Shown: one piece after another, positions 1-64,000 of the stretch
Numbering within the stretch: the stretch's first letter is position 1
How the letters are laid out: each line of letters starts with the position of its first letter
Source of the DNA: a virus
Taxonomy: Duplodnaviria; Caudoviricetes
Reading direction: 5' to 3' (one strand)
IMG/VR virus record: IMGVR_UViG_3300035396_000186
Span: 18,210 to 82,209 of that record
DNA length: 64,000 nucleotides
Program-made: the position numbers and the translations under genes
The notes under the pieces: model-generated
What the model saw: the letters and a program-made list of their open reading frames with translations, nothing else
Databases searched by the model: none
Told to the model about the DNA's origin: nothing

Positions 1-1
1 T

Positions 2-607
2 TGCTCCACCTTCGGCTGTAGCTTTAAGTGTGTCAATAGTTGCTTCGCCTAATTCTTTTCCTTCAGATTTACCAATAGAAGCAAGACCTGATAGTCCTGC
101 ACCACTAATAAGACCTGATGTTGCATTAAGTGCAATTTTATTAGCAGCTATTTTCGGAGCTAGCTTAGTCAATACCTTACCAGCTAATCCAACTCCACCA
201 ACTCCAGGCGCTAATGCCAGTCCAACATTACCGGCAATATCTCCAGCCATATAACTTTTAGGATTAGCTTCTTCAGCAGCCTTATATGCAGCACGACTTT
301 CTTCTAATGATTGTTGACGGGTTTTATCTGTAAGAAGACTTTCGAGTATAGCAGTTCCTTCATCGGCAAATCCTAAAGTTGCACCTTGTGCCCCACCTCG
401 TAATAATGATTCTAGTTTAGATACTTCAGGTTTAGTTTGTTCAGATACTGGTTGTTGAACTTTAGGCATAGAAGACGCAGTTTTAAGATGATTTTCAACT
501 TCATCTAATTCAGAGTCACTTAGTTTAGAATAGTCAATAGGTTTACCAGATTTAAAATGATCTTCAACCATGTCTAAGTTTTGATCTGAAAACTTTGAAT
601 AATCCAT
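2..607 (-). CDS. Internal virion/DNA ejection protein (partial, runs off window start; absent from ORF track)
   Basis: ATG at 607 after GGAG RBS; open frame MDSKFSDQNL...LRGGAQGATLGFADEG..., a Gly/Ala-rich motif typical of podovirus ejection proteins; follows other ejection-like genes. Confidence 0.6.
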   Translation of the reverse strand, partial: MDYSKFSDQNLDMVEDHFKSGKPIDYSKLSDSELDEVENHLKTASSMPKVQQPVSEQTKPEVSKLESLLRGGAQGATLGFADEGTAILESLLTDKTRQQSLEESRAAYKAAEEANPKSYMAGDIAGNVGLALAPGVGGVGLAGKVLTKLAPKIAANKIALNATSGLISGAGLSGLASIGKSEGKELGEATIDTLKATAEGGA

Positions 608-620
608 TATTAACTCCTAA

Positions 621-2063
621 CTATTTTTTATTTCTTCTAGCTCTTTCAGCAGCAATTGCATCAAGTTCGGTTCCGACTGATGGTGTATTACTAGCAGCTT
701 CTTTAGCATAAGCTGACGAAGGATTTATATTACTAATTCCTAAATTTTGTACATCGATTAAGTCGTCACTTTTATATGGCGAATTTAATGCTTTAGCTTG
801 TTTATCGAATGTTGATAACTGATCTTTTAAATCAGCAGCTCTTCGAGCTTTAATAGTTTGAACAATAACTCTCATATTTTTTAAATCGTTATCAGTGATA
901 TTTTTACCAGTAGCTGCTCTATTTATTAATTTATTTAAAGCATCACTATTTAATCCAGTTTTAGATGAAAGAGTTGCCATATCGCCTTCTCGTACAACAG
1001 AATTATCACCTTGAGCAATTTTAGCAAATAACATGAAACCCGTACCAATTTTAGCAGCTCTATCTGCATCATCTTTTGTATTTAGTATATCCATTAATAC
1101 AGCATCAGCATCACCAGCAGCCTTCATAGCTTTAACATTATCAGATTTTTGTATCTCACTTGCTTTGGACATTAAAACTCTAGTATTTACATCATGTTTA
1201 GTATTGTCATGGGAAGCTTTCGCTTCAATCATTTTTTGTTTAGTTGTTTCTTGTGCTATTTCTTTAGAAACAATAGCTTTAGCTATGTCACTAGCTTCTA
1301 CCATTTCAGAATAAGACATACCTTCATATGTTCTTTTTGGATCAAATTGTCGCATTAAAGCTCTAAGTCTAGTCGATGCTGCACTATTTGGATCGTTACG
1401 TTCTTGATCTTTTTGTAATTGTCGTTGCTTAGATTCTTGATCGGATAGTTGTCTAGCATTAGTTACACCAGTTTCACCAATCCCTTTTAATCCTTCAGCA
1501 ACGGTATAATCAGCTTTCTTTCCAGAAAGATCTGAATATATTTTCTCGCCAAGTCTAGAAAATACTGAAGCCATATCAGTATTAGCTTGAGCTTGTTGAG
1601 CTTGACCTAGTAATTGTAATGCAGTTGGTGGTTCTTTTGTAGGATCTTTTGATGGATCTTTTGGAGGTATTATATCTTGATTTATACCTCTTCCAGTTTG
1701 TACTGGTTGAGTATTGCTAACTACAGCTTTAGGTTCAGGAGTAGTATCGATATTTATTGTATTTGCAGTAGTAGGTTTACGTTCAGTAAATGGAACACCT
1801 TGTAACATAGAATAAGGTTCAGCAGCTTGAACACTAGAAGGACTGATATTTGAATTTTCGGAATCACTAGATGATAACTTATTTTTTAAGGCATCAAGAT
1901 TTTCAGCCCACATACCCTTAGTTGATAATCCTTCAGGTCTGAATTGTGCTTCAGCTATATTTTGATTCTCAATACTAGAAGGAGGAGTTATTTCTTCATT
2001 TAAACCAGCTTGAGCCAATTTAAATCTTTCCATTAAATCTTTATAATAGTCATAATCAGCCAT
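621..2063 (-). CDS. Putative internal virion/ejection protein, 480 aa
   Basis: Helical low-complexity Q/A/K-rich protein downstream of tail tubular genes. Confidence 0.55.
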   Translation of the reverse strand: MADYDYYKDLMERFKLAQAGLNEEITPPSSIENQNIAEAQFRPEGLSTKGMWAENLDALKNKLSSSDSENSNISPSSVQAAEPYSMLQGVPFTERKPTTANTINIDTTPEPKAVVSNTQPVQTGRGINQDIIPPKDPSKDPTKEPPTALQLLGQAQQAQANTDMASVFSRLGEKIYSDLSGKKADYTVAEGLKGIGETGVTNARQLSDQESKQRQLQKDQERNDPNSAASTRLRALMRQFDPKRTYEGMSYSEMVEASDIAKAIVSKEIAQETTKQKMIEAKASHDNTKHDVNTRVLMSKASEIQKSDNVKAMKAAGDADAVLMDILNTKDDADRAAKIGTGFMLFAKIAQGDNSVVREGDMATLSSKTGLNSDALNKLINRAATGKNITDNDLKNMRVIVQTIKARRAADLKDQLSTFDKQAKALNSPYKSDDLIDVQNLGISNINPSSAYAKEAASNTPSVGTELDAIAAERARRNKK

Positions 2064-2074
2064 ATATAACTTCC

Positions 2075-3175
2075 TTATGTAGGTTTTCCTAAATTAGCGT
2101 AATAGTTTTCTTGTTCTTCAACACTACCAACATTAGCCGGTGTTGCATTTGATTTAATTGCTGGTGAGCCGGCTCTATCGTAATATCCAGCTTGAGAACT
2201 AGATAGTTTTGATTGATTATATGCACCTATTGCTGCAGGAACTGCTTGACCTAATCCACCTATTATTGTGCCTAATACACTTTGTGGTGCTCCCATTTGC
2301 ATAGTTTGTCCAGCAGCTCCTAATCGAGCATTTGCTCGAGATTGAGCACGTTGCATTTCCCTATCCCATAATGCTCCCTGTTCTTGTTTTTGTCTTAGAA
2401 GTTCTGCGTTATATAAACCAGCATTTTGATTCGATATTTGTTGTTTGGAAGCTAAATTAGCAGCTTGAGCTTGGTTTTGTGCAGCAACATTTCTAGCTTG
2501 AACTTCTCTCGAATTAGAAGTATTCCACTGACTTATTATATCTTCAGACTTTGCTTTATCTGTATCAAAAGCTGTATCTTGTGAACGTAATTGTGAACCG
2601 GCACTTCCTAATTTAGCTAAAGCTTCTATACGAGCTTGAGAACGTAGAGCAGCTAATTCATCTCCACCTTGTGACATTTGATCTGCACCAGCTTGAGCTG
2701 CATTTAATTGTGCCATTAATTCATAACCACTACCAGATTGTCCTCTAGCAGCAGCTTGTTGTAGAATTTGTTGTCTTTTAGCTTCAGTATCTTTACCTAC
2801 CATCTGACGAGTTTTATTAAGAGCTGCCATATCTTGCGGAGATAGACCTTGTTCGGTAATTCCTCTTAATTTATTTAAAGCATCTATTTGAGTTTCTCGA
2901 CCTTCACTTCTCTCTTTTAAATTTGCCATTTCAGAATGTTGAAGGTTAATTTCTTTTTCTAGTTCTGGAGTGAGAGTTCCTTGTTGTTTTAATTCTTCAT
3001 AAATTAATTTAGCACTTAGATCAGGCGGCATACCAACGGCGTCAAGCTCTTGCATTGCTGCACCAATTTGAGCTTGCATCTGTGCTCTAAACTTTTTATT
3101 TTCACTCGACTGCATTAAACCGCCAACAACACTTCCACCAACTCCTGCGGCTAATCCACCAGCTATTGCTGCCAT
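2075..3175 (-). CDS. Putative DNA pilot/ejection protein, 366 aa
   Basis: N-terminal MAAIAGGLAAGVGGSVVGGLM Gly/Ala segment, Q/A-rich coiled coil, position like P22 gp7/T7 gp14. Confidence 0.6.
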   Translation of the reverse strand: MAAIAGGLAAGVGGSVVGGLMQSSENKKFRAQMQAQIGAAMQELDAVGMPPDLSAKLIYEELKQQGTLTPELEKEINLQHSEMANLKERSEGRETQIDALNKLRGITEQGLSPQDMAALNKTRQMVGKDTEAKRQQILQQAAARGQSGSGYELMAQLNAAQAGADQMSQGGDELAALRSQARIEALAKLGSAGSQLRSQDTAFDTDKAKSEDIISQWNTSNSREVQARNVAAQNQAQAANLASKQQISNQNAGLYNAELLRQKQEQGALWDREMQRAQSRANARLGAAGQTMQMGAPQSVLGTIIGGLGQAVPAAIGAYNQSKLSSSQAGYYDRAGSPAIKSNATPANVGSVEEQENYYANLGKPT

Positions 3176-3176
3176 A

Positions 3177-3617
3177 TTATTTTCTCCTGACTAATTGTAA
3201 AAAATTAAAAGTGTACATCTTATCTATAGTAAAGTTGTTATTTAACAAGAACTTAATACATCTACGGTTTTTAATGAATACTGTTAAACGAATAGGTAAA
3301 TTAAAATTGATTAGTATTGAATTAAATATATTTCGTTTATCTTTTCGATATTTCGGATGTATGAAAAATCCAATTAAATGGTTTTCATTTCCAATAAACC
3401 CTTTACCAAAATAAGCGACTAATTTACGATTCTTCATAACTACATAAGTCTTGGTATTTGTTGAAGTTAAAACTTGATGTGAAGATTGAATAGGTAAATC
3501 TACACAATAATTAGCATCTTGATGCATAGTTGTATAGAATTCTTTATCAGTAGGATAAAAGTATTTGAGTAATAATAAAGACTTATCGTATGGAATACAT
3601 CGGTACATATAATCCAT
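3177..3617 (-). CDS. GNAT-family acetyltransferase-like protein
   Basis: LIGFFIHPKYR (motif A-like) and N-R-CIKFL-NNNF (motif B-like); such genes often lie between tail tubular and ejection genes. Confidence 0.55.
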   Translation of the reverse strand: MDYMYRCIPYDKSLLLLKYFYPTDKEFYTTMHQDANYCVDLPIQSSHQVLTSTNTKTYVVMKNRKLVAYFGKGFIGNENHLIGFFIHPKYRKDKRNIFNSILINFNLPIRLTVFIKNRRCIKFLLNNNFTIDKMYTFNFLQLVRRK

Positions 3618-3649
3618 TATAAACTAGTTTTAGATACTAGTCAATTAAA

Positions 3650-5437
3650 TTAACCCGTAATTATGTTAGCTAATCTTTCTTCTTCAGCTTTTGCGGCTGC
3701 AGCATCTTGATCTGCAAATAGTTTGTTAGCACCAGTTTGATATTTACTACGTAAAGCTTCAATTGCTGCCATTTTATTAGCCGTTTGAGAAGCAACACTA
3801 TTAGCTTGATTATATTGATCTGGAGATTGAACTAATTGCATTAAATTACCAGTTCTAGCTAAGTTAGTAGTATCTAATTCTTTCTTAGCATTCATTATAT
3901 CATTTATATATTTACCACTTCGTTGATCTTGATTCATAGTTGAGCCACCAGCAAAGTATTGTGAACCTAGGAGTGTACTTAACATATCTTTATCTTTTGC
4001 GATACCTTCACTAATTGGATGTAATTCTCCAGTCCATGCAGGAACAACATTCCTAGTGCTCTTCATTATTTCAGCTTCTTTAGCTCTATCAATATCAGTT
4101 TGTCTTAAAGTTCTAGCAGCTTGATATGATTCAGTTCCCGAACCTGCAATTTGACCTTGTTTAGTTGGATCTTCTGAAGCTAGTAAATTAACATCAGTAC
4201 CTAAATATTGTCCTAATTGTCTTCTATCTAATTGTGATGGATCAAATCTTGATAAGAATGAACCTTGTCTTTGTCCTAATGCTTCTAAAGCTTTTTGACG
4301 TTGAAATTCATCATTTCTAGCTAATCTAGCTAAGTCTGCTTGATTGTTTAAGTCTAAATTACCAACATCTTTAATAGTTTTAGTTGGATCGAATCCTGCC
4401 ATATCTAATGACTTCTCAGAACCATATTTATATTTAGCAGCAGCTTCTGGTCCTGAAGCTAATGTTCCTTTACCCATAATACTATTTAAGTAATCTTGAG
4501 CAGGTTTAGATAGCTTATTAAAAGCATCTTGAGTTAAAGCTCCTGAAGATAAGCCTTGACCTAATTGTGCAGATAAATCTTTCATACCTTGACTATATTG
4601 TCCAGCTCTAGCTGTTACATCTGAAGTAATACCAGATAAACCTGAAGTTAATTGTTCTTCAGTGTCTGCTCCAAATTTAGCAGCTTCATTTCTATATAGA
4701 TCAGCTAGTCCAGCAGCAGATTTTTCTTTATTAGTAATATCTTGTGTAATACCAGTTAGACCTCTTCTAGCTTTTGATAAAGCTGATTGATCTCCAGCAC
4801 CCATTAACATCGTATCTAGTTTTTGTGAACCTTGACTATATCCTGGACCACCAATAAATCTTTGAACTAAAGCTTGTCTACCACCAGCATCTGAAGATAG
4901 ATTAGCTAATGACTCAAGTTCTTGAGCACGTTGTTTAAGTTGATCAATTCCTTGACCTTTAATTTCACTTAAAGCAGAAGGACCTTCATATTTACCTGCT
5001 CGAAACTTAGAGAACATATCTATTTGTTCTTGATTAGGATCAGCAAGATTTTGAAATTGTTGTGGAGTTTCAGAAGAAGTAGCTGCAGCAGTACTAGCTG
5101 GAGCAGGATTTGTAGCATTCTGTTCATTTAAAGCTGGTTGGTTAGGATTAACATACTGACCTAAAACTTGTTGTCTCTTCGCAGTATTTTCTTGTGAACC
5201 TAGTCTATTTTGTTCAGCTTGTGTTTTGAATTTACCATATTGACCACTAACTGTACCTTTTAGTTCCCCTGATACATTTTGTAAACCTTGACCAACAGCT
5301 TGTCCGATTCTATTATTTCCACTTGCTCCCATAATTTGTTGCAAATTGGTAAAACCAGTTAACTTTTTTTGTGGAGTTACTGGAGATGTAACACCTTGAA
5401 CTTGCTGATTTGGTTGATTGGGATTATTAATAGCCAT
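3650..5437 (-). CDS. Putative internal virion protein, 595 aa
   Basis: Q/G/A-rich helical protein in ejection-protein cluster. Confidence 0.55.
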   Translation of the reverse strand: MAINNPNQPNQQVQGVTSPVTPQKKLTGFTNLQQIMGASGNNRIGQAVGQGLQNVSGELKGTVSGQYGKFKTQAEQNRLGSQENTAKRQQVLGQYVNPNQPALNEQNATNPAPASTAAATSSETPQQFQNLADPNQEQIDMFSKFRAGKYEGPSALSEIKGQGIDQLKQRAQELESLANLSSDAGGRQALVQRFIGGPGYSQGSQKLDTMLMGAGDQSALSKARRGLTGITQDITNKEKSAAGLADLYRNEAAKFGADTEEQLTSGLSGITSDVTARAGQYSQGMKDLSAQLGQGLSSGALTQDAFNKLSKPAQDYLNSIMGKGTLASGPEAAAKYKYGSEKSLDMAGFDPTKTIKDVGNLDLNNQADLARLARNDEFQRQKALEALGQRQGSFLSRFDPSQLDRRQLGQYLGTDVNLLASEDPTKQGQIAGSGTESYQAARTLRQTDIDRAKEAEIMKSTRNVVPAWTGELHPISEGIAKDKDMLSTLLGSQYFAGGSTMNQDQRSGKYINDIMNAKKELDTTNLARTGNLMQLVQSPDQYNQANSVASQTANKMAAIEALRSKYQTGANKLFADQDAAAAKAEEERLANIITG

Positions 5438-5460
5438 ATAGAAACCTCTTTAAAAAGTTG

Positions 5461-5874
5461 TTAATTAACTGCTAGAAAAGTCACACGATAGCTATGTCCA
5501 GGTATTAAACCTGTAATATAACTTATTGAAATTCCATATTGTGTTTGTTCCCAACTAGGAAAAGGTGCGCTATAGAAGTAAGATGCTGGATTTGTTAGGT
5601 TTTCACACTTAATTACTATAATACCAGTAACTTGAGTCATTCCCTCATTTAATTTAAAAGAAGCATTTCCAGTAGGTTTACCATTATTATCTACTATAAT
5701 AGTAATATCTTTAATAGTACTCTGCATATTATCAGCAAATGTTAATTTACGAGATAAGGCTTGGTATATAGCCTCGATACCAGAATTTATGGAAATAGAT
5801 AATTTCGCAATCAAAGCTTGATCATCAGGTTCATAGTCTTTTTCCCACAATCTTTTAAAATTAGGTAATTTCAT
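5461..5874 (-). CDS. Virion structural protein, 137 aa
   Basis: Coupled to tail tubular gene (ATG/TAA overlap at 5874); beta-rich C-terminus. Confidence 0.45.
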   Translation of the reverse strand: MKLPNFKRLWEKDYEPDDQALIAKLSISINSGIEAIYQALSRKLTFADNMQSTIKDITIIVDNNGKPTGNASFKLNEGMTQVTGIIVIKCENLTNPASYFYSAPFPSWEQTQYGISISYITGLIPGHSYRVTFLAVN

Positions 5875-8800
5875 TATCTATATGCCCTTGTGCTAAATGG
5901 ATCTCCAATTAAGTTAATTCCAAATAGACTAAATTTTTCTCTAGCTATAATATGTTCAAATTTAATTGATACATATGTACATCTTTGACAATCTCTTGGT
6001 ATATAAGTTCTTATCGGAGCAGAATGTGATGCACCACCAAAATAATTACTACCGAATAGATTAGATCCGAAAATTCCATTGCCATGTCCATAAAAGTCTA
6101 CTGAGTTAAACATAGGAAGTAAATCTGTTGCAAATGAAACTCTACCTTGTGTAAACTTTTTATCCTCAAAAAATAATTGTAACTCTCTTAAGTGTTTAAA
6201 CGAACTAGGATCTTCCATAACCATTGGAGTATAAATTATCTCACAAGCAATTCCTTTGAATATTGTATATACTCCTAAATAAAAATCTAATGGATCAGCT
6301 AATGTTATTTCTTTAGTTAATCGATTAACATTAGTTATAACAGTTTCTAATGTAGTATATTGAGTAGATGATTGATAATTAGAAAATACCACATATGGAT
6401 CATTATTTAACTTATTAATTATTATATTATAGGCAGTTTGTATATCACCAAATGTCTCACCATAAGGAGATATCAATTGTGTAAAGCTTGTAGGTCCTGA
6501 ATAACCCAAATCGCTATCCAATTTGTTAGCTAGACGGGTTATCTGTGTTCTTATGTTTTGACCTTTTATCATGATTAACGACGAATAATAATCATTACTA
6601 GGTAAACCAAGATCATCGTCTAGCTTTTTTAATGTCATATTAAAGCCGTATACAGTCAATGGCTGATTTTGAATAAATACGTCACCCAATTCGTACTTAT
6701 CTATATCAGTAACTCGTATTTTACCATTTACATAAGCATTGGTAGCTATCGAATAACTATACTCTCTGTCTGCATAGTCAGTTCGAGTAAATGATTTTCG
6801 TTCTTGCTCTAAATATGCCACGTCACCAGCACCTAAATATATTTTATCATCTACAGGATTAATAATACCACAAGTAGCAGTCTTCTCAATTGTTGTCCAA
6901 GAATTAGTTAAATTACTAAATCTCCAGCCCTTAGTAGCATATGTGTCAGAAGTATTACTAACAGAATAAACAGTATACGAATTGTCCGATTCATAACCTA
7001 AGCCCCATGTCGCAGTTTTAAAGTTTGGATAATTAGATGATGCTAATAATAGTATATCAACATCTATTGGTCTAGATATTAGTTGTACGTTAGACTCTGA
7101 AGTCATAACGATACCTTGAGTTGACCAACCATAAACGAAATTATTTGTTACATCTATTGAGTCAGGAGCAATAACAATACAAGAACTATCAAATAGTGCA
7201 ACATTAAATGGTGCGTATTCTCCAGATACTCTATATAATCCATCTTCTTTAAAAACGAATAAACTATCTCTTAAAGGATATATACGAACAATTGCCTTAT
7301 CTTCAGAACCAACATCAAAATAGTTAGGTATCGGAACCGCTTCAGGCTGTAAGTACTTGGAATAATATATCCTATTCTTTTTAATTTCATTTTCAGAAAC
7401 TTGAGCAGTAGTCAAATCTGGGTTAAAAGAAGAACCTGTAGTACTGTTATTTGCTATCATACTAAACGAAATGTCAGATAATGATTTAGCTTCAAAATAC
7501 ATTTTACCAGGAACATCAATTGAACTAGATATATAATAACCATATACTTGTTCAGCAGAATTTTGATTAATTACTCTAACTAATGATTTAGCAGTTAATT
7601 CAACTGCTGTACCAACGGATATTAGATTTGATAATAAAACTTGTTTATTAGCAGCACTTTCTCCGATACCTTGAACTATTGTATAAGTAAATCCTGTTGA
7701 ATGTGGATTAAAATCTGTAGTATAACCTTCAGCAGTACATGATACTTTAATACTAGGTAAAGTAGTAGTTTCAACATTAAAATCTACAACATATAAAGAA
7801 ATTGCATTTTTTGTGTAATCTGAAACTTGATTAGCTGTACTATTTTTAGCTATGATTATCTTCTGTAATATCTTACCATCATCAGGAATAACGGGAGTTA
7901 CTTCACCAGTTACATAATACCAAAATCGATAAGATCTTAAATCGTTTGCTGAGTATATATCAAAGTATTTTCCATTTAAACTAGCATTAACATCTGCAAC
8001 ACAAGTAATAGTAGTTTGTTCTATTTCTCCAATTACAAATGTATATGTTTGAGAACCTGATGAACTAGTTATAGTTAAAGTACTAGTTCCTCCAGTTGAA
8101 ACTTCATCAATCATATTCTGAACGCCAATTAGTGATAATATAGATTTATGACGTGTTTTAGTGTTTGCGTAAAAGATTACATTTTTAAATCTATTTAAGT
8201 CCTTACAAAAAGGAGGTATATCATTCGATTGGGTAATACCTTCACCAGTAGAAGCATTAGTATATAGATTAGCTCCTCGAAATTCATCAGGAGTTATATC
8301 TTCTAAAACTATTTTTTGTGCAGTTAATTCTGCAGGTGTTGGATATGCTTCGTATATTAATTGTAATTCGTCATTAGGTGATAAATCTTGTAAAGATGTT
8401 GCATCTGTTGCTTGAGATATACTTGATCTATATATTTGATAGAAATAATCAGAAGTTATCGCTTCTGGGATAGCGAATTTTAGCAAAACTGTACTTGTTT
8501 GTGTAATATCAAGAATACTAATAAATTCGTCTTGATTAGCAGTTGTAATAACTATACCAGTTAATGATGTATTAGGAGGTTCTTGTTGTAACCTAGCTAA
8601 TATATTATTCATATAATTTTGTATCTCAACTAACATAGCATTAGTTGTAGGTACACCAGGAATAGTAGGTTCTGTAATAGAACGATATTCACCTGATTTT
8701 ATACTAGTACTTACAGTATTAACAGTACCATGTGCAGTTGTTGTAAATGTAATAGAAGTTGCATCTGATGTAATAACGTTCTGAATACCGTTAATATCTC

Positions 8801-9782
8801 CAGCACTACCTGAACCACTAATAGTAAAATTAGTTAAGAATATCTTACTACCTGGTTGAAAATACATATCAGGAGTACTATATCCAGAAGTATTAAATAC
8901 TATATTACAAGTATTTCCGGTTGAAGTTGTTGTAATTGTAGCTGAAGCAATTCTTAACGGACAAGGAGTTCCTGAAGAAGTTCCTGTATCAGTTGCATAT
9001 AAAATATCATTATCTAATTTACTAGCTAATGAAACTAAATTTGTTCTTAATGATGCAGCAGTTGCATTTATTGGTAAATGTAGAGTACTAAAGTAATCTC
9101 CATCTGAAATTCGAGCTGTAGTAGTATTATCAGTAATAAGGTCTAGGTTATATATGATTCGACTAAAGTCTTGAATCATCATGTCCATCATTGGGTTATA
9201 TACAACACTACGTTGACTTGGAGCACCTAAAATTAAGTTATTATTAGCATCTCTTGTTGCCCATACAATTCTATAAGCAACTGTACTATCTTGTGGTAGG
9301 AATGCGGTTTGTGATCCAGCTTTATATAATATAGATGTTTCTAAGTCTAAAGCTTTAACTCCGCCAGCATTTGTAATCTTAGCTGTAGCATATTGTGAAG
9401 GATCTTTAAGTGATAGTTTCTTAATACCATCTGAAGTAGTAAAATAGAAATTACCATTAGCTTCAATTGATTTTATTCTTAACCCAGTTTCAGTTTCATT
9501 ATAAGTACCAGCAAAGTCTGTGAAACTACCATTACCATCATCCCATGCTAATAAATTAGTATAGTGACGAATAATTCTTTGTCTGTATTGTTTTATTTGT
9601 TTAACTCGAAAAGCTGGATCTGATAACTCTGAACCATAGATTTTAAATCCACGTCTAGATTCAATAACGCCATCTCTACGGATAATAACGTTCTTTGCTT
9701 CATCTAATGCTCCAGGCTGTGTAGTTAACTGGTTATTAGAGCGGACTAAACCTAGTGCATTATAAATTGCCTGATTTGCCAT
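5874..9782 (-). CDS. Tail tubular protein B/nozzle (P22 gp10, T7 gp12-like), 1302 aa with insertions
   Basis: N-terminal PGALDEAKNVIIRRDGVIESRRGF, RIYYSKYLQPEAVP, beta-propeller-like repeats, gene order. Confidence 0.7.
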   Translation of the reverse strand: MANQAIYNALGLVRSNNQLTTQPGALDEAKNVIIRRDGVIESRRGFKIYGSELSDPAFRVKQIKQYRQRIIRHYTNLLAWDDGNGSFTDFAGTYNETETGLRIKSIEANGNFYFTTSDGIKKLSLKDPSQYATAKITNAGGVKALDLETSILYKAGSQTAFLPQDSTVAYRIVWATRDANNNLILGAPSQRSVVYNPMMDMMIQDFSRIIYNLDLITDNTTTARISDGDYFSTLHLPINATAASLRTNLVSLASKLDNDILYATDTGTSSGTPCPLRIASATITTTSTGNTCNIVFNTSGYSTPDMYFQPGSKIFLTNFTISGSGSAGDINGIQNVITSDATSITFTTTAHGTVNTVSTSIKSGEYRSITEPTIPGVPTTNAMLVEIQNYMNNILARLQQEPPNTSLTGIVITTANQDEFISILDITQTSTVLLKFAIPEAITSDYFYQIYRSSISQATDATSLQDLSPNDELQLIYEAYPTPAELTAQKIVLEDITPDEFRGANLYTNASTGEGITQSNDIPPFCKDLNRFKNVIFYANTKTRHKSILSLIGVQNMIDEVSTGGTSTLTITSSSGSQTYTFVIGEIEQTTITCVADVNASLNGKYFDIYSANDLRSYRFWYYVTGEVTPVIPDDGKILQKIIIAKNSTANQVSDYTKNAISLYVVDFNVETTTLPSIKVSCTAEGYTTDFNPHSTGFTYTIVQGIGESAANKQVLLSNLISVGTAVELTAKSLVRVINQNSAEQVYGYYISSSIDVPGKMYFEAKSLSDISFSMIANNSTTGSSFNPDLTTAQVSENEIKKNRIYYSKYLQPEAVPIPNYFDVGSEDKAIVRIYPLRDSLFVFKEDGLYRVSGEYAPFNVALFDSSCIVIAPDSIDVTNNFVYGWSTQGIVMTSESNVQLISRPIDVDILLLASSNYPNFKTATWGLGYESDNSYTVYSVSNTSDTYATKGWRFSNLTNSWTTIEKTATCGIINPVDDKIYLGAGDVAYLEQERKSFTRTDYADREYSYSIATNAYVNGKIRVTDIDKYELGDVFIQNQPLTVYGFNMTLKKLDDDLGLPSNDYYSSLIMIKGQNIRTQITRLANKLDSDLGYSGPTSFTQLISPYGETFGDIQTAYNIIINKLNNDPYVVFSNYQSSTQYTTLETVITNVNRLTKEITLADPLDFYLGVYTIFKGIACEIIYTPMVMEDPSSFKHLRELQLFFEDKKFTQGRVSFATDLLPMFNSVDFYGHGNGIFGSNLFGSNYFGGASHSAPIRTYIPRDCQRCTYVSIKFEHIIAREKFSLFGINLIGDPFSTRAYR

Positions 9783-9798
9783 ATTCCACCTATTTTAA

Positions 9799-11028
9799 TT
9801 AGTATCTTCTGTACGGTCTGAATCTATTGTATCTTAGTAAACCATAATGAGCAACAATCTTTTGAGCAGCTCCATCATTTCTATTATCAATTAATTTACT
9901 TTGATTATCACTAGTTTCAGCTAATTTCGCATTTGTAGCCATTAATCCAGCTTGATCACCTTGAGCTGCTAATATTCTAGCACATACTCTATCAACTAAT
10001 ATAGTATGTAGATCATCTGGAATTTGAGGGATTATACATTCATATTGTTCACAAACATAATCACCTACTTTAAATTGAACAGGTATTTCTGATTGTGGAA
10101 ATTGAATATATAAACCACTAATTCCATTACTAGGAATTTGAACATCCATTGCATATAATCTATGACCACTGTTAGTTTGTAGGATATCAACTACCATACC
10201 AGATTTAAAATTATCTGGCATCTTATCGAATCCTAAACTAATATTTGTATCAACATTAATTCCAGCACTATTTGAAGAGAAAGTATATTTCAAATCTGAA
10301 TATTGGATAGTTATTTTATTAGCACTGATTGTTGTTGTAAACAAATTTAGAGCATTGATAGCATTCTGTAAGTTCATAGCTGTTACATCAGAAGTAATAC
10401 CGATCATAAAATCAGTACCCGCTACTAAATAACGAACATTTAAACTTCCATTTGGATTTGTATAAGTAATACTTAGCCAATCACCAATCACTAAAAGTGA
10501 ATTACTAATAGTGATAAGCTTAGTAAAATCTGTACAAATTGCTGCTCTTGAATTAGGAACTAACATATTCGGTCGTAGATAATATGTAAATACTAAATAA
10601 CCTGTAGCTGATACAGAATCGTTACCAGGAACTAAAACTATATCATTTCCTTCATGATAATACGAATAGATATTACTACTATTTGTAGAACCTCTTTGGA
10701 ATATAGATTTATCATCTGGATTGATTCTAACCATTGGATACATATTACCGTTAAAATCTTTAAAGAATAAGTCTCTAAGTTTTTGACCAATAGCTCTTTC
10801 AGGTATAACATAACGATATTGAGCATTCGCTAGAGGAACGTCCATAGATACATTGAAGTACTCTTCATGATATTGAAGAACACTCGGAACTTGTTCACTC
10901 ATCATTACTTCATTAGTAAATGCTAATATATCATCTTCAGTAAACGTATTTTGAGCAATTGGAATAGCAATCTTTCGTTTAACCGAAGCGATTACATCCG
11001 AACTGGTCATGTAAAATTTAGCAGACAT
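9799..11028 (-). CDS. Head-tail adaptor/tail tubular protein A, 409 aa
   Basis: N-terminal helix (SSDVIASVKRKIAIP...FTEDDILAF), YVIPERAIG, C-terminal IPQIPDDLHTILVDRVCARILAAQGD; directly upstream of nozzle gene. Confidence 0.65.
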   Translation of the reverse strand: MSAKFYMTSSDVIASVKRKIAIPIAQNTFTEDDILAFTNEVMMSEQVPSVLQYHEEYFNVSMDVPLANAQYRYVIPERAIGQKLRDLFFKDFNGNMYPMVRINPDDKSIFQRGSTNSSNIYSYYHEGNDIVLVPGNDSVSATGYLVFTYYLRPNMLVPNSRAAICTDFTKLITISNSLLVIGDWLSITYTNPNGSLNVRYLVAGTDFMIGITSDVTAMNLQNAINALNLFTTTISANKITIQYSDLKYTFSSNSAGINVDTNISLGFDKMPDNFKSGMVVDILQTNSGHRLYAMDVQIPSNGISGLYIQFPQSEIPVQFKVGDYVCEQYECIIPQIPDDLHTILVDRVCARILAAQGDQAGLMATNAKLAETSDNQSKLIDNRNDGAAQKIVAHYGLLRYNRFRPYRRY

Positions 11029-11040
11029 AATGTATTCCTA

Positions 11041-11427
11041 TTATTTACTAGCCAATTTCTTTTTCATTTCCATTAATTTAGCAAGTTTAGCATCTATTTC
11101 TTCTTCTGAAAGATTTTCCATAGAATCATCTTCTGACATTTCACTTTCAGATTCTAGTTCTGAACCTTTATCTTCCATACATTCTGATTCTTTTTCTTCA
11201 GAATCGTTCATTTTTTCAGGATCTTTTTCAGACATACCATGTTCTGAAATCATTTCCTTAGCTTTATCTAATCCCTTTTCTAGACCTTCTGGAGAATTAG
11301 AAGCAACTGTAACTTTCTTCAAACCATCTTTAAGTTTGTTACTCATAGCATCTGAAGCAAGACCGCTAATACCTTTAAGGACGTCCATTTTTGCAATTCG
11401 TTCTAAATCACCTAGTTTCTTTTTCAT
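11041..11427 (-). CDS. Acidic low-complexity hypothetical protein
   Basis: E/S/D/K-rich ORF with RBS, co-oriented. Confidence 0.5.
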   Translation of the reverse strand: MKKKLGDLERIAKMDVLKGISGLASDAMSNKLKDGLKKVTVASNSPEGLEKGLDKAKEMISEHGMSEKDPEKMNDSEEKESECMEDKGSELESESEMSEDDSMENLSEEEIDAKLAKLMEMKKKLASK

Positions 11428-11437
11428 ATACTTTCCC

Positions 11438-11893
11438 CTATTTCTTAATTAGTATTGCAACGATTAGTAACGCTGTCAATACTTGTGATATAACGGATAA
11501 AACATTAGTTAGATTCCATTTATCAGTAATTATCTTTTCAATTATAATCGGTTTATCTATATAAACAGGTTTCTCTACTATTGTAGGTATTTCTATTGTT
11601 TTAACTTCTGTTAATGTAATTATTTTATCAATTTCTTTAACTTCGGTTTTATATACTATCTCAGGAATACGAAGTTCTACCATTTCTTTTACAATAACAG
11701 GAACTTCAATTCTTTCTATCTTAATTTGTTCAATTATTTTCGGAACTTCAATTGTACTAAATTTCATATTATCAGGAAACTTAACTTCAGGAATAACTAT
11801 CTCACCACCAACGATTTTAACACGCTTAGCATTAAGTACTTCGTCATGCTCATATCGGGAAATTACATTTGGATCTCTTTGACTAATTGACAT
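11438..11893 (-). CDS. Protein with (I/V)EVP-type repeats and C-terminal membrane anchor
   Basis: IEVPKIIE, IEVPVIVKE, IEIPTIVEKPVYIDKPIIIEK; hydrophobic C-terminus. Confidence 0.6.
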   Translation of the reverse strand: MSISQRDPNVISRYEHDEVLNAKRVKIVGGEIVIPEVKFPDNMKFSTIEVPKIIEQIKIERIEVPVIVKEMVELRIPEIVYKTEVKEIDKIITLTEVKTIEIPTIVEKPVYIDKPIIIEKIITDKWNLTNVLSVISQVLTALLIVAILIKK

Positions 11894-11920
11894 ACTATTC
11901 CTCTTTGAAAAGTTGTTAAA

Positions 11921-13459
11921 TTAAATACTTAGAGTTGTAGCTCGGAACTTTAAAACTGATGATGTAAACCCTGAATAATTAAGGTTTGTGTACTGTAATT
12001 GACCACTTGAAGTAATACTAAAAGTATAACCTGTTGAATCTCCAGTATAATCTTGAGATATTTCCCAACTACTTGATTTCTGTATACCTTTTATTTCGTA
12101 TACTGCATACAAAGGACTTGTCGCATTAACAATTATAGATACTTGTGCAATAAAACTTCTAACTACTGAATTTGAAAAGACAAAGCTTGTTATATTAGTA
12201 GCAACTGAAACATTATTTGATGCTCCAAAACTAGTTTCATTTAGATCACCTGAACTTGCAATAGGTAGATTAATTTGATCTAGAGTTTCTAATGCTGTTT
12301 GAACTGTTGTATCAGTTGGTCCAAGATTTTTAGTAAAATTTGCCGTATTAGTAGTAACTAAAGCTGCTGAATTTGTCACTGAAGCTGAAGAAGTTATTGA
12401 ACGTAACACATCTTTAGCTATTTGTAATTCAGAGATAAATCCACCACCACTATTTTGAACTATAGCATAACCTAACTGTGCGAATTCTAAAGCAGCTAAT
12501 TCATTAGTTGCTGAGTCAATTCCATTAGTTATTGCAGTTCGAGCTGCTCCAATGTTATTATACTCAGCATTAGACATTACAGTATAATATGTGGGATTTG
12601 AACTATTTAGATCATCTTTAGATACATATACTCTAAAAGCTCCAAATTTACCAGCACCAATTGTAGTGGGAGTACCTGCTGAATTGAATTTCATCGGTAA
12701 TTCGGATTGTTGAGAATCTCTAATCCATTTACCTGAACTATTTGTATAATAGTGATTAAAAGCAACAGCAGCTCCTGCAGTATCAGGTATACTAGTGTAT
12801 AATCCATGATCTGCAACAATATCTTCCCCGACTATCTTAATTTCTCTATCTGTGGCAACACCACCAGTACCTGTAGTTACTCGTGTTATAACAGCACCTG
12901 AACCTTGTACGATAGTTCCTACTGAACCGTGTAAATACCTAGATAATGAAGTTGAGAAACTATATGGATGGTTTTCTTTAACGGTAACATAATTAGTACC
13001 ATCATACAGAACTTCAAATAAAACAATGTTATTTGAATATAAAGTAGATGTAACAGAAGTTGATGAACCAATTATTCCGTTAGCATCAATATAAACATAA
13101 TTAATAGTATTAGCTGAAAAGACTGGACTAATTTGAGGTGCAGTCCATGATACAGGTACATTTTGTACATAACCTGTTCCTGGTCTCAATATATTAAGTG
13201 AGCCAGAAGAAATAGAATAATAATTACCTGATCCGCCCCAGGAGACAAATCCAGTATTTAATTCATTTTGAATACTAGTATCGATACTACCTATAATATT
13301 ATCAATACCGTTTAAATGTGCTGAAACTTTATCATTACCTTCAGAGGACACTTGAGTAGGTATGTAAGTTGTAGGAGTAAAATTGGCTGGCATAGAACGA
13401 GAATTAACATCTGTTGTGCCAGTACCCCATTTTATAAATTTACTTTTTATCTGACTCAT
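11921..13459 (-). CDS. Tail fibre/virion appendage protein, 512 aa
   Basis: S/T/G-rich beta protein; C-terminal domain resembles the 28170..28658 product. Confidence 0.55.
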   Translation of the reverse strand: MSQIKSKFIKWGTGTTDVNSRSMPANFTPTTYIPTQVSSEGNDKVSAHLNGIDNIIGSIDTSIQNELNTGFVSWGGSGNYYSISSGSLNILRPGTGYVQNVPVSWTAPQISPVFSANTINYVYIDANGIIGSSTSVTSTLYSNNIVLFEVLYDGTNYVTVKENHPYSFSTSLSRYLHGSVGTIVQGSGAVITRVTTGTGGVATDREIKIVGEDIVADHGLYTSIPDTAGAAVAFNHYYTNSSGKWIRDSQQSELPMKFNSAGTPTTIGAGKFGAFRVYVSKDDLNSSNPTYYTVMSNAEYNNIGAARTAITNGIDSATNELAALEFAQLGYAIVQNSGGGFISELQIAKDVLRSITSSASVTNSAALVTTNTANFTKNLGPTDTTVQTALETLDQINLPIASSGDLNETSFGASNNVSVATNITSFVFSNSVVRSFIAQVSIIVNATSPLYAVYEIKGIQKSSSWEISQDYTGDSTGYTFSITSSGQLQYTNLNYSGFTSSVLKFRATTLSI

Positions 13460-13507
13460 ATGAACCCCGTTTTTAACATCAGCTTGCGCTGGTAAGGTTT
13501 ATAAGAA

Positions 13508-13527
13508 GGGCTAGTTTTACCTAGCCC
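13508..13527 (-). terminator. Rho-independent terminator
   Basis: GGGCTAG/CTAGCCC stem followed by TTCTTAT on minus strand after 13542..14693. Confidence 0.65.
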
Positions 13528-13541
13528 CATATTTGAGAAAA

Positions 13542-14693
13542 TTAAGCAGCTTTAGAATATCTAACTACCACTTTATCACCAACTTCTGCTATTGTTGCAT
13601 AGTTTCCAGCAAAAGTCAATTTACCAACTCCACCAGTTCCACCATTGATACTAATAGTAAAATCTGATCCAGGTTCTTGTTCAAGACCACCAGCAGACAT
13701 ACTAACAGCATCAGAAGCTGAAATAGGGAAAGATAATTCAACAAATGCAGCAGAAGAAAGAGTTATTACTTCAACTTTTTCAACTCTAGCAGCAGCAGAA
13801 ATAGCTCCTGAAACATATGATTTCATTGAACTAACTGAAGCAGCTTGATCTGTTTGTGATCCAGCAGTACTGTTTACAACAGCAGCAGTTTTAGCTCGAC
13901 TATCTAGGAAATATAGGTTAGTTGATCCTTCAGCAATGTCATCAGTATCAATCGTTACAGCTCCGGCTGTAGGACTAACACCGTTAACACTTTTTACAAC
14001 GATAGAATCGTTAGCTTTAAGTGCTAAAGCATCAAATACTGAATTACCATCTGGAGCATGAGTAGTATCTCCATCAACAATTGAACTAGCGATGATATCG
14101 CCTCTAGCAGTAGCAGTTACATAATATTTATTGGTTCCTTCAGAAATATCAGAAGTTGAAAGAACAACAACGCCTGTTTGACCGTTCACTGATTGAACTG
14201 GAGACATAGGAGTTAAGAGTTCTTGCCAATTAGCTAATACTGATGGAAGACCGCTAACTAAGATGTAAGATTTAGAAACATCTGTTCTAACAGCAACATC
14301 ACCTTGTTCGCAAGTTAATGCTAACATAGCAGCTTCAGAAGCAACAACAAATGTATCTGTAATTGCAATAGCTGGAATTTGTGATGCAGTTAATTTAGAA
14401 TCAGCACCTAGAGTTGCAACACCATTAGCCGCACCTTTCTCAGAATTATTAACTTTCGTTCCTAATCCTGTGTCAAATTGTGACTTTCTAACTAAGTCAT
14501 TTGCAGCAGAAGCATCTGATGTAGCTTGTGGTACGCTAGAAAACTCCACTTTGTCTGAAGCATTGACTTTTAAAATACTAATGTCTGCATCATCTGCAGC
14601 ATTACGACCTTTTAGAACTTCATTGTTGTCTAAACGGATCTTTGATCCATTGACAGCATTGTTCTCGATGAATTTACGTTTGAGTTGTGCCAT
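13542..14693 (-). CDS. Fibre/whisker-like virion protein, 383 aa
   Basis: GAANGVATLGADSKL, AMLALTCEQGDVAVRTD, VQSVNGQTGVVVL, ISEGTNKYY motifs typical of phage fibres. Confidence 0.65.
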   Translation of the reverse strand: MAQLKRKFIENNAVNGSKIRLDNNEVLKGRNAADDADISILKVNASDKVEFSSVPQATSDASAANDLVRKSQFDTGLGTKVNNSEKGAANGVATLGADSKLTASQIPAIAITDTFVVASEAAMLALTCEQGDVAVRTDVSKSYILVSGLPSVLANWQELLTPMSPVQSVNGQTGVVVLSTSDISEGTNKYYVTATARGDIIASSIVDGDTTHAPDGNSVFDALALKANDSIVVKSVNGVSPTAGAVTIDTDDIAEGSTNLYFLDSRAKTAAVVNSTAGSQTDQAASVSSMKSYVSGAISAAARVEKVEVITLSSAAFVELSFPISASDAVSMSAGGLEQEPGSDFTISINGGTGGVGKLTFAGNYATIAEVGDKVVVRYSKAA

Positions 14694-14710
14694 TTAAAAC
14701 CTCCAAAAAG

Positions 14711-15037
14711 TTAATATACATAGATAATAGTGATCTTATCATTCATACTTATAAGACCATCTAAGCCCAAACCTACCCAGGATAATCTCTTCCCACCGTC
14801 ATCTGAAGTAACTGTATAATCGGAACCATAAAACTGTCCTACAGCGCCTTCAATTTCTATTGAAACTTGATTAGCATACTTAGGGGTATATTGTAATACT
14901 AGATATTTATTAGTAGCTTCTGTTATTGTAACTGTTCTAGTTTCAGTATTAACTGTATCACCAGCAGGAGGAACTGGACCAGAACCTTCTCCTGTCATAT
15001 CAAAGAATCCACTTAATGGATTTAACTTCTGACCCAT
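14711..15037 (-). CDS. Small virion protein
   Basis: LNPLSGFFD N-terminus; beta domain like C-terminus of 13542..14693. Confidence 0.45.
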   Translation of the reverse strand: MGQKLNPLSGFFDMTGEGSGPVPPAGDTVNTETRTVTITEATNKYLVLQYTPKYANQVSIEIEGAVGQFYGSDYTVTSDDGGKRLSWVGLGLDGLISMNDKITIIYVY

Positions 15038-15184
15038 ATAAAACTCCCATTATTTAATATAAAACATGTAATAAGTATCAAATTAACGATAGTTGACAAT
15101 AAAAAATAACGATAATATCTCAACCCTTGAGGTGAGTATCTTTTATAGATCGGTTGATCTGGCATTTCTTTTCTAATTGTTATT

Positions 15185-15643
15185 CTAGCCATTTTTTCTC
15201 TTTTCTAATATATCATGAACCTCTTGAGGAGTAAGAAAATCATTAGCTCCATCAAGTTTCAATGCCTTACTAACTAATTCTGAACAGATAAAACTTTGAT
15301 TATCATCTTTACCTATCTTAGCTTTTAATAATATACCAATTAATGTTAAAAATCCATATGGTTTATTACTATTATCTATGCAAAATCTCATCAAATCTAG
15401 TTTATGTTCATCAGTAATTTCTAAAGTGAATTCATCTACTATCTTATTTCTTTTTGACCAGTTTGTCAATTCTTCAAAGTGTACATCTCCATGACTTGCT
15501 TCATAAACAACATCTCTATCGATCTTGTCCATATTGAACTGTAAATAAGTATGTGAAAATTCACTCATACCTTGGTATAAACGTATTAACCAACTTACAA
15601 TATTAAATTTCTGAGGTCTTGAAAACCCAACTTTAATCTTCAT
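15185..15643 (-). CDS. Permuted papain-like (YiiX/NlpC-P60) amidase-like protein
   Basis: FSHT His motif, KPYG, FICSELV Cys motif in permuted order. Confidence 0.65.
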   Translation of the reverse strand: MKIKVGFSRPQKFNIVSWLIRLYQGMSEFSHTYLQFNMDKIDRDVVYEASHGDVHFEELTNWSKRNKIVDEFTLEITDEHKLDLMRFCIDNSNKPYGFLTLIGILLKAKIGKDDNQSFICSELVSKALKLDGANDFLTPQEVHDILEKRKNG

Positions 15644-15651
15644 ACTTTCCT

Positions 15652-16335
15652 TTATAGTTTTTTAGTCAAATGATAATTCATGACAACTTGTCTTTCAACT
15701 CCTTCTTCTGTAGCACAATATGTAACTCTAAGATATAGATTCTGGCTTATTTTTGCGGTTAATGGCATAGTATTTAAACAATATGTAGTCACTTCACCAT
15801 CAATTGGAAGCCATGCTTTTTCTACGTATCTAGCGACTGTTGGATAGTTTTCACATAAAACTGGACGATATGGTGCAGGGATAATTCCTAATAAATCCAC
15901 AACTTCTGCTGTTATGTAATCTCCAAATTGACCATTTTTAATTATTAATTCTCCACCAGAAACAAATCTTTCATCAATCATTTTAAAATCGATATTAGTA
16001 CAAGAATTAGGTGAGACATGAGATATACTATCTGTAGCATTTCTTTTAGTTCGATGAGAAGGAACGGCAAATGGGTTTGAATCTATCGGATTAGTATTTG
16101 AAACTCTTAATGGATTAGTTGTTGTTGAATCTAATAATTGACCGACAGAACCTTCATCAATTAATGCTTGTTCATATTCGACTAGTGATATAGAGTTAAT
16201 TAACGTTTGATAATCAGTTTCAGTTATTTCTAATTCTATATCTTCAGTTTTGATATAACTAACAGTCCATGGATATTCATTAGGCATTTTAGGATGTTTA
16301 ATTGGATTTAACGATTGGGGTTTATAATACAACAT
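15652..16335 (-). CDS. Hypothetical virion-associated protein, 227 aa
   Basis: Co-oriented in structural block, coupled to upstream gene. Confidence 0.45.
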   Translation of the reverse strand: MLYYKPQSLNPIKHPKMPNEYPWTVSYIKTEDIELEITETDYQTLINSISLVEYEQALIDEGSVGQLLDSTTTNPLRVSNTNPIDSNPFAVPSHRTKRNATDSISHVSPNSCTNIDFKMIDERFVSGGELIIKNGQFGDYITAEVVDLLGIIPAPYRPVLCENYPTVARYVEKAWLPIDGEVTTYCLNTMPLTAKISQNLYLRVTYCATEEGVERQVVMNYHLTKKL

Positions 16336-18152
16336 TAGTAACTCCTTACTTCACAAGTAGAACCAATCATTACAGAAACTTGTGTACCATTAGACTCTGA
16401 CCTAAATTGTGGAATCAATGTTAATGGTGTTCCACTAGCTCCTGAACAATTAAATATACCGTCTATTCTACATATGTAATCAGTATTAACTGCTGGAGTA
16501 GCAGTAAAAGTTGTTGCAGTATTTAATGCTTTCATTGGTAATATTGTTCCAGATGTTGTTGTAGTATTAGCTATTGTTACAGCAGATAATGTACCTGTTG
16601 CTCCTCCAGTGGTTGTAAATGCGACTACAATACCTGTACCTGTTGCTGCTGACCTATATCTTAACATAATCTGAAATTTATAATAACCACCTATAGCAAT
16701 TGGTATAGTTAAATTTGATATATTAACAAATACTGAATTAGAAGAATTATTTAATTGAGCTGTAGTATGATAGAATACGTCATTCGTTATACCATCAAGT
16801 TTAGCTTTATCAGTAGTTGACATAAATCCTGGAACTAAAGTAGTTGCTTCATTATGAGCATTTGAACTATCTACATTTAGTAAACTATTATGGTCTACAC
16901 CAGCAGGCAATACTGTTGCTGAAATTGTATTAGCTGTATCATTATAAGTCAAATCTACTGAAGATGAATCAGTTAGGATATTACCTACAGCATCTTGAGC
17001 TTGTTCATCTGTATATTGAGTAATAGTAGAAGCAACAGTTAATGTATTTGATGGATCATTATAAGTTAGAGTAATTCCTGTTCCAGGTTGTAATAAAGCG
17101 GCAACTCTATCATCAGTAGCTTCAGCAAAATCACTAATGGTAGTTGATAATTGCGTACCTGTATGATTAGCTCTTTGTATAGCAAAAGCTTGAGCACTTG
17201 ATGCTGCACCTAAAACATCTGCTCCAACTTGAGCAGCAGTTGTACTATGTGGATTAGATGTACTAGCTATATGAGCTTGAATATTACTATTAGCAGGTTC
17301 TTTTCCAGCTAAATCTGTAACTAAGTTAGTTACTTGTGATTCAGGTATTTGAATAGGAGTATTTGTAACTCCACTAACTCGACCTTGTGTATCAGTAGTT
17401 AATACTGGAACATTTGTTGCAGATCCATAAGTTCCTGCAGTTCCAACATTTGGCATAGCTAAAGTTCTATTAGTTGAAAGATCTCCACCGCCAGTTAAAC
17501 CTGAACCTGCACTAATAGTAGTAACTTTATCAGCTTTAAGAGCTATTGCAGCAGAATTAGCAGATTGAGCCGCAGTTGTAAAATCTGATATTGTAGAAGA
17601 TAATTGAGTACCAGTATGATTAGCACGTTGAATTGAGTATGCTTGTGCTGTTGCCGCAGCTCCAGCAACATCAGCTCCAACTTGTGTATATGTTGTAGCA
17701 TGAGGATTTGAAGTGCTAGCTATATGTGAATCAATTTGTGCATGAGTATTAGTTCCTGCTCCAGATAAACTTTGATGAGCAATACCAGCAGGTAATACGT
17801 TAGCTGTTATATGATTATTTACATCATCATAAACAAATTGTACTGTTGAACTATTTAATAGAGCAGCAGCTATTGCATCTTGTGCTTGTTCATCGGTATA
17901 TTGAGTAATGGTTGAAGAAATTGTAAGGGAATTATTTGGATCATCATATACTACTGAAATTCCAGATCCAGCTTGTACTAAACTGGCTACTATATCTTGT
18001 ACTTCTTCAGGAGTTATACCTGTCGAATATACTCTAGTGAGTCCATCAGAACCAACACTTTTCAATTGATTATTTTCAACATAAATAATGGAATTACCCG
18101 TTGAAGGTGTTGCCGGAGTTGCTGTTTCATTTTGAATTCTTATTTTACCCAT
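16335..18152 (-). CDS. Tail fibre-like protein with internal duplication, 605 aa
   Basis: Two copies of TITQYTDEQAQDA and of HIASTSNPH...QRANHTGTQLS-TISDF; AGSGLTGGGDLS fibre motif. Confidence 0.7.
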   Translation of the reverse strand: MGKIRIQNETATPATPSTGNSIIYVENNQLKSVGSDGLTRVYSTGITPEEVQDIVASLVQAGSGISVVYDDPNNSLTISSTITQYTDEQAQDAIAAALLNSSTVQFVYDDVNNHITANVLPAGIAHQSLSGAGTNTHAQIDSHIASTSNPHATTYTQVGADVAGAAATAQAYSIQRANHTGTQLSSTISDFTTAAQSANSAAIALKADKVTTISAGSGLTGGGDLSTNRTLAMPNVGTAGTYGSATNVPVLTTDTQGRVSGVTNTPIQIPESQVTNLVTDLAGKEPANSNIQAHIASTSNPHSTTAAQVGADVLGAASSAQAFAIQRANHTGTQLSTTISDFAEATDDRVAALLQPGTGITLTYNDPSNTLTVASTITQYTDEQAQDAVGNILTDSSSVDLTYNDTANTISATVLPAGVDHNSLLNVDSSNAHNEATTLVPGFMSTTDKAKLDGITNDVFYHTTAQLNNSSNSVFVNISNLTIPIAIGGYYKFQIMLRYRSAATGTGIVVAFTTTGGATGTLSAVTIANTTTTSGTILPMKALNTATTFTATPAVNTDYICRIDGIFNCSGASGTPLTLIPQFRSESNGTQVSVMIGSTCEVRSY

Positions 18153-18158
18153 ATATTC

Positions 18159-18515
18159 CTACCAGTTGTTGATGATTACATCACCACTTAGAGATAAATT
18201 ACCATCTATTTTTAAATCACCATATACTATCATTTGTTGAGTCTCAGGTATTGCAACTAATTGCGTTCCTGTTATAGTTTTAATATTAAAGTTATTACCA
18301 GTCCAATCTATCTTAGCTAATGTCGATTCAGCGTCGTAATCTATAGAACCGTCATTGTATACTATTGTACCATCTAATATGCCATTTATCAATTGATCGT
18401 CAAACATCTTAGCAATATCAGAAACTTGTACTTCAGTATAATTTATTGATATAACAATACCACTACTTTCATGTAGTATGTCAGATCCTGTTGTACTTTT
18501 AAATAAATTCTTCAT
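18159..18515 (-). CDS. Hypothetical virion-associated protein
   Basis: Co-oriented, RBS AGGA. Confidence 0.45.
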   Translation of the reverse strand: MKNLFKSTTGSDILHESSGIVISINYTEVQVSDIAKMFDDQLINGILDGTIVYNDGSIDYDAESTLAKIDWTGNNFNIKTITGTQLVAIPETQQMIVYGDLKIDGNLSLSGDVIINNW

Positions 18516-18516
18516 A

Positions 18517-19221
18517 CTATGCTGGTATTAAATAAATCATAAATACAATATTATTTGTTGTACTTCCCGATTTATTATACGCCCCTATTTCATAATTCGG
18601 ACCTATATTTATATCTAATCCAATCGATACAGCTTTGTATGTACCTGCTGGAATAACAATATATGCATTTGGTATATCTACAAATGTAGCTAAACCTGTT
18701 CTTCTAGTTATTTGTATTCTTGTTGTAGACCCAACATTTGCTGATGTTGAAACACCAAGTTTTACTATTTTATTCGTTCCATCTATTGTTTGTCCAGTTA
18801 AATTTGTAGGAACTACACCTGTTCTTAAAGCTGTACCTACAGTACAGTTACCATCTTTTGATAAAACGAATGGTGGTGTAACTCCCGAACCTCCACCAGC
18901 ACCCATAGGACTTTGGAGTTCAAATTTACTAGTTACTGAGTTCCATGTTAATACGTAACCATTAACTAAATTAGCTAGATCTACATCTTTCCTAGCTATT
19001 CTATCTATTGCATCTTTAAGAGAAGCAACAACTGTTTCACTATCTTGTAATGCTATTTTGTTATTGATCGATTCAATAACGGCAATTTCTTGACCTTCAA
19101 AAGTAACACCCTTCGCATCAAGAAAATCTTGAGTTGGATCGGCTTCAGTAGGAGCGAAATTCAGTTGGGTACCTTCTGAAGGTGTCTCCATCTTGAGGGG
19201 TTTAATTTTATCTCGTGCCAT
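18517..19221 (-). CDS. Virion structural protein, 234 aa
   Basis: LANLVNGYVLTWNSVTSKFE fibre-type motif and Gly linker. Confidence 0.5.
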   Translation of the reverse strand: MARDKIKPLKMETPSEGTQLNFAPTEADPTQDFLDAKGVTFEGQEIAVIESINNKIALQDSETVVASLKDAIDRIARKDVDLANLVNGYVLTWNSVTSKFELQSPMGAGGGSGVTPPFVLSKDGNCTVGTALRTGVVPTNLTGQTIDGTNKIVKLGVSTSANVGSTTRIQITRRTGLATFVDIPNAYIVIPAGTYKAVSIGLDINIGPNYEIGAYNKSGSTTNNIVFMIYLIPA

Positions 19222-19483
19222 ATTTTCCTATAAAAGCAGGAGGGATTTTACACCCTCCATCAAACAACTCAGAACTAATCTTGTTTGTCCTGAAGTTGAA
19301 GGTGTTTATATATTTGTCTAACTCTGTCCAATATTCATTTCGACAGATATTGCATCGACATAGATATAGATTGGTTGATTTTTTTTTCATAACATTCTTA
19401 ACATCGAGAATAGTTAATAGACCATATGTCTTACCTATAAACTTTGATCCGAATTTATACCATTTTTTATTTATATTACTCAT
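19208..19483 (-). pseudogene. Remnant of HNH/AP2-type homing endonuclease N-terminus
   Basis: IGKTYGLLTILD...YLCRCNIC resembles the G(K/R)xYGxLTV...CxCxCG start of phage homing endonucleases; no nuclease domain follows. Confidence 0.4.
19239..19258. terminator. GC hairpin, terminator-like
   Basis: GGAGGG-N8-CCCTCC; TGCTTTTA follows on minus; same stem as 24577..24595. Confidence 0.45.
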
Positions 19484-19504
19484 ATCTATACTATATCATA
19501 TTAA

Positions 19505-19524
19505 GGGGAGTTTTGCAACTCCCC
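19505..19524. terminator. Rho-independent terminator, possibly bidirectional
   Basis: GGGGAGTT/AACTCCCC 8-bp stem, GCAA loop on minus, just after stop of 19532..20341. Confidence 0.7.
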
Positions 19525-19531
19525 AGTTTTA

Positions 19532-20341
19532 TTAAGCTCGTTTAGCTAAATATTGAAGTTGAAGTTGCATTTCTGTAGTAGATTTAGCATAACCTAAACT
19601 AACAATATTATGTCCAGAACCTGTTGGTACACTAGTTGTTGAAGCGCCAGCAGTTGCTGCTGATAAGTAATATCTTGATCCAGCAGTTAATCCTGTAAAA
19701 CCTGATAATACGCCATCAGATGTAATGTTACCTTGAGCTGCAGATAAAATCGCAGCTTTTGCTGCACCGATAGCTCTTGCTTTAACGTCATCATTAGCAA
19801 TAGCTTTTGATACGGTATTAGCAGCACTAATGTATACAAAATCGCATGCAGAGATTGCTTCTCCAGCAGTGTACATGTTAGTAACTCTATTACTGTCTGA
19901 AACGGTATTCATGTTGTCCCATTCAGTTCCATTCCATAAATACAAGTTCTTTCCTGCACTATCGAATACTAATTGTCCAGATCCACTTGTTGGGACTGCA
20001 CTAGGTACTCCAGCTAGTGCTGGTAATCTGAAAGCTTCAACTTCACCAGTAACATCAGTTACTACTGGAAATTGAATAGATGCTCCAACATCCATAACGT
20101 TATCTTTACTTTCAGCCATATATTTATTAACGATAATACCGTTCAATAAATCTACTGCTGGGTTGTTGAAAGAAACATCTTTGATGTCTGAGATGTCAGT
20201 GTTGTTCATATCAAGTCCTGTTGAACTTAATACTGCACCACCGTTAACTGTGAAAGATGATAGTGTAATATCATCTGCGGTTGAATCGAACTCTTGTGGA
20301 AGACCATCAGAGTTGATTTTTAAAAGTTTAATTTGAGCCAT
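19532..20341 (-). CDS. Capsid decoration/cement-like virion protein, 269 aa
   Basis: C-terminal AGEAISACDFVYI...AIGAA...GLTAGSRYYLS domain (DUF2190-like fold). Confidence 0.5.
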   Translation of the reverse strand: MAQIKLLKINSDGLPQEFDSTADDITLSSFTVNGGAVLSSTGLDMNNTDISDIKDVSFNNPAVDLLNGIIVNKYMAESKDNVMDVGASIQFPVVTDVTGEVEAFRLPALAGVPSAVPTSGSGQLVFDSAGKNLYLWNGTEWDNMNTVSDSNRVTNMYTAGEAISACDFVYISAANTVSKAIANDDVKARAIGAAKAAILSAAQGNITSDGVLSGFTGLTAGSRYYLSAATAGASTTSVPTGSGHNIVSLGYAKSTTEMQLQLQYLAKRA

Positions 20342-20401
20342 TGTAAATCCTTGTTTTTATTAGTCTTTTGGACTAATTTGTTGTTTTGTAACCAGTAACA
20401 A

Positions 20402-20719
20402 TTAACCTTTCTCGATTTCTTTAACGTCTTTAACCTCGAAAGTGTAAGGATCAATAGCACAGTTTTCCAATTTGACTCCTAGTTCCTCACTTAGTCGATT
20501 TCTGAATTCCTCGTAATGTTTCTTTAAGTCAATGAATTCTAAATCACGAGTTCTTACTTCTTCTTTATGTAAGACAGCTTTTAAACGCATTATTTCAATT
20601 TCTTTTTCTAATAGATTTTGTGTAAGTCTAGTCAATTTAGCTTTAGTTTCACCATGTGACATTTCTTCTATGGTCGTTCTCCATTCCCAGTATTTCTCAG
20701 GTTTTAAGAAAGTAGACAT
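20402..20719 (-). CDS. Coiled-coil hypothetical protein
   Basis: ORF with RBS AGGAG; late-type motif variant upstream. Confidence 0.5.
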   Translation of the reverse strand: MSTFLKPEKYWEWRTTIEEMSHGETKAKLTRLTQNLLEKEIEIMRLKAVLHKEEVRTRDLEFIDLKKHYEEFRNRLSEELGVKLENCAIDPYTFEVKDVKEIEKG

Positions 20720-20767
20720 ACAATTATCTCCTATCGTATAGTTGTTTAAACTAGTAAAATCACTTTA

Positions 20768-20977
20768 TTACCAAGCCAAATCTTTGATTTGATCTATAGT
20801 TGATTTTAGTTTAGATACATCACTCTTCTGGAATTCTAATTTAAGAGTTCTCCATAAAGAATCTTCTATCTCAAATTGGGCTTTAATCTTACCCCTAGCT
20901 ATAACACTATAGGATTTGATTTCATACCCCTTTAAGACTAGGAACGCCATAAGCCATACATCTGTCGTTTCTTTCAT
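20768..20977 (-). CDS. DUF5659-like small protein
   Basis: TTDVWLMAFLVLKGYEI N-terminus. Confidence 0.4.
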   Translation of the reverse strand: MKETTDVWLMAFLVLKGYEIKSYSVIARGKIKAQFEIEDSLWRTLKLEFQKSDVSKLKSTIDQIKDLAW

Positions 20978-20989
20978 AAAAACCCCTAA

Positions 20990-21397
20990 CTAGGCACGAA
21001 CTAAGCGTTGCCCTATATTAACTAATAATCTATCTGCTGTAACAGCTCTAGCTACTGGAGTTATAATAGATCCAGAACTAACCGTCACATTTAAGGTCAT
21101 TTGACCTAAAACCATATCACTTAAATAATATTGTCTATTTAGTGTAAGTCCTGTAAATACCGATTTAGATAAACCACATACTAAAACATTTGCTAATGTA
21201 GAAGCAGGTTTCTCTTCAATAATTCCAATAACTTCACTATTATCTCTACTATCAGCTATAGCTTTGATCAGGAAGCCAGTAGACGGATCAATTCTGACCC
21301 AATCTCCGACTTGTAAAGACGAATCGCATGTAGCTTCTCTTAATACTACTCGACCATCTTCAAATAAGGAGGTTTGACTAATAAATGACATTAACAA
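20990..21397 (-). CDS. Decoration-like protein, probable paralogue of the 19532..20341 C-terminal domain
   Basis: LQVGDWVRI...KAIADS...VIGII...GLTLNRQYYLSD. Confidence 0.45.
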   Translation of the reverse strand: MLMSFISQTSLFEDGRVVLREATCDSSLQVGDWVRIDPSTGFLIKAIADSRDNSEVIGIIEEKPASTLANVLVCGLSKSVFTGLTLNRQYYLSDMVLGQMTLNVTVSSGSIITPVARAVTADRLLVNIGQRLVRA

Positions 21398-21411
21398 TAA
21401 CCCTTAATATA

Positions 21412-21945
21412 TTAACTTACTTCTAAAATACGAATCTCACATGATTTACCAGGCTCACATACAGCCCATAATTCAACTGCTGCAGTATCTTTAATATCTA
21501 ACATTACTTCTTCTCTTTGATACTTAGGATAGCCGTTTATGTACGTTACAGAGCTATTCCCTATGAATATAGTATTTATACCCAATACTCTTACTGAAAT
21601 ACCATTTCTATTAGTAAGAGGTATAGCTGGTATCTTTTGTGCTACATCAGTAACTACCATTGTAGTATTTTTTAATCCAGCAGATAAACCACTAGTTGAA
21701 ACAATACCGCCAATAATATTAACATCTAACCCAGTTTTAGTTAGTATATTACTGACTGATACATAATGACCAGAACCATCACCAATCTTAATACTATCAT
21801 CAATATCTGATATAATAACTTCAAACTTACCACCTTCGATAGTAGCAATTGCATCTGTTCTTAAACGATCGGTATCGTTCTCAAACACACGTTGAAGAAT
21901 TTGTTGTAGATCTAAAGAACTTCTATTTGGATTGGGAGAAGCCAT
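21412..21945 (-). CDS. Virion structural protein, 177 aa
   Basis: Co-oriented; jelly-roll-like C-terminus (RNGISVRVLGINTIFIG). Confidence 0.45.
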   Translation of the reverse strand: MASPNPNRSSLDLQQILQRVFENDTDRLRTDAIATIEGGKFEVIISDIDDSIKIGDGSGHYVSVSNILTKTGLDVNIIGGIVSTSGLSAGLKNTTMVVTDVAQKIPAIPLTNRNGISVRVLGINTIFIGNSSVTYINGYPKYQREEVMLDIKDTAAVELWAVCEPGKSCEIRILEVS

Positions 21946-21956
21946 TTAAACTCCTC

Positions 21957-22238
21957 TTATGCTATACGTTCAGAATAAAGCATTAAATTTCTTGTTCCAT
22001 CAGTATAGACATTTCTTACTTGAAGAATATCAACTCGAACATTCTCATCGTTTAGTTCTGAATATGAATATACTTCAGTATCATTAGCTATTGTAGTTGT
22101 AGTAATTGAAACTGATATCCTACGTCCTACTAAGCCAAAGACCCAGCCTTCTACACTGATAGCACCAGCTTCTCCATATATTTTACGGAGTACCTGTGTA
22201 TGATCATAATCTGTTGTTTGTTTGAATGTTTGTGACAT
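21957..22238 (-). CDS. Small virion-associated protein
   Basis: Co-oriented, GGAG RBS. Confidence 0.45.
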   Translation of the reverse strand: MSQTFKQTTDYDHTQVLRKIYGEAGAISVEGWVFGLVGRRISVSITTTTIANDTEVYSYSELNDENVRVDILQVRNVYTDGTRNLMLYSERIA

Positions 22239-22250
22239 ATTAACTCCTAA

Positions 22251-22553
22251 CTATTTATCGGATTTGGCATCATCTTTAGATTTTTCACCTAAATCAATTG
22301 TTTTACCATCACCTTGCATTTTTCTACCAAAATATAGAGCACTCATACCGAATAATACATAAATACTAGATTGTAGATCTGGACTACCAAATAAGTTAGC
22401 TAGTTTATTAATTAAAGCCAACTGAACTTGAGCAAACGCTATAAGCATCATAGTTAATGATACTGAAGGTTTACCTGTTAGTGGATCACGAATAAACGGT
22501 AGAGGTACACCAAGTCGATTTAATTTGTCCATGAATTCTTTGAACTTTTCCAT
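22251..22553 (-). CDS. Holin-like membrane protein (start re-assigned to 22553)
   Basis: Two hydrophobic segments, charged C-terminus; GAGG RBS and TAACAACT motif upstream of ATG 22553 rather than 22601. Confidence 0.5.
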   Translation of the reverse strand: MEKFKEFMDKLNRLGVPLPFIRDPLTGKPSVSLTMMLIAFAQVQLALINKLANLFGSPDLQSSIYVLFGMSALYFGRKMQGDGKTIDLGEKSKDDAKSDK

Positions 22554-22631
22554 AAAAATCCTCACTTTATCTATAATAGAGTTGTTATTATTGAATATCA
22601 ATAAGTATTATTTATCTAACTAATAAATCGG

Positions 22632-22660
22632 TTGACTTTACTATTTTTCTAATGTAATCT
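22632..22660 (+). promoter_or_regulatory. Sigma70-type promoter of plus-strand cassette
   Basis: TTGACT-N17-TAATCT. Confidence 0.55.
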
Positions 22661-22664
22661 ATTA

Positions 22665-23006
22665 GTGAGCATGGGAAGATCTAACCCGTCATATGATCCG
22701 GTGTTGATATCACTAGTTACCCAAATATCCCTTGTGCATGAGGTTACATGCACTTTTAGGAACATTATGAAATATACTGAAGAACAATTAGACCTATTAC
22801 AAGAACTTATAGCTGATGAGATGGAACGTCTTGTATCTGCAACTAATCAAAGTAATAGAGTATTAACTGAAGAAGAAGTTCGTATATTATTAGATTTAAA
22901 AGTAGATTCGGATGTAACTCCTGAGAAACACGAATGTGTGTGTAGTAGTTATCATCTATTCCAACGAGGTTGTACTTGTGGATTTATGAGGAAAAAGAAT
23001 GTGTGA
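22665..23006 (+). CDS. Small protein with C-terminal CxC...GCxCG motif (true start may be ATG 22787)
   Basis: ECVCSSYHLFQRGCTCG; AGGA RBS before 22787. Confidence 0.5.
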   Translation: MSMGRSNPSYDPVLISLVTQISLVHEVTCTFRNIMKYTEEQLDLLQELIADEMERLVSATNQSNRVLTEEEVRILLDLKVDSDVTPEKHECVCSSYHLFQRGCTCGFMRKKNV

Positions 23007-23256
23007 TCAATCAGATAAACCATTTACTAATGATTTACTAGATACTCTTGATGAGTTACATAAACAAGTTGAATTAATGAAGAATTGTCATAATTGTAAA
23101 CATTACTACTATTGTTGTAAGGGATTTCATCCAGCTAGAATGTTATGTACTAGGTCGTTAAAGTTATTACCCGGGATGCCTTTACCAACTCATGTAGAAT
23201 GTGGTGACTTTTGGGAGTTAAAAGTGTCAGAAAGTGACACTAAGGATATTATATGA
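22999..23256 (+). CDS. Cys-rich hypothetical protein
   Basis: MKNCHNCKHYYYC. Confidence 0.5.
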   Translation: MCDQSDKPFTNDLLDTLDELHKQVELMKNCHNCKHYYYCCKGFHPARMLCTRSLKLLPGMPLPTHVECGDFWELKVSESDTKDII

Positions 23257-23504
23257 GTAGTATATATGATCCAAATAAACTGAACTTTATTAGTTACAAA
23301 GTTACAACAGTATCTGGAAAAGAATATAACTGTATCTCAGTTATCGAGTTTCCTGCTTATTTTGATGAAAATAATGAACGATTTTATGATGCAGTATTAG
23401 AGAGAACAGCAAGCCTAATACATCACAGAATTGATGGTGAAAAGGCTATTATTTGTAATGGGAAAGTTGAATCTATCGAAATAATAAAGACTTGGACAGC
23501 ATAG
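23253..23504 (+). CDS. Hypothetical protein, paralogue A
   Basis: TVSGKEYNCISVIEFPAYF shared with next gene. Confidence 0.55.
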   Translation: MSSIYDPNKLNFISYKVTTVSGKEYNCISVIEFPAYFDENNERFYDAVLERTASLIHHRIDGEKAIICNGKVESIEIIKTWTA

Positions 23505-23528
23505 AGCATTTTAGAATGGAGTAACTTT

Positions 23529-23792
23529 ATGATTAAATTACCAGATGGATGTAACTCGTATAAAATAGAATATACTATATCTACTGTTTCTGGAAAAGAA
23601 TATTCATGTTCAACTATAGTAGAGTTTCCAGCTATTTTTAAGATGAATACCAATAAACTACATGATGACTATTATACTTTGTATGAAAAATTACATAGTA
23701 TATTGTTTCATACATCTAATGATAATAATATGACAACGATAATTAAAAGTGCTGTAGAGTCGATTACAGTATTAACCGTAATTAGACTATAG
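23529..23792 (+). CDS. Hypothetical protein, paralogue B
   Basis: TVSGKEYSCSTIVEFPAIF. Confidence 0.55.
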   Translation: MIKLPDGCNSYKIEYTISTVSGKEYSCSTIVEFPAIFKMNTNKLHDDYYTLYEKLHSILFHTSNDNNMTTIIKSAVESITVLTVIRL

Positions 23793-23893
23793 AATTTGAG
23801 GCTAATGTTAAATATTGAGAGAAATTTAAAGAAATTAACAAAATTTGAGTTAAAGCTAAAGTATTGAAAATAAATTAAAGGAGTTAACATAAT

Positions 23894-24280
23894 ATGTCTC
23901 TAACATTTGAAGAATGGATCGAAGATACTTTAGTTAAATCGCCTTTTTATATGGAAGGAATCGATGAATCTGGAAAAGAATATGTTTCTTTTAAATATGC
24001 ATATCTCGAAGAAATGTGGCAAGGTTATATTGAACATATGAAATTTATTTACGATTCACAACAAGCTATAATTGAAGAATTGGAATATAAATTAACAGAA
24101 TCTGTTCATGGTAAGGAAATGTTAGTTTCGACTTATGAAACCGAAATTCAAAATCTTGAAAAACAGATCAATAAAATGAAGTCATGTGATAACTGTAAAT
24201 TTTCTGATCCTCATATTATGTGTCATTATAGAAAAACATGTAAAAATAATAATCTAAATAATTGGGAGTTTAATAAATGA
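23894..24280 (+). CDS. Coiled-coil protein with C-terminal Cys cluster
   Basis: KMKSCDNCK...CHYRKTC; GGAG RBS. Confidence 0.55.
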   Translation: MSLTFEEWIEDTLVKSPFYMEGIDESGKEYVSFKYAYLEEMWQGYIEHMKFIYDSQQAIIEELEYKLTESVHGKEMLVSTYETEIQNLEKQINKMKSCDNCKFSDPHIMCHYRKTCKNNNLNNWEFNK

Positions 24281-24471
24281 AGAAAGAAGAATTTGTAGCT
24301 TTATCGGAATGGGATAAGATTAAAGAACTAATGTTATTACAACCTGCTGATGAAAAACAAGTTAAGTCTATTATGTTCTTAATTAACGTATTTAGTGCTA
24401 ATAGTTTAGGATTAATACAGAAGCAAGAATATGATAAAGTATTAGACAGTTATATGAAGTTTACGGAGTAG
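24277..24471 (+). CDS. Hypothetical protein
   Basis: ATGA overlap with upstream gene. Confidence 0.45.
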   Translation: MKKEEFVALSEWDKIKELMLLQPADEKQVKSIMFLINVFSANSLGLIQKQEYDKVLDSYMKFTE

Positions 24472-24472
24472 T

Positions 24473-24577
24473 ATGTTCTATATTAATACGATGGAAAGAT
24501 TATTGTATTTCGATTTGTTTCAGACTATTGTAGTAGTTTTGTTTATGTATTTGTTATTGAGAAGGTTTTTGAAGTAG
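24473..24577 (+). CDS. 34-aa membrane peptide (not in ORF track)
   Basis: GGAG RBS; MFYINTMERLLYFDLFQTIVVVLFMYLLLRRFLK. Confidence 0.4.
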   Translation: MFYINTMERLLYFDLFQTIVVVLFMYLLLRRFLK

Positions 24578-24595
24578 GAGGGAATTTCACCCTCC
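24577..24595. terminator. Hairpin between convergent genes
   Basis: GGAGGG-N7-CCCTCC between cassette end and fibre gene stop. Confidence 0.6.
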
Positions 24596-24607
24596 AAATT
24601 AATTAGA

Positions 24608-27565
24608 TTAATCGATCGTTAATGTAAGAAGATTATTTGCAGAAGTTGTACTTAGCGCAATTGCTGATCCTGATATATTTCTACAAGTAACTGCAACAGA
24701 TGTTGTTTTAGTTACAGGATACCCACTAACATTGATTTGCATAGTTGGTGCTTCAAAATTACCAGCTTGAGTCGCTATTGCTACCCATTTATTTTCAGCA
24801 ACAGTTACTCCACCAATAACTAATTGTATAAACAATTCGTCTAAAGCCGTCCAAGCTGTTGATGCTGCAAGTTTAAATGTTGCAGATAAACTTAATTTAC
24901 CAGATCTAGGACAAGAATAAATTCCTGTTGTCTGATTGTATGCAGAATTTGAATCAGAAATTGCATCTTCATAGACAATAGTTGTCACAGTTCCATTTCC
25001 TGGAACTGATAATCCTGCATTAGTAGAATAAGCAGCATAAGATTGAGCATTAGCTGCTATAGTTTGTGGATTATTTATTTTTGTTATTTCCCACCTCGAT
25101 AAATTACTACTGAGAATATCAGCAGTACCTACTTGAGTACTTGCCCATAGTTCGACATAATCATTCACTTTTAAATAAACTTGAATTGCAAATTGTTGGG
25201 TTAGACTTGCTGTTGCCCACCTTGCTAGTACTTCTTTTAAATATACCCCGTTTTTATAAACAAAAATATTCACGGTTGGAGAAGAAGCAAAATTGTAAAT
25301 ATATGCCATGCCGGTAATTGTATATAATCCAGTCTCCTGAATTTTAACTCTAGAATTTGCAGCATCAAAAGCGCCAGTCAGATCTCCAATATTGGATGTA
25401 TCTAAAGTAGATGTTAGTTTCGCCGGAGTTGTTGTTATGGATGATGCAGAAGACATCGCCATTGAAACGCCTATTTGTCTCCCTGGAGCATCTTCACTTA
25501 GAACTAAATTAGATGACCAACCAACAACGGGTAATGTTAGTATTCCACCAAATGAATCACCATTATTGATTACGGAACCATCCAGAAGACCACTCGATAC
25601 AACACTAGTTGGTACTAGAAAATATACAGAAGTCGTAGTTCCGAATATAGCTATTGCTGAATATCTGACTCCTGATTTAAAAAATTCTGCAGCACCTAAA
25701 CCCATATCATTTGTTGCTGACATTTTACTTGAATCTAGCGTAACTCCCGAAGGTAGCGTAATTGACACTGCGCCCGACCCCGGATTTGAGGTATAACTAC
25801 ACCTAAAGTTAATTTCTATTGAATCACCTACCCTGCGATAGTAACAATTATTCGATGCTGGAGTTACTGGAGTAAATGTTGGAGTATAAGTTTTCCAGTC
25901 AGTAACTACCGCTCCTTTAACTCTTGGAGTAGCAGGTCCTACTGAAATATTATCAACATAAACATTAAACGCTGTAGTTGTAGTTGTATTTACAATAAAA
26001 CGTAATTGATATTGAGTTCCTGTAGCACTAGATTGAGAATTAACTGCAATATGATTTACAAGCGTACTAGCATAGATATTAGCATCAGCAGGTTCTATGT
26101 ATGCACTATTAGTTACATCATACAACTTCATTTGCATATAACCGTCTACGTAATTAGCATCACTAAATAAACCATCTAATGAAACTGCAAGTAACGAAGC
26201 TTTATAAGCATTGTCAATAGTAAATGTATTACTATAAACATATTGTCCATTTAAATTAGATGCAGCTTTATCAATTTTCATGCTATTAGCACCAACTAAT
26301 TTAGAAGTAGTATCTAATGATACAACTAAGCTACCAGAAGATGATGTCCAAAAGCTTGTTCCATTTGCAAAATTAGGATCTGATATATAATTAATAATAC
26401 TAGAACTAGATACTTCAACTAATGCATTATCAATAACTTGATATGTTTTCTTTTCATCAGTAGCAAATACTAATTGTCCATTAGCAGCAGTTGATGCATA
26501 AGTAACTAAGTTTGATTTAGTATCTTGTTTCATATCCAATCTGGTTGGAGTTTGAATTGACTTATTAGATAAAGCTTGTGAATCTGTTGTACCTACTACA
26601 TCACCAGTTGGAACTGCTTTTGTATTTGATATAACAATACCACTAGCATCTCTAACAAGAAATTTACTTGCATCTGTAAGATTAGTTTTTAATGTAGATA
26701 AAGCTAAATCTTGAACTGTATTTAAATCACCATCAATAGTTTTATTAGATAAAGCTTGTGAATCAGATGTTCCAACTATATTTCCAGTAACTCCATGAGC
26801 TGATGTTGCTGAAACGTGAGCATCATAACTACATTCTTTAACGAACTTACCCGAAGAGACATCTGTAGCAAATGTTCCTGAAGTATGAGCAATAGCGCAA
26901 CGATATATGAACTCATCAGTATAATATATAAAATCGTCTACTATATAAGATTTACCAGTTATCCATGCTGATATTCCTGAACCACCAGCTTTATATTCAT
27001 TACCAGAAGCATCTTTTAAATATAATGCTCCATCACTTTTTACATAAAGTCTATTCTTTCCAGAAGCAGGATCTGCTGGAGTAGATATCTGATCTAATAG
27101 TAATGAATCACTAAATTCTTTATTACTAAGAGATTGTGCATCAGAAGTTCCAACTACTGAACCTGTAACACCATGTACTCCAGAAGAAGCACCAGTATGT
27201 GCAGTTAATGCTCCAGAAGAAGCAGTATTATTCAATTGTGTTTGGATATTTGATGATACACCATTTAAATAACTAAATTCAGTATTATCAATAACTCCTG
27301 TTCCAAGTTTAGATACATCTATTGCAGCAGTTGCTGAAATATTACTATCTACAATGTTTGAGACAGTATTACTCGACATATCAATAGTTTTATTTGTTAA
27401 TGTAGCACTATGTGCTTCAGTAACGACTGGCGAAGCTGAAGTTCCATTATGGTAGTTTAATTTACCACTAGTTTCATCAACTTGCATTTCACCTTTGGAG
27501 TTTAAACCTAATGCAGTAACTGCTTTAAGCTTAATTCCTAAAAAAAATTGTCTTAAACCTAACAT
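24608..27565 (-). CDS. Long tail fibre/receptor-binding protein, 985 aa
   Basis: Repeats HGVTG(S/N)(V/I)VGTSD(A/S)Q(S/A)LSNK; carbohydrate-binding-like middle; VTDWKTYTPT and C1q-like C-terminal domains. Confidence 0.7.
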   Translation of the reverse strand: MLGLRQFFLGIKLKAVTALGLNSKGEMQVDETSGKLNYHNGTSASPVVTEAHSATLTNKTIDMSSNTVSNIVDSNISATAAIDVSKLGTGVIDNTEFSYLNGVSSNIQTQLNNTASSGALTAHTGASSGVHGVTGSVVGTSDAQSLSNKEFSDSLLLDQISTPADPASGKNRLYVKSDGALYLKDASGNEYKAGGSGISAWITGKSYIVDDFIYYTDEFIYRCAIAHTSGTFATDVSSGKFVKECSYDAHVSATSAHGVTGNIVGTSDSQALSNKTIDGDLNTVQDLALSTLKTNLTDASKFLVRDASGIVISNTKAVPTGDVVGTTDSQALSNKSIQTPTRLDMKQDTKSNLVTYASTAANGQLVFATDEKKTYQVIDNALVEVSSSSIINYISDPNFANGTSFWTSSSGSLVVSLDTTSKLVGANSMKIDKAASNLNGQYVYSNTFTIDNAYKASLLAVSLDGLFSDANYVDGYMQMKLYDVTNSAYIEPADANIYASTLVNHIAVNSQSSATGTQYQLRFIVNTTTTTAFNVYVDNISVGPATPRVKGAVVTDWKTYTPTFTPVTPASNNCYYRRVGDSIEINFRCSYTSNPGSGAVSITLPSGVTLDSSKMSATNDMGLGAAEFFKSGVRYSAIAIFGTTTSVYFLVPTSVVSSGLLDGSVINNGDSFGGILTLPVVGWSSNLVLSEDAPGRQIGVSMAMSSASSITTTPAKLTSTLDTSNIGDLTGAFDAANSRVKIQETGLYTITGMAYIYNFASSPTVNIFVYKNGVYLKEVLARWATASLTQQFAIQVYLKVNDYVELWASTQVGTADILSSNLSRWEITKINNPQTIAANAQSYAAYSTNAGLSVPGNGTVTTIVYEDAISDSNSAYNQTTGIYSCPRSGKLSLSATFKLAASTAWTALDELFIQLVIGGVTVAENKWVAIATQAGNFEAPTMQINVSGYPVTKTTSVAVTCRNISGSAIALSTTSANNLLTLTID

Positions 27566-27574
27566 ATATTCTCC

Positions 27575-28027
27575 TTATTTGGTTGGTAGTGGATACTTAG
27601 CTTTAACTGCCATACAAGCTTGAGCAATTGCTTCTAATTGTGAATTATCACCTAATGCTACAGATTTCATTAATGCATCAAGTTGATCTCCAATTTTAGC
27701 ATATTCTCTTTCTCGTTTAGCATGACATACATCTAGAAGATAATCATAATCAGTAGTTAGATCTACTTTATTTATAATATAATCACAAGCATATGAATAT
27801 TTTCTCATAGGTATATCATCAACACTGATATCTTCAACTGAAACATAATCATCTTCGATTGTACTTTCAGCAACATTATCAGCATGGATAATAATTTCTC
27901 TTGCTTTCTTTCCCCATGAATTTTTATCGATCTGATCAGCAACCCATAAATCACCATCTGACTCTTTCTCAAAACGTGCTCCATATTCGGAACCGTTTTT
28001 CAAGTTTTTAATTTCATACTTAAACAT
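27575..28027 (-). CDS. Tail fibre assembly chaperone-like protein
   Basis: Adjacent to fibre gene; C-terminal KREREYAKIGDQLDALMK...VKAKYP. Confidence 0.5.
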   Translation of the reverse strand: MFKYEIKNLKNGSEYGARFEKESDGDLWVADQIDKNSWGKKAREIIIHADNVAESTIEDDYVSVEDISVDDIPMRKYSYACDYIINKVDLTTDYDYLLDVCHAKREREYAKIGDQLDALMKSVALGDNSQLEAIAQACMAVKAKYPLPTK

Positions 28028-28169
28028 TTGAAACTCCTTTATTTGAAGGAGTAGTATTTGAAAGATAAATAGGGTAAAAATTTGATGAGCGAGGTATTTT
28101 GAACTACGTATTACCCGATTTAAACCAATTCTTCAACTTACTACCACTTCGGTTTAATCTTATATTGTA

Positions 28170-28658
28170 CTAATTGTTTAATACACTCAATGCTCTAAAT
28201 GATATAATTCCTGAATGGTTTATACCACTTATAGCTTCGGTTGTAAAAAACATTTGTCCATTATCGTGCATTATAAAAGTCATTTTAGCATCACCAGCTC
28301 CACCACGAACTATTTCCCATTTGGAACCTGCTGATCTAGTATTATCATAATTTAATTCAAGTTGACCCATTTCTACTAATTCAGTTATTGTAGTTTTTCT
28401 ATATACTGAATAGAAGATAGTGATTGCTCTTACTTCACTTACAGGGAAGAAAAGAGACGGCATTTCAACCTCACTAGAAGTTGGATTATAGGGATCAATG
28501 TTTTGTATTTGTGGTGCAACATCATAAGTCGATATAGCAGCATTTAAGGCTCCTTCTACAGCCTTAGCGAATGTAACCATAGCTGGTGCCCAATCTGGAG
28601 ATTCACCACTTGTTGGAAATTCGATAACTGTACCTTTGATATTGACAGTGATAGACAT
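28170..28658 (-). CDS. Virion structural protein, 162 aa
   Basis: C-terminal domain similar to that of 11921..13459; late motif upstream. Confidence 0.5.
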   Translation of the reverse strand: MSITVNIKGTVIEFPTSGESPDWAPAMVTFAKAVEGALNAAISTYDVAPQIQNIDPYNPTSSEVEMPSLFFPVSEVRAITIFYSVYRKTTITELVEMGQLELNYDNTRSAGSKWEIVRGGAGDAKMTFIMHDNGQMFFTTEAISGINHSGIISFRALSVLNN

Positions 28659-28724
28659 GAATATACCTCGCTAAAAAATGCTCAAATATAGTTGTTAATT
28701 AGCGGATTTTACTATAGAAATGGC

Positions 28725-28985
28725 TTACTTAGATTCTCTACATATTCGTAGGAAGTTCTCACATAGATCAATGTAATAGTCACGGAAATGACCACATGAT
28801 TCTAAAGCTTCAACTTTTTTAACACAAGACTTATGTAAATCTAAACATTTATCTAGTTTAGCTGGAGCTTCTATAGGTTTAACTGATTGATATTCTAATC
28901 GACACTTAATAATAGCAGTAACTAAGGCAATAACGACCATAGTATACTTGATATAACGGATACTTAAGCTATATTTGTTCAACAT
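28725..28985 (-). CDS. Small membrane-anchored Cys-rich protein
   Basis: Hydrophobic N-terminal segment, several Cys. Confidence 0.4.
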   Translation of the reverse strand: MLNKYSLSIRYIKYTMVVIALVTAIIKCRLEYQSVKPIEAPAKLDKCLDLHKSCVKKVEALESCGHFRDYYIDLCENFLRICRESK

Positions 28986-29541
28986 TTAATATCCATCTAT
29001 CTTCATTTGCTAGATTTTCATTCAATCTAGCACTAGTTATCTCGATTATCGGTATATTTACCTTATATTTTTTACATAATCGTTTAAGATGTTTTAATAC
29101 AACACTATCAGCATAAAATCTCATAGAAAGAAATGGAAAGATCTTCGGTAATGCTGTAGCAATAGAGAATTTGTTTCTTAAGTTTAATTCTAAATCCATT
29201 TTATTGAACTCTATATTTAAACCATTAATCTGTTCTATTATATGAAAATCTGGGATAATATCTAGATTAGTTCGAACGTAAACTTTAGTAGTTCTTGGAA
29301 CTGTTGATAGAAGAACATTTAATAAGTTTAAATCTATAAATGGTTCTCCTCCTGTAATAGTAATTGATTCATAATGACGTATTTGAAAATCGAATAAATT
29401 AATACACTTAAACGTATCTAATACTTCAGGTTTTGTGTTTAAACAATCTTCACATCGTCGAGTACATTTAGAAGTGATGAATAGTTTAGAGTGTAGTTTG
29501 TCAGTTTTGAATAAGAATAACTTGTCATTTTTATCATTCAT
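28969..29541 (-). CDS. Radical SAM domain protein
   Basis: CTRRCEDC (CxxxCxxC) and ITGGEP motifs. Confidence 0.8.
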   Translation of the reverse strand: MNDKNDKLFLFKTDKLHSKLFITSKCTRRCEDCLNTKPEVLDTFKCINLFDFQIRHYESITITGGEPFIDLNLLNVLLSTVPRTTKVYVRTNLDIIPDFHIIEQINGLNIEFNKMDLELNLRNKFSIATALPKIFPFLSMRFYADSVVLKHLKRLCKKYKVNIPIIEITSARLNENLANEDRWILNVEQI

Positions 29542-29783
29542 TCTGTATAACTCTTTCTCATAACCTTTCGGATATCATGTATCATATCCTGAGAGGTTCG
29601 ATCTTTTAGATTATTAATATTATCTTTATATAATTCAAGAAACCATTTTTCACCATTTAGAAAAAAGTTTATCGAGTGTCCATAGCATAAGTATACTCTA
29701 TGTTTAGGAAGTTGTCTACCATAGAACTGCATTAGTTTTCCAAGTTCGTCGCATAGTAAACATTTACCTACTGTATCACTCAT
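29538..29783 (-). CDS. Small zinc-finger-like protein
   Basis: CLLC...LCYGHS. Confidence 0.45.
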   Translation of the reverse strand: MSDTVGKCLLCDELGKLMQFYGRQLPKHRVYLCYGHSINFFLNGEKWFLELYKDNINNLKDRTSQDMIHDIRKVMRKSYTE

Positions 29784-29786
29784 ACA

Positions 29787-30164
29787 TTATTTCTTACTTT
29801 CCTTATCTAAGAATTTTCTAACAATAGAAGCTATTGTTTCAGGAACAAAAGGTTTAGTTATCCATACTTTAGCACCTAGAGCTTTAGCCTTAGCTTTCAT
29901 CAAAGGACTATATTCAGATGTTAAAAAGAATATATTTATATAACTAAATTCTGGATTTTTCTTAATAGTTTCACAAAACTTAACGCCATCATCGCCAGGC
30001 ATATTAACATCGAGAATCATTAAATCGATCTTATTGTGACTAATATACTGTAATGCATCAAGTGCGTCTTTAGCTTCAATAACATCTAATCCTTCTTTAA
30101 CTAAAGCTTTTTTAAGAACGGTTCTAACGACTTCCGAATCATCAACGAGTAATATTTTATACAT
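29787..30164 (-). CDS. cheY: CheY-like single-domain response regulator
   Basis: LLVDD acidic pocket, phospho-acceptor D in LDVNMP, LTS, ITKPF all intact. Confidence 0.85.
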   Translation of the reverse strand: MYKILLVDDSEVVRTVLKKALVKEGLDVIEAKDALDALQYISHNKIDLMILDVNMPGDDGVKFCETIKKNPEFSYINIFFLTSEYSPLMKAKAKALGAKVWITKPFVPETIASIVRKFLDKESKK

Positions 30165-30182
30165 AGACTCTCCTGTGATTAT

Positions 30183-30211
30183 ATTATACTAGAACTATTA
30201 GATAAAGTCAA
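30183..30211 (-). promoter_or_regulatory. Sigma70 promoter of cheY-like gene
   Basis: TTGACT-N17-TATAAT on minus strand, AGGAGAG RBS downstream. Confidence 0.75.
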
Positions 30212-30214
30212 CAT

Positions 30215-30242
30215 AAATAAAAAGCCCCTCAGAACGAGGGGC
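30215..30242 (-). terminator. Rho-independent terminator after major capsid gene
   Basis: GCCCCTC-GTTCT-GAGGGGC then TTTTTATTT. Confidence 0.85.
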
Positions 30243-30268
30243 AAATCGTTGAAGATTTTTAGAGCAGA

Positions 30269-31501
30269 TTAAGATTTATTTTTGATGTTTTTGATTAGAA
30301 CAGATTTTCCTGGAGCTGAACAGAAAATTGCTTGATCTGTATAAGCTCTAAGTTCGTATCCTGCACTATTTTCCAAATCTCTGAAGAACTCATCGCCTTT
30401 TCCTGGTCTTTGGAAAGTAATATCAGTAGAACCAATTCTTGCAAAGTATTCGATAGCTAAACAATAAGCATATCCTTCTTTTACGTAGATAGATGGTTCA
30501 ATTTCCATCTCACCATTTTGAGAGAAGAATTTGATTGCTGTAGCACCGTTAACTAGTTCAACTGAACCAAATGATTGATCATATCTTCTTAAAGCAGCTT
30601 GATCTGACATTAGATCAGCCCATGTTTTTGGAGATATGTAACAAACTACTTTTCCATCCAAACCTTTAGCTACTGCAAGAGCAAGAGCTTGATTTAGTTT
30701 AGGGAAAGAAAGTTCAGCAGCAGCAGCGTCATAAACGTTACCTTTGAACAAGCTGTAATCAGCTACGTTGATATCGAAAAGTGTACCAGTTGTTTGAGAA
30801 AGAATGTTATGGATACCAGTAAATTCATTTCCGAAAGCACCAGCATGGAATATTGAATCGCCAACAGCAACTGAAGCATCAACAGCAGAAGCCATAGTAA
30901 TTTTTTTACCTTCGAAATCTACTGATTTTACAGCATAATCAACACCATGTTTAGTAGAAGTAGCAACATCATAAAAAGATACTGGCATTTTTTCAGCACC
31001 AGCCCAGATTCCTGAAGCCCATTCTGCATCATCAATAGTGATTATTGTTTTAGTTCCATCGATAGCTTTAACGATACCGTATCCAGCTTGTCCGTAAAGT
31101 ATTTCAATTTCTAGTTTTTTGCTGATTGATCTCATCATATTAGCAACTAGGAATTTTAATGAACTTTCGAAAGCTTCTTTTCCACCAGAAACTGCTCTAG
31201 AAGCTGCAGCATATCCAAGTACTGATCTAAGTACTAATGGGTTACCACGAACTTTAGCATCTTTGATTGATCCAGCAACTGGAGCAGCCAAAGAAAATGC
31301 ATCATCATCAGATGAAGCAAAAGTTACACCATGTTCTTGTCCAACAATTACTGGTTGGTGATACATGTTACCAAGTTTGTCTTTAGCTGAAAAAGCTATT
31401 TTTTTAATAAGTTTAAGAAACTCAGGCACTAACTGAGCCATTTTTGATGCGTAAATTTCTTTGAAATTCGCATTCATGCTTTGAAAAGTGTTAGATGACA
31501 T
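30269..31501 (-). CDS. Major capsid protein, 410 aa
   Basis: Follows scaffold gene, strong terminator downstream, N-terminal FQSMNANFKEIY, size and codon bias. Confidence 0.8.
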   Translation of the reverse strand: MSSNTFQSMNANFKEIYASKMAQLVPEFLKLIKKIAFSAKDKLGNMYHQPVIVGQEHGVTFASSDDDAFSLAAPVAGSIKDAKVRGNPLVLRSVLGYAAASRAVSGGKEAFESSLKFLVANMMRSISKKLEIEILYGQAGYGIVKAIDGTKTIITIDDAEWASGIWAGAEKMPVSFYDVATSTKHGVDYAVKSVDFEGKKITMASAVDASVAVGDSIFHAGAFGNEFTGIHNILSQTTGTLFDINVADYSLFKGNVYDAAAAELSFPKLNQALALAVAKGLDGKVVCYISPKTWADLMSDQAALRRYDQSFGSVELVNGATAIKFFSQNGEMEIEPSIYVKEGYAYCLAIEYFARIGSTDITFQRPGKGDEFFRDLENSAGYELRAYTDQAIFCSAPGKSVLIKNIKNKS

Positions 31502-31676
31502 AAAAAAATTCTCCTAAAAATTAATAATTAAATATAAAACACATTACATGGAATATACCTTCTACCAATCTTTCTTATCTTCGGTATCCCTTCGCCACTT
31601 AAGGTAGAAAGAAATCTGGAAAATACTGAATTGATTTACAGTCGTCCAATTTAAGTTGTTAAAATTAATGAGTATT

Positions 31677-31704
31677 AAAAAGAAAACCCCTCAGAACGAG
31701 GGGC
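31677..31704 (-). terminator. Terminator after scaffold gene, 18-bp core identical to MCP terminator
   Basis: CCCCTCAGAACGAGGGGC in both; TTTTCTTTTT tract on minus. Confidence 0.75.
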
Positions 31705-31727
31705 TATGTTTGAATAATTTCAGTGGG

Positions 31728-32714
31728 TTAGAACAATCCTCCACCGAAAAAGTCCTTATAACTGACCTTTTTATCGTCTTTCTTCTCATCTTTAGTAATA
31801 TGTCCTACATCTTTAGTCAAATTGCTTGTTGTTACTGGCGGTTTCTCTTTAGCTTTAGACATATTATGTTTTCGTATCTTATCGAGGTTATCTTTACCAA
31901 TAACTTCTTTTAATACTTCAGCAGGCATAACTCCGAACATAGATTTAATGTCTGATAGTATCTCCTCTCTAACTATTGGTAATACATCAGCAGGTTGTAA
32001 ATCCATACCCTTATTAAGCCCTGCAATCATGATATCTGCCATCTTCTTAACGACATATGGACTCTTAGGTAGATCAGACTTTTCAAGGGCTTGTGACATT
32101 AATGTATCATATCTAGTAACTTCAGCCTCTTGTAGTCTTTCTAGTTCTCTAGTTCTAAACTCTTCTTCTTTAGTTTTCTTTTCGTCTTCTAATTCCCTTA
32201 ACTTAGCTTCAAGTTTTTCTCTTTCAATAAGTTCGGGTGATTTCTGAGAGTTAGCTATCTCTTCTTCTAAGATCTCTGCTGCCATCTTCTTAAGATCTAC
32301 TCCAATGTTTGGATTACTTAATGCCTTACGTGGATTAGTCTTTAATTCGTTTAGAAATGATGTAACAGTCTTTTCTAGATCAGCGTACTCTTGAGCTTTC
32401 GAATTTCCGAGTTTAGCCATTTGAAGTTGTTTTTGCATAAATTCAATAGCTTTTGGGTCATCGTCAATTTCGAACGGTAATTCTTCTTCGACTTCTTTCC
32501 CGTTGAATTTAAGTTTGAGTTTACTGATTCTTTTTTTAATTTCTTTCTTTTCATCTTTTTTCTCCTTAGCTGAATCATCAGCACTGGCACTAACATCATC
32601 AGCTAGACCATCATCTAGATCTGAAGACTCATTACTTTCAATTGATTTTGCTTCAATAGAAGCATCGGCTGGGGTACTAGCTGCAACTGGTGCAGCATTA
32701 GCTACATCTGACAT
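31728..32714 (-). CDS. Capsid scaffolding protein, 328 aa
   Basis: Acidic N-terminus, KLKFNGKEVEE motif, coiled coils, directly upstream of MCP. Confidence 0.75.
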   Translation of the reverse strand: MSDVANAAPVAASTPADASIEAKSIESNESSDLDDGLADDVSASADDSAKEKKDEKKEIKKRISKLKLKFNGKEVEEELPFEIDDDPKAIEFMQKQLQMAKLGNSKAQEYADLEKTVTSFLNELKTNPRKALSNPNIGVDLKKMAAEILEEEIANSQKSPELIEREKLEAKLRELEDEKKTKEEEFRTRELERLQEAEVTRYDTLMSQALEKSDLPKSPYVVKKMADIMIAGLNKGMDLQPADVLPIVREEILSDIKSMFGVMPAEVLKEVIGKDNLDKIRKHNMSKAKEKPPVTTSNLTKDVGHITKDEKKDDKKVSYKDFFGGGLF

Positions 32715-32981
32715 AGTTTACTCCTTGACTATCCTTATAGGGTAAGTCATCATAGGTTAAAGCGTCCGTTATGGATAGCTCCATCATAAGTTGTTAGTAT
32801 TATAGAAACTAATCTCTTTTGACTTCTAAGATAACGATATCATTGAATAATTGAACATCACCTAGTTTGACTCTCTTCTCACATAAAGTACGTTGTAAGA
32901 ATTTGTCCATCTTTTTTGAACCTTTTAATTTGTTTAAAGCATCATAAGACAAACGGTCAATACTAACAAACGATTTCTTTT

Positions 32982-33734
32982 TCATAATAACTCCATTACT
33001 TTAGGATATAGACTCATAATAATTTCAAATGTAATTAATCCGATAATTATCAGTTCTAATAAAGTAGACTTATTGTTATTAATAAGTTCAATTAGAATAT
33101 TAAGATTTGATTGTATCGTATCTAAATTCTTTTCTATCGCTTTATATCGAGGTATGATATCGAACGTAGTTTGAACTGAACGAAATGTTTCTTCTAGCTT
33201 ATCATCATCCCAAACTTCATCAGGATAATCATTGATATACAAGTTATTTAGTATTTCTTGTTTTAAATAAATACAAGTACCTACAAATTTGATTAAACCT
33301 TTTTTAGAAAAAGAATGTTTGCCATTTGTTGCAAGATCTTTTGAATACTTTAGAGAAGTCGTTAATAGATCGTCAATCTTTTCTTCGTAATAATCTAATG
33401 TTACAGATTCAGCTAAGACGAGTGACACTATTCGTATAAATTTGATACTATTTGAATCTGAAGGCAAATCTTTTGAACTAAAATGTTCGACTGAGTGATT
33501 AGTTAGCTTATTAGTAAATTTTTTAGTAAATAGATCTGTAATTATTTTTTTATTATCGTCAGATAAGTTGATTAATACATAAGCACCAAAAGTATACACA
33601 ATAACATATTGATTTTTCTCAATTTGATAGACGACTTCATGACTTGATTCATAAATATTGGTATATACCGATAATATTTCATCATATTCATTACGTTTAA
33701 TCTTTTGATAGATGTTATGAGCAGTTAACTTCAT
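32982..33734 (-). CDS. RMD1/DUF155 (YagE-like) family protein
   Basis: YVIVYTFGAYVLIN, LAESVTLDYYE, YINDYPDEVWDD, FDIIPRY, LELIIIGLITFEI plus C-terminal TM. Confidence 0.75.
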   Translation of the reverse strand: MKLTAHNIYQKIKRNEYDEILSVYTNIYESSHEVVYQIEKNQYVIVYTFGAYVLINLSDDNKKIITDLFTKKFTNKLTNHSVEHFSSKDLPSDSNSIKFIRIVSLVLAESVTLDYYEEKIDDLLTTSLKYSKDLATNGKHSFSKKGLIKFVGTCIYLKQEILNNLYINDYPDEVWDDDKLEETFRSVQTTFDIIPRYKAIEKNLDTIQSNLNILIELINNNKSTLLELIIIGLITFEIIMSLYPKVMELL

Positions 33735-33740
33735 GTTCTT

Positions 33741-33777
33741 AGTATAGCATGATAACTGGAGATTGTCTAATTGTCAA
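33741..33777 (-). promoter_or_regulatory. Sigma70 promoter(s) of RMD1 gene
   Basis: TTGACA-N17-TATCAT and extended -10 TGCTATACT 6 nt before ATG. Confidence 0.6.
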
Positions 33778-33780
33778 GTT

Positions 33781-34233
33781 TTATTTAGAAGAAAGGCGTT
33801 GTTTAAGTAAATAGATTCTATTTTGTGATTTATCTGCAAGATCTGCGACCATATTCTTACAACCAACAGAGTTAGCTTCAGAATCATATTTAGCACAGTA
33901 GTCTTGTAGTTCATTTTCCATAGCAAGAGCTGCTTCACAGTATACTTTATTCTCAGAAGCTAGATATGGTAATGATTTAGTCTTTTCATATATACCTTTA
34001 AGTATAACTGGAAGAGATAATTTATCAGCTCCATCGCCTACACCAATCATTTTCTCAGCAATTGAATCTATAGCAGAACTAGCTTCACCATATAATCTTT
34101 CAAATAATAAATGATCTGCAAAGAATGTAGAATTTTTACAAGTCCAGTGTGCAACTTGATAATATTCTGATAAAGATCTAACGCAAATTAGAATTGTTTG
34201 GAGTGACATAGATTTTACTGGTAGTATTTCCAT
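33781..34233 (-). CDS. Dps/ferritin-like four-helix protein
   Basis: YQVAHWTCK...DHLLFERLY...IDSIAEK metal-ligand pattern. Confidence 0.7.
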   Translation of the reverse strand: MEILPVKSMSLQTILICVRSLSEYYQVAHWTCKNSTFFADHLLFERLYGEASSAIDSIAEKMIGVGDGADKLSLPVILKGIYEKTKSLPYLASENKVYCEAALAMENELQDYCAKYDSEANSVGCKNMVADLADKSQNRIYLLKQRLSSK

Positions 34234-34235
34234 AA

Positions 34236-34892
34236 TTAGAATCCTCCCATTATTTTACGTAACAATGGATTAGGTGGTTGTTTATTTTTATCAGCTAAAT
34301 CTTGAATATATTTCTGCAACTCTTCATTTGATTGAACATCTTCAGAAGGTCGTTTTGAAATATCCGCTATATGATTAGTTAAAGCTTCCACTGATGACAT
34401 TGGATCTTCTTTTACATATGGAGCAGTAAGATCTTTTAGATAGTTATCTCTATTTTCAACACTACCCATAGCTTTTCTTAATGTATGAGCAACAGAATTC
34501 GGATTTTCAATATTCTCATCTGTAGCAATTTCACTTGATGGACCAATAGGCGTTGCTGCTAATAGATCTCCACTAGAAGCTACTGAACCTGCACCAATTA
34601 TTGCACCTAATCCTGGTAGTTTAGTTAATGCCCCTTTTAGATATTTATTAATCTTACCCATATTTCCAGCTTTAGCTACTTGGATTTCAGCAGGAGCATT
34701 CTTTACTACTTCTTTTACTTCATTATCAGGCATTTCTACTAATTTTCTTATTAGGTTCCGATCTAATGCTTTATCTGGATTTCTTTCTACATCAGCAGCC
34801 ATTATATCCTTACCTCTTTGTTTGATCTTTTCAAGTATTTCAGGTGGTAATACAAATCCTTTATCACTAATATCTACCATATTTTCCTCCAA
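34236..34892 (-). CDS. Hypothetical (possibly virion) protein
   Basis: Between portal and scaffold; KLPGLGAIIG Gly-rich segment. Confidence 0.45.
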   Translation of the reverse strand: MEENMVDISDKGFVLPPEILEKIKQRGKDIMAADVERNPDKALDRNLIRKLVEMPDNEVKEVVKNAPAEIQVAKAGNMGKINKYLKGALTKLPGLGAIIGAGSVASSGDLLAATPIGPSSEIATDENIENPNSVAHTLRKAMGSVENRDNYLKDLTAPYVKEDPMSSVEALTNHIADISKRPSEDVQSNEELQKYIQDLADKNKQPPNPLLRKIMGGF

Positions 34893-35499
34893 GTAAACTA
34901 TTGATTGCTAATTTTTTTCTACTAACTTCTTCTGGCGATAAAGCTCCAGCGACAGGAGTTTGTTCATCAGATCTTCCTAACGCCATAAGATTGTCGTAAT
35001 TACTAGCTTCACCCATATTACCAGGATTGATTGGTTCTCTACCAGGTATATATTCTTTTTCTATTGGAAGGTTATCACCTGCTGGTCTTCTTTGAGCTTC
35101 AGGTTGACCAGGAACAATATCAGATCCTTGACCAACATCTTCACTAGCAAGTAATGAACCAACAACGGGAACTTGTCCAGCTAATTCTTCAGCCGCAGCA
35201 GCAGGACCAGATTCTAATCCTTTATATGCAGCTAAACCTAATCCAAGACCGGGAACTAATGACATTAATTTCTTACTACCTTTCATTCTAGCAGCAGGAT
35301 TTCGAGCTAAAGCATTATCTAAAGCTGAAGCATTCATTGGAGGAGCTTCTTTTCCCGATAAACTTCTAATATAATCCATATGACTTTTAGCCATTGATCG
35401 TTGAGCTTCTAGTCCTTTACCGATATTTCCAGTAGCTTCTTTATCTTTTAACACTTTTAAAAATTCTTGAGTTTTTGCATCTTTTTTGTTGTCAGCCAT
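34867..35499 (-). CDS. Hypothetical (possibly virion) protein
   Basis: Directly after portal; LVPGLGLGLA segment similar to neighbour. Confidence 0.45.
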   Translation of the reverse strand: MADNKKDAKTQEFLKVLKDKEATGNIGKGLEAQRSMAKSHMDYIRSLSGKEAPPMNASALDNALARNPAARMKGSKKLMSLVPGLGLGLAAYKGLESGPAAAAEELAGQVPVVGSLLASEDVGQGSDIVPGQPEAQRRPAGDNLPIEKEYIPGREPINPGNMGEASNYDNLMALGRSDEQTPVAGALSPEEVSRKKLAINSLLGGKYGRY

Positions 35500-35507
35500 A
35501 AGGTCTC

Positions 35508-37568
35508 CTATTGTGGAATATTGTCTGCTGGATTAGTTGGAAGGTTTTTAAATTCTCCTGGAGGAGTTGGAACTTGAGGCAGCGATTGTGTTCCGTTTCC
35601 TACAGTTTGTATTTCATTTGTTTCAGTTTGATATGGATTACCTTGAACGTCAGGATTTACACTACCTTGAAGAACATGTTTATTCCCCATAGGTTGATTT
35701 GGACCTTGTGGTCCTGGAGGAGCACCTGGAGGTTGTTGTTGAGCTAATGGTGTTTCTCCTATCATTTGTAATATCTCAGGATCACCTTCACGTAATTGTT
35801 GTAAATGTTGTTGTATATGATCTTGAGCAACTCTTAATAATTCAGGATTAAATCTTAAATCTGGATCAGCTATAACAGTTTTATGTTCAAGTATATGCAT
35901 TCTATGTTTATCTAATAAATGAACTGGAAGATTTTCACCATCTAATAGTTTTTCATTTTCTTTCTTAATTAAAAGAAGTTCATTCATTTCACCTTCAAAT
36001 GCAACATCTAATTTACCAGTGTTGATAATTTGAAAATATTGTTCAGGATTCTTAAGTAGTTTCATTTGAGCCAATTGTTCTGCCATTTGAACTCTACCTG
36101 CAGTAGTTTTAGCTAATGGATTTCCAACATCTACTACAACTCTACAAATATTACTTATATCATCACCAATAAATTCTTTTAGAAATGGTTTCTGATTCTT
36201 ACCAACAATTGCAACAAGTCTAGGAGTATGCGCAAAATCTTTAATCATTTGAACCATTGAAGTTCCAACTGATTCTATAAGCTTAACATAACTTTGTTGT
36301 AATCCAGATATAAATTGAATTGCCATTGATTGAACCATAGCAAGGGCTGTACCAGATTTTAATGAGCTTTCAGGATTTCCTCTAGCAACACTATTAATAC
36401 CGGTTAAAGTTTCCATCTGTCTTTGTAATGCTTCAACAAATGTAAATGTTTCTGGAGCAGAACTTGTAAAGTTAATCGGTTCAGGTTTAACATTACCTTC
36501 AATTAAATTCATACCACCTTGAAGTGATGCAAAACTTATCTCAGAATCTTTTTGAACAAATAAACTTTGAACAGCAAATGCATTATTGTTTGTCATTATA
36601 GAACCATATAAAGCATTTATAGCCTCTTGTAATGGATATATATCAAACAAAGGAGAATAACCATAAGGAGTTCCTAAAATTTCAGCAGGAACTATACGAT
36701 AGACTGGAATATTAGCATATGGCATCTTCATGTCCATAAGAACACAATCAGGATCGACAAATAACATGTAACGACCTTCAGGCATTGCTTCTGTTTTTTT
36801 ATGAAAGAATTCATATACAGGAACATCATCAGTTCCATCATTAGAAAACATTGTAATTCTAAAAATAGATGAATACTGTTTACTATCCATCTGCCTTAAT
36901 TTATCAGCTAGATCTGGAAACTTAGCAGCTAGATCATGTCTATTTTTATATGTTCTAACTAACATCCATTGATTATCCCAAGTTTCTTTACTACCATCAA
37001 CTACAACATCATATGGACTTAAATTACTAAATTCTAAATCTCCATTGTAGTTATATTCACCACTTTCTGGATCAAAATCGTATGTATCACCAGCAGTAGC
37101 ATTCCAAGCTAATTTAACATAACCAGCACCAAGAACTACAGAATATTCTACAGCTCTTCTTAATGCTTCTTCTAGTCCTTTCTCTCGCATATAGTATTCT
37201 AAGATACCATTTGCTAAATAAGTTTGAGAAAGAGATTTACCGTCAGTATTAACTGCCTTAGCTTCCATAGTTGGTCTATTAGCAGTTATCATTCTAACTA
37301 TATGTTCTCCGAAATTTCTTAAGTGATTAACATTTAATGAAACTAGTTCACCTTGTTCACCAGTAAAACTAATTCTATGGGTATCAGCACCATAGATACC
37401 ATGATATGCCATCCACATTCTTCTTAACTTTTCCATGTAGTCATTGGAATATAACATACTGAAGAATGTATTGCCTTTATTTAATAAGATATTAGCAGCT
37501 TCTTTAGCTTCTCTAGCTGCAAAATATTCTTTCGATAGATCTGGATTTTTATAACCGTCCGAAGCCAT
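35508..37568 (-). CDS. Portal protein, 686 aa
   Basis: Follows terminase; SGTALAMVQSMAIQFISGLQQSY helix; Pro/Gln-rich C-tail typical of podovirus portals. Confidence 0.85.
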   Translation of the reverse strand: MASDGYKNPDLSKEYFAAREAKEAANILLNKGNTFFSMLYSNDYMEKLRRMWMAYHGIYGADTHRISFTGEQGELVSLNVNHLRNFGEHIVRMITANRPTMEAKAVNTDGKSLSQTYLANGILEYYMREKGLEEALRRAVEYSVVLGAGYVKLAWNATAGDTYDFDPESGEYNYNGDLEFSNLSPYDVVVDGSKETWDNQWMLVRTYKNRHDLAAKFPDLADKLRQMDSKQYSSIFRITMFSNDGTDDVPVYEFFHKKTEAMPEGRYMLFVDPDCVLMDMKMPYANIPVYRIVPAEILGTPYGYSPLFDIYPLQEAINALYGSIMTNNNAFAVQSLFVQKDSEISFASLQGGMNLIEGNVKPEPINFTSSAPETFTFVEALQRQMETLTGINSVARGNPESSLKSGTALAMVQSMAIQFISGLQQSYVKLIESVGTSMVQMIKDFAHTPRLVAIVGKNQKPFLKEFIGDDISNICRVVVDVGNPLAKTTAGRVQMAEQLAQMKLLKNPEQYFQIINTGKLDVAFEGEMNELLLIKKENEKLLDGENLPVHLLDKHRMHILEHKTVIADPDLRFNPELLRVAQDHIQQHLQQLREGDPEILQMIGETPLAQQQPPGAPPGPQGPNQPMGNKHVLQGSVNPDVQGNPYQTETNEIQTVGNGTQSLPQVPTPPGEFKNLPTNPADNIPQ

Positions 37569-37684
37569 GATAACTCCTAATTGAAAATTTTTATGGTAAT
37601 ATTATGTACAATTAAGTATAATATATATTTACGAATTAAACAAGTGTTCAACGTAAATTCATAGAAACTCTCTTAGTATAGTTG

Positions 37685-39133
37685 TTATTTCCGACGCTTA
37701 GATGAGAATATCTGATTGAAGACATCTACTACAGTATTCTGACTATTCTTCTGATTAAAAGCATTGCGATCTTTAATATGCATGTTCTCAGTATTGATAT
37801 ACCCTAAAGGGTATGGGTTACGTGTGTAAGTTATTGATCTTATTAGATAAATCAATGCATCTACTGCATCATAATGTCCGTCATCTGGTGACCTAGCGAA
37901 GATATCTTTATTCTTATCTTTCCATCGACAGTTCTTTAAGTGTCTAATTAAAGTAGTGCATGATGGATGAATAACAATTTGTTCTTGAGATAGGAGAGTT
38001 CTTGTTTGGTTTATTGCAGCTAACTTATCATCTTTCTTAGGAATGGAAAATGTCAGGTAACCATTACTCTTTCTACTAATTTCTGAGGTAACTATATGAT
38101 TTATATCTGATACTCTACGATATGGTTTTTGTAATTCGAATGTATATGGATGTTTCCATAGTTCAGCTTCTTTATCCATTATCAATCTGGCTAACTTTTC
38201 AATTTGAACTTCGTGTCCTTTTAAAACTATCTCAGATTCAATTACAATCTTAGAATATCTAAAGTCATAGTAACCGAATAATATGACTGTAAGATCTCGA
38301 AATCCCAAGTCCATGCTCACATATGAATCATAATACGGCGGTTTTGTCCAAACCTGGACTATTTTATCTAATAGTAATTCATCAACTTCAGGTAGAACTG
38401 TAGAAGTTTCAGATCTAATAATCTCACAAAGGTATTCTCTTCTAAACTGTTCAGACTTTTCTCCACCCATTTGTTTAATTATGTTCTGTCTTTGAGCTGG
38501 ACTAATAATAGGAACATCATAAATATTCTTCTTATAAAAACAATTATTAATTTCAGCTTCCTCAATAAATTTTATAAATTCATGATCTGGATCGGTAGGT
38601 GGAGTTGAAACTAATATTACTTTACCACCAGTGTGAGTAGTAGTTGGTATTAATACTGACTTAACAATCTTCTCTAAGTTATCAACAAAGCCAGCTTCAT
38701 CAATTAAAGCTAAGTGACATTTAGCACCTCTTAGTTTTTCAAAGTTTTGAGCATCAGATCCGGCTAAATGTATCTCTGAACCATTTTCAAATTTATACAT
38801 GTGTTGACTAGCGTTGTAAATAGGTTTCACATCATCAGGACAATCTTCTAATATTTCTCGCATCTTAGGTTCAAGAACGCTTCGCATGTGCAACTTAGTA
38901 TCAGTAAGTATCTTCACAACACTATTAGGATGTTTAATACATTGCATTAACGCTAATGTTCCAAGCATCCAAGTTTTACCTGTTTGTCTACTACATAAAA
39001 ATACTAGAGTTGAATGAGCAGGAGCAGCTCGCATAATGTCTAACATTTCCTTTTGAAGTTTATGGAGTTTAAATTCTAATTCTCCTCTTCTCCAAAGTAA
39101 ATCTTTTACATTTTGTTTTGAAAGTTGAGCCAT
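37685..39133 (-). CDS. terL: Terminase large subunit
   Basis: Walker A CSRQTGKT, Walker B LIDEAGF, FRREY, nuclease MDLGFRD and HYDAVDA. Confidence 0.92.
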   Translation of the reverse strand: MAQLSKQNVKDLLWRRGELEFKLHKLQKEMLDIMRAAPAHSTLVFLCSRQTGKTWMLGTLALMQCIKHPNSVVKILTDTKLHMRSVLEPKMREILEDCPDDVKPIYNASQHMYKFENGSEIHLAGSDAQNFEKLRGAKCHLALIDEAGFVDNLEKIVKSVLIPTTTHTGGKVILVSTPPTDPDHEFIKFIEEAEINNCFYKKNIYDVPIISPAQRQNIIKQMGGEKSEQFRREYLCEIIRSETSTVLPEVDELLLDKIVQVWTKPPYYDSYVSMDLGFRDLTVILFGYYDFRYSKIVIESEIVLKGHEVQIEKLARLIMDKEAELWKHPYTFELQKPYRRVSDINHIVTSEISRKSNGYLTFSIPKKDDKLAAINQTRTLLSQEQIVIHPSCTTLIRHLKNCRWKDKNKDIFARSPDDGHYDAVDALIYLIRSITYTRNPYPLGYINTENMHIKDRNAFNQKNSQNTVVDVFNQIFSSKRRK

Positions 39134-39135
39134 AA

Positions 39136-39519
39136 CTATTCCTTAATGAAATCTTCAGTGTTAAGAATAGCTAGGAGTTTAGAACTTGACATTGCTTCTA
39201 TATCTGATTTCTTTTTCTTAGGTACACTCTTTACTAAATTCAAAGACTTGATATAAATTTCAGCTTTCTTACATTCTTCTAATGTTAATTCTTGAACTAA
39301 TGCTCTATCTTTTAATAATTGTAATTGTTTCATACATAAAGCTTCAGCATCAGATATAGCAACTTGTTCTTCTTTATTTTCTAATGAAGAAAGATCTTGA
39401 ATATGTTTACGAAGTTTCTCGTTTTCGTGTTCTAAATCTGAAATCTTATTTTTTAACGAAAGAACTTCGATAGATCCTTTCTGATTTTCAAACATATCAC
39501 CTAAAGATTCTATTTTCAT
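39136..39519 (-). CDS. Coiled-coil protein, candidate terminase small subunit
   Basis: Position immediately upstream of terL only. Confidence 0.35.
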   Translation of the reverse strand: MKIESLGDMFENQKGSIEVLSLKNKISDLEHENEKLRKHIQDLSSLENKEEQVAISDAEALCMKQLQLLKDRALVQELTLEECKKAEIYIKSLNLVKSVPKKKKSDIEAMSSSKLLAILNTEDFIKE

Positions 39520-39536
39520 GATTGCCTCTTGTTATA

Positions 39537-39968
39537 TTAGAATACCCTGCTCGTAGGATCTTTCATTGCAGCACCCATTTTAAATTTAGTTAAGTCTGTT
39601 TTATATTGTTCAAAACTTTTTCTTTGTTCTAGCAATGCAAGTTCAAAGACTTTTAGTTTATTTTCAAACTCAACGAGCTTACTTTTTTTAGATTCATATT
39701 CCGAATAAGCAACTGAGAAAACTAATGTTAAAAGAATTCCAACTTCTACAAAAGAAGGAGCGATAAACATCAATTTAATAAAAAATGCTAATAATAATAC
39801 ATACGGCAGGTACTTCAGACTGATCTTCATTAATCCTCCATAACCTAACGAACTAAAAGAAAAGAAGGTATCAAACGTATTCCACACTTTTTTTAATTTT
39901 GCCTTATAAAAGGCTGTTGGTTTTGTTGTATAACCTTTAATCCAAGTTGTTAAGTAACTAATATTCAT
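39537..39968 (-). CDS. Membrane protein with coiled coil (holin/spanin candidate)
   Basis: Two hydrophobic segments then coiled coil, near endolysin. Confidence 0.4.
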   Translation of the reverse strand: MNISYLTTWIKGYTTKPTAFYKAKLKKVWNTFDTFFSFSSLGYGGLMKISLKYLPYVLLLAFFIKLMFIAPSFVEVGILLTLVFSVAYSEYESKKSKLVEFENKLKVFELALLEQRKSFEQYKTDLTKFKMGAAMKDPTSRVF

Positions 39969-40160
39969 ATATCCTCAGGGTCCATAATCTTATTTTGTTT
40001 ATACTCATCAAAAGCATAAGCGTATAGCGTTAAAACATTATAACCCATTTGTTCTAACATTGCAAGATGCTTACTAGCTTTAGTCATATTATCGAATCTC
40101 ATATAAAATTCGACGTTATTTGACTCTCTCCAAACTAAATATACATCTTCACTACTCATA

Positions 40161-40586
40161 TTACGGCTTAAACCAGCGATTACCTGATGCTGGTGGATTT
40201 ATTTGTAGATGTACCCAGTTCTTATTACCATCCTCACACCATAATTCATTATCAACTAATATCTTACTACCATCTTTTTTTAAGAAAGCAGTTAATTCTA
40301 AATGCGAATCGGCTATATCTATAGCACATCCATTCAAATGACTCGACTTCATTGGTATCTTTTTTAAATCAGTAATACCTTTCTGTGCGTATATTCGTAA
40401 ATGATCTTCCATAGTCCTAAGACCTGATGTAACGATCATAGCACGACCCCAGATATCCCTAATCTTATTGACACGTTCTAAAAGAATCTTAATATTATCC
40501 TTAATTTTTTGATCAAGGACATCATAATTTGCACCTCTAAGAAACTCATTTAGTGTAATCATACTAAATATCTCCAGCTCGATCAT
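40161..40586 (-). CDS. Peptidase M15A-type endolysin
   Basis: VTSGLR, SSHLNGCAIDI, WVHL zinc-ligand motifs. Confidence 0.85.
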   Translation of the reverse strand: MIELEIFSMITLNEFLRGANYDVLDQKIKDNIKILLERVNKIRDIWGRAMIVTSGLRTMEDHLRIYAQKGITDLKKIPMKSSHLNGCAIDIADSHLELTAFLKKDGSKILVDNELWCEDGNKNWVHLQINPPASGNRWFKP

Positions 40587-41694
40587 ACATATATTCTATA
40601 TATCTAACAGTCTCAGGATCAGTTACCTTTTTATTAGCAACTAGATCGACTAATACTTCTTCTAATTTCCGAACTCTCTTTTCCATTTTAACTAATTCTA
40701 CTTCTAGATACTCGTGAGGACTAATTGCTTTATAACATTTATCATGAAAACAAACATGACATAAAAATAATTGTAGACCTTTATACTTTTCACCAAGAAC
40801 GTAATTCTTACCACAGATATTACATTGTTTAATGATCGGTTCTTCAAAAAAGTCCTTAATCCTTTTACTTATCGCCATGACGTTTTAACCTCATCCTCAT
40901 CTTAGCAGCCTCTTTAACACAGTCTGGACATTTATGACCTACCCATTGCTTTCCGTTCTCGTCTATCCATCGTTTGTTTTTAGAAGGGAACTTACCTTTC
41001 AATAGTCGGGTCTTCTTATTGCCACAAACTTTACATACAACTATAGATGATTCTACTATGGTTTCATTTTGTTTGCAAGAATCTTTCATAAAATCTACCA
41101 CTCACTATCATCTTTATGAGATCGCTCTATATACTGAATCTCATTTTCATACCAGATATTATTATCATACAACTTATTAGTTTTAGAAGATGCAAATATA
41201 CTCTTCATAAAATTAAACAGTCCTAGTTTATTCTTACCTACAGGTATATTAACAAGTCCCTTATCTTCGTTTAAAATTTTATCTTCCATACTACCCTTCG
41301 ATTCTTACGAATCTGATTTTACTTTCATTAAGATACTTAGTTAGTATTAAATCTTTATCTTGATCGACATAGATACTAAGACTAACTTCGTACATTCGTA
41401 TATCAAATCTCCAATTTAAAAGAGTCATAAGTTCAAATAATCTTTTATGATCAATTTTGGGAATAAGAAATTCGATCATGTCTAATCCTCAAAATCATCT
41501 ATACTATCTTGGTCTTCATCATCTTTATCTAGGATTTGAATACTGTTAACGCAATCAGGATGAAACCCAACGCCTAATAGGAACTCCTGGAATCTCTTAA
41601 CTACATCATCCATAAAGTCAGCTTTGAATGTCATCTTCATAACTCTTCCACTGTACTTGTCGACATATATTAATTTATAGTAACTCTTGTCCAT
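40564..41694 (-). other. Cluster of small hypothetical CDS (40564..40878, 40865..41101, 41095..41289, 41291..41479, 41482..41694); first two Cys-rich
   Basis: Co-oriented overlapping ORFs; CNIC/CHVC and CKVC/CPDC motifs. Confidence 0.5.
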
Positions 41695-41702
41695 AAGTAC
41701 TC

Positions 41703-42380
41703 CTATTCAACCTTATCGATTAAACCTAGTTTAAGTGCATCATTAGCTTTTAATACTGTATCAACTTTAAGAAGACCACGTATGATATCTTTCTTATCTT
41801 TAGCTTTCATTCTACAAGTATAAATCTTTTCCATTGTCTTCATAACTCGTATATCATCTTTAACCCAGTTATAGTTAGATTCGGAAGTTCCCTGTAACCA
41901 TCTGTAGATACCATGAATCATCATCGTACAATTCTGTGACATAATCCGTATATCACCAGCTTGCATGATTAGAGATGCTCCTGACATTACTGCACCATAT
42001 GCCTTAATAATAATCGGACATGGACATTCTCTCAATAAATCATATATAGCCAAAGATGAATACACATCTCCACCAAAATTGTTTATGATTATGAAGATAG
42101 GTGCTTTTCTGTTTACGTATACTAGATAGTTAACTCTACTAGCAAACTCTCCGAATGTTTCTTGAGATATCTGCTCACTGGAAGAAAATATAATCATTCT
42201 GGTCGCTATGAAAAAATCGTCACCAAATGGAACGAGTTCATGCGCTTCAGCTTTTGCTTCAATATTTTTACATTCTTCCTTTTTGTTATCCTCGGTGGAT
42301 GGCGTTTGACTTTTCTGCTGACTATGCTTCTCATGTTTTTTATCTCCCTTAATTTTTCCAAATCCCATTTTGAACCCCAA
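41703..42380 (-). CDS. ClpP-like serine protease
   Basis: IINNFGGDVYSSLAIYD, AVMSGASLI (Ser), MMIHG (His), ALKLGLIDKV. Confidence 0.8.
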   Translation of the reverse strand: MGFKMGFGKIKGDKKHEKHSQQKSQTPSTEDNKKEECKNIEAKAEAHELVPFGDDFFIATRMIIFSSSEQISQETFGEFASRVNYLVYVNRKAPIFIIINNFGGDVYSSLAIYDLLRECPCPIIIKAYGAVMSGASLIMQAGDIRIMSQNCTMMIHGIYRWLQGTSESNYNWVKDDIRVMKTMEKIYTCRMKAKDKKDIIRGLLKVDTVLKANDALKLGLIDKVE

Positions 42381-42644
42381 CTTCCAAATTGTTTCTATTA
42401 GTTTCTACGATATAAGTTGTTAAGTTTCTATAGTGTATAATAACTAGATTACCATCATAATAACAAAAAAATGATACAATGACGAATATCTCTTTACAAT
42501 GGTAATTTTTATAAGTTTACTACAAAACTAGCTATAAATCTCTGTGTAATGTGAATCATATTTCATCGTGTTAACTATATGAAATTAGAATCTAAATAAA
42601 CCATTATAGAAAAACCCTCTATAAGGTACTTATATATGTACATA

Positions 42645-42728
42645 TAGATGTACTTCTATATACAATAGATGTACATCTATTCGTATTAGATGTACTACTA
42701 TTACGAGTAGATGTATATCTATTACTAT
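42645..42728. repeat. Four 21-bp-phased palindromic repeats (putative ori iterons)
   Basis: TAGATGTA(C/T) at 42645, 42666, 42687, 42708; unit 2 contains perfect palindrome ATAGATGTACATCTAT. Confidence 0.75.
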
Positions 42729-42906
42729 ATTAGTATATTAATATGTACTAGTATAAATAGTAATACTCTAGTACGTTTTAAACGTACATACAACAAATGA
42801 ATTTTCTGTATTCTTCTCACCTAGGCGTAGGATGCGCCTCTCTACCTGTACATATTACCGTACACCAGAGCGTACACTACGACCTCACGATGTACTTTCT
42901 CCAACG

Positions 42907-43470
42907 TTAAGATCGTAGTTTTACTTTGACGTAGTCTCGTTCTTTCAGAAAGTACTCTTTAGTTTCTCTATTGTTCGCATATACTATCCACGGATACTCA
43001 CCACTATAATAATCAACAATGAAACTCTTTGCATCGGCAATTTGACCAAACACTCCTACGACATATTTGTTCTGTCTATTTGCACCGACTAAATAAACAA
43101 ATACTAGAACCTTACGTCCTACGTCTAATATTCTCATCTTCGGTGTCAAATTTATGCTTCGCTGTTCAGATAGTATTTTATATTCTTTTTGTTTATACTG
43201 ATCTATTACATAACGATATTGAACTAATCTTGAAAGTCTATCTGATACAGAAGTAAATAATACTAATTTAATATCTTCTAGTTTAATATTGAAATCGTTG
43301 ATACTAAACTCACATGCCTCTATTTCGCACAGAATACGCCCTAGAATCAATTTAGTTTGATTACTGTGTAGAATGTACACCCTATTAGGATTAGTCAATT
43401 CTAGGGCTATTACAGAAGCTGTGGGAAGGCTCTTAATTTGTAACAGGATATCGGAATAGTCAGTATTCAT
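42907..43470 (-). CDS. Hypothetical protein, possibly GIY-YIG-like fold
   Basis: 187-aa ORF with its own TAACAACT motif upstream; RVYILHS weakly nuclease-like. Confidence 0.45.
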   Translation of the reverse strand: MNTDYSDILLQIKSLPTASVIALELTNPNRVYILHSNQTKLILGRILCEIEACEFSINDFNIKLEDIKLVLFTSVSDRLSRLVQYRYVIDQYKQKEYKILSEQRSINLTPKMRILDVGRKVLVFVYLVGANRQNKYVVGVFGQIADAKSFIVDYYSGEYPWIVYANNRETKEYFLKERDYVKVKLRS

Positions 43471-43670
43471 GTTTCTATACTCCGTAGGTTATCACAATTT
43501 GCTATAACCTCAATACTATAAATAGAAATACTTTAAGTTTCTATAAGAAGTTGTTACTTAATATTACAATATAAGATCGGGAAAATCAAGCGTATGTATG
43601 TAACCGAATTTGTTAGGAAGTAAAATTATGTTTCTATAGTTAGAATTTACTAAAAATTGTGCTAGCTAAG

Positions 43671-43822
43671 CCTACACCACACCAACCACCAAGCCTACCC
43701 TACCCCCCCTACCTACGTCCTGCCATCCCCATGCCATAGACCTAGCCTCAACCCATAGCCTATACCCTAGCCCATGCCTCATCATGCTGATACTACAGGC
43801 ATACCCATAGACTATACCCTAA
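43671..43822. repeat. C-rich/G-poor tract with imperfect direct repeats
   Basis: CCTACC/CCCATAG units; CCCATAG(C/A)CTATACCCTA at 43752 and 43804. Confidence 0.7.
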
Positions 43823-43912
43823 GCATATACTATTTAGATTATAATACTATAAGCTATTATTGTTTATAGATATACTAAACGTTTTATATACTAGACTATA
43901 TGTTATTGCTAA

Positions 43913-43974
43913 TTGCATAATGCAATATTCTTGCATGAAGGAATTGCAGATTGCAAGATAATTGCACCGTGCAA
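43913..43974. promoter_or_regulatory. Three TTGCA-N3-TGCAA inverted-repeat boxes
   Basis: 43913-43925, 43944-43956, 43962-43974. Confidence 0.55.
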
Positions 43975-44167
43975 TAGTGGATTTGAGGTGAGGGATAAGT
44001 GTTGTTGACCACATCTTTATCCATTCTTTTTATTTATATCCTATTTAGTCTTATCCCATTTGGGATCAGTATATTTTATTTATATATTGATTGTTATATA
44101 AACGTATTATACGACACTAAACTTGTTATAACTTGTATTCCTGCTCAACATATTGTACACTGTCAGT

Positions 44168-44692
44168 ATGATTATATTCCTACTATCTCTACTAATTTCG
44201 TTTAGCTACTCCGCAGATCAACTTGAGTTATCATATTCGTTTCTAAGTTATCATGTTCCTAATAACCCCACAGACTCACACAAGTACTCCAACAAGCTCG
44301 GCAATGGTCAAGCCATAACTAATCCACTCTTAGGACTAAGACGTACCAGAACTAGTAAGAACGGCTCATATGAGGCGTTAACTGTGTTCTCTGGTTCTAA
44401 CAGCGTTGGTACTAATATGTCAGGACTTGTATACTCTACAGGTGAGTTCATCGATTCTAACTGGTACATTGGTTTTGTAGTTGGTGGCTATACTCAATCT
44501 CGTAGTGAGTTCAGACACAGAGGTATTGAGACTATGGGAGTTGGGATCACTCACGATCAAGAGATTCAACCCATTGTTGGGGCAGAAGTAGGCTACAAGT
44601 ATGATATCAATTCTAAGTGGTTTATTAGACAGAACAATGTTATAACCCCATTTATAACTAATCATAGTCTGTCCATAGGGTTCTCGTTCTGA
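44168..44692 (+). CDS. Outer-membrane beta-barrel protein, PagP-like
   Basis: Signal peptide, alternating beta-strands, F-SNSVG and GFVVGGY motifs, terminal Phe. Confidence 0.55.
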   Translation: MIIFLLSLLISFSYSADQLELSYSFLSYHVPNNPTDSHKYSNKLGNGQAITNPLLGLRRTRTSKNGSYEALTVFSGSNSVGTNMSGLVYSTGEFIDSNWYIGFVVGGYTQSRSEFRHRGIETMGVGITHDQEIQPIVGAEVGYKYDINSKWFIRQNNVITPFITNHSLSIGFSF

Positions 44693-44837
44693 TTGACTAG
44701 AGCTGCGCAGTTTGTCACTGATTTAGTATCTCTTTGCTACCAGTTTAGTGTCAATCTGATACCGATGTAGTCAGTATGATACCATCTAGTTTTTATTGAA
44801 CATCCCTGTTATTAAGTACATCCCATTTTCCTAGAGT

Positions 44838-44853
44838 TGGCATTAAGCTTGCA
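44838..44853 (+). promoter_or_regulatory. Sigma54 (-24/-12) promoter
   Basis: TGGCATTAAGCTTGCA: GG-N10-GC with TGGCA and TTGCA boxes. Confidence 0.7.
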
Positions 44854-45001
44854 ATGTATATTGTTAAGCAGGACGAAGCGAGCAGCTTCATGGAGAGTCG
44901 AAGGCGAGCTAGTAGAAGCTCAACGTCTTTAACTCTAAGTTCTAACCGGATAGCTCAAGGGTAACGCTATAGGGGATAACATCCCTACAATCAATCATAA
45001 C

Positions 45002-45073
45002 AAGACGAAATAAGGCGAGTACGTTTAAACGTAGTTGCCTTATAGTACGTTGATAACGTACCTGAAGAGTCTT
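45002..45073 (+). ncRNA. Type II hammerhead ribozyme
   Basis: AAGAC-GAAA-TAAGGC..GCCTTA-TA-GTACGTT(GAT)AACGTAC-CTGAAGA-GTCTT: complete core and stems I-III. Confidence 0.9.
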
Positions 45074-45091
45074 AATAACAAGGGAGTATAT

Positions 45092-45169
45092 ATGACATTT
45101 GAAATATTCTTTTACACAACTGCAATCCTATTAGTATTCAAGTCTATCATAATAACAATGAGCAGATAG
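45092..45169 (+). CDS. 25-aa hydrophobic peptide after ribozyme (not in ORF track)
   Basis: AGGGAG RBS; MTFEIFFYTTAILLVFKSIIITMSR. Confidence 0.45.
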   Translation: MTFEIFFYTTAILLVFKSIIITMSR

Positions 45170-45189
45170 TTTATAACTAAGAGGTATTT

Positions 45190-45375
45190 ATGTGGTATTG
45201 CACAGAACATTTCAATTTAAGAGTGAGACAACGTGGGTTCTGCAAACAAGATATACTTAGTACTCTTAGACATGGATACAAGGTTTTTATAGCCGATAGT
45301 GTCCATGTATGCTACAATGGAATCACTATTGTAGTTGATGGCAACAAACTAATAACTATTTATAGAGGTAATTAA
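45190..45375 (+). CDS. DUF4258-like small protein
   Basis: TEHFNLRVRQRGFCKQDI...LITIY pattern. Confidence 0.5.
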   Translation: MWYCTEHFNLRVRQRGFCKQDILSTLRHGYKVFIADSVHVCYNGITIVVDGNKLITIYRGN

Positions 45376-45394
45376 TTTAACAATAGGAGTATGT

Positions 45395-45655
45395 ATGAAG
45401 ACATTTATAGGCAAAGTATTATGGTTCGAAAAACTAAGTGGTGAGGGTCTTGTAGTTGATTCCAATGGTATTGACTATAGGATACATTTCACAGCTTGGG
45501 AGCCGACAAGAGGTATCTTGAATGAAACTAGGAATCATTCGTTTCCGTCGGATGGTATGTCAGATCTGTTTCCTATTAAGGGTCAGTCGATCGAATGTTC
45601 TCTATATGAATCATCGTACGCTGATCTAATTGACAGAGCATGGCCCATAAAATAG
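45395..45655 (+). CDS. Cold-shock-domain (OB-fold) protein
   Basis: GKVLWF...GEGLV...DYRIHFTA mirrors RNP1/RNP2 of Csp proteins. Confidence 0.6.
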   Translation: MKTFIGKVLWFEKLSGEGLVVDSNGIDYRIHFTAWEPTRGILNETRNHSFPSDGMSDLFPIKGQSIECSLYESSYADLIDRAWPIK

Positions 45656-46242
45656 AGGTGTATTATGGATGCATGGGATAAATACGATGATTATAAATTA
45701 GATACTCCATCGAGCTACGATGCAACTACATTCGAATGCGATCGCTGCAATGCGCAGTGTAGCATTGACGACTTGAATGAATCAAGTTGCGGTTCTCAAC
45801 ACTGCAACGAATGTTTTATTAAAGAGGGGATTGAATATGAATCTTAAAGTTGATATAAAATGGTGTGCTGATTACAATGCTTATTATAGCGTATCACTTA
45901 AAATACAGTATAGCACGATCGTCAATCAGTATGTGTATACATTGAATGATCGAGTTGAGTACTTAGAACCTGCAGCTGATCTCGAGCAGATTAAGGGGTT
46001 TTTAATAAAGCGCTATGGCAAAAAATTTCGTAGCTTTCAATTTTTATAAGGGAGTATTATATGTATGTTATCGATAAAACGACTAATAAAAAATGTATGA
46101 TCATAGAACGCAAAGACGACAAAGTCTTAGTGTGGTACGAATCAGGTGGCACTAAGTGGATCTCGTATACAAGAGATGTAGAGTTTATCCGAAAATAAGC
46201 TTATTATAAAGAATATAAAAATAAGGTTAAGTGAGGTAGAAA

Positions 46243-46524
46243 ATGGTACGAATTTTTAAAAAATATGCCAATCGCAAAATTTATGATACATTCGAGAGTC
46301 AATACATCACTCTATGTGATCTTAGAGAGATTGTTAAGTCAGGTCAAGATGTCAAGGTGATCACCCATGAAGAGGGTATTGACGTCACATACAACACGAT
46401 GGTTCAAGTATTCCATGAACTCGCAAATAACATAACAGATTTTAGTGCCTTTAAAACTAATAATGGATATGAGATTGACAATGCATTAACTAATAAGATC
46501 ATCAATCTAATTAAAACGTTCTAA
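46243..46524 (+). CDS. PhaR/PHB-accumulation regulator N-terminal DNA-binding domain protein
   Basis: RIFKKYANRKIYDTFESQYITLCDLREIVKSGQDVKV...DVT matches the IKKYxNRRLYDT...YITL..I..LV..G..F.V motif. Confidence 0.8.
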   Translation: MVRIFKKYANRKIYDTFESQYITLCDLREIVKSGQDVKVITHEEGIDVTYNTMVQVFHELANNITDFSAFKTNNGYEIDNALTNKIINLIKTF

Positions 46525-49500
46525 AATAAAGAGGTTTTTATATGGACAAAATAGTAGATGAAAAAACTGCATTTGCGAAATGGCTAAAACAATCTACACA
46601 TGGAGATATAGATAAAGCTGCCGAGTTGATGAGGGGAATGTTACTTGACAGTCCATCGGCAGAATTAATATGGGATTACTTAAAGAAGACAAACGATAAG
46701 CAATATAATTATAATACATTTGTAAAAGCTGCTAAGTTAGCTTTAAAGGGTGGTGTAAAATGAGATCATATATAATTGAATCTAATAACGTTGTTTTAGA
46801 ATACTCAAAAACATTAGCTTATGCAAAAAAACGTTCAATATATTTTCACAATCGAGGATTCAATTATATTAAAATCACCTGTCTAAATGGAGATTATTTC
46901 GGAGAAGGGTTTCATAAGTATGAACTTTTTCTTATCCGTGGAATAGATAAATTAAAATGGAAAAAACGAGTTTAGGAGGTATTATGGTTATTCAATTTAA
47001 TGGAATATACTTGAAACTCCTACTTGAAACTGAAGACCAGTTTTTAATTGTAGAGGTAGACAAAAGGACTCACAAGTTTATAGGTTCTCCAGTGTACGTT
47101 CTAAAAACAACACTAAGATCAGTTAACCCATTTTTTTAGGAGTATATATGCAATTAGAAAAACTGTTCTGGGAGTCCTTAAAATTCGATATAAACGATGG
47201 TTACTGTTTAAGTGAGATACTTAATAAGTATACAACTGATTGCAAAAAACTAAAAATAGGTTCTAAAAAATGGTTCATAGCTTATGTTGCAGCTATGATT
47301 CAATATAAATAGGGGGATGTATGAAAATAACTAAAAAATATGTAGAGGCAGTTTTTGAACGATTCTTAGGTAACATCGGTGGCAGGAAAGCATCTAGTTA
47401 CAACGATACCGGAGCATTCCAATTAGACTATAAACCAATATTCGGATATCGAATTGAGAAAATTGATAACTCATTGGGCGGTATTAGTACACCTTTCGGA
47501 GACAGAAAAAAACCTCTAGAGTTTACCGAATCACTCCATGTTGCTATGGATGCAATACGATACTTAAAAAAACAAAAATAGGAGATTATAATGGAAAATA
47601 AAATAAAGAAGATACTAGATCTAAAAGAAGAATATGATTTATGTTTTTGTATTGGACTAGCGCCTAATCCTAAAAAAATTACGTTTAAAGGTTCTTGTAT
47701 GGATGCATGCGAATATAAGCAATTGCATAAACTAATCAATGAACTAAATGAGGATGAAGAGAAAGAACTAAAACAAAGATTGTTTGGGAGGATTTAATGG
47801 AATATTATTTAATTATAGGGTATACCGGAGAGTATGACGAGTATATCGAATGGTCATACGGCGTCTATGAAGATGTTCAAAAAGCTTCTGAAGACTGCAA
47901 AAATATGAATATAAAACTGACACAATTCAATTTACATACGTCGTCAATGCATCGCAAATTACAACCTGAATATGCCATTTTAGATGCATTCGAGGAACAG
48001 ACAGACGATAATGATTTTGACTACAACGGTTTAACTGGCAGTGCATACGAAATTAGAATTGTAAAAAAGAGGGGTTAAATATGAAGTATGTAATTAAACC
48101 AACCATCAAAAATATATGTTTTCTTATAAAACGTGGACTCTTTAGTGACGACCCCGATTGGTTTTTTAAATTACATGAATCGTTAATTGACAAAAAAGTA
48201 CAATTCGAGATTGTTGACGATGGCACTAAAGATTTCAGTGATCGATTAAAATTTGTAGAAAAAATTTGGCTAAAAAAGCGAGGTTAAATATGAATTGGAT
48301 ACAATGTGTAAACTACTTAGTGACACAATTACAAATGGACTTAAGAGATGCGCAAAATCTTACACAAGATGTATGCATCTACGAAAAACCTATAATGTTT
48401 TACGATGGTATTAAATTACATTATAAAAACGATAAGTTTTATGTAGTATTTAGTAAATAAAAAGGGGATAATATGAAAACATATGTAGTCGAAAGAAAGA
48501 ATTTTTCTGGTCATGATGTTATTGAATATTGTACTCGTCTTTCTGAAGCTAAAAGATTTCTTGTTAGGGCTCGAGATGGAAAAGGGCTTTCTATCCTATG
48601 TATTTCAGGTCCTTGTTTTGGAGAAGGGTTTCATAAGTATAGATTAATTATTGTATGTAATATAAATGGGTTTAAGTTTAAACGAATTACATCAAATCTT
48701 GATGCTTATTAAAATTGAGGTATAAAATGAAAATAGTAGTAAAACAAATAAACTTATTTAACAAAAAGTTAACTCCCGAGTTACAAGAAATTATGGTCCG
48801 CTATGGCGAGGCAATCTGCAACTCCGATGTAGTATTCCAAGACAAAAGATTAGTTAACTTCAGTCTTGTACGCAAAGTTTTAAATAGTCATAAAATAGAT
48901 TTTACAACCGAATATGAATGCGATAAATAAAAAGGAGATATAAATGAGTAATCCCATTTACGATTCACTTTTTGATGAACTCAATACTAATGTTATTGAA
49001 TATATATTTGAATCAGATAGAGAATATTCCGATTTTATAGAACATTATGGAAGGGTACCTATTAGTCATTCGAATATGATACATATTTGGGCGAAATCTG
49101 TACTAGTAATGCGAGGACTAGGGTACGATGTCGATTACCCAATTGAACATAATTTAGACATTGAACTAATAAAAAAATAAAAGGAGCATAACATGAAAAC
49201 AATTATTAAAAAGTTTAAAGATCATTTTATTTTACTTTATAAAGATAAATTTAATAACCTCTACGACTCAATGATGAAGTTTAAAACTAAAGCCGAAGCT
49301 AAGGAATTCGATAAAAAACATCCATTCAATAAAAAAATACTAAATAGTAAATAGGAGTATAATATGAATAAGGCATGGTATCTTAATTTTTACGGTATTC
49401 CAAAAAAACATAGAAAATTTAAGTTTATCACAGTTCCTATAGTGAATGAATACGGTCAATCTGAAGTCGAGATTATCCGTTTATCTAAAATAATACTCGA

Positions 49501-50157
49501 TATGGTTTCAATAGATTATCGAAAATTGCAGAATATTACTGCAACTCTACATAAAACATCTAGTGTCGGCCAAGGTGACTCCGAAATAATAAGTAAAACT
49601 TTATTATCTGAAAAGTCAATTAAAATTGAGGTATAAAATGGAAGATAAAGTAATTATGTTCGGCTTAAAACATTGGTTAAAGATATTCACATTATCAGTA
49701 ATTGCATATATGGCTCTTGGTTGGGATTACTACATGGAGCTGTTCTATTTACTAATTATTATATACTGCCTATTAGGAATTATTAAAGTAATTAAAGCGT
49801 GAGGTAATTTATGATATTAGAAAAATGTATCAAGCATTGGTTCATTTCATATTCAATTCTTATAGCTCTGTATATGATTATCTTCGGCGATATGATAGTA
49901 TTCTACTCGTATCTATTTGTAATATTTATGATAGCAATAAATAAAATATTTAAATTAGGAGCATAAAATGAAAATAGCAACAATCACATCAATGATCTAC
50001 GACGATGTAGATACTTGTAAAATAGAATTTATCATGAACGGTCGATTATACAGCACACCTCTTGTAAATGATCTACAAGGGGCGTACACAACCGGAGATC
50101 ATATTATAGTTGAAGATACTGCCGATGGTACATCTATAAAACCAATGAGGAGATACT

Positions 50158-50493
50158 ATGATATTAAAAAATGAAACTACATTTAATGATAAATGTATTC
50201 ATGATATGCTAAAGTTTGCTAAAGTAAAAACTGAATTAGTAAAAAAGCTAAGAGTTGTTGAAGTTAAAAATGAAATACTAAATCAAGAGGGAATTCCAGT
50301 GCATGGTATGTGTTATCATACTCAAGATGGACAATATGATGTGTTTATGCTAAATGATGATGAGCTATTAGAAACAATGCTTCATGAATTTGTACATATA
50401 AAACAGTTCTCTGAATTATCGGATGAAAAATGTAGTAAAACGTATATTACTGAAAAACAAGCAAGAAAGGCAGAATTAAGATTAAGGAGGTAA
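50158..50493 (+). CDS. HExxH zinc metallopeptidase-like protein
   Basis: ETMLHEFVHIKQF...E. Confidence 0.6.
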   Translation: MILKNETTFNDKCIHDMLKFAKVKTELVKKLRVVEVKNEILNQEGIPVHGMCYHTQDGQYDVFMLNDDELLETMLHEFVHIKQFSELSDEKCSKTYITEKQARKAELRLRR

Positions 50494-51890
50494 TTATGTT
50501 ACATGTATGGGTTTGTAATGCAATTCAAGATTGGGAAATAAATTGTGGAGTAAAATTTGAAACAATACCTCTGCCTCAAAGTTTAAAGACACTTATAACT
50601 CATAGTGGACTTCGCTTTCCAGATCGAAAACATAATTCAAAAATTATATTTAAAGATGATAGTAATTTCCTAATTAAATATTCTATAAAACATTTTAATT
50701 CCCTATGTTACTATATCACTCTCACACATAATAAGGATAACTTTTTCTGTGTTAGTTCACATAATACATTTGAAATATTTAAAAGAATTACATTGGGGCA
50801 TCTTCTTCGTCCTAACGATGAAGATTTTTATTGTAACGACGACGAAAAAAACATTCCAGTTTACAAAGAAGAAATAGTGTGTACTTGCTCAAACTCTGAC
50901 TTATTCAATCACGGTTGTAAATGTGGTGTATTTAAAAAGGAGATGAAAATATGAATTGTTTAATTAAACATAAGGTAACAGGATTTTATTTAAGCTTTAT
51001 AAAAGGTGATAACTTTACGTTCCATAGATGTAAAAAAGGGGCGCAAGTATTTAATCACGGGATTGTTTTTGAATTATTATCAGAGTTCTGTCAAGATTTT
51101 AATTTAAAACCTAACAGTTTTAGTATAGAATATATAAAGGAGAATAAAAAATGAAAACATATGAAGTAATATTTAGAGGAATTACTGGACATGTAGCTAA
51201 ATATCTAGTAAAAGCTCCATCGCAAGCAATAGCAATTACTAAAGCTAAACTTCTATCTATGACTGATAAAGTTGGTTTAAAGACCATGCATGAAATGTTA
51301 CAAAAACTAGACGATATCAAGGTGAAGATATTTAAACACTAAGGGGTTTATATGGATAGCACAATTAAAACAATACTAGATGGCATAGAACAATGCATTG
51401 GAGAAAATGGTAGGTATCTATATGTCACCTCTCCAAACAGTATATCAAGTAGATTACTTTATAGAGCACATGAGTTCTTTAACATGAAGCCTAATTACTG
51501 GATGACAGAATCAGTATTCTTAATGTGTAGACAAATAGGACAATACAATACGTTTACTGAGATTATAGAACATGAAGAAGAGATTGTTGCATCTTGTGCA
51601 GATGTAAAATCGATTGATCTAATTAAATGGTCTGTAGAGTTCTACGATTTTATAGATGAAGCTCATGATCAATTAAAAATACCTAGAGGATTTTTCGTAG
51701 AACAAATAGTTTATGGACAAATATACATGCTACGAAAATTATTTACATTAATAACTAATATTATAAGTGATGAGGTAACCAATGAAAATGATTAGAAATT
51801 TAACAATACTAGTTGTACTCGGGATGTTTGCTGCTAATATTCCTAAGTGGGAAGTGGTGCCAGAATATCGTGGAGAAGTAAAAGAAGTTG

Positions 51891-51927
51891 TTGACGCTTG
51901 ACAAGTAACATGATAATGTAGTATAAG
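51891..51927 (+). promoter_or_regulatory. Tandem sigma70-type promoters
   Basis: TTGACG-N17-TAATGT and TTGACA-N18-TATAAG before 51939. Confidence 0.5.
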
Positions 51928-51938
51928 GAGAAAAATAT

Positions 51939-52154
51939 ATGAAAATACTAATACCGATTATTATTCTTTTGACATTAAGTGTATCAAATAGATCATTCGC
52001 TCACCTAGAAGGTGAAACATGTAGTCCGATGCCTGGTATGATTGATTGTGTAATATGTATTGTTGATCAGGATGAAGATACTAAAGTGAGTACTGTACAT
52101 CCTGAATGTGGACAAACATTAGAGAATACAGTGAATATTGAAGATGATAACTAG
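51939..52154 (+). CDS. Small secreted Cys-containing protein
   Basis: Signal peptide ending SFA, four Cys. Confidence 0.5.
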   Translation: MKILIPIIILLTLSVSNRSFAHLEGETCSPMPGMIDCVICIVDQDEDTKVSTVHPECGQTLENTVNIEDDN

Positions 52155-53161
52155 GAGATATAAAATGGACTTTAATAAACGAGCTAAAAGATTATTGAAG
52201 TTAATGGAGAAAAACTTGAAAAAAGCAAAGCTGCCAACGAGTCAATACTTTATTGGTCAACTGGCTAAAGCATATTTAAATCAAGTACGAGCTGGGAAGA
52301 AACTAGATTACAAGGTAGTACCTCCTGGATTTAGAAAGAGTGTTGTAGATAACTTGCATGAACTCTTTGCATCTCTTCCGAAAGATATACTATCTCAAAT
52401 AGTTGAAAGATCTTTAAAGGAGAAATAAGATGTGGGAAAAATATGATGAATGGAAATTAGATTACCCAGAAGCTTGGGACAAAGAAGACTTTGTATGTGA
52501 TGATTGTGGTAAGAAGTATCACATAGATGAACTAAATAATTTAGGAATGAAAGACTTATGTAATATATGTTATGCAAGGGAGATTGAAAATGAACACGAT
52601 TAAGGAATGGTATATTATATCTATGTTTGGTATAATTATTGGAATACTAATTAACTTAAACGACCTAATGAAAGTTACAGGTGCTATATGATTAGAGATG
52701 CAGTATTTGTTTATGGTAATCCTAAGATTAAGTTTAATAAAGATGCTCTATTTTTAGACCCTGTGGCAAACTGTCACGACTTAACTGTATTTGAAAACAA
52801 TCTAGATGATAAGTATGCTGTATATAAAATAGAAGTATCGAATTATAATGGGCGTAAATTCTTATCTAGCGAATGGTTGTGGGGGTTGGTTGTAAATGAT
52901 AAGAATATCGTATAGAAAGACAACTACAGGATACATCTCCAATCTGTTCTTTTTACTAGGAGATATCATCTTTGTTGAGATCAGTAGTAAAACTAATGAA
53001 TACTGGATAAAGAAAATGAATGATACTGTGATGACTTTAGTATATGCTAAAGGTACTTCTGTTAAGCAGATTAAGAAGAAGATTAGAAGTCAATTGATAT
53101 CGCTTGGAGTTAAAATTGATGTAGATTTAAGATATGTAATAGATCTAAAAGAGTTAAAGAA

Positions 53162-53770
53162 ATGAAATTTAAAATCAGACATGATATACAAAAAGTGAAC
53201 ATCTATGGTCAAACTCGATATAGAATTGAATCATTAAAAGATTTCAAAGATGTTAAGGCTGGTGATCTTGGAGGTTGGGTTACAATGGAAGAGAATCTCT
53301 CCCACTATGGCGATTGTTGGATTTACGATGATGCTGTAGTCCGAGATGATGCGGTTGTTTGTGAGAACGCTAGCGTCCATGGTAAGTCTAGTATTTCAGA
53401 AAATTCTCGAATAAGTGGAGATGCTATAGTATCAGGTGAAACACACGTTTCAGATAATGCATGGATTTATGGTAATGCTCAAGTTTGTGAGGGAGCCCTT
53501 GTTGATCAGAATGCTCGAGTCTATGGAAATGCGATAGTTTCAGGTCAAGCAAAAGTTCGTGGGAGAGCTAAGGTCTTTGGTAACTCAAGACTTACTGATT
53601 ATGTTAATGTTTCAGGTAACGTTACTATTAATGGTGACTTCGAGATTAAGGGTGAAAGAAAATCCTCTGGTGATATGAACATTTGGAACTCTGGACCAGA
53701 AGATAACATTAAGATCGTTAAGTGGAATGTTGCCGTTAAAGATAATTATCTAAAGGAGTTAAAGAAATGA
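53162..53770 (+). CDS. Left-handed beta-helix (hexapeptide repeat) protein
   Basis: RIESLKDFKDVKAGDLGGWV...NLSHYGDCWIYDDAVV then repeats such as GNAQV/GNAIV. Confidence 0.8.
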   Translation: MKFKIRHDIQKVNIYGQTRYRIESLKDFKDVKAGDLGGWVTMEENLSHYGDCWIYDDAVVRDDAVVCENASVHGKSSISENSRISGDAIVSGETHVSDNAWIYGNAQVCEGALVDQNARVYGNAIVSGQAKVRGRAKVFGNSRLTDYVNVSGNVTINGDFEIKGERKSSGDMNIWNSGPEDNIKIVKWNVAVKDNYLKELKK

Positions 53771-53991
53771 AAAAAGTAAAAGTGTATAGACATTTCTTAT
53801 TATGTCCAATATGTAAAGAAGAGATTACATCTAAACATAGACACGATTTCCGTCATTGTAAATGTGGTGAATGTTTTGTTGATGGTGGATTAGACTACTT
53901 TAGATTTGGATATGGAGATAAGTCAAGTAAGTTATTATTTACTAAAGCTGGTAAGATGAGTAAGAAATACTTTAGAACTGAGGAGGTATAG
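53767..53991 (+). CDS. Cys-rich small phage protein
   Basis: CPICKEEITSKHRHDFRHCKCGECFVDGG. Confidence 0.65.
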   Translation: MKKVKVYRHFLLCPICKEEITSKHRHDFRHCKCGECFVDGGLDYFRFGYGDKSSKLLFTKAGKMSKKYFRTEEV

Positions 53992-54074
53992 AATGGAAGT
54001 TAACTATTTTTACTTTGGAGCATTCGTATTCTTTTTTGTAGGTATAGGTTTATACTTTTTGAACAAAAAATAGA

Positions 54075-54321
54075 TACTGTAAGCAGCGAACCCACGCTAT
54101 GAGGAACGTAAAGAAATGGCTAACAAACTGATTGTCGTGTATGCCTCGTGAAGCTACACTAGAGCCGACATAAACCGACCAACTAGACGGTTACTCTATA
54201 AGCGTTTTGGAGAAGCATAGAGCGTAAGGCCTCGTGGGATTGAAGAGTACTAGCTTGTTATTAGTTTGGCTAGGAAATGAGCGTAGACATAGCCCTTAGA
54301 TGAATCTGTAATGTAGTCTAT
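54075..54321. ncRNA. Unclassified structured RNA candidate
   Basis: GC-elevated intergenic segment with at least six complementary helices including crossing pairs. Confidence 0.55.
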
Positions 54322-54394
54322 TGGTCTCTAATATGATGTAACTAACGTAAAGTCAAGTACATATAGATAGAGACTTGCCTTTTTACGAATTTAA

Positions 54395-54423
54395 TTGCAT
54401 TCATATTGTTCTTGTATTATAAT
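54395..54423 (+). promoter_or_regulatory. Sigma70-type promoter
   Basis: TTGCAT-N17-TATAAT before 54445. Confidence 0.6.
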
Positions 54424-54444
54424 ATTAATTAGGAGATACAATAT

Positions 54445-55048
54445 ATGATGAAGTTATTAATTATACAAACAATTATTATGTATGCGATAGGTATGTTCTT
54501 TTTATGTGCATTTGAAGTAACTGCTTCAGAATTACGGTTATTTAGATATGTAGTATCTACATATACTACAACTAATCTATATAAAGCACATCCAAAAATA
54601 ATAAAAAAGCGGTTGTCAACTCGTGATAAAAATGCTATAATACTAGCTAGAGGTTTATAATGGATAATGAGAATTTAAAGAATTTTATACGTGAGCTACT
54701 TGTTTTAGCTAAAAAATATGACATCCAGGACATTCATAGTTGTGGATGTTGTGATGGAGCTCTACTTTCGGATACTAAAAATGAGGTGAGTTTTTGTTCG
54801 TTAGACAACTTAAAACAGTTTATTGATTGTCCTAATAAGGACGTGTAGTTATGTACGATATAGATGATATTATATACTATGATTCACTAGAAGATGCTTG
54901 TGACATAGTAGATGACGTTGACGAAGAAACTGACTCGATTACAGTTTCAAGATACGATTGTGAAGGCAACTTAATTGGTAAACAACAATGTGCTTTAGAA
55001 TGGTATGAGTTACAGGTTCATACGCTAAAGGGTATAAAAATAATTTAG
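54445..55048 (+). other. Three small hypothetical CDS (54445..54660, 54660..54848, 54851..55048)
   Basis: Co-oriented, coupled starts/stops. Confidence 0.5.
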
Positions 55049-55060
55049 ACGGAGAAACGT

Positions 55061-55801
55061 ATGGATTTTTTTGATAAGTATGGTTTTGTTTCAGATAATA
55101 GAGATGCTGATGGAGATAAAGAAAATAAGATACTATTCTCAATTGAATGGCTATTACTTCTTTTATATCCTAGAGTTGATTCTCTAAGTAAAGTTGAAAG
55201 TGTAAGAACTCTTAAGGACATAGCATATACGCTAACTGATGGTAAGAAGTGGTATCCTTTACCTGATCACACTAAACTAGTCGAAGAAGGATTTAGTAGA
55301 GATAACATGATCGCATTAACTTCTCTTGGTATGTTAGCTAGAGATGAAGAACTATCTAAAGCTGGATTAAAACATCTATTTGATAAACCATATCTACAAC
55401 CACAAGATATGATATACTTCGCAATATGTGCTAATAATGCTGTAGGTTGGCTATTCTTTCCAGTATTGTTTATATCAATGTTTATAGCATGTTTCTCTCT
55501 ATCTCAAACTAGAGGTGGGAAACTAGACACTGATGGAAGACTGCTATCATTTGTTAGATGTTTATCTAATACTGAATCTAAAGCATTTAGAATGATGTGG
55601 AAGGTACTTAACTGGATATCTAAGATTAGACTAGCGAAGTACTTAAAGTTAAATCCTAGCGAGATGCCTTCTGATTTATGTACCGATGAGATTAAGAATA
55701 ACCTAGATAAATATCATTGGAGAATACTATTTAGGATGTACTTCCAAGATGCTAATCATCCTATCAATCAATGGTTTAAATATAAGAACATAGAGGTATA
55801 A
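55061..55801 (+). CDS. Hypothetical helical protein, 246 aa
   Basis: GGAG RBS; contains a hydrophobic segment; no family recognised. Confidence 0.5.
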   Translation: MDFFDKYGFVSDNRDADGDKENKILFSIEWLLLLLYPRVDSLSKVESVRTLKDIAYTLTDGKKWYPLPDHTKLVEEGFSRDNMIALTSLGMLARDEELSKAGLKHLFDKPYLQPQDMIYFAICANNAVGWLFFPVLFISMFIACFSLSQTRGGKLDTDGRLLSFVRCLSNTESKAFRMMWKVLNWISKIRLAKYLKLNPSEMPSDLCTDEIKNNLDKYHWRILFRMYFQDANHPINQWFKYKNIEV

Positions 55802-55935
55802 ATGAATAACTATAAATACTACTTAACCTTAGGATATTGGTCTGCAATAACAATCGGGGTTATCATATTTCTAATAGAAAGTCCAGGACCTAATATAATC
55901 ACGACAGACTTCATGGAAATAATAACGAGGTATCA

Positions 55936-56607
55936 ATGATTAAGCTAGAGTATAATAAGTATATAGATCATACATTGCTTAAGTCTACAGCAACTTATGA
56001 AGACATAACTAAACTATGTGAAGAAGCTAAACAATATAAATTTGCTAGTGTTTGTATTCATCCAACTTTTGTTCCGATGGCTAAGAACATATTAGCTAAT
56101 ACTGATGTAAAAATATGTACAGTAGTTGGGTTTCCTTTAGGATTGAATGATACAAAAATCAAAGCTACTGAAGCGAGATTAGCAATTAAGAATGGTGCAG
56201 ATGAAATTGATATGGTCATGAACATGGGTTACTTTAAAAGTCAGAGATATGATCTAGTTCAAAGAGATATCAAAAGGGTAAAGAAAGCTGTAGGAGATAA
56301 GATACTTAAAGTTATAGTTGAAACTTGTTTACTAAGCAACATAGAGAAATCTATAATAGCTAACTTAATTCGTATGGCTAAAGCTGACTTCATTAAAACA
56401 TCTACCGGCTTTTCAACTAGCGGAGCGGATGTTGAAGATATTAAACTATTTAAAGATATACTTGGAGATTCATTAAAGATCAAGGCATCAGGAGGAATAA
56501 AGAACTCTAAGGATGCAATATCTATGATAAATGCTGGAGCTGATAGATTAGGTACTAGCTCTGGAGTTGAAATCATGTTAGGATTAGATAGTAACAAGGA
56601 GTATTAA
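55936..56607 (+). CDS. deoC: Deoxyribose-phosphate aldolase
   Basis: IDHTLLK, CTVVGFPLG, GADEIDMV, LKVIVET, FIKTSTGF, IKASGGI, GADRLGTS. Confidence 0.95.
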   Translation: MIKLEYNKYIDHTLLKSTATYEDITKLCEEAKQYKFASVCIHPTFVPMAKNILANTDVKICTVVGFPLGLNDTKIKATEARLAIKNGADEIDMVMNMGYFKSQRYDLVQRDIKRVKKAVGDKILKVIVETCLLSNIEKSIIANLIRMAKADFIKTSTGFSTSGADVEDIKLFKDILGDSLKIKASGGIKNSKDAISMINAGADRLGTSSGVEIMLGLDSNKEY

Positions 56608-56608
56608 T

Positions 56609-57192
56609 ATGAGGAAAGAATTAGTAATCTATATATCAACTACCGAGAAAGAATCGGAACTTCAAATGCGAAACGATTTAATTGTTAAAGATCATATAGT
56701 TCTTACTATTGAAGGTTTTAAATGTTCTATATCAAAAGATGAATTAGTTAGTGCTATATACCAATTGAATGCTTTCGACATGGTCAATGGACTTGAATCA
56801 AAAGAAGATAAAGAATCTTCAGGACTTAATAACAGTGTTGATTGCAATGGGTAGGAGTTAACTTGAGAGTATATCCTGTAGTTGTTAGCATCGGAAGAGA
56901 TCACATGTATCTCGATTTTGATAAAAGGATTATACGTCTTATGATCGACGGGTGTTTCAAGGAGACTGACCTTCTTAATGAAGGCGGACACTTCACATTT
57001 TGGAATCCTATCACAAAGAAGTTCTCCGAGTTCTCTTTCTCTGAACATCAAGAGATAACTAAAGCTTATATTAAATGGAAAGATAAAACTAAATCACCAT
57101 ATGTTGGTTGTAATTGCGGATCAAAGCATACGTCAAATCCTAATCATCACTACGACTGGTGTAATTGTCATATTAACCCAATTAAGAAGTAG
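56609..57192 (+). other. Two hypothetical CDS (56609..56854, 56842..57192); second ends in CNCG...HYDWCNC
   Basis: Co-oriented ORFs. Confidence 0.45.
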
Positions 57193-57222
57193 TATGTTAA
57201 GATACTAAAAGTATGATAGTAT

Positions 57223-57462
57223 GTGTATGATACAAAAGGTAACATGAGAAAAACAAAAAAAGATACAAAAACCTATAGAGAAGTTCTTCATGAGTTATTG
57301 AAGGATGATATGTCATTTGTTTATTACTACTTACATGAAGCAATGAATGATGCTAAGAAAGATAACTTTAGACGTTTCGAATATGTTCTTAAAGAAATTA
57401 TCCAAGCATTAGGTTATGTTCGTCATATCAAATTAAAGCCAAAAACAATGAAAAAATGCTAG
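57223..57462 (+). CDS. Addiction-module antidote-like (COG3636-type) N-terminal domain
   Basis: YREVLHELLKDD...YYYLHEAM...F..VL..IIQALG; C-terminal HTH absent. Confidence 0.5.
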   Translation: MYDTKGNMRKTKKDTKTYREVLHELLKDDMSFVYYYLHEAMNDAKKDNFRRFEYVLKEIIQALGYVRHIKLKPKTMKKC

Positions 57463-57570
57463 TATTTGGTGCATATCTAATCTTTAGTATCTAATTATTA
57501 GTTATTGTTAACTGGTCAAATAAGGACAATTAAGTACGTTTTTATGGGTTAAGTGTTCTAATAAGGACTA

Positions 57571-58554
57571 TTAGAAGTTAAGTAGTTCTATGTTATTTAT
57601 CTTTAGACCTTTAAGAAGTTCTAGTAGACCAATGAGCGGAGCTTTATATGGACCATAGTTGTATTTACTCTTCATCATCTTAATGACAGTAATTAATTTA
57701 TCCATCCTCGGCCAACAATTTTGGATTTGATGAGCCATCTCAACTGAGATATTTAGAACTGCGTTTATTTGTGAAGTATGTTTCCAATTGATAGCTCTAG
57801 GAAATCCTGTACCATCTGGTTTCTCATGATGATATAAGATAAGATCTGCTATGTTTGGAGGTAATGTTTGACTAGGACTAACAATATTAGCTCCACTTAG
57901 TGGATGCTCTATATAGTCTTTTGTTTCTTCTTTACTTAGAGATTCCATCCCACCGTTCTCAACTTTAGTAATAGATTGTTTTGATAAACCTATGTCTTGA
58001 AGTATAGCAGCGAATCCTAACTTCTGTATTGTTGCAGGTGATTTCCAATCCATCTTATATGCTATACCAATAGCTAAGTAAGAAGTTAATAAACACTTCT
58101 CAAAGAAACGATTAGATGTATTTAAAATTTCATTTAGTATATCATATATAGCTTTATCAGTTTTCTCTAGTACAAATATATTAGATGATATGATTTCATT
58201 TGTTTCATATATAACAGTATCAGTTATTCCATAATTTTTTGTTATATCATATATGTCATGTAGTTTCTTAGAGGACGATCTTATCTTCTCGGAGAAAGCA
58301 GCACTTTGAATACCTTGAACTGCATTAGATGTTCTAATGAACGTATCCATAAAAACATTACGATCTTGATTCTTTACATATAATGATACAGCTCCCTTAT
58401 TCTTATACTTAGTTAATCTTTCAGAAGGATATAGATCATCCTTTCTAAAAAGAAGAAGATACTTATCAGTTAGTTTAAGGTAAATATCACAATATGCAAT
58501 ATTCGATTGCATGAATTGTTCAATAGGCATTGCAATAAAATCTTCATTAGCCAT
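57571..58554 (-). CDS. HD-GYP domain protein with degenerate motif (start re-assigned to 58554)
   Basis: AAILQDIGL (HD to QD), EHPLSG, YHHEKPDGTGFP (GYP to GFP); extra N-terminal domain. Confidence 0.8.
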   Translation of the reverse strand: MANEDFIAMPIEQFMQSNIAYCDIYLKLTDKYLLLFRKDDLYPSERLTKYKNKGAVSLYVKNQDRNVFMDTFIRTSNAVQGIQSAAFSEKIRSSSKKLHDIYDITKNYGITDTVIYETNEIISSNIFVLEKTDKAIYDILNEILNTSNRFFEKCLLTSYLAIGIAYKMDWKSPATIQKLGFAAILQDIGLSKQSITKVENGGMESLSKEETKDYIEHPLSGANIVSPSQTLPPNIADLILYHHEKPDGTGFPRAINWKHTSQINAVLNISVEMAHQIQNCWPRMDKLITVIKMMKSKYNYGPYKAPLIGLLELLKGLKINNIELLNF

Positions 58555-58561
58555 AAATAAT

Positions 58562-58590
58562 ATAATACCATTAGAAGATAAAAACGTCAA
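58562..58590 (-). promoter_or_regulatory. Sigma70 promoter of HD-GYP gene
   Basis: TTGACG-N17-TATTAT with TG extension, 7 nt before ATG 58554. Confidence 0.7.
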
Positions 58591-58662
58591 GACACATCAA
58601 TAATATGTTATTTCACATAGATAGTTGTTATTAAATAAATTATGTAGAGTTTGTAATAATTG

Positions 58663-58692
58663 TTGACATTTAACGTATTTTAGTTATATAAT
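58663..58692 (+). promoter_or_regulatory. Sigma70 promoter of DNA-metabolism operon
   Basis: TTGACA-N18-TATAAT, 7 nt before ATG 58700. Confidence 0.7.
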
Positions 58693-58699
58693 GTAAAAC

Positions 58700-59829
58700 A
58701 TGAGACTAATAGATATTGTTAGAAAAAATAAGGACGAGTTAGTAGGTAAGAGAATTCGTCAAGTAGACTGGGAGCCTGGATTCTACATAAAGGTACAGTT
58801 TGTTGATGAGAAAAGTATATTTGGATTCGACCCTTTAAATGAAGCAACTTGTCTTAACTTAAAAGAAAAGCTTATAGCTGAAGCTGAATTTGAGTTTGTC
58901 ACAGAACAAGACTTCGATTTTGTACATGAATTCTGGGATGAGATAGATACTACTAGTGATAGTCGAATGTATAAAAAGATATTAACTCGGAGCGATTGGG
59001 AAATTTTTAAGAACAAAAGAGACTTAATGCATATTAATACTGCAGTTGTTGATAGAAAGGGATATATATGGTAAAGCTAGAATTAGAAAAGATTGCACCT
59101 TTTAACTATCAGATATATGTTATTAAGAAAGATAAGAAGACTGAACTTTTTAGTTCTTTTAGTAGACATAGTGACTCTGAAGCTTTAGATCATGCAAGAG
59201 CATTATTATCGTCTTGTTCGGAATGGCATAGTTTAGATCATAAACTTAATATAGTGAGGAAGTAATGATTATTAAAAATGATTTCGGATATGGCTTAGGT
59301 GAGTTCATAAAGTATCTACTACCATTTTCTAATGCTATAAGGTATGGAACTATTAGGAAACTAACAATTGAACATTATAAAATTAATGACAAATATGAAA
59401 CAAAATGTTATTATGAAGTAGAGGAATCAAACGATAAAATAGAAGAACATTCAATCATCTCGAGATTCGTTGAAGTATTTGACGATGATCAAGAGGGAGA
59501 ATAGTATGTCTGTTTACTGGAAATGTGAGAAGTGCGGTAAAATGTGGAATAAGCATATGTCACATTGCGATTGCAAAGCTGGTAAAGTTTCAGGATTAAT
59601 GACTATAGAGACTCATAAGTTAAAGAAACATATTGAGAGTATGTCACAAGAACATAAGAAATTTGTAGAAGTTCTTTCAAAAGAAAAAGATCAGTTACAT
59701 CAATTTCAAAAAGAAGCATTTGATACAATTGAGAATATTATAAACAATATGCATTCCCTAGAGAAGGACGAGATAACAGTTCACTTATTCAAATTGATTA
59801 ATGATCATAAGAGTAAGGAAATAAAATGA
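58700..59829 (+). other. Four hypothetical CDS (58700..59074, 59068..59265, 59265..59504, 59470..59829)
   Basis: Co-oriented overlapping ORFs; last has CEKC...CDC motif. Confidence 0.55.
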
Positions 59830-59836
59830 GGTAGTT

Positions 59837-60472
59837 ATGCCAGATGAAAAATTGATAAGACAGAAACCATTTTTGGTAGTATTAGATCTGGATGACTGTA
59901 TTGTATCTTTCATGGGAGCTCTATGTCGAGTTCACAATAAGAAGTATGGAACTAGTATAACCCCTAGCGATTTAAATAGCTGGGACTTTAATACGTTAGA
60001 AGTTAAAGATGCTCAAGGTAATGTCGTTAAAGGTGAAGAATTAAGAAAGACTTTTGCTGACTATGAAGCTGAAGGGTTATATGTAGGATTACCATTACTT
60101 GGTGCATCAGATCAAGCTCTTGAGTTTATGAAGAACAAAGGTTATAGAGTTGTAATACTAACTGCTAGAGATGAGAAGTACGGTAAGCAAACTGAACTAA
60201 ATCTAATATTTAATAGAATATACCAGTATGTTGATGAAGTATTCTTTAAAGCTGATAAAGTAAAAAAGATACAGAACTTAAGCAAAGCTTATCATATTGT
60301 TATGTTCGCTGACGATAAAGCCGAAACCGTTCAAAAGGTTATTCAAAATTGTAATGTCGATCATGTGTTCTTGATTGAACAAGCACATAACGAAAATGTT
60401 GAAGTTGACCCTGACGTAAAAAGAGTTAGAGATTTACTAGACACAGTGAGATATTTACGATATACTAAATAA
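59837..60472 (+). CDS. HAD-family 5'(3')-deoxyribonucleotidase-like protein
   Basis: VLDLDDC (DxD), ILTAR, K, FADD motifs; NSWDF. Confidence 0.8.
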   Translation: MPDEKLIRQKPFLVVLDLDDCIVSFMGALCRVHNKKYGTSITPSDLNSWDFNTLEVKDAQGNVVKGEELRKTFADYEAEGLYVGLPLLGASDQALEFMKNKGYRVVILTARDEKYGKQTELNLIFNRIYQYVDEVFFKADKVKKIQNLSKAYHIVMFADDKAETVQKVIQNCNVDHVFLIEQAHNENVEVDPDVKRVRDLLDTVRYLRYTK

Positions 60473-60482
60473 AGAGGTATAT

Positions 60483-60656
60483 ATGTTTAAATGTGTAGAT
60501 TGTGGCTGGACTCATGAAAAGGATATTCAATTCTGTAAGGCATGTTCTGGATTTCTAGAAGAAGTACATGTTCGAGAAGTAACTCCAACTACTGTTAATT
60601 ATGACTTTGTAGAAGGTAACGAGTTCTCTGGTATCAATCCATATGAAGGAGATTAG
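60483..60656 (+). CDS. 57-aa zinc-ribbon protein (not in ORF track)
   Basis: GAGG RBS; CVDCG...CKAC. Confidence 0.55.
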   Translation: MFKCVDCGWTHEKDIQFCKACSGFLEEVHVREVTPTTVNYDFVEGNEFSGINPYEGD

Positions 60657-60658
60657 TA

Positions 60659-61741
60659 ATGCGTTTATCACATAGTTCAGTTTCTTGTTTTCAAGAATGT
60701 GCTAAGAAGTATCATTATAGATATGTTGAGAAGTTATTCCCTAAAACTACACATGCAGCTTTATTATTCGGTTCTGCTCTAGATAAAGCAGTTGAGATTC
60801 TTTTACAAACATCAAGCTATGATAAAGCTAAAATTAAGTTTATTGAAATGTGGAATAGACAGGAGATCAATAAGGTTCCCGAATCTTTACAAGAGAATAC
60901 TAAAATAGTATATGCTAATTCAGATTTTGATTGGGATTTATTAAGTAAAGAAGATGCAGATTTTTTAAGTACATATACTAAAGATGATATAGTAGCCGCA
61001 TATAATTCAGCTAGTACACAAAAAGATGCAATTGGTTATGATCTTTTAAAAAAAGAACTCAAGGTTTTCTTTAATGTTGCTAATTGGCTTTGTCTTAAGA
61101 ATAAAGGTTTGCTAATGCTGGAATCTTTCGATAAGTATATAATGCCAAATATTGAAAAAGTATTTGCAACACAAGTTCCCATTGAATTAATGAACACTGA
61201 CGGTGATAATATTATTGGTTATGCAGACTTCGTTGTTAAATGGAAGAATGAAGAGAATCCAATTATATTCGATTTAAAGACTAGTAGTCGTGAATATGAC
61301 AAGGATTCAGTACTATCAAGTCCACAATTAACTTTGTATACACATACATTAGGTGAAACATATAAAACTAGAAAAGCTGGGTTTATAGTATTAAATAAAC
61401 ATATACGAAAGAATAAAACTAAAGTATGTTCAGTTTGTGGATTTGATGGATCAGGTCAAAGACATAAGACTTGTAGTAATGAAGTTGAAGGTAAACGATG
61501 CGGCGGAGAATGGATTGAAACTATTAAGCCTGAAGTGTATATACAAGTATTGATAAATGATATCTCTGATAGACTAGAAGAGATTATGCTAGAGAATTAT
61601 AATATGATTAATGATAGTATTAAGAGTGGTATATTCCCTAGATCCTTTACAAGTTGTAAACAGGGGTATGGTCTTTGTCCTTATTATGACGTATGTTATA
61701 AAAACAATTGTGACAAGATGATTAAGATGGAGGATAAATGA
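60659..61741 (+). CDS. PD-(D/E)XK (RecB/Cas4-like) exonuclease
   Basis: LSHSSVSCFQECAKKY, GYAD, IFDLKT, QLTLY, C-terminal CxxxxxxCPYYDVC; inserted CSVC...HKTC...C zinc motif. Confidence 0.85.
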   Translation: MRLSHSSVSCFQECAKKYHYRYVEKLFPKTTHAALLFGSALDKAVEILLQTSSYDKAKIKFIEMWNRQEINKVPESLQENTKIVYANSDFDWDLLSKEDADFLSTYTKDDIVAAYNSASTQKDAIGYDLLKKELKVFFNVANWLCLKNKGLLMLESFDKYIMPNIEKVFATQVPIELMNTDGDNIIGYADFVVKWKNEENPIIFDLKTSSREYDKDSVLSSPQLTLYTHTLGETYKTRKAGFIVLNKHIRKNKTKVCSVCGFDGSGQRHKTCSNEVEGKRCGGEWIETIKPEVYIQVLINDISDRLEEIMLENYNMINDSIKSGIFPRSFTSCKQGYGLCPYYDVCYKNNCDKMIKMEDK

Positions 61742-62319
61742 TTAGAGTTTCTTTAGACTTGGAAATGAATCAAGAACCTACAGGTGGAACTCCGATTATT
61801 CAAGTTGGAGCTTGTATCTTTAATAGTGAGACAGGAGAGATCATCGATAAGTTTGACCAGTATGTTAAAAGTAAAACAATTATTACTCCGTATATAAATA
61901 ACTTATGTGGGATACATCAAAGACATATTGATGCTGCTCAAGAACTAAATAGAGTATATTGGGATTTCGTAGAGTTTATGCAGAAACATCCTAAGTGTAT
62001 TAGACAACTAGTAACATGGGGAGGCGGAGATAGAGCTGAACTAAAGAAACAATTGATCGATTGGTATGTTGACAATGAAGGATGTTATATTGAGGAGCTA
62101 TGGAAATTGGGTTATACTGAAATGAATGTAAAGAATATACATCAATACTTAAGAGAGAAAGAAGGTAAGTCGACTCAAGGAGGATTAGCTAGGTCAATGC
62201 TAAAATATGGTCTTCAGTTTGAGGGAACTAAACATAATGCATTGGATGATTCAATCAACACTGCAAAAATATATTGTCATATGTTAAATCATGTTGACAT
62301 TAAAAAACTATTAAGTTAG
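61738..62319 (+). CDS. DEDDh 3'-5' exonuclease
   Basis: SLDLEM, TWGGGD, HNALDDS. Confidence 0.85.
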   Translation: MIRVSLDLEMNQEPTGGTPIIQVGACIFNSETGEIIDKFDQYVKSKTIITPYINNLCGIHQRHIDAAQELNRVYWDFVEFMQKHPKCIRQLVTWGGGDRAELKKQLIDWYVDNEGCYIEELWKLGYTEMNVKNIHQYLREKEGKSTQGGLARSMLKYGLQFEGTKHNALDDSINTAKIYCHMLNHVDIKKLLS

Positions 62320-62338
62320 AATTAGGAGAGGTGAATAT

Positions 62339-62551
62339 ATGGCTAAGAAAAATTCAGAAGAAAATAAAGTAATATGTAATGACCATGCATATGGAATTGT
62401 ATATGCCGAAGGGTCTTATTTAATTGTAAAGATAGACTTTAACTTTGAACAAGAATCAATGGGTAAAGTATCAGTACAAAAGAAGATTGCAAATAAGTAT
62501 GATGCACAACAGTATTTTAAGATTATGTTAGCTAATGATGATGTAGTATAG
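62339..62551 (+). CDS. Hypothetical protein
   Basis: GGAGAGG RBS. Confidence 0.5.
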   Translation: MAKKNSEENKVICNDHAYGIVYAEGSYLIVKIDFNFEQESMGKVSVQKKIANKYDAQQYFKIMLANDDVV

Positions 62552-62571
62552 ATTTTATTGAAGGAGAATAT

Positions 62572-63144
62572 ATGGCTGCAAGAAAAAGTTTTAAATTAAA
62601 ATCTGGTATTGAGTTACCATTGATGGATCTTCGAGGAAAAGAATATCTACAAGTTGCTCATAGATTTGTATGGCTTGTTGATGAATTTGAAAATTATTCA
62701 ATCAATAGCGAATTTCTTAAACTTGAAGATGAACAAGCTGTTTGTCGAACAACTATTAAGTTAATGGATAAAGACGGAAAGATAATTAGAGAAGCTAGTG
62801 CTACAAAAAAAGAAACGAAGAAAGACTTCGCTGATTTTGTAGAGAAGGCAGAAACTGGGAGCTGTGGAAGATGTTTAGCAATGCTAGGCATGGGAACACA
62901 ATTCAGTACACAAGATATGGAAGAAGGTCAAAGATTAGCAGATGCTCCTCTTCCTCCTCCTGGTGAACAAGCTAAAGCTGATGCATATCAAATTAAAGAA
63001 AGTAAAAGTGAAGCAAGTAAAGTAGAAGATAAAGTCGAATCGAAACCTGAAGTGAAACCTGAGAGAAAAGGATTTGCTCGCAAGTCACCTCCTGCTCAAC
63101 CAGCAGCGTCAACTCCTCCTTCAAACGATGATGGTTGGCAATAA
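62572..63144 (+). CDS. Single-strand annealing protein (Rad52/Sak-like)
   Basis: GKEYLQVAHRFVW, EKAETGSCGRCLAMLGMG, acidic/Pro C-tail; next to exonucleases. Confidence 0.6.
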   Translation: MAARKSFKLKSGIELPLMDLRGKEYLQVAHRFVWLVDEFENYSINSEFLKLEDEQAVCRTTIKLMDKDGKIIREASATKKETKKDFADFVEKAETGSCGRCLAMLGMGTQFSTQDMEEGQRLADAPLPPPGEQAKADAYQIKESKSEASKVEDKVESKPEVKPERKGFARKSPPAQPAASTPPSNDDGWQ

Positions 63145-63151
63145 GGAATAC

Positions 63152-63187
63152 ATAGCTAGTTCTTAGGAATGGGACTAGCTATTTTTT
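63152..63187 (+). terminator. Rho-independent terminator
   Basis: ATAGCTAGT/ACTAGCTAT stem then T-run. Confidence 0.7.
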
Positions 63188-63339
63188 ACTATGAAGACAG
63201 ATAATTTATTAGATTTATTTTTGTTGATATTTTTAGCAGGTTCTTTAGGAATGTTTATTGGATTAGCAATACGTTCTACTTTTCCTGATGTATTTCGAGG
63301 TGAACCTATTATCTATAGTATCTACATAGCTATAAGTAA

Positions 63340-63696
63340 ATGGATAAAAAAATGAAATTAAGAGAAGTACCAAACTATTTGACAGTTAAAGTTAGAATGG
63401 AATACTGGGATAGAGATCAGTATGTTTATTTTAATGGCGTAACATGGATTAATAAAGAAGGATATCCTATATCAGATTTTGTTTCGAAAGAAGCAGATAA
63501 TGATGGGTGGTACGAATATAAAGAGAAGTATATCGTTAGAGCAAAACGTATACTCGTTTGGATAAGATCACATTACGATGGACATGTTTATTGTAGTTTT
63601 GGATCAAAAGATTTTGTACCACTGCCAGGTGATACATTACTAAAAACTGAAGAAATAGAAAGAGAGTTTGAATTATGCGAATTGCAGAAGTCCTAG
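63340..63696 (+). CDS. Hypothetical protein
   Basis: ORF in plus-strand operon. Confidence 0.45.
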   Translation: MDKKMKLREVPNYLTVKVRMEYWDRDQYVYFNGVTWINKEGYPISDFVSKEADNDGWYEYKEKYIVRAKRILVWIRSHYDGHVYCSFGSKDFVPLPGDTLLKTEEIEREFELCELQKS

Positions 63697-63998
63697 TTCT
63701 ATTAACGTTAACAGGTTGTGCAGTTACTGCAGTTCCTTTAATGGTAAGTAATACTGCTGTAGGTATTGCTAATGCTCCAAAACCTGTAGCAACTCCTGAA
63801 TATACATTACTAAATGAATTAAGTATATGTGGTAGAGTTGAAGGTAACATAGGAGATAATGGAGTTGTACGATACAGTATTAAAGTATTTGGTAAGAAAG
63901 CTGATGTTGACGAGTTAAGTAATCTAAAGATAAATATATATGACCAACGAGGTAAGTCTCTAGATAAGGTAGACTGTGGAGATTATAAGGGTTTATGA
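63675..63998 (+). CDS. Putative lipoprotein
   Basis: Lipobox LTGC after hydrophobic N-terminus. Confidence 0.55.
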   Translation: MRIAEVLVLLTLTGCAVTAVPLMVSNTAVGIANAPKPVATPEYTLLNELSICGRVEGNIGDNGVVRYSIKVFGKKADVDELSNLKINIYDQRGKSLDKVDCGDYKGL

Positions 63999-64000
63999 AA

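Follow-up and report, generated by a model that had tools for sequence, protein, structure and literature searches.

Hammerhead ribozymes in phages were proposed by Perreault et al. (2011, PMC3088659) to process polycistronic transcripts. In the haloviruses HF1 and HF2, the first ORF of a polycistronic early transcript is preceded, at 13 nt, by a hammerhead, and the 5′ end of this transcript maps within 3 nt of the cleavage site (PMC3088659), and in Desulfovibrio vulgaris, type II hammerheads located near phage-like genes cleave in vivo (PMC8782182). The processing role of such hammerheads was proposed in terms that also called it unproven (PMC3088659, PMC6765202), and the role of the thousands of hammerheads found in genomes is still unproven (PMC6765202). 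The locus described here belongs to this setting. The first-pass annotation of this DNA, which reported a type II hammerhead at the head of an early operon, could not tie the processing of an early transcript by a hammerhead to any described system; in fact, the role had already been proposed (PMC3088659), with HF1/HF2 as a precedent, and the candidate adds one more case of a device already described and does not stand for a new kind of system.

The candidate has in common with the type II hammerheads of bacteria and phages (PMC3088659; RF02276) the closed stems I and III, the open stem II, the invariant core, and an intergenic position among small phage genes. It differs from the RF02276 consensus, in which stem II has 2 bp, loop I has ~10 nt, and the 3′ tail takes part in a pseudoknot; the candidate and the class to which it belongs (see below) have a stem II of 4–5 bp and a loop of 3–4 nt, lack the pseudoknot, and carry a conserved A ahead of stem II. 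Like the HF1/HF2 hammerhead (HHphage), from which the early transcript's first start codon is 13 nt away, the candidate is found shortly before such a start codon (18 nt); unlike the candidate, HHphage is an archaeal-virus variant with insertions in the core and has a mapped transcript. The intercistronic arrays of type II hammerheads in uncultured phages resemble the candidate in their architecture and in their distance to the next start codon, from which the candidate departs in being single in an 82-kb genome and in having a 309-nt leader, an AUA triplet, and a 34-nt stem III hairpin (A15.1 to U16.1). Finally, there are engineered counterparts, of which RiboJ, a synthetic ribozyme insulator, is one. 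In synthetic insulators and in SD-masking switches (PMC5052635), as would hold for the candidate, the 5′ end of the mRNA is set, or the RBS is freed, by a ribozyme that cleaves itself within a bacterial 5′ UTR; both kinds of device are, however, engineered, and in the present case the mask would be a distal segment of the leader that competes with the ribozyme fold and that lies outside the ribozyme itself.

The phage record comprises 82,209 bp, is 95% complete, and has a GC content of 32%; the window, that is, the whole stretch of 64,000 nucleotides that was analyzed, corresponds to bases 18210–82209 of this record. Up to ~43470, the minus strand of the window carries the genes for the head, packaging, and tail (large terminase, portal, protease, major head protein, and tail proteins). 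On the plus strand, a 68-aa ORF and a 179-aa ORF (44153–44692) are found from ~44000 onward, then a 399-nt gap without a called ORF (44693–45091), with the ribozyme at its 3′ end, and then a long run of small ORFs on the same strand, followed further downstream by genes for the metabolism of nucleotides and DNA, which encode a PD-(D/E)XK nuclease, an RNase T-like exonuclease, a DeoC aldolase, and an NT5C nucleotidase. One of these products, the 211-aa protein encoded by 59837–60472, was considered as an end-healing polynucleotide kinase on a weak PHROG hint, and this assignment was rejected on the basis of Pfam, which makes the protein an NT5C/HAD nucleotidase. The ribozyme ends 18 nt before the first ORF of the run, as the first-pass annotation had it, and the ATG of this ORF follows an SD, GGGAG. 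The features of the locus are collected in Table 1.

Table 1. Features of the hammerhead locus (positions in the window) and, in the last row, type III copies in related contigs (positions in the contig named).
Feature	Position	Strand	Remarks
Type II hammerhead, whole	45002–45073	+	Complete core, three helices
Stem II, 5′ strand	45002–45006	+	AGAC at 45003–45006, including C11.1
Class-conserved A preceding the 4-bp stem II	45002	+	Here also pairs with U45073
Core G12 A13 A14 and A15.1 (GAAA)	45007–45010	+	A45010 pairs with U45043 (U16.1)
Stem III hairpin	45010–45043	+	9 pairs (45010–45018/45035–45043) and inner 5-bp hairpin (45020–45024/45029–45033)
Predicted cleavage site	45044–45045	+	H17 = A45044 (not G); position from the hammerhead consensus
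Stem I hairpin	45045–45061	+	7 bp (45045–45051/45055–45061), loop GAU
Core C3 U4 G5 A6 A7 G8 A9 (CUGAAGA)	45062–45068	+	
Stem II, 3′ strand (GUCUU)	45069–45073	+	G10.1 = G45069, pairs with C45006 (C11.1)
SD and first ORF after the ribozyme	45082–45169	+	SD GGGAG 45082–45086; ATG 45092; 25 aa, hydrophobic
Non-coding leader between the 179-aa ORF and the ribozyme	44693–45001	+	309 nt; GC 42–46% vs. 32%
Leader segment complementary to 45067–45085	44803–44822	+	Alternative to the hammerhead fold
Weaker competitor	44861–44874	+	UUGUUA and AGGAC pair with 45076–45081 and 45069–45073
Type III copies with the SD in stem III	L177 6277–6329; L182 5550–5604; L202 4141–4195; L212 1310–1361; L184 4333–4462	−	

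The leader has a moderate predicted structure, three copies of the heptamer ACATCCC, and a promoter-like site at 44837–44864. ACATCCC occurs five times in the window when both strands are counted, and the three copies on the plus strand of the leader are clustered (44800–44806, 44818–44824, and 44979–44985); the UCCC within these copies is complementary to GGGA in the SD at 45082. Upstream, the divergent control region contains a C-rich, G-poor tract of low complexity (43650–43830; GC ~55%, GC skew ~−0.6), which resembles L181 5973–6079 (71% over 115 nt), a stretch in a related contig. Six ATTGCA/TGCAAT hexamers, which include the palindrome ATTGCATAATGCAAT, are present within 64 bp (43912–43975) and look like an operator array. 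One more copy of this hexamer is found at 44850–44855, inside the promoter-like site, which has been read elsewhere as a sigma-54 promoter; since TTGCA-type motifs also cluster at 43912–43975, the box at 44838–44864 may be an operator copy.

The identification of 45002–45073 as a type II hammerhead is well supported. All the invariant nucleotides of the core are present, as are the A15.1–U16.1 and G10.1–C11.1 pairs and the three helices (7, 5, and 9 + 5 pairs), and each of the elements that the first-pass annotation had listed was found again at its coordinates. RNAfold gives the hammerhead three-way junction as both the MFE and the centroid structure of 44997–45082, at −27.7 kcal/mol, compared with −12.5 ± 2.7 kcal/mol for shuffled versions of this sequence, none of which (0/200) was as stable (z −5.61). 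The candidate shows one deviation in stem III, where the pair U15.2–A16.2 takes the place of the C–G that is usual in the class. A pseudoknot of at least 4 bp between loop I (GAU) and the 3′ tail was sought and none was found, so fast cleavage at the cellular concentration of Mg2+ is unproven; by eye only, UGAU/UUGAU gives a match of 4–5 bp with AUCA/AUCAA in the 5′ tail (44990–44997).

The 8-bp direct repeat ATAACAAG, which had been noticed on either side of the ribozyme (44997–45004 and 45075–45082), proved to be real (shuffle p ~0.004). The idea that such flanking repeats are the mark of an insertion was tried and abandoned: there is no enrichment in them among the 189 class members listed, and mobility is unsupported. 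Both copies of ATAACAAG are complementary to UUGUUA motifs of the leader (44861–44866, and UGUUAU at 44807–44812). A further stretch of the leader, 44871–44900, consists of GGACGAA, 17 nt, and GAGUCG, and is reminiscent of a type II hammerhead reduced to its two halves, with stems I and III missing; from its sequence, it could be a decayed upstream copy, with a match that is non-significant (E 0.97). No significant second hammerhead was found in the leader by the covariance model R1 (see below) with its filters off, the best score elsewhere near the locus being at most 7.2 bits.

How far could chance account for such a motif? A descriptor scan for all three hammerhead topologies, which covered the window and the whole 82-kb genome, returned the candidate as the sole strong hammerhead. 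Simulating the 64-kb window 300 times with a first-order Markov model gave 16 weak look-alikes of type II, none of which had more than 16 uninterrupted stem pairs, compared with 21 in the candidate; extrapolated from these simulations, the chance rate is ~1e-5 per window, which is small, yet not negligible over the ~250,000 windows scanned. The Rfam families were of no help here. The hammerhead families gave no match to the window at the gathering score or at E values up to 10, and RF02276 (Hammerhead_II), for which the Rfam criterion is a covariance score of at least 37 bits and which the first-pass annotation had suggested as a check, gave no match when run alone on the window. In L058, RF02276 picks up a single copy (27.3 bits) and misses five canonical ones, and it likewise fails to detect the clear type II hammerheads of L016 and L023. 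Its model is narrow and misses canonical copies of the class, so its failure on the candidate is uninformative. Nor did the locus itself have close relatives: blastn gave no match among phage records, the upstream 179-aa ORF has no relative in IMG/VR or in a set of 5.8 billion proteins, and a search with the protease gave two distant loci only, both without hammerheads. Since no close relative of the locus was found, the candidate has no covariation of its own.

More distant members of the same class turned out to be abundant. Two pattern scans seeded with stem II of the candidate gave a few other type II hammerheads, and a third, run on IMG/VR and based on the general consensus and a stem I hairpin of 17–18 nt, gave at least 120 stretches, with ~11 expected by chance (an estimate). 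In total, at least 209 type II hammerheads in at least 123 loci (including L057–L176) were obtained. Among the matches listed, stem I has 7 bp in 169/209 copies, and loop I has 3 nt in 101/209 and 4 nt in 67/209, features that the collection pattern largely fixes; GAU, the loop of the candidate, is found in six of the 209 copies listed. Stem II has 4 bp, mostly GGAC/GUCC, in 177 of the 209 copies among the matches listed, and compensatory changes are seen in 13 of the 16 consensus pairs in an alignment of 110 of these listed copies. Three features were left free by the pattern with which most of these copies were collected, namely the A before stem II, the U at position 7 of stem I, and the spacing to the start codon. 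Among the matches listed, 97% of 172 unique copies have an A directly 5′ of the 4-bp stem II, position 7 of stem I is U in at least 90% of the aligned copies, and the distance from the end of a copy to the next start codon (opening at least 50 codons) has a median of 21 nt (IQR 14–28). The candidate carries all of these free features (A45002, U45051, and 18 nt to the start).

The covariance model R1 was built from 110 of the IMG/VR type II hammerheads, with the candidate excluded. Its single match in the 64-kb window is 45003–45072 on the plus strand, at 37.2 bits and, with a rough calibration, E 1.3e-10; the match is full length and has no non-canonical pair. This score and the class features outside the core bear out both the type II call of the first-pass annotation and the cleavage site that it predicted. 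There is a large class of phage type II hammerheads, with a conserved A before stem II, that escapes the model of Rfam, even at E values up to 10. Within this class, the candidate is unusual in two respects. Among the matches listed, a copy starts at a median of 3 nt past the upstream stop codon, and 121/186 (65%) lie within 10 nt of it, whereas the candidate is 309 nt away, a distance that puts it beside the 18/186 copies listed that are >200 nt away. The triplet of the candidate is AUA, whereas it is GUC in 203/209 of the class members listed, most of which were collected with a pattern requiring GTC. Several copies are present in 41 of 123 loci, with successive copies a median of 598 nt apart (among the matches listed).

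The position of the candidate in the genome was examined through the TerL of the phage, which has many relatives with 50–55% identity on contigs of ~78–94 kb; the TerL of the nearest named phage is just 31% identical, so the phage family is uncultured. All of the eight contigs fetched around TerL have the same divergent layout (8/8), and five of the eight (L177, L178, L182, L183, and L184) have R1 matches of 27–57 bits, with canonical copies found by the descriptor scan in four. The class members in these relatives score ~40–57 bits with R1 vs. 37.2 for the candidate. In 80 further IMG/VR TerL loci (~1 Mb), every one of the R1 matches (14/14) is on the strand divergent from TerL. A canonical hammerhead is found at the same place and on the same strand in 13 of the 41 TerL-relative loci that have at least 5.5 kb of upstream flank, and in all but one of these 13, it lies 3.3–6.3 kb before TerL, compared with 5.9 kb for the candidate. 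This synteny and the same-strand hammerheads at the same place support the assignment by the first-pass annotation to the start of a block of early-type genes, and the placement of a hammerhead at the 5′ border of the early genes recurs in this phage family without being universal.

The relatives have peculiarities of their own. Hammerheads frequently occur there in pairs, a type II that directly follows the first gene being accompanied by a type III 300–430 nt downstream (L177, L182, L183, L184, L190/L191, and L212). On the minus strand, these pairs of type II and type III span L177 6277–6656, L182 5550–6030, L183 4790–5173, L184 4333–4916, and L212 1310–1640. The non-coding RNA between the paired hammerheads (~300–400 nt) contains conserved blocks such as CUGACNNGGGANNGAAGGG and, in L177, matches no Rfam family; to judge from its position, it would be excised with a 5′-OH and a 2′,3′-cyclic phosphate. 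In 5/7 distinct type III copies (a count that excludes L190/L191, which are near-identical to L177), the 3′ strand of stem III doubles as the SD of the next gene (AAGGA or AGGAA), whose ATG comes 1–6 nt past the stem; since the SD is the 3′ strand of stem III in these copies, cleavage would separate the anti-SD from the SD. In L184, a gene for tRNA-Glu (UUC) detected by ARAGORN at 4374–4445 (minus strand) is nested in the stem I loop of the type III hammerhead at 4333–4462. L178 contains, on the minus strand at ~5190–5250 and ~5490–5560, two type II variants in which an additional U separates A9 from G10.1 (CUGAUGAU, then stem II), the downstream one of which is 18 nt before an ATG; on sequence grounds, this extra-U core looks like a family-specific variant.

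The explanation that we consider probable is that the candidate is a functional type II hammerhead of the short-loop class, which is abundant between the cistrons of phages, and that, by cutting itself after A45044, it detaches the leader from the early mRNA. The RNA possesses every element that hammerhead cleavage is known to require and occupies a position that is usual for phage hammerheads. From the motif, the membership of the class, and the recurrent genomic position, we infer cleavage in vivo and its effects on the stability and translation of the mRNA. During the transcription of the plus strand, stems III and I would form first, and GUCUU (45069–45073) would then close stem II with AAGAC (45002–45006), after which the RNA would cut itself between A45044 and G45045. 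Scission by a hammerhead produces 2′,3′-cyclic phosphate and 5′-OH ends. The upstream product would end in the stem III hairpin with a 2′,3′-cyclic phosphate and would carry the non-coding leader, along with the 179-aa gene if transcription starts further up. The downstream product, which would carry the array of small early-type genes, would begin with a 5′-OH immediately at the 7-bp hairpin of stem I, and its AUG (45092) would follow 47 nt further on. The early mRNA would in this way acquire a defined 5′ end, and its fate would no longer be tied to that of the upstream sequence.

What such an end would do for the mRNA may vary. In E. coli, a 5′-terminal hairpin and the lack of a 5′ monophosphate reduce the 5′-end-dependent attack by RNase E, whereas in Bacillus, RNase J1 attacks the 5′-OH product released by the glmS ribozyme. 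In view of this contrast between RNase E and RNase J1, the direction of the effect on stability would depend on the host. Of the consequences put forward in the first-pass annotation, a protection from RNase E is hypothetical, as is the release of a discrete upstream RNA of ~180 nt, which would depend on a putative promoter.

A different emphasis is suggested by the leader. The segment 45069–45086 (18 nt), which runs from the 3′ strand of stem II through the SD, is complementary to 44803–44820, and the resulting duplex has an energy of −18.8 kcal/mol, compared with −10.4 ± 1.9 kcal/mol for shuffled leaders, none of which (0/1000) gave as strong a duplex; among control targets, one as strong was found in 1/1500 of the random genomic ones and in 3/496 of the SD-like ones. 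In the MFE structure of 44780–45100, a helix between 44803–44822 and 45067–45085 replaces stem II, covers G8, A9, the spacer, and the SD, and is 3.1 kcal/mol more stable than the hammerhead fold. The weaker competitor (44861–44874) gives, for a transcript starting at 44860, a fold that is 1.7 kcal/mol below that of the hammerhead. A leader switch can be imagined in which 44803–44822 masks both the RBS and the 3′ strand of stem II: transcripts in which the hammerhead forms first would be cut, the anti-SD leader would thereby be detached from the early mRNA, and their translation would be irreversibly on, and those that form the long helix would, in the second half of the same proposal, stay uncut and silent. 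Besides the strength of the complementarity and the MFE of 44780–45100, this reading draws on the presence in the leader of three of the five ACATCCC copies of the window, on the type III hammerheads of the relatives, 5/7 of which use the SD as the 3′ strand of stem III, and on the synthetic hammerhead switches that act likewise (PMC5052635). However, an RNA can adopt either the long helix or the hammerhead but not both, and the 5-bp stem II would probably soon give way to the helix; moreover, the anti-SD segment would be outside the RNA if transcription were to start at the promoter-like site (44837–44864). A similar complementarity of the leader is absent from 10/11 type II hammerheads of the relatives, and long-range anti-SD pairing is absent (z above −3) from 88/90 class members tested, with a mean z of 0.02 for the 90. 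The anti-SD helix of the leader is therefore a one-off, general neither to the class nor to the phage family, and we regard each half of the switch, the cut transcripts that are translated and the uncut ones that are silent, as rather unlikely.

A broader version of this proposal, which we hold to be similarly doubtful, is that the hammerheads of the early arm throughout this family of ~80-kb phages serve as one-way translational gates, in which cleavage disconnects a mask from the SD and so commits the transcript to translation. The RBS of the first early gene would be sequestered by pairing with a strand located upstream of the cleavage site, the mask being stem III in the type III hammerheads of the relatives and the distal 18-bp helix of the leader in the window. 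If true, these gates would be the natural counterpart of the engineered SD-masking ribozyme switches.

It is less likely still that the main purpose of the hammerhead is to form the 3′ end of a functional non-coding leader RNA, in parallel with the RNA of ~300–400 nt that would be excised in the relatives. The leader is indeed non-coding and of raised GC, its last 138 nt (44864–45001) fold moderately better than shuffled sequences (z −2.3), and pairs of hammerheads surround an RNA bearing CUGACNNGGGANNGAAGGG in L177, L182, L183, L184, L190/L191, and L212; the window, however, has no upstream hammerhead, its leader has no sequence similarity to the RNA of the relatives, no CUGACNNGGGANNGAAGGG block, and no Rfam match, and the signal for structure is weak. 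Finally, a chance look-alike or an inactive, non-cleaving relic is very improbable: the number of windows scanned (~250,000 at the extrapolated ~1e-5 per window) could yield a few chance consensus matches, and neither a tertiary pseudoknot nor an Rfam match was found, but the independent class model gives E ~1e-10, the class features outside the core are present, the spacing to the start codon is typical of the class, the strand and place are those of the relatives, and all the positions of the core are intact in a genome of 32% GC.

As a functional, self-cleaving element of the short-loop class, the preferred reading, the candidate adds a well-supported hammerhead at the 5′ boundary of a block of early-type genes in a phage family without a cultured member. 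The by-products of the analysis may outweigh this one copy: they are the class that escapes Rfam, the SD inside stem III of the type III hammerheads, and the unusual helix of the leader that competes with the ribozyme. These by-products bear on whether phage hammerheads control translation besides cutting RNA.

What the first reader, a model, noticed from the sequence alone, without database searches (positions are those of the whole stretch)
54075..54321. Unclassified ~250-nt structured RNA with crossing helices
Seen helices: CCCACG(54091-96)/CGTGGG(54233-38); CAAACTGAT(54124-32)/ATTAGTTTG(54260-68), which crosses the first and so is a pseudoknot; TGTCG/CGACA enclosing GTGTA/TACAC; AACCG/CGGTT; CTCTAT/ATAGAG; GCTATG(54096-101)/CATAGC(54288-93). 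A weak minus-strand promoter (TTGACT 54351-56, N17, TATTAG) and a T-run near 54065 could define a minus-strand RNA, and two hairpins gain G-U pairs on that strand. On the plus strand there is a loose likeness to a tmRNA mRNA-like domain (A-rich run, GCT AAC..., ORF ANKLIVVYAS, stop in a hairpin loop), but no tRNA-like domain. Class and strand are unresolved.
Basis: partly seen in the sequence, partly recalled or inferred. Interest (0 to 1): 0.72.

Follow-up and report, generated by a model that had tools for sequence, protein, structure and literature searches.

The report
GC-rich untranslated tail of phage operon
The flagged stretch is a real gene-free, unusually GC-rich ~300-base spacer at the end of a phage early-gene block, but its "helices" are no more than chance gives. 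It is probably an untranslated RNA tail with a few small hairpins, not a demonstrable new folded RNA.

Summary
They are not above chance: there are 79 helices of at least 6 bp against 87±12 in shuffles, and the longest is 9 bp against a shuffle mean of 10.4. Folding energy is unremarkable on both strands (z from +2.0 to -0.5). Rfam and ARAGORN find nothing, so the tmRNA likeness is refuted.

The stretch is still not ordinary filler:
- It has stops in all six frames.
- Its GC content (43%) is in the top 0.2% of windows of a 32%-GC, 82-kb phage from a microbial mat.
- Short contigs from sediment and lake metagenomes match 54097-54377 at about 96%, and one diverges just after 54377.
- Their few differences fall in one hairpin loop, or change three CTCTA/TAGAG copies in a way that keeps base pairs (post hoc P 0.004-0.03). 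Unbiased tests against predicted folds show nothing (P 0.2-0.5).

Best reading, at about 40%: a plus-strand untranslated tail of the early operon with local hairpins. It ends in a long hairpin (54323-54375) and a U-run, and is followed by a sigma70-like promoter. The pseudoknot, the minus-strand promoter and any family assignment are unsupported. No more distant relatives could be found, so covariation stays untestable.

The parts
53767..53991 (+). Upstream gene: 74-aa zinc-ribbon-like protein (DUF7695), part of the same plus-strand block of small early-type genes
   Evidence: ORF list; Pfam PF24749 at E 1.7e-14. The only relatives are at 60% identity or less.
53993..54073 (+). 26-codon hydrophobic ORF (MEVNYFYFGAFVFFFVGIGLYFLNKK) with a strong GAGGAGG Shine-Dalgarno; the last reading frame before the gap
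   Evidence: Read from the sequence only; no homologue test is possible at this length.
54085..54322 (+). The 5' limit is approximate: GC rises near 54083, and the outside contigs cover it only from 54097.
   Evidence: Stops in all frames. GC in the top 0.2% of genome windows. About 96% identical contigs in three other runs. No Rfam match. Single copy in the genome.
54174..54192 (+). Small hairpin AACCG / CGGTT with a 9-nt loop that varies between lineages
   Evidence: C54183T and G54186A (sediment run), and T54184A plus a +C after 54185 (lake/freshwater runs), all lie in the loop. The fold alone gives -4.1 kcal/mol, z -1.3.
54194..54222 (+). Hairpin CTCTAT / ATAGAG (6 bp, 17-nt loop) with a possible compensatory double change
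   Evidence: In the lake/freshwater contigs A54198G and T54218C turn an A-U pair into G-C. Chance of at least one such double is 0.03-0.26 depending on the helix criterion. The same two changes also fit alternative helices as wobble-to-Watson-Crick changes.
54323..54375 (+). Long imperfect terminal hairpin (GGTCTCTA-ATATG ... CATAT-AGA-TAGAGACT). This is the only locally notable fold, and the conserved block ends just after it.
   Evidence: -14.5 kcal/mol, z -1.77 on plus; -16.0 kcal/mol, z -2.96 on minus. A54330G gives G-U on the plus strand but C-A on the minus strand. The lake contig stays alike up to 54377 and then diverges (tables 7 and 8).
54380..54384 (+). T5 run four bases after the terminal hairpin; together they make a weak, non-canonical intrinsic-terminator-like site
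   Evidence: Sequence. Not listed by the terminator scan. The T-run is absent from the 30 flanking letters of the lake contig (table 7).
54395..54423 (+). Sigma70-like promoter for the next gene: TTGCAT (3 of 6), N17, TATAAT (6 of 6)
   Evidence: Sequence and pattern hit. Not listed by the scan because of its weak -35. ATTGCATT also appears in the divergent flank of the lake contig.
54445..54660 (+). Downstream 71-aa ORF with AGGAG Shine-Dalgarno; an orphan gene
   Evidence: It found only itself among 5.8 billion protein clusters. No Pfam or PHROG family.

Best explanation
The stretch is the untranslated 3' tail of a plus-strand operon of small early-type phage genes. Transcription that has passed the DUF7695 gene and the 26-codon ORF runs on through about 300 GC-enriched, untranslatable bases (about 54085-54377). 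This tail forms a chain of small local hairpins, not one global pseudoknotted fold. It ends in a long imperfect hairpin (54323-54375) followed by a short U-run. A sigma70-like promoter and ribosome-binding site then start the next gene.

Inferred role: an operon-end module that stops or attenuates read-through and gives the early transcript a structured, nuclease-resistant 3' end. It may be released as a stable 3'-derived RNA.

Shown: it is non-coding, GC-anomalous, single-copy and present at near-identity in other metagenomes; the hairpin, U-run and promoter lie in that order; and the variants are compatible with three local hairpins on the plus strand.

Inferred: that it is transcribed, which strand is read, where the ends lie, and any function.
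For: - No reading frame: there are stops in all six frames. Translated open stretches have no Pfam, PHROG or database relatives.
- GC of 43% against 32% for the genome, the top 0.2% of windows. Two other GC-high, gene-free gaps of this phage lie at 43.5-45.2 kb; one of them holds the leader and hammerhead that other notes describe.
- All neighbouring genes are on the plus strand, and no plus-strand promoter lies between them and the element.
- The order is terminal hairpin (z -1.8), T5 run, then a TATAAT promoter.
- Contigs from a sediment run (54097-54247) and from lake/freshwater runs (54145-54377) are about 96% identical. The lake contig becomes unlike just after 54377, at the foot of the terminal hairpin.
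- Variant pattern: four events in the loop of AACCG/CGGTT; A54198G plus T54218C keep a pair in CTCTAT/ATAGAG; A54330G and C54288T give G-U pairs on the plus strand only.
- Three of the seven lake substitutions change the same position of three CTCTA/TAGAG copies. The chance of at least two compensatory doubles is 0.004-0.033.
Against: - No thermodynamic signal for the whole element on either strand, and helices are at chance level.
- Unbiased tests show nothing. The lake variants do not preserve MFE better than random substitution sets. They do not break fewer pairs of reference-only predicted folds, global or span-limited, than random sets do (P 0.2-0.55). The supportive variant statistics are therefore post hoc.
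- The hairpin plus U-run fails the consensus terminator scan. The U-run is missing from the lake contig's flank.
- The terminal hairpin folds better on the minus strand.
- The outside contigs are 151-265 nt at depth 2, and two of the runs may be one data set.
- The run search was seeded with only 53700-54700, so it is not shown that the element is more conserved than its neighbouring genes.
Confidence: 0.4

Rival explanations
1. A stand-alone, trans-acting structured non-coding RNA of a new class. It would be cut out of the early transcript and act on a host or phage target, for example as a decoy or sponge.
For: - A GC-rich, gene-free island in an AT-rich genome.
- About 96% identity in mat, sediment and lake runs, while the 30 letters after 54377 diverge.
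- Coordinated CTCTA/TAGAG changes.
- The phage is said by other notes to process RNA elsewhere, through a hammerhead (not recovered by Rfam).
Against: - z-scores of 0 or above and helices at chance level.
- No own promoter and no canonical terminator.
- No Rfam family even at E up to 10.
- No homologue in IMG/VR, JGI metagenomes, GTDB genomes, INPHARED or PLSDB.
- The long-range helices take pair-breaking changes.
Confidence: 0.15
2. Functionless relic DNA: a decayed gene, or a foreign fragment not yet adjusted to the phage's base composition. Only the terminal hairpin and the promoter would be functional. The outside contigs would simply come from close relatives sampled at very low depth.
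For: - No fold signal.
- The GC differs from the genome, as foreign DNA would.
- The minus frame 54390 to 54013 has no TAA or TGA for 126 codons and is broken only by five TAG (P about 0.01). The lake variant has CAG at two of these, plus its own CGA to TGA change and a +1 insertion. That is the pattern of independent nonsense decay.
- Mosaic boundaries at promoter/stem-loop cassettes are known in phages (PMC2839356).
Against: - The read-through product has no Pfam, PHROG or 5.8-billion-cluster relatives and no start codon for about 70 codons.
- Phage genomes rarely keep 300 nt of dead DNA.
- The variants cluster in a loop and in paired motif copies.
Confidence: 0.22
3. A minus-strand antisense RNA. 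It would be convergent on and overlapping the 3' region of the 26-codon hydrophobic ORF, giving a type I toxin-antitoxin-like pair.
For: - A 26-aa hydrophobic peptide with a KK tail and a strong Shine-Dalgarno.
- TTGACT, N17, TATTAG on the minus strand, and an A-run at 54064-69.
- The terminal hairpin is more stable on the minus strand (z -2.96).
Against: - The -10 lacks the invariant T and is not called by the scan. A54330G weakens it further, to TATCAG.
- No hairpin lies directly before the minus-strand U-run.
- C54288T and A54330G give A-C or C-A mismatches on the minus strand in the local hairpins.
- The peptide sits in an operon with upstream genes, without a promoter of its own.
Confidence: 0.07
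4. A DNA-level element: an array of protein-binding sites (CTCTA/TAGAG, ACTAGA) for a phage regulator, or for replication or recombination, not an RNA.
For: - CTCTA/TAGAG occurs 5 times against 0.64 expected, and TAGA 10 times against 3.1 expected.
- Three of the five copies change at the same motif position in the lake variant.
- An operator-like cluster of ATTGCA palindromes exists elsewhere in this phage.
Against: - The enrichment does not survive correction for the number of k-mers tested.
- Only three of five copies changed, and those three are the ones that can pair with each other.
- The motif copies have no regular spacing.
- A candidate iteron origin lies elsewhere, according to another note.
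Confidence: 0.08
5. One or more very small proteins are encoded, for example the 11-aa MANKLIVVYAS at 54117 or the 21-aa GTG-start ORF at 54234-54299.
For: G54234A turns the GTG start of the 21-aa ORF into ATG in the lake variant.
Against: Weak or badly spaced ribosome-binding sites. Both other changes inside the 21-aa ORF are non-synonymous (H to Y and S to N). The ORFs cover under a third of the conserved block.
Confidence: 0.03

Closest known systems
Promoter-early stem-loop (PeSL) cassettes of T4-type phages (Arbiol et al. 2010, PMC2839356; Comeau et al. 2014, PMC4122927)
   Same: The 54323-54444 part has the same layout between small orphan early genes: a stem-loop able to attenuate upstream transcription, then a sigma70-like promoter, a Shine-Dalgarno and an ORFan. 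As at PeSL-mediated mosaic joints, the similarity to a relative breaks off at this point.
   Different: PeSLs are about 100-bp units repeated many times per genome with conserved sequence. Here no second copy of the cassette was found. The 240-nt GC-rich stretch upstream has no PeSL counterpart. The host and phage group are unrelated to T4.
Structured 3' ends of phage early transcripts and 3'-UTR-derived bacterial small RNAs (T7 early RNase III hairpins, lambda sib, CpxQ-type sRNAs); cited from general knowledge, not tested here
   Same: An untranslated, hairpin-bearing tail at the end of an operon, closed by a long imperfect hairpin of about 20 bp.
   Different: No processing site, transcript end or target has been shown. 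At 300 nt this is long for such a tail.
Large or orphan phage-associated structured RNAs (GOLLD, ROOL, HEARO, EGFOA and similar Rfam families)
   Same: A GC-enriched, gene-free island in a phage with no obvious function.
   Different: No match to any of 4227 Rfam models, even at E up to 10. It is much shorter, with no fold-energy signal and no homologue set.
tmRNA
   Different: No tRNA-like domain, no ARAGORN or Rfam call, and no typical tag ending.
Type I toxin-antitoxin loci with 3'-overlapping antisense RNAs (txpA/RatA, bsrG/SR4 of Bacillus prophages); cited from general knowledge
   Same: A short hydrophobic peptide gene followed by a long untranslated region on which a convergent RNA could be made.
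   Different: No credible minus-strand promoter or terminator, and the peptide gene lies inside an operon.

Membership tests
tmRNA | tRNA-like domain formed by the 5' and 3' ends, with an acceptor stem and T-arm | tested here: not met
   ARAGORN finds no tRNA or tmRNA in the window or genome. Only a junk permuted call appears at the 60% threshold.
tmRNA | Match to the tmRNA covariance models | tested here: not met
   No Rfam hit at gathering score or at E up to 10.
Group I intron | Conserved P3-P9 core recognised by RF00028 | tested here: not met
   No hit at E up to 10 with permissive filters.
Group I intron | Interrupts a host gene whose exons join in frame | tested here: not met
   The flanks are two complete small ORFs, each with its own ribosome-binding site and start or stop.
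Hammerhead and other small self-cleaving ribozymes | Catalytic core words (CUGANGA and GAAA for the hammerhead) or a match to an Rfam ribozyme model | tested here: not met
   No CTGANGA, CGAAA or GAAAC on either strand of 54000-54450, and no Rfam ribozyme hit.
Known large phage or bacterial ncRNAs (GOLLD, ROOL, HEARO, OLE, raiA, 6S, Y-RNA-like) | Match to the family covariance model | tested here: not met
   0 of 4227 families at gathering score. Only snoRNA, PhrS and CrcZ noise at E 0.56-9.5.
Structured ncRNA (generic) | Folding energy clearly below that of dinucleotide shuffles | tested here: not met
   z of +2.01 and +0.49, and +0.70 and -0.47. Only the 54318-54390 hairpin reaches z -1.8 (plus) and -3.0 (minus).
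Structured ncRNA (generic) | Compensatory base changes across homologues | tested here: inconclusive
   Only three sequences at about 96% identity are available. There are one or two compensatory doubles (P 0.004-0.26, post hoc), but no signal against reference-only folds.
Intrinsic (Rho-independent) terminator | G+C-rich stem with a short loop, directly followed by a U-run | tested here: inconclusive
   The consensus scan finds none in 53700-54700. What exists is a long A+U-rich imperfect hairpin followed, four bases later, by T5. The T-run is absent from the lake contig.
PeSL-type promoter/stem-loop cassette | Stem-loop plus sigma70-like promoter plus Shine-Dalgarno directly upstream of an ORFan | tested here: met
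   Hairpin at 54323-75, TTGCAT-N17-TATAAT at 54395-54423, AGGAG, then an orphan 71-aa ORF.
PeSL-type promoter/stem-loop cassette | Many conserved copies per genome | tested here: not met
   Only four pattern matches in the window against 3.15 expected, and no second copy of the element in the 82-kb genome.
Type I toxin-antitoxin | Antisense RNA with its own promoter and terminator overlapping the toxin mRNA | tested here: not met
   The minus-strand -10 (TATTAG) is not called and is degraded by a natural variant. No terminator is found on the minus strand.
Stop-codon-recoded (TAG read as sense) phage gene | TAG not used as a terminator, and a suppressor tRNA present | tested here: not met
   TAG ends 14 of 49 ORFs of at least 150 aa, with short tails after it. 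The genome has no tRNA.

The most novel reading that the evidence does not exclude
The ~290-nt block 54085-54377 is a new class of phage non-coding RNA under very strong purifying selection. It stays about 96% identical in phages from mat, sediment and lake samples, while the spacer next to it has diverged beyond easy alignment. Its paired CTCTA/TAGAG hairpins co-vary. It would act in trans early in infection, for example as a decoy for a host defence or an RNA-binding protein.
Probability: 0.12. Interest if true: 0.6.

Novelty: new member of a known kind. Interest (0 to 1): 0.27.

Why it matters
If the cautious reading is right, this is an ordinary operon boundary in a poorly known environmental phage, with an unusually long untranslated tail. 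It matters mainly as a caution: complementary 6-9-mers seen by eye in 300 bases do not show a fold. If the block does turn out to be held constant across habitats while its surroundings drift, it would be a compact, orphan phage RNA worth an expression and deletion test. The data available cannot decide this.

Tried and rejected
**Family and class searches**
- Rfam at gathering score over the whole window, and at E up to 10 over 53900-54500: nothing real.
- ARAGORN at normal and relaxed settings: no tRNA or tmRNA.
- Hammerhead core words: absent.

**Homologue hunt**
- INPHARED phages: none for the element. Only short hits elsewhere when a 7.5-kb query was used.
- PLSDB plasmids: none.
- Five exact-word or gapped scans of IMG/VR, one of JGI metagenomes and three of GTDB genomes. 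These gave only chance hits, checked by blastn and by eye. One 19-mer is shared with a small membrane-protein gene of an unrelated phage family.
- Loci around relatives of the two upstream proteins hold no copy by nhmmer and no comparable gene-free gap.
- TerL has no IMG/VR relative by exact peptides.
- The flanking 71-aa and 74-aa proteins have no close relatives.
- Looking for spurious ORFs laid over homologous elements was blank.
- Five genomes holding the nearest DeoC homologues, two of them sulfidic-cave MAGs, lack the element.
- This scan's own index has no look-alike.

**Expression**
- No RNA holder was listed by the look-up of sequencing runs.

**Coding readings**
- Open stretches have no Pfam match.
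- The TAG read-through of the minus frame has no Pfam, PHROG or database relatives.
- TAG recoding is rejected.

**Unbiased variant-versus-fold tests**
- No signal.

**Repeats**
- The 8-9-mer direct repeats (AACGTAAAG twice, GCCTCGTG twice) and the 21-nt repeat at 71% identity are at chance level.

Full report
**Setting.** The window is bases 18210-82209 of an 82,209-nt IMG/VR virus record estimated at 95% complete. It is AT-rich (32.5% GC) and comes from a microbial-mat metagenome. It carries a terminase, portal, major head protein and tail genes on the minus strand. A long block of small plus-strand genes of early type runs from about 45 kb to 57 kb. The genome has no tRNA or tmRNA. The phage has no close relative in INPHARED or IMG/VR.

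**What is at the coordinates.** The finding lies in a 371-nt gap (54074-54444). On one side is a 26-codon hydrophobic ORF (53993-54073), which follows a DUF7695 zinc-ribbon gene (Pfam E 1.7e-14). On the other side is an orphan 71-aa ORF starting at 54445. All six frames of the gap carry 6-14 stop codons. GC over 54085-54334 is 43.2%, three standard deviations above the genome mean and in the top 0.2% of 250-nt windows. The element occurs once in the genome.

**Is it more than chance?** As a fold, no.
- Counting all Watson-Crick or G-U helices of at least 6 bp in 54075-54390 gives 79, against 87 +/- 12 in shuffles.
- MFE z-scores are +2.01 (plus) and +0.49 (minus) for 54070-54345, and +0.70 and -0.47 for 54085-54377.
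- Of eight sub-segments folded alone, only 54318-54390 stands out. It is a long imperfect hairpin at 54323-54375, with z -1.77 on plus and -2.96 on minus.
- Rfam gives nothing at gathering score and only snoRNA-type noise at E 0.56-9.5.
- ARAGORN gives nothing, and hammerhead core words are absent.

The tmRNA likeness and any known ribozyme or intron class are therefore rejected.

**Relatives.** The one informative result came from public runs.
- Besides the probable source sample, a sediment run holds a 151-nt unitig matching 54097-54247 with four differences.
- A freshwater run and a lake-water run hold an identical 265-nt contig matching 54145-54377 with nine differences and one inserted base.
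- Beyond 54377 that contig runs on for 31 letters that no longer match at the 80% level, although ATTGCATT, which contains the -35 hexamer TTGCAT of the next promoter, recurs in them.

These contigs have depth 2, and the two lake runs may be one data set. The search was seeded with only 53700-54700. It therefore cannot be said that the element is better conserved than its neighbouring genes. All that is shown is that its 3' limit coincides with a sharp drop in similarity.

All other routes to homologues were blank.

**What the variants say.** Nine substitutions and one insertion are listed.
- Four events (C54183T and G54186A in sediment; T54184A and +C after 54185 in the lake contig) lie in the 9-nt loop of AACCG/CGGTT.
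- A54198G and T54218C turn an A-U pair of CTCTAT/ATAGAG into G-C.
- A54330G and C54288T give G-U pairs in the terminal hairpin and in GTAGAC/GTCTAT on the plus strand. On the minus strand both would be mismatches.
- A54198G, T54218C and A54330G all hit the same position of three of the five CTCTA/TAGAG copies.

The chance of at least one compensatory double is 0.03-0.26, and of at least two is 0.004-0.033, depending on the helix criterion. These figures are post hoc.

Tests fixed in advance show nothing:
- The lake variants change the MFE no less than random substitution sets do.
- Against reference-only MFE folds, global or limited to spans of 40-80 nt, they break 1-2 pairs where 2.2-2.7 are expected (P 0.2-0.55, both strands).
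- A three-sequence alifold gives no decision, and even offers alternative helices for the "compensatory" pair.

The pseudoknot helix has no variant.

**A side track.** The minus frame from 54390 to 54013 has no TAA or TGA for 126 codons and is broken only by five TAG codons (P about 0.01). The lake variant has CAG at two of them. Recoding is excluded: TAG ends 14 of 49 long ORFs, and there is no tRNA. The lake variant also carries a new TGA and a +1 insertion in this frame. The read-through product has no start codon for about 70 codons and no relative in Pfam, PHROGs or 5.8 billion protein clusters. A decayed minus-strand gene remains a possible origin of the DNA, but it is unsupported.

**Most likely mechanism.**
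- Neighbouring genes are all on the plus strand, and no plus-strand promoter lies between them and the element.
- The block ends in a long hairpin followed four bases later by T5. TTGCAT-N17-TATAAT (54395-54423), AGGAG and the next start codon follow.

I therefore read the block as the untranslated 3' tail of the early operon. It would carry a chain of small local hairpins and end in an attenuator or stabiliser hairpin, with a fresh promoter behind it. The hairpin-promoter-ORFan layout, and the break in similarity at that point, resemble the PeSL cassettes of T4-type phages, which are both terminators/promoters and recombination joints (PMC2839356). Unlike PeSLs, this cassette is not repeated in the genome.

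Confidence is about 0.4. Transcription, strand, ends and function are all inferred.

Rivals:
- relic DNA (0.22);
- a stand-alone new ncRNA (0.15);
- a DNA-binding-site array (0.08);
- a minus-strand antisense RNA with the hydrophobic peptide as a type I toxin (0.07);
- micro-ORFs (0.03).

**Verdict.** The element is best filed as an unusually long untranslated operon tail with a terminator-promoter junction. There is a small residual chance (about 0.12-0.15) that it is an orphan phage RNA.

Noticed in passing
window 43670-43830 (+): A ~160-nt tract that is C/A-rich and almost G-free, built of CCTA/GCCTA-like units. It lies inside the gene-free gap 43471-43846, next to the divergent control region. 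Purpose unknown.
   Followed up: no
window 43912-43975: Three closely spaced ATTGCA-N3-TGCAAK sites, two of them perfect palindromes. They give five pattern matches against 0.19 expected, which looks like a repressor or operator cluster. An AATTGCAT half-site overlaps the -35 of the promoter at 54393-54400.
   Followed up: partly
window 45002-45073: The type II hammerhead reported by other notes is not returned by Rfam at gathering score or at E up to 1 on 43300-45300. CGAAA and CUGAAGAG core words and the flanking stems are nevertheless visible in the sequence.
   Followed up: partly
window 44839-44855 (+): TGGCAT-N5-TTGCA, a near-consensus sigma54-type -24/-12 element ahead of the early leader. 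Seen while reading; it agrees with another note.
   Followed up: no
window 54013-54390 (-): A 126-codon frame with no TAA or TGA but five in-frame TAG. It has no relatives. TAG is a normal stop in this phage.
   Followed up: yes
window 54160-54372: CTCTA/TAGAG occurs five times against 0.64 expected. The lake/freshwater variant changes three copies at the same motif position, CTCTA to CTCTG. This could reflect base pairing, a mutational hot spot, or a co-varying binding site.
   Followed up: partly
window 55936-56607 (+): A phage-borne DeoC/LacD-family aldolase (Pfam E 4.8e-20). The nearest genome hits, at 50-56% identity, include Mycoplasmatota, Bacillota and Bacteroidota assemblies and two MAGs from a sulfidic cave mat. 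This is an auxiliary metabolic gene and gives no clear clue to the host.
   Followed up: partly
L024-L028 (IMG/VR contigs), about 1085-1103 in L024: A 19-mer of the element (AAGCGTTTTGGAGAAGCAT) recurs exactly inside the start of a small membrane-protein gene (MGWLRKRFGEAST...) of an unrelated phage lineage. Nothing around it is similar, so it is taken as chance.
   Followed up: yes
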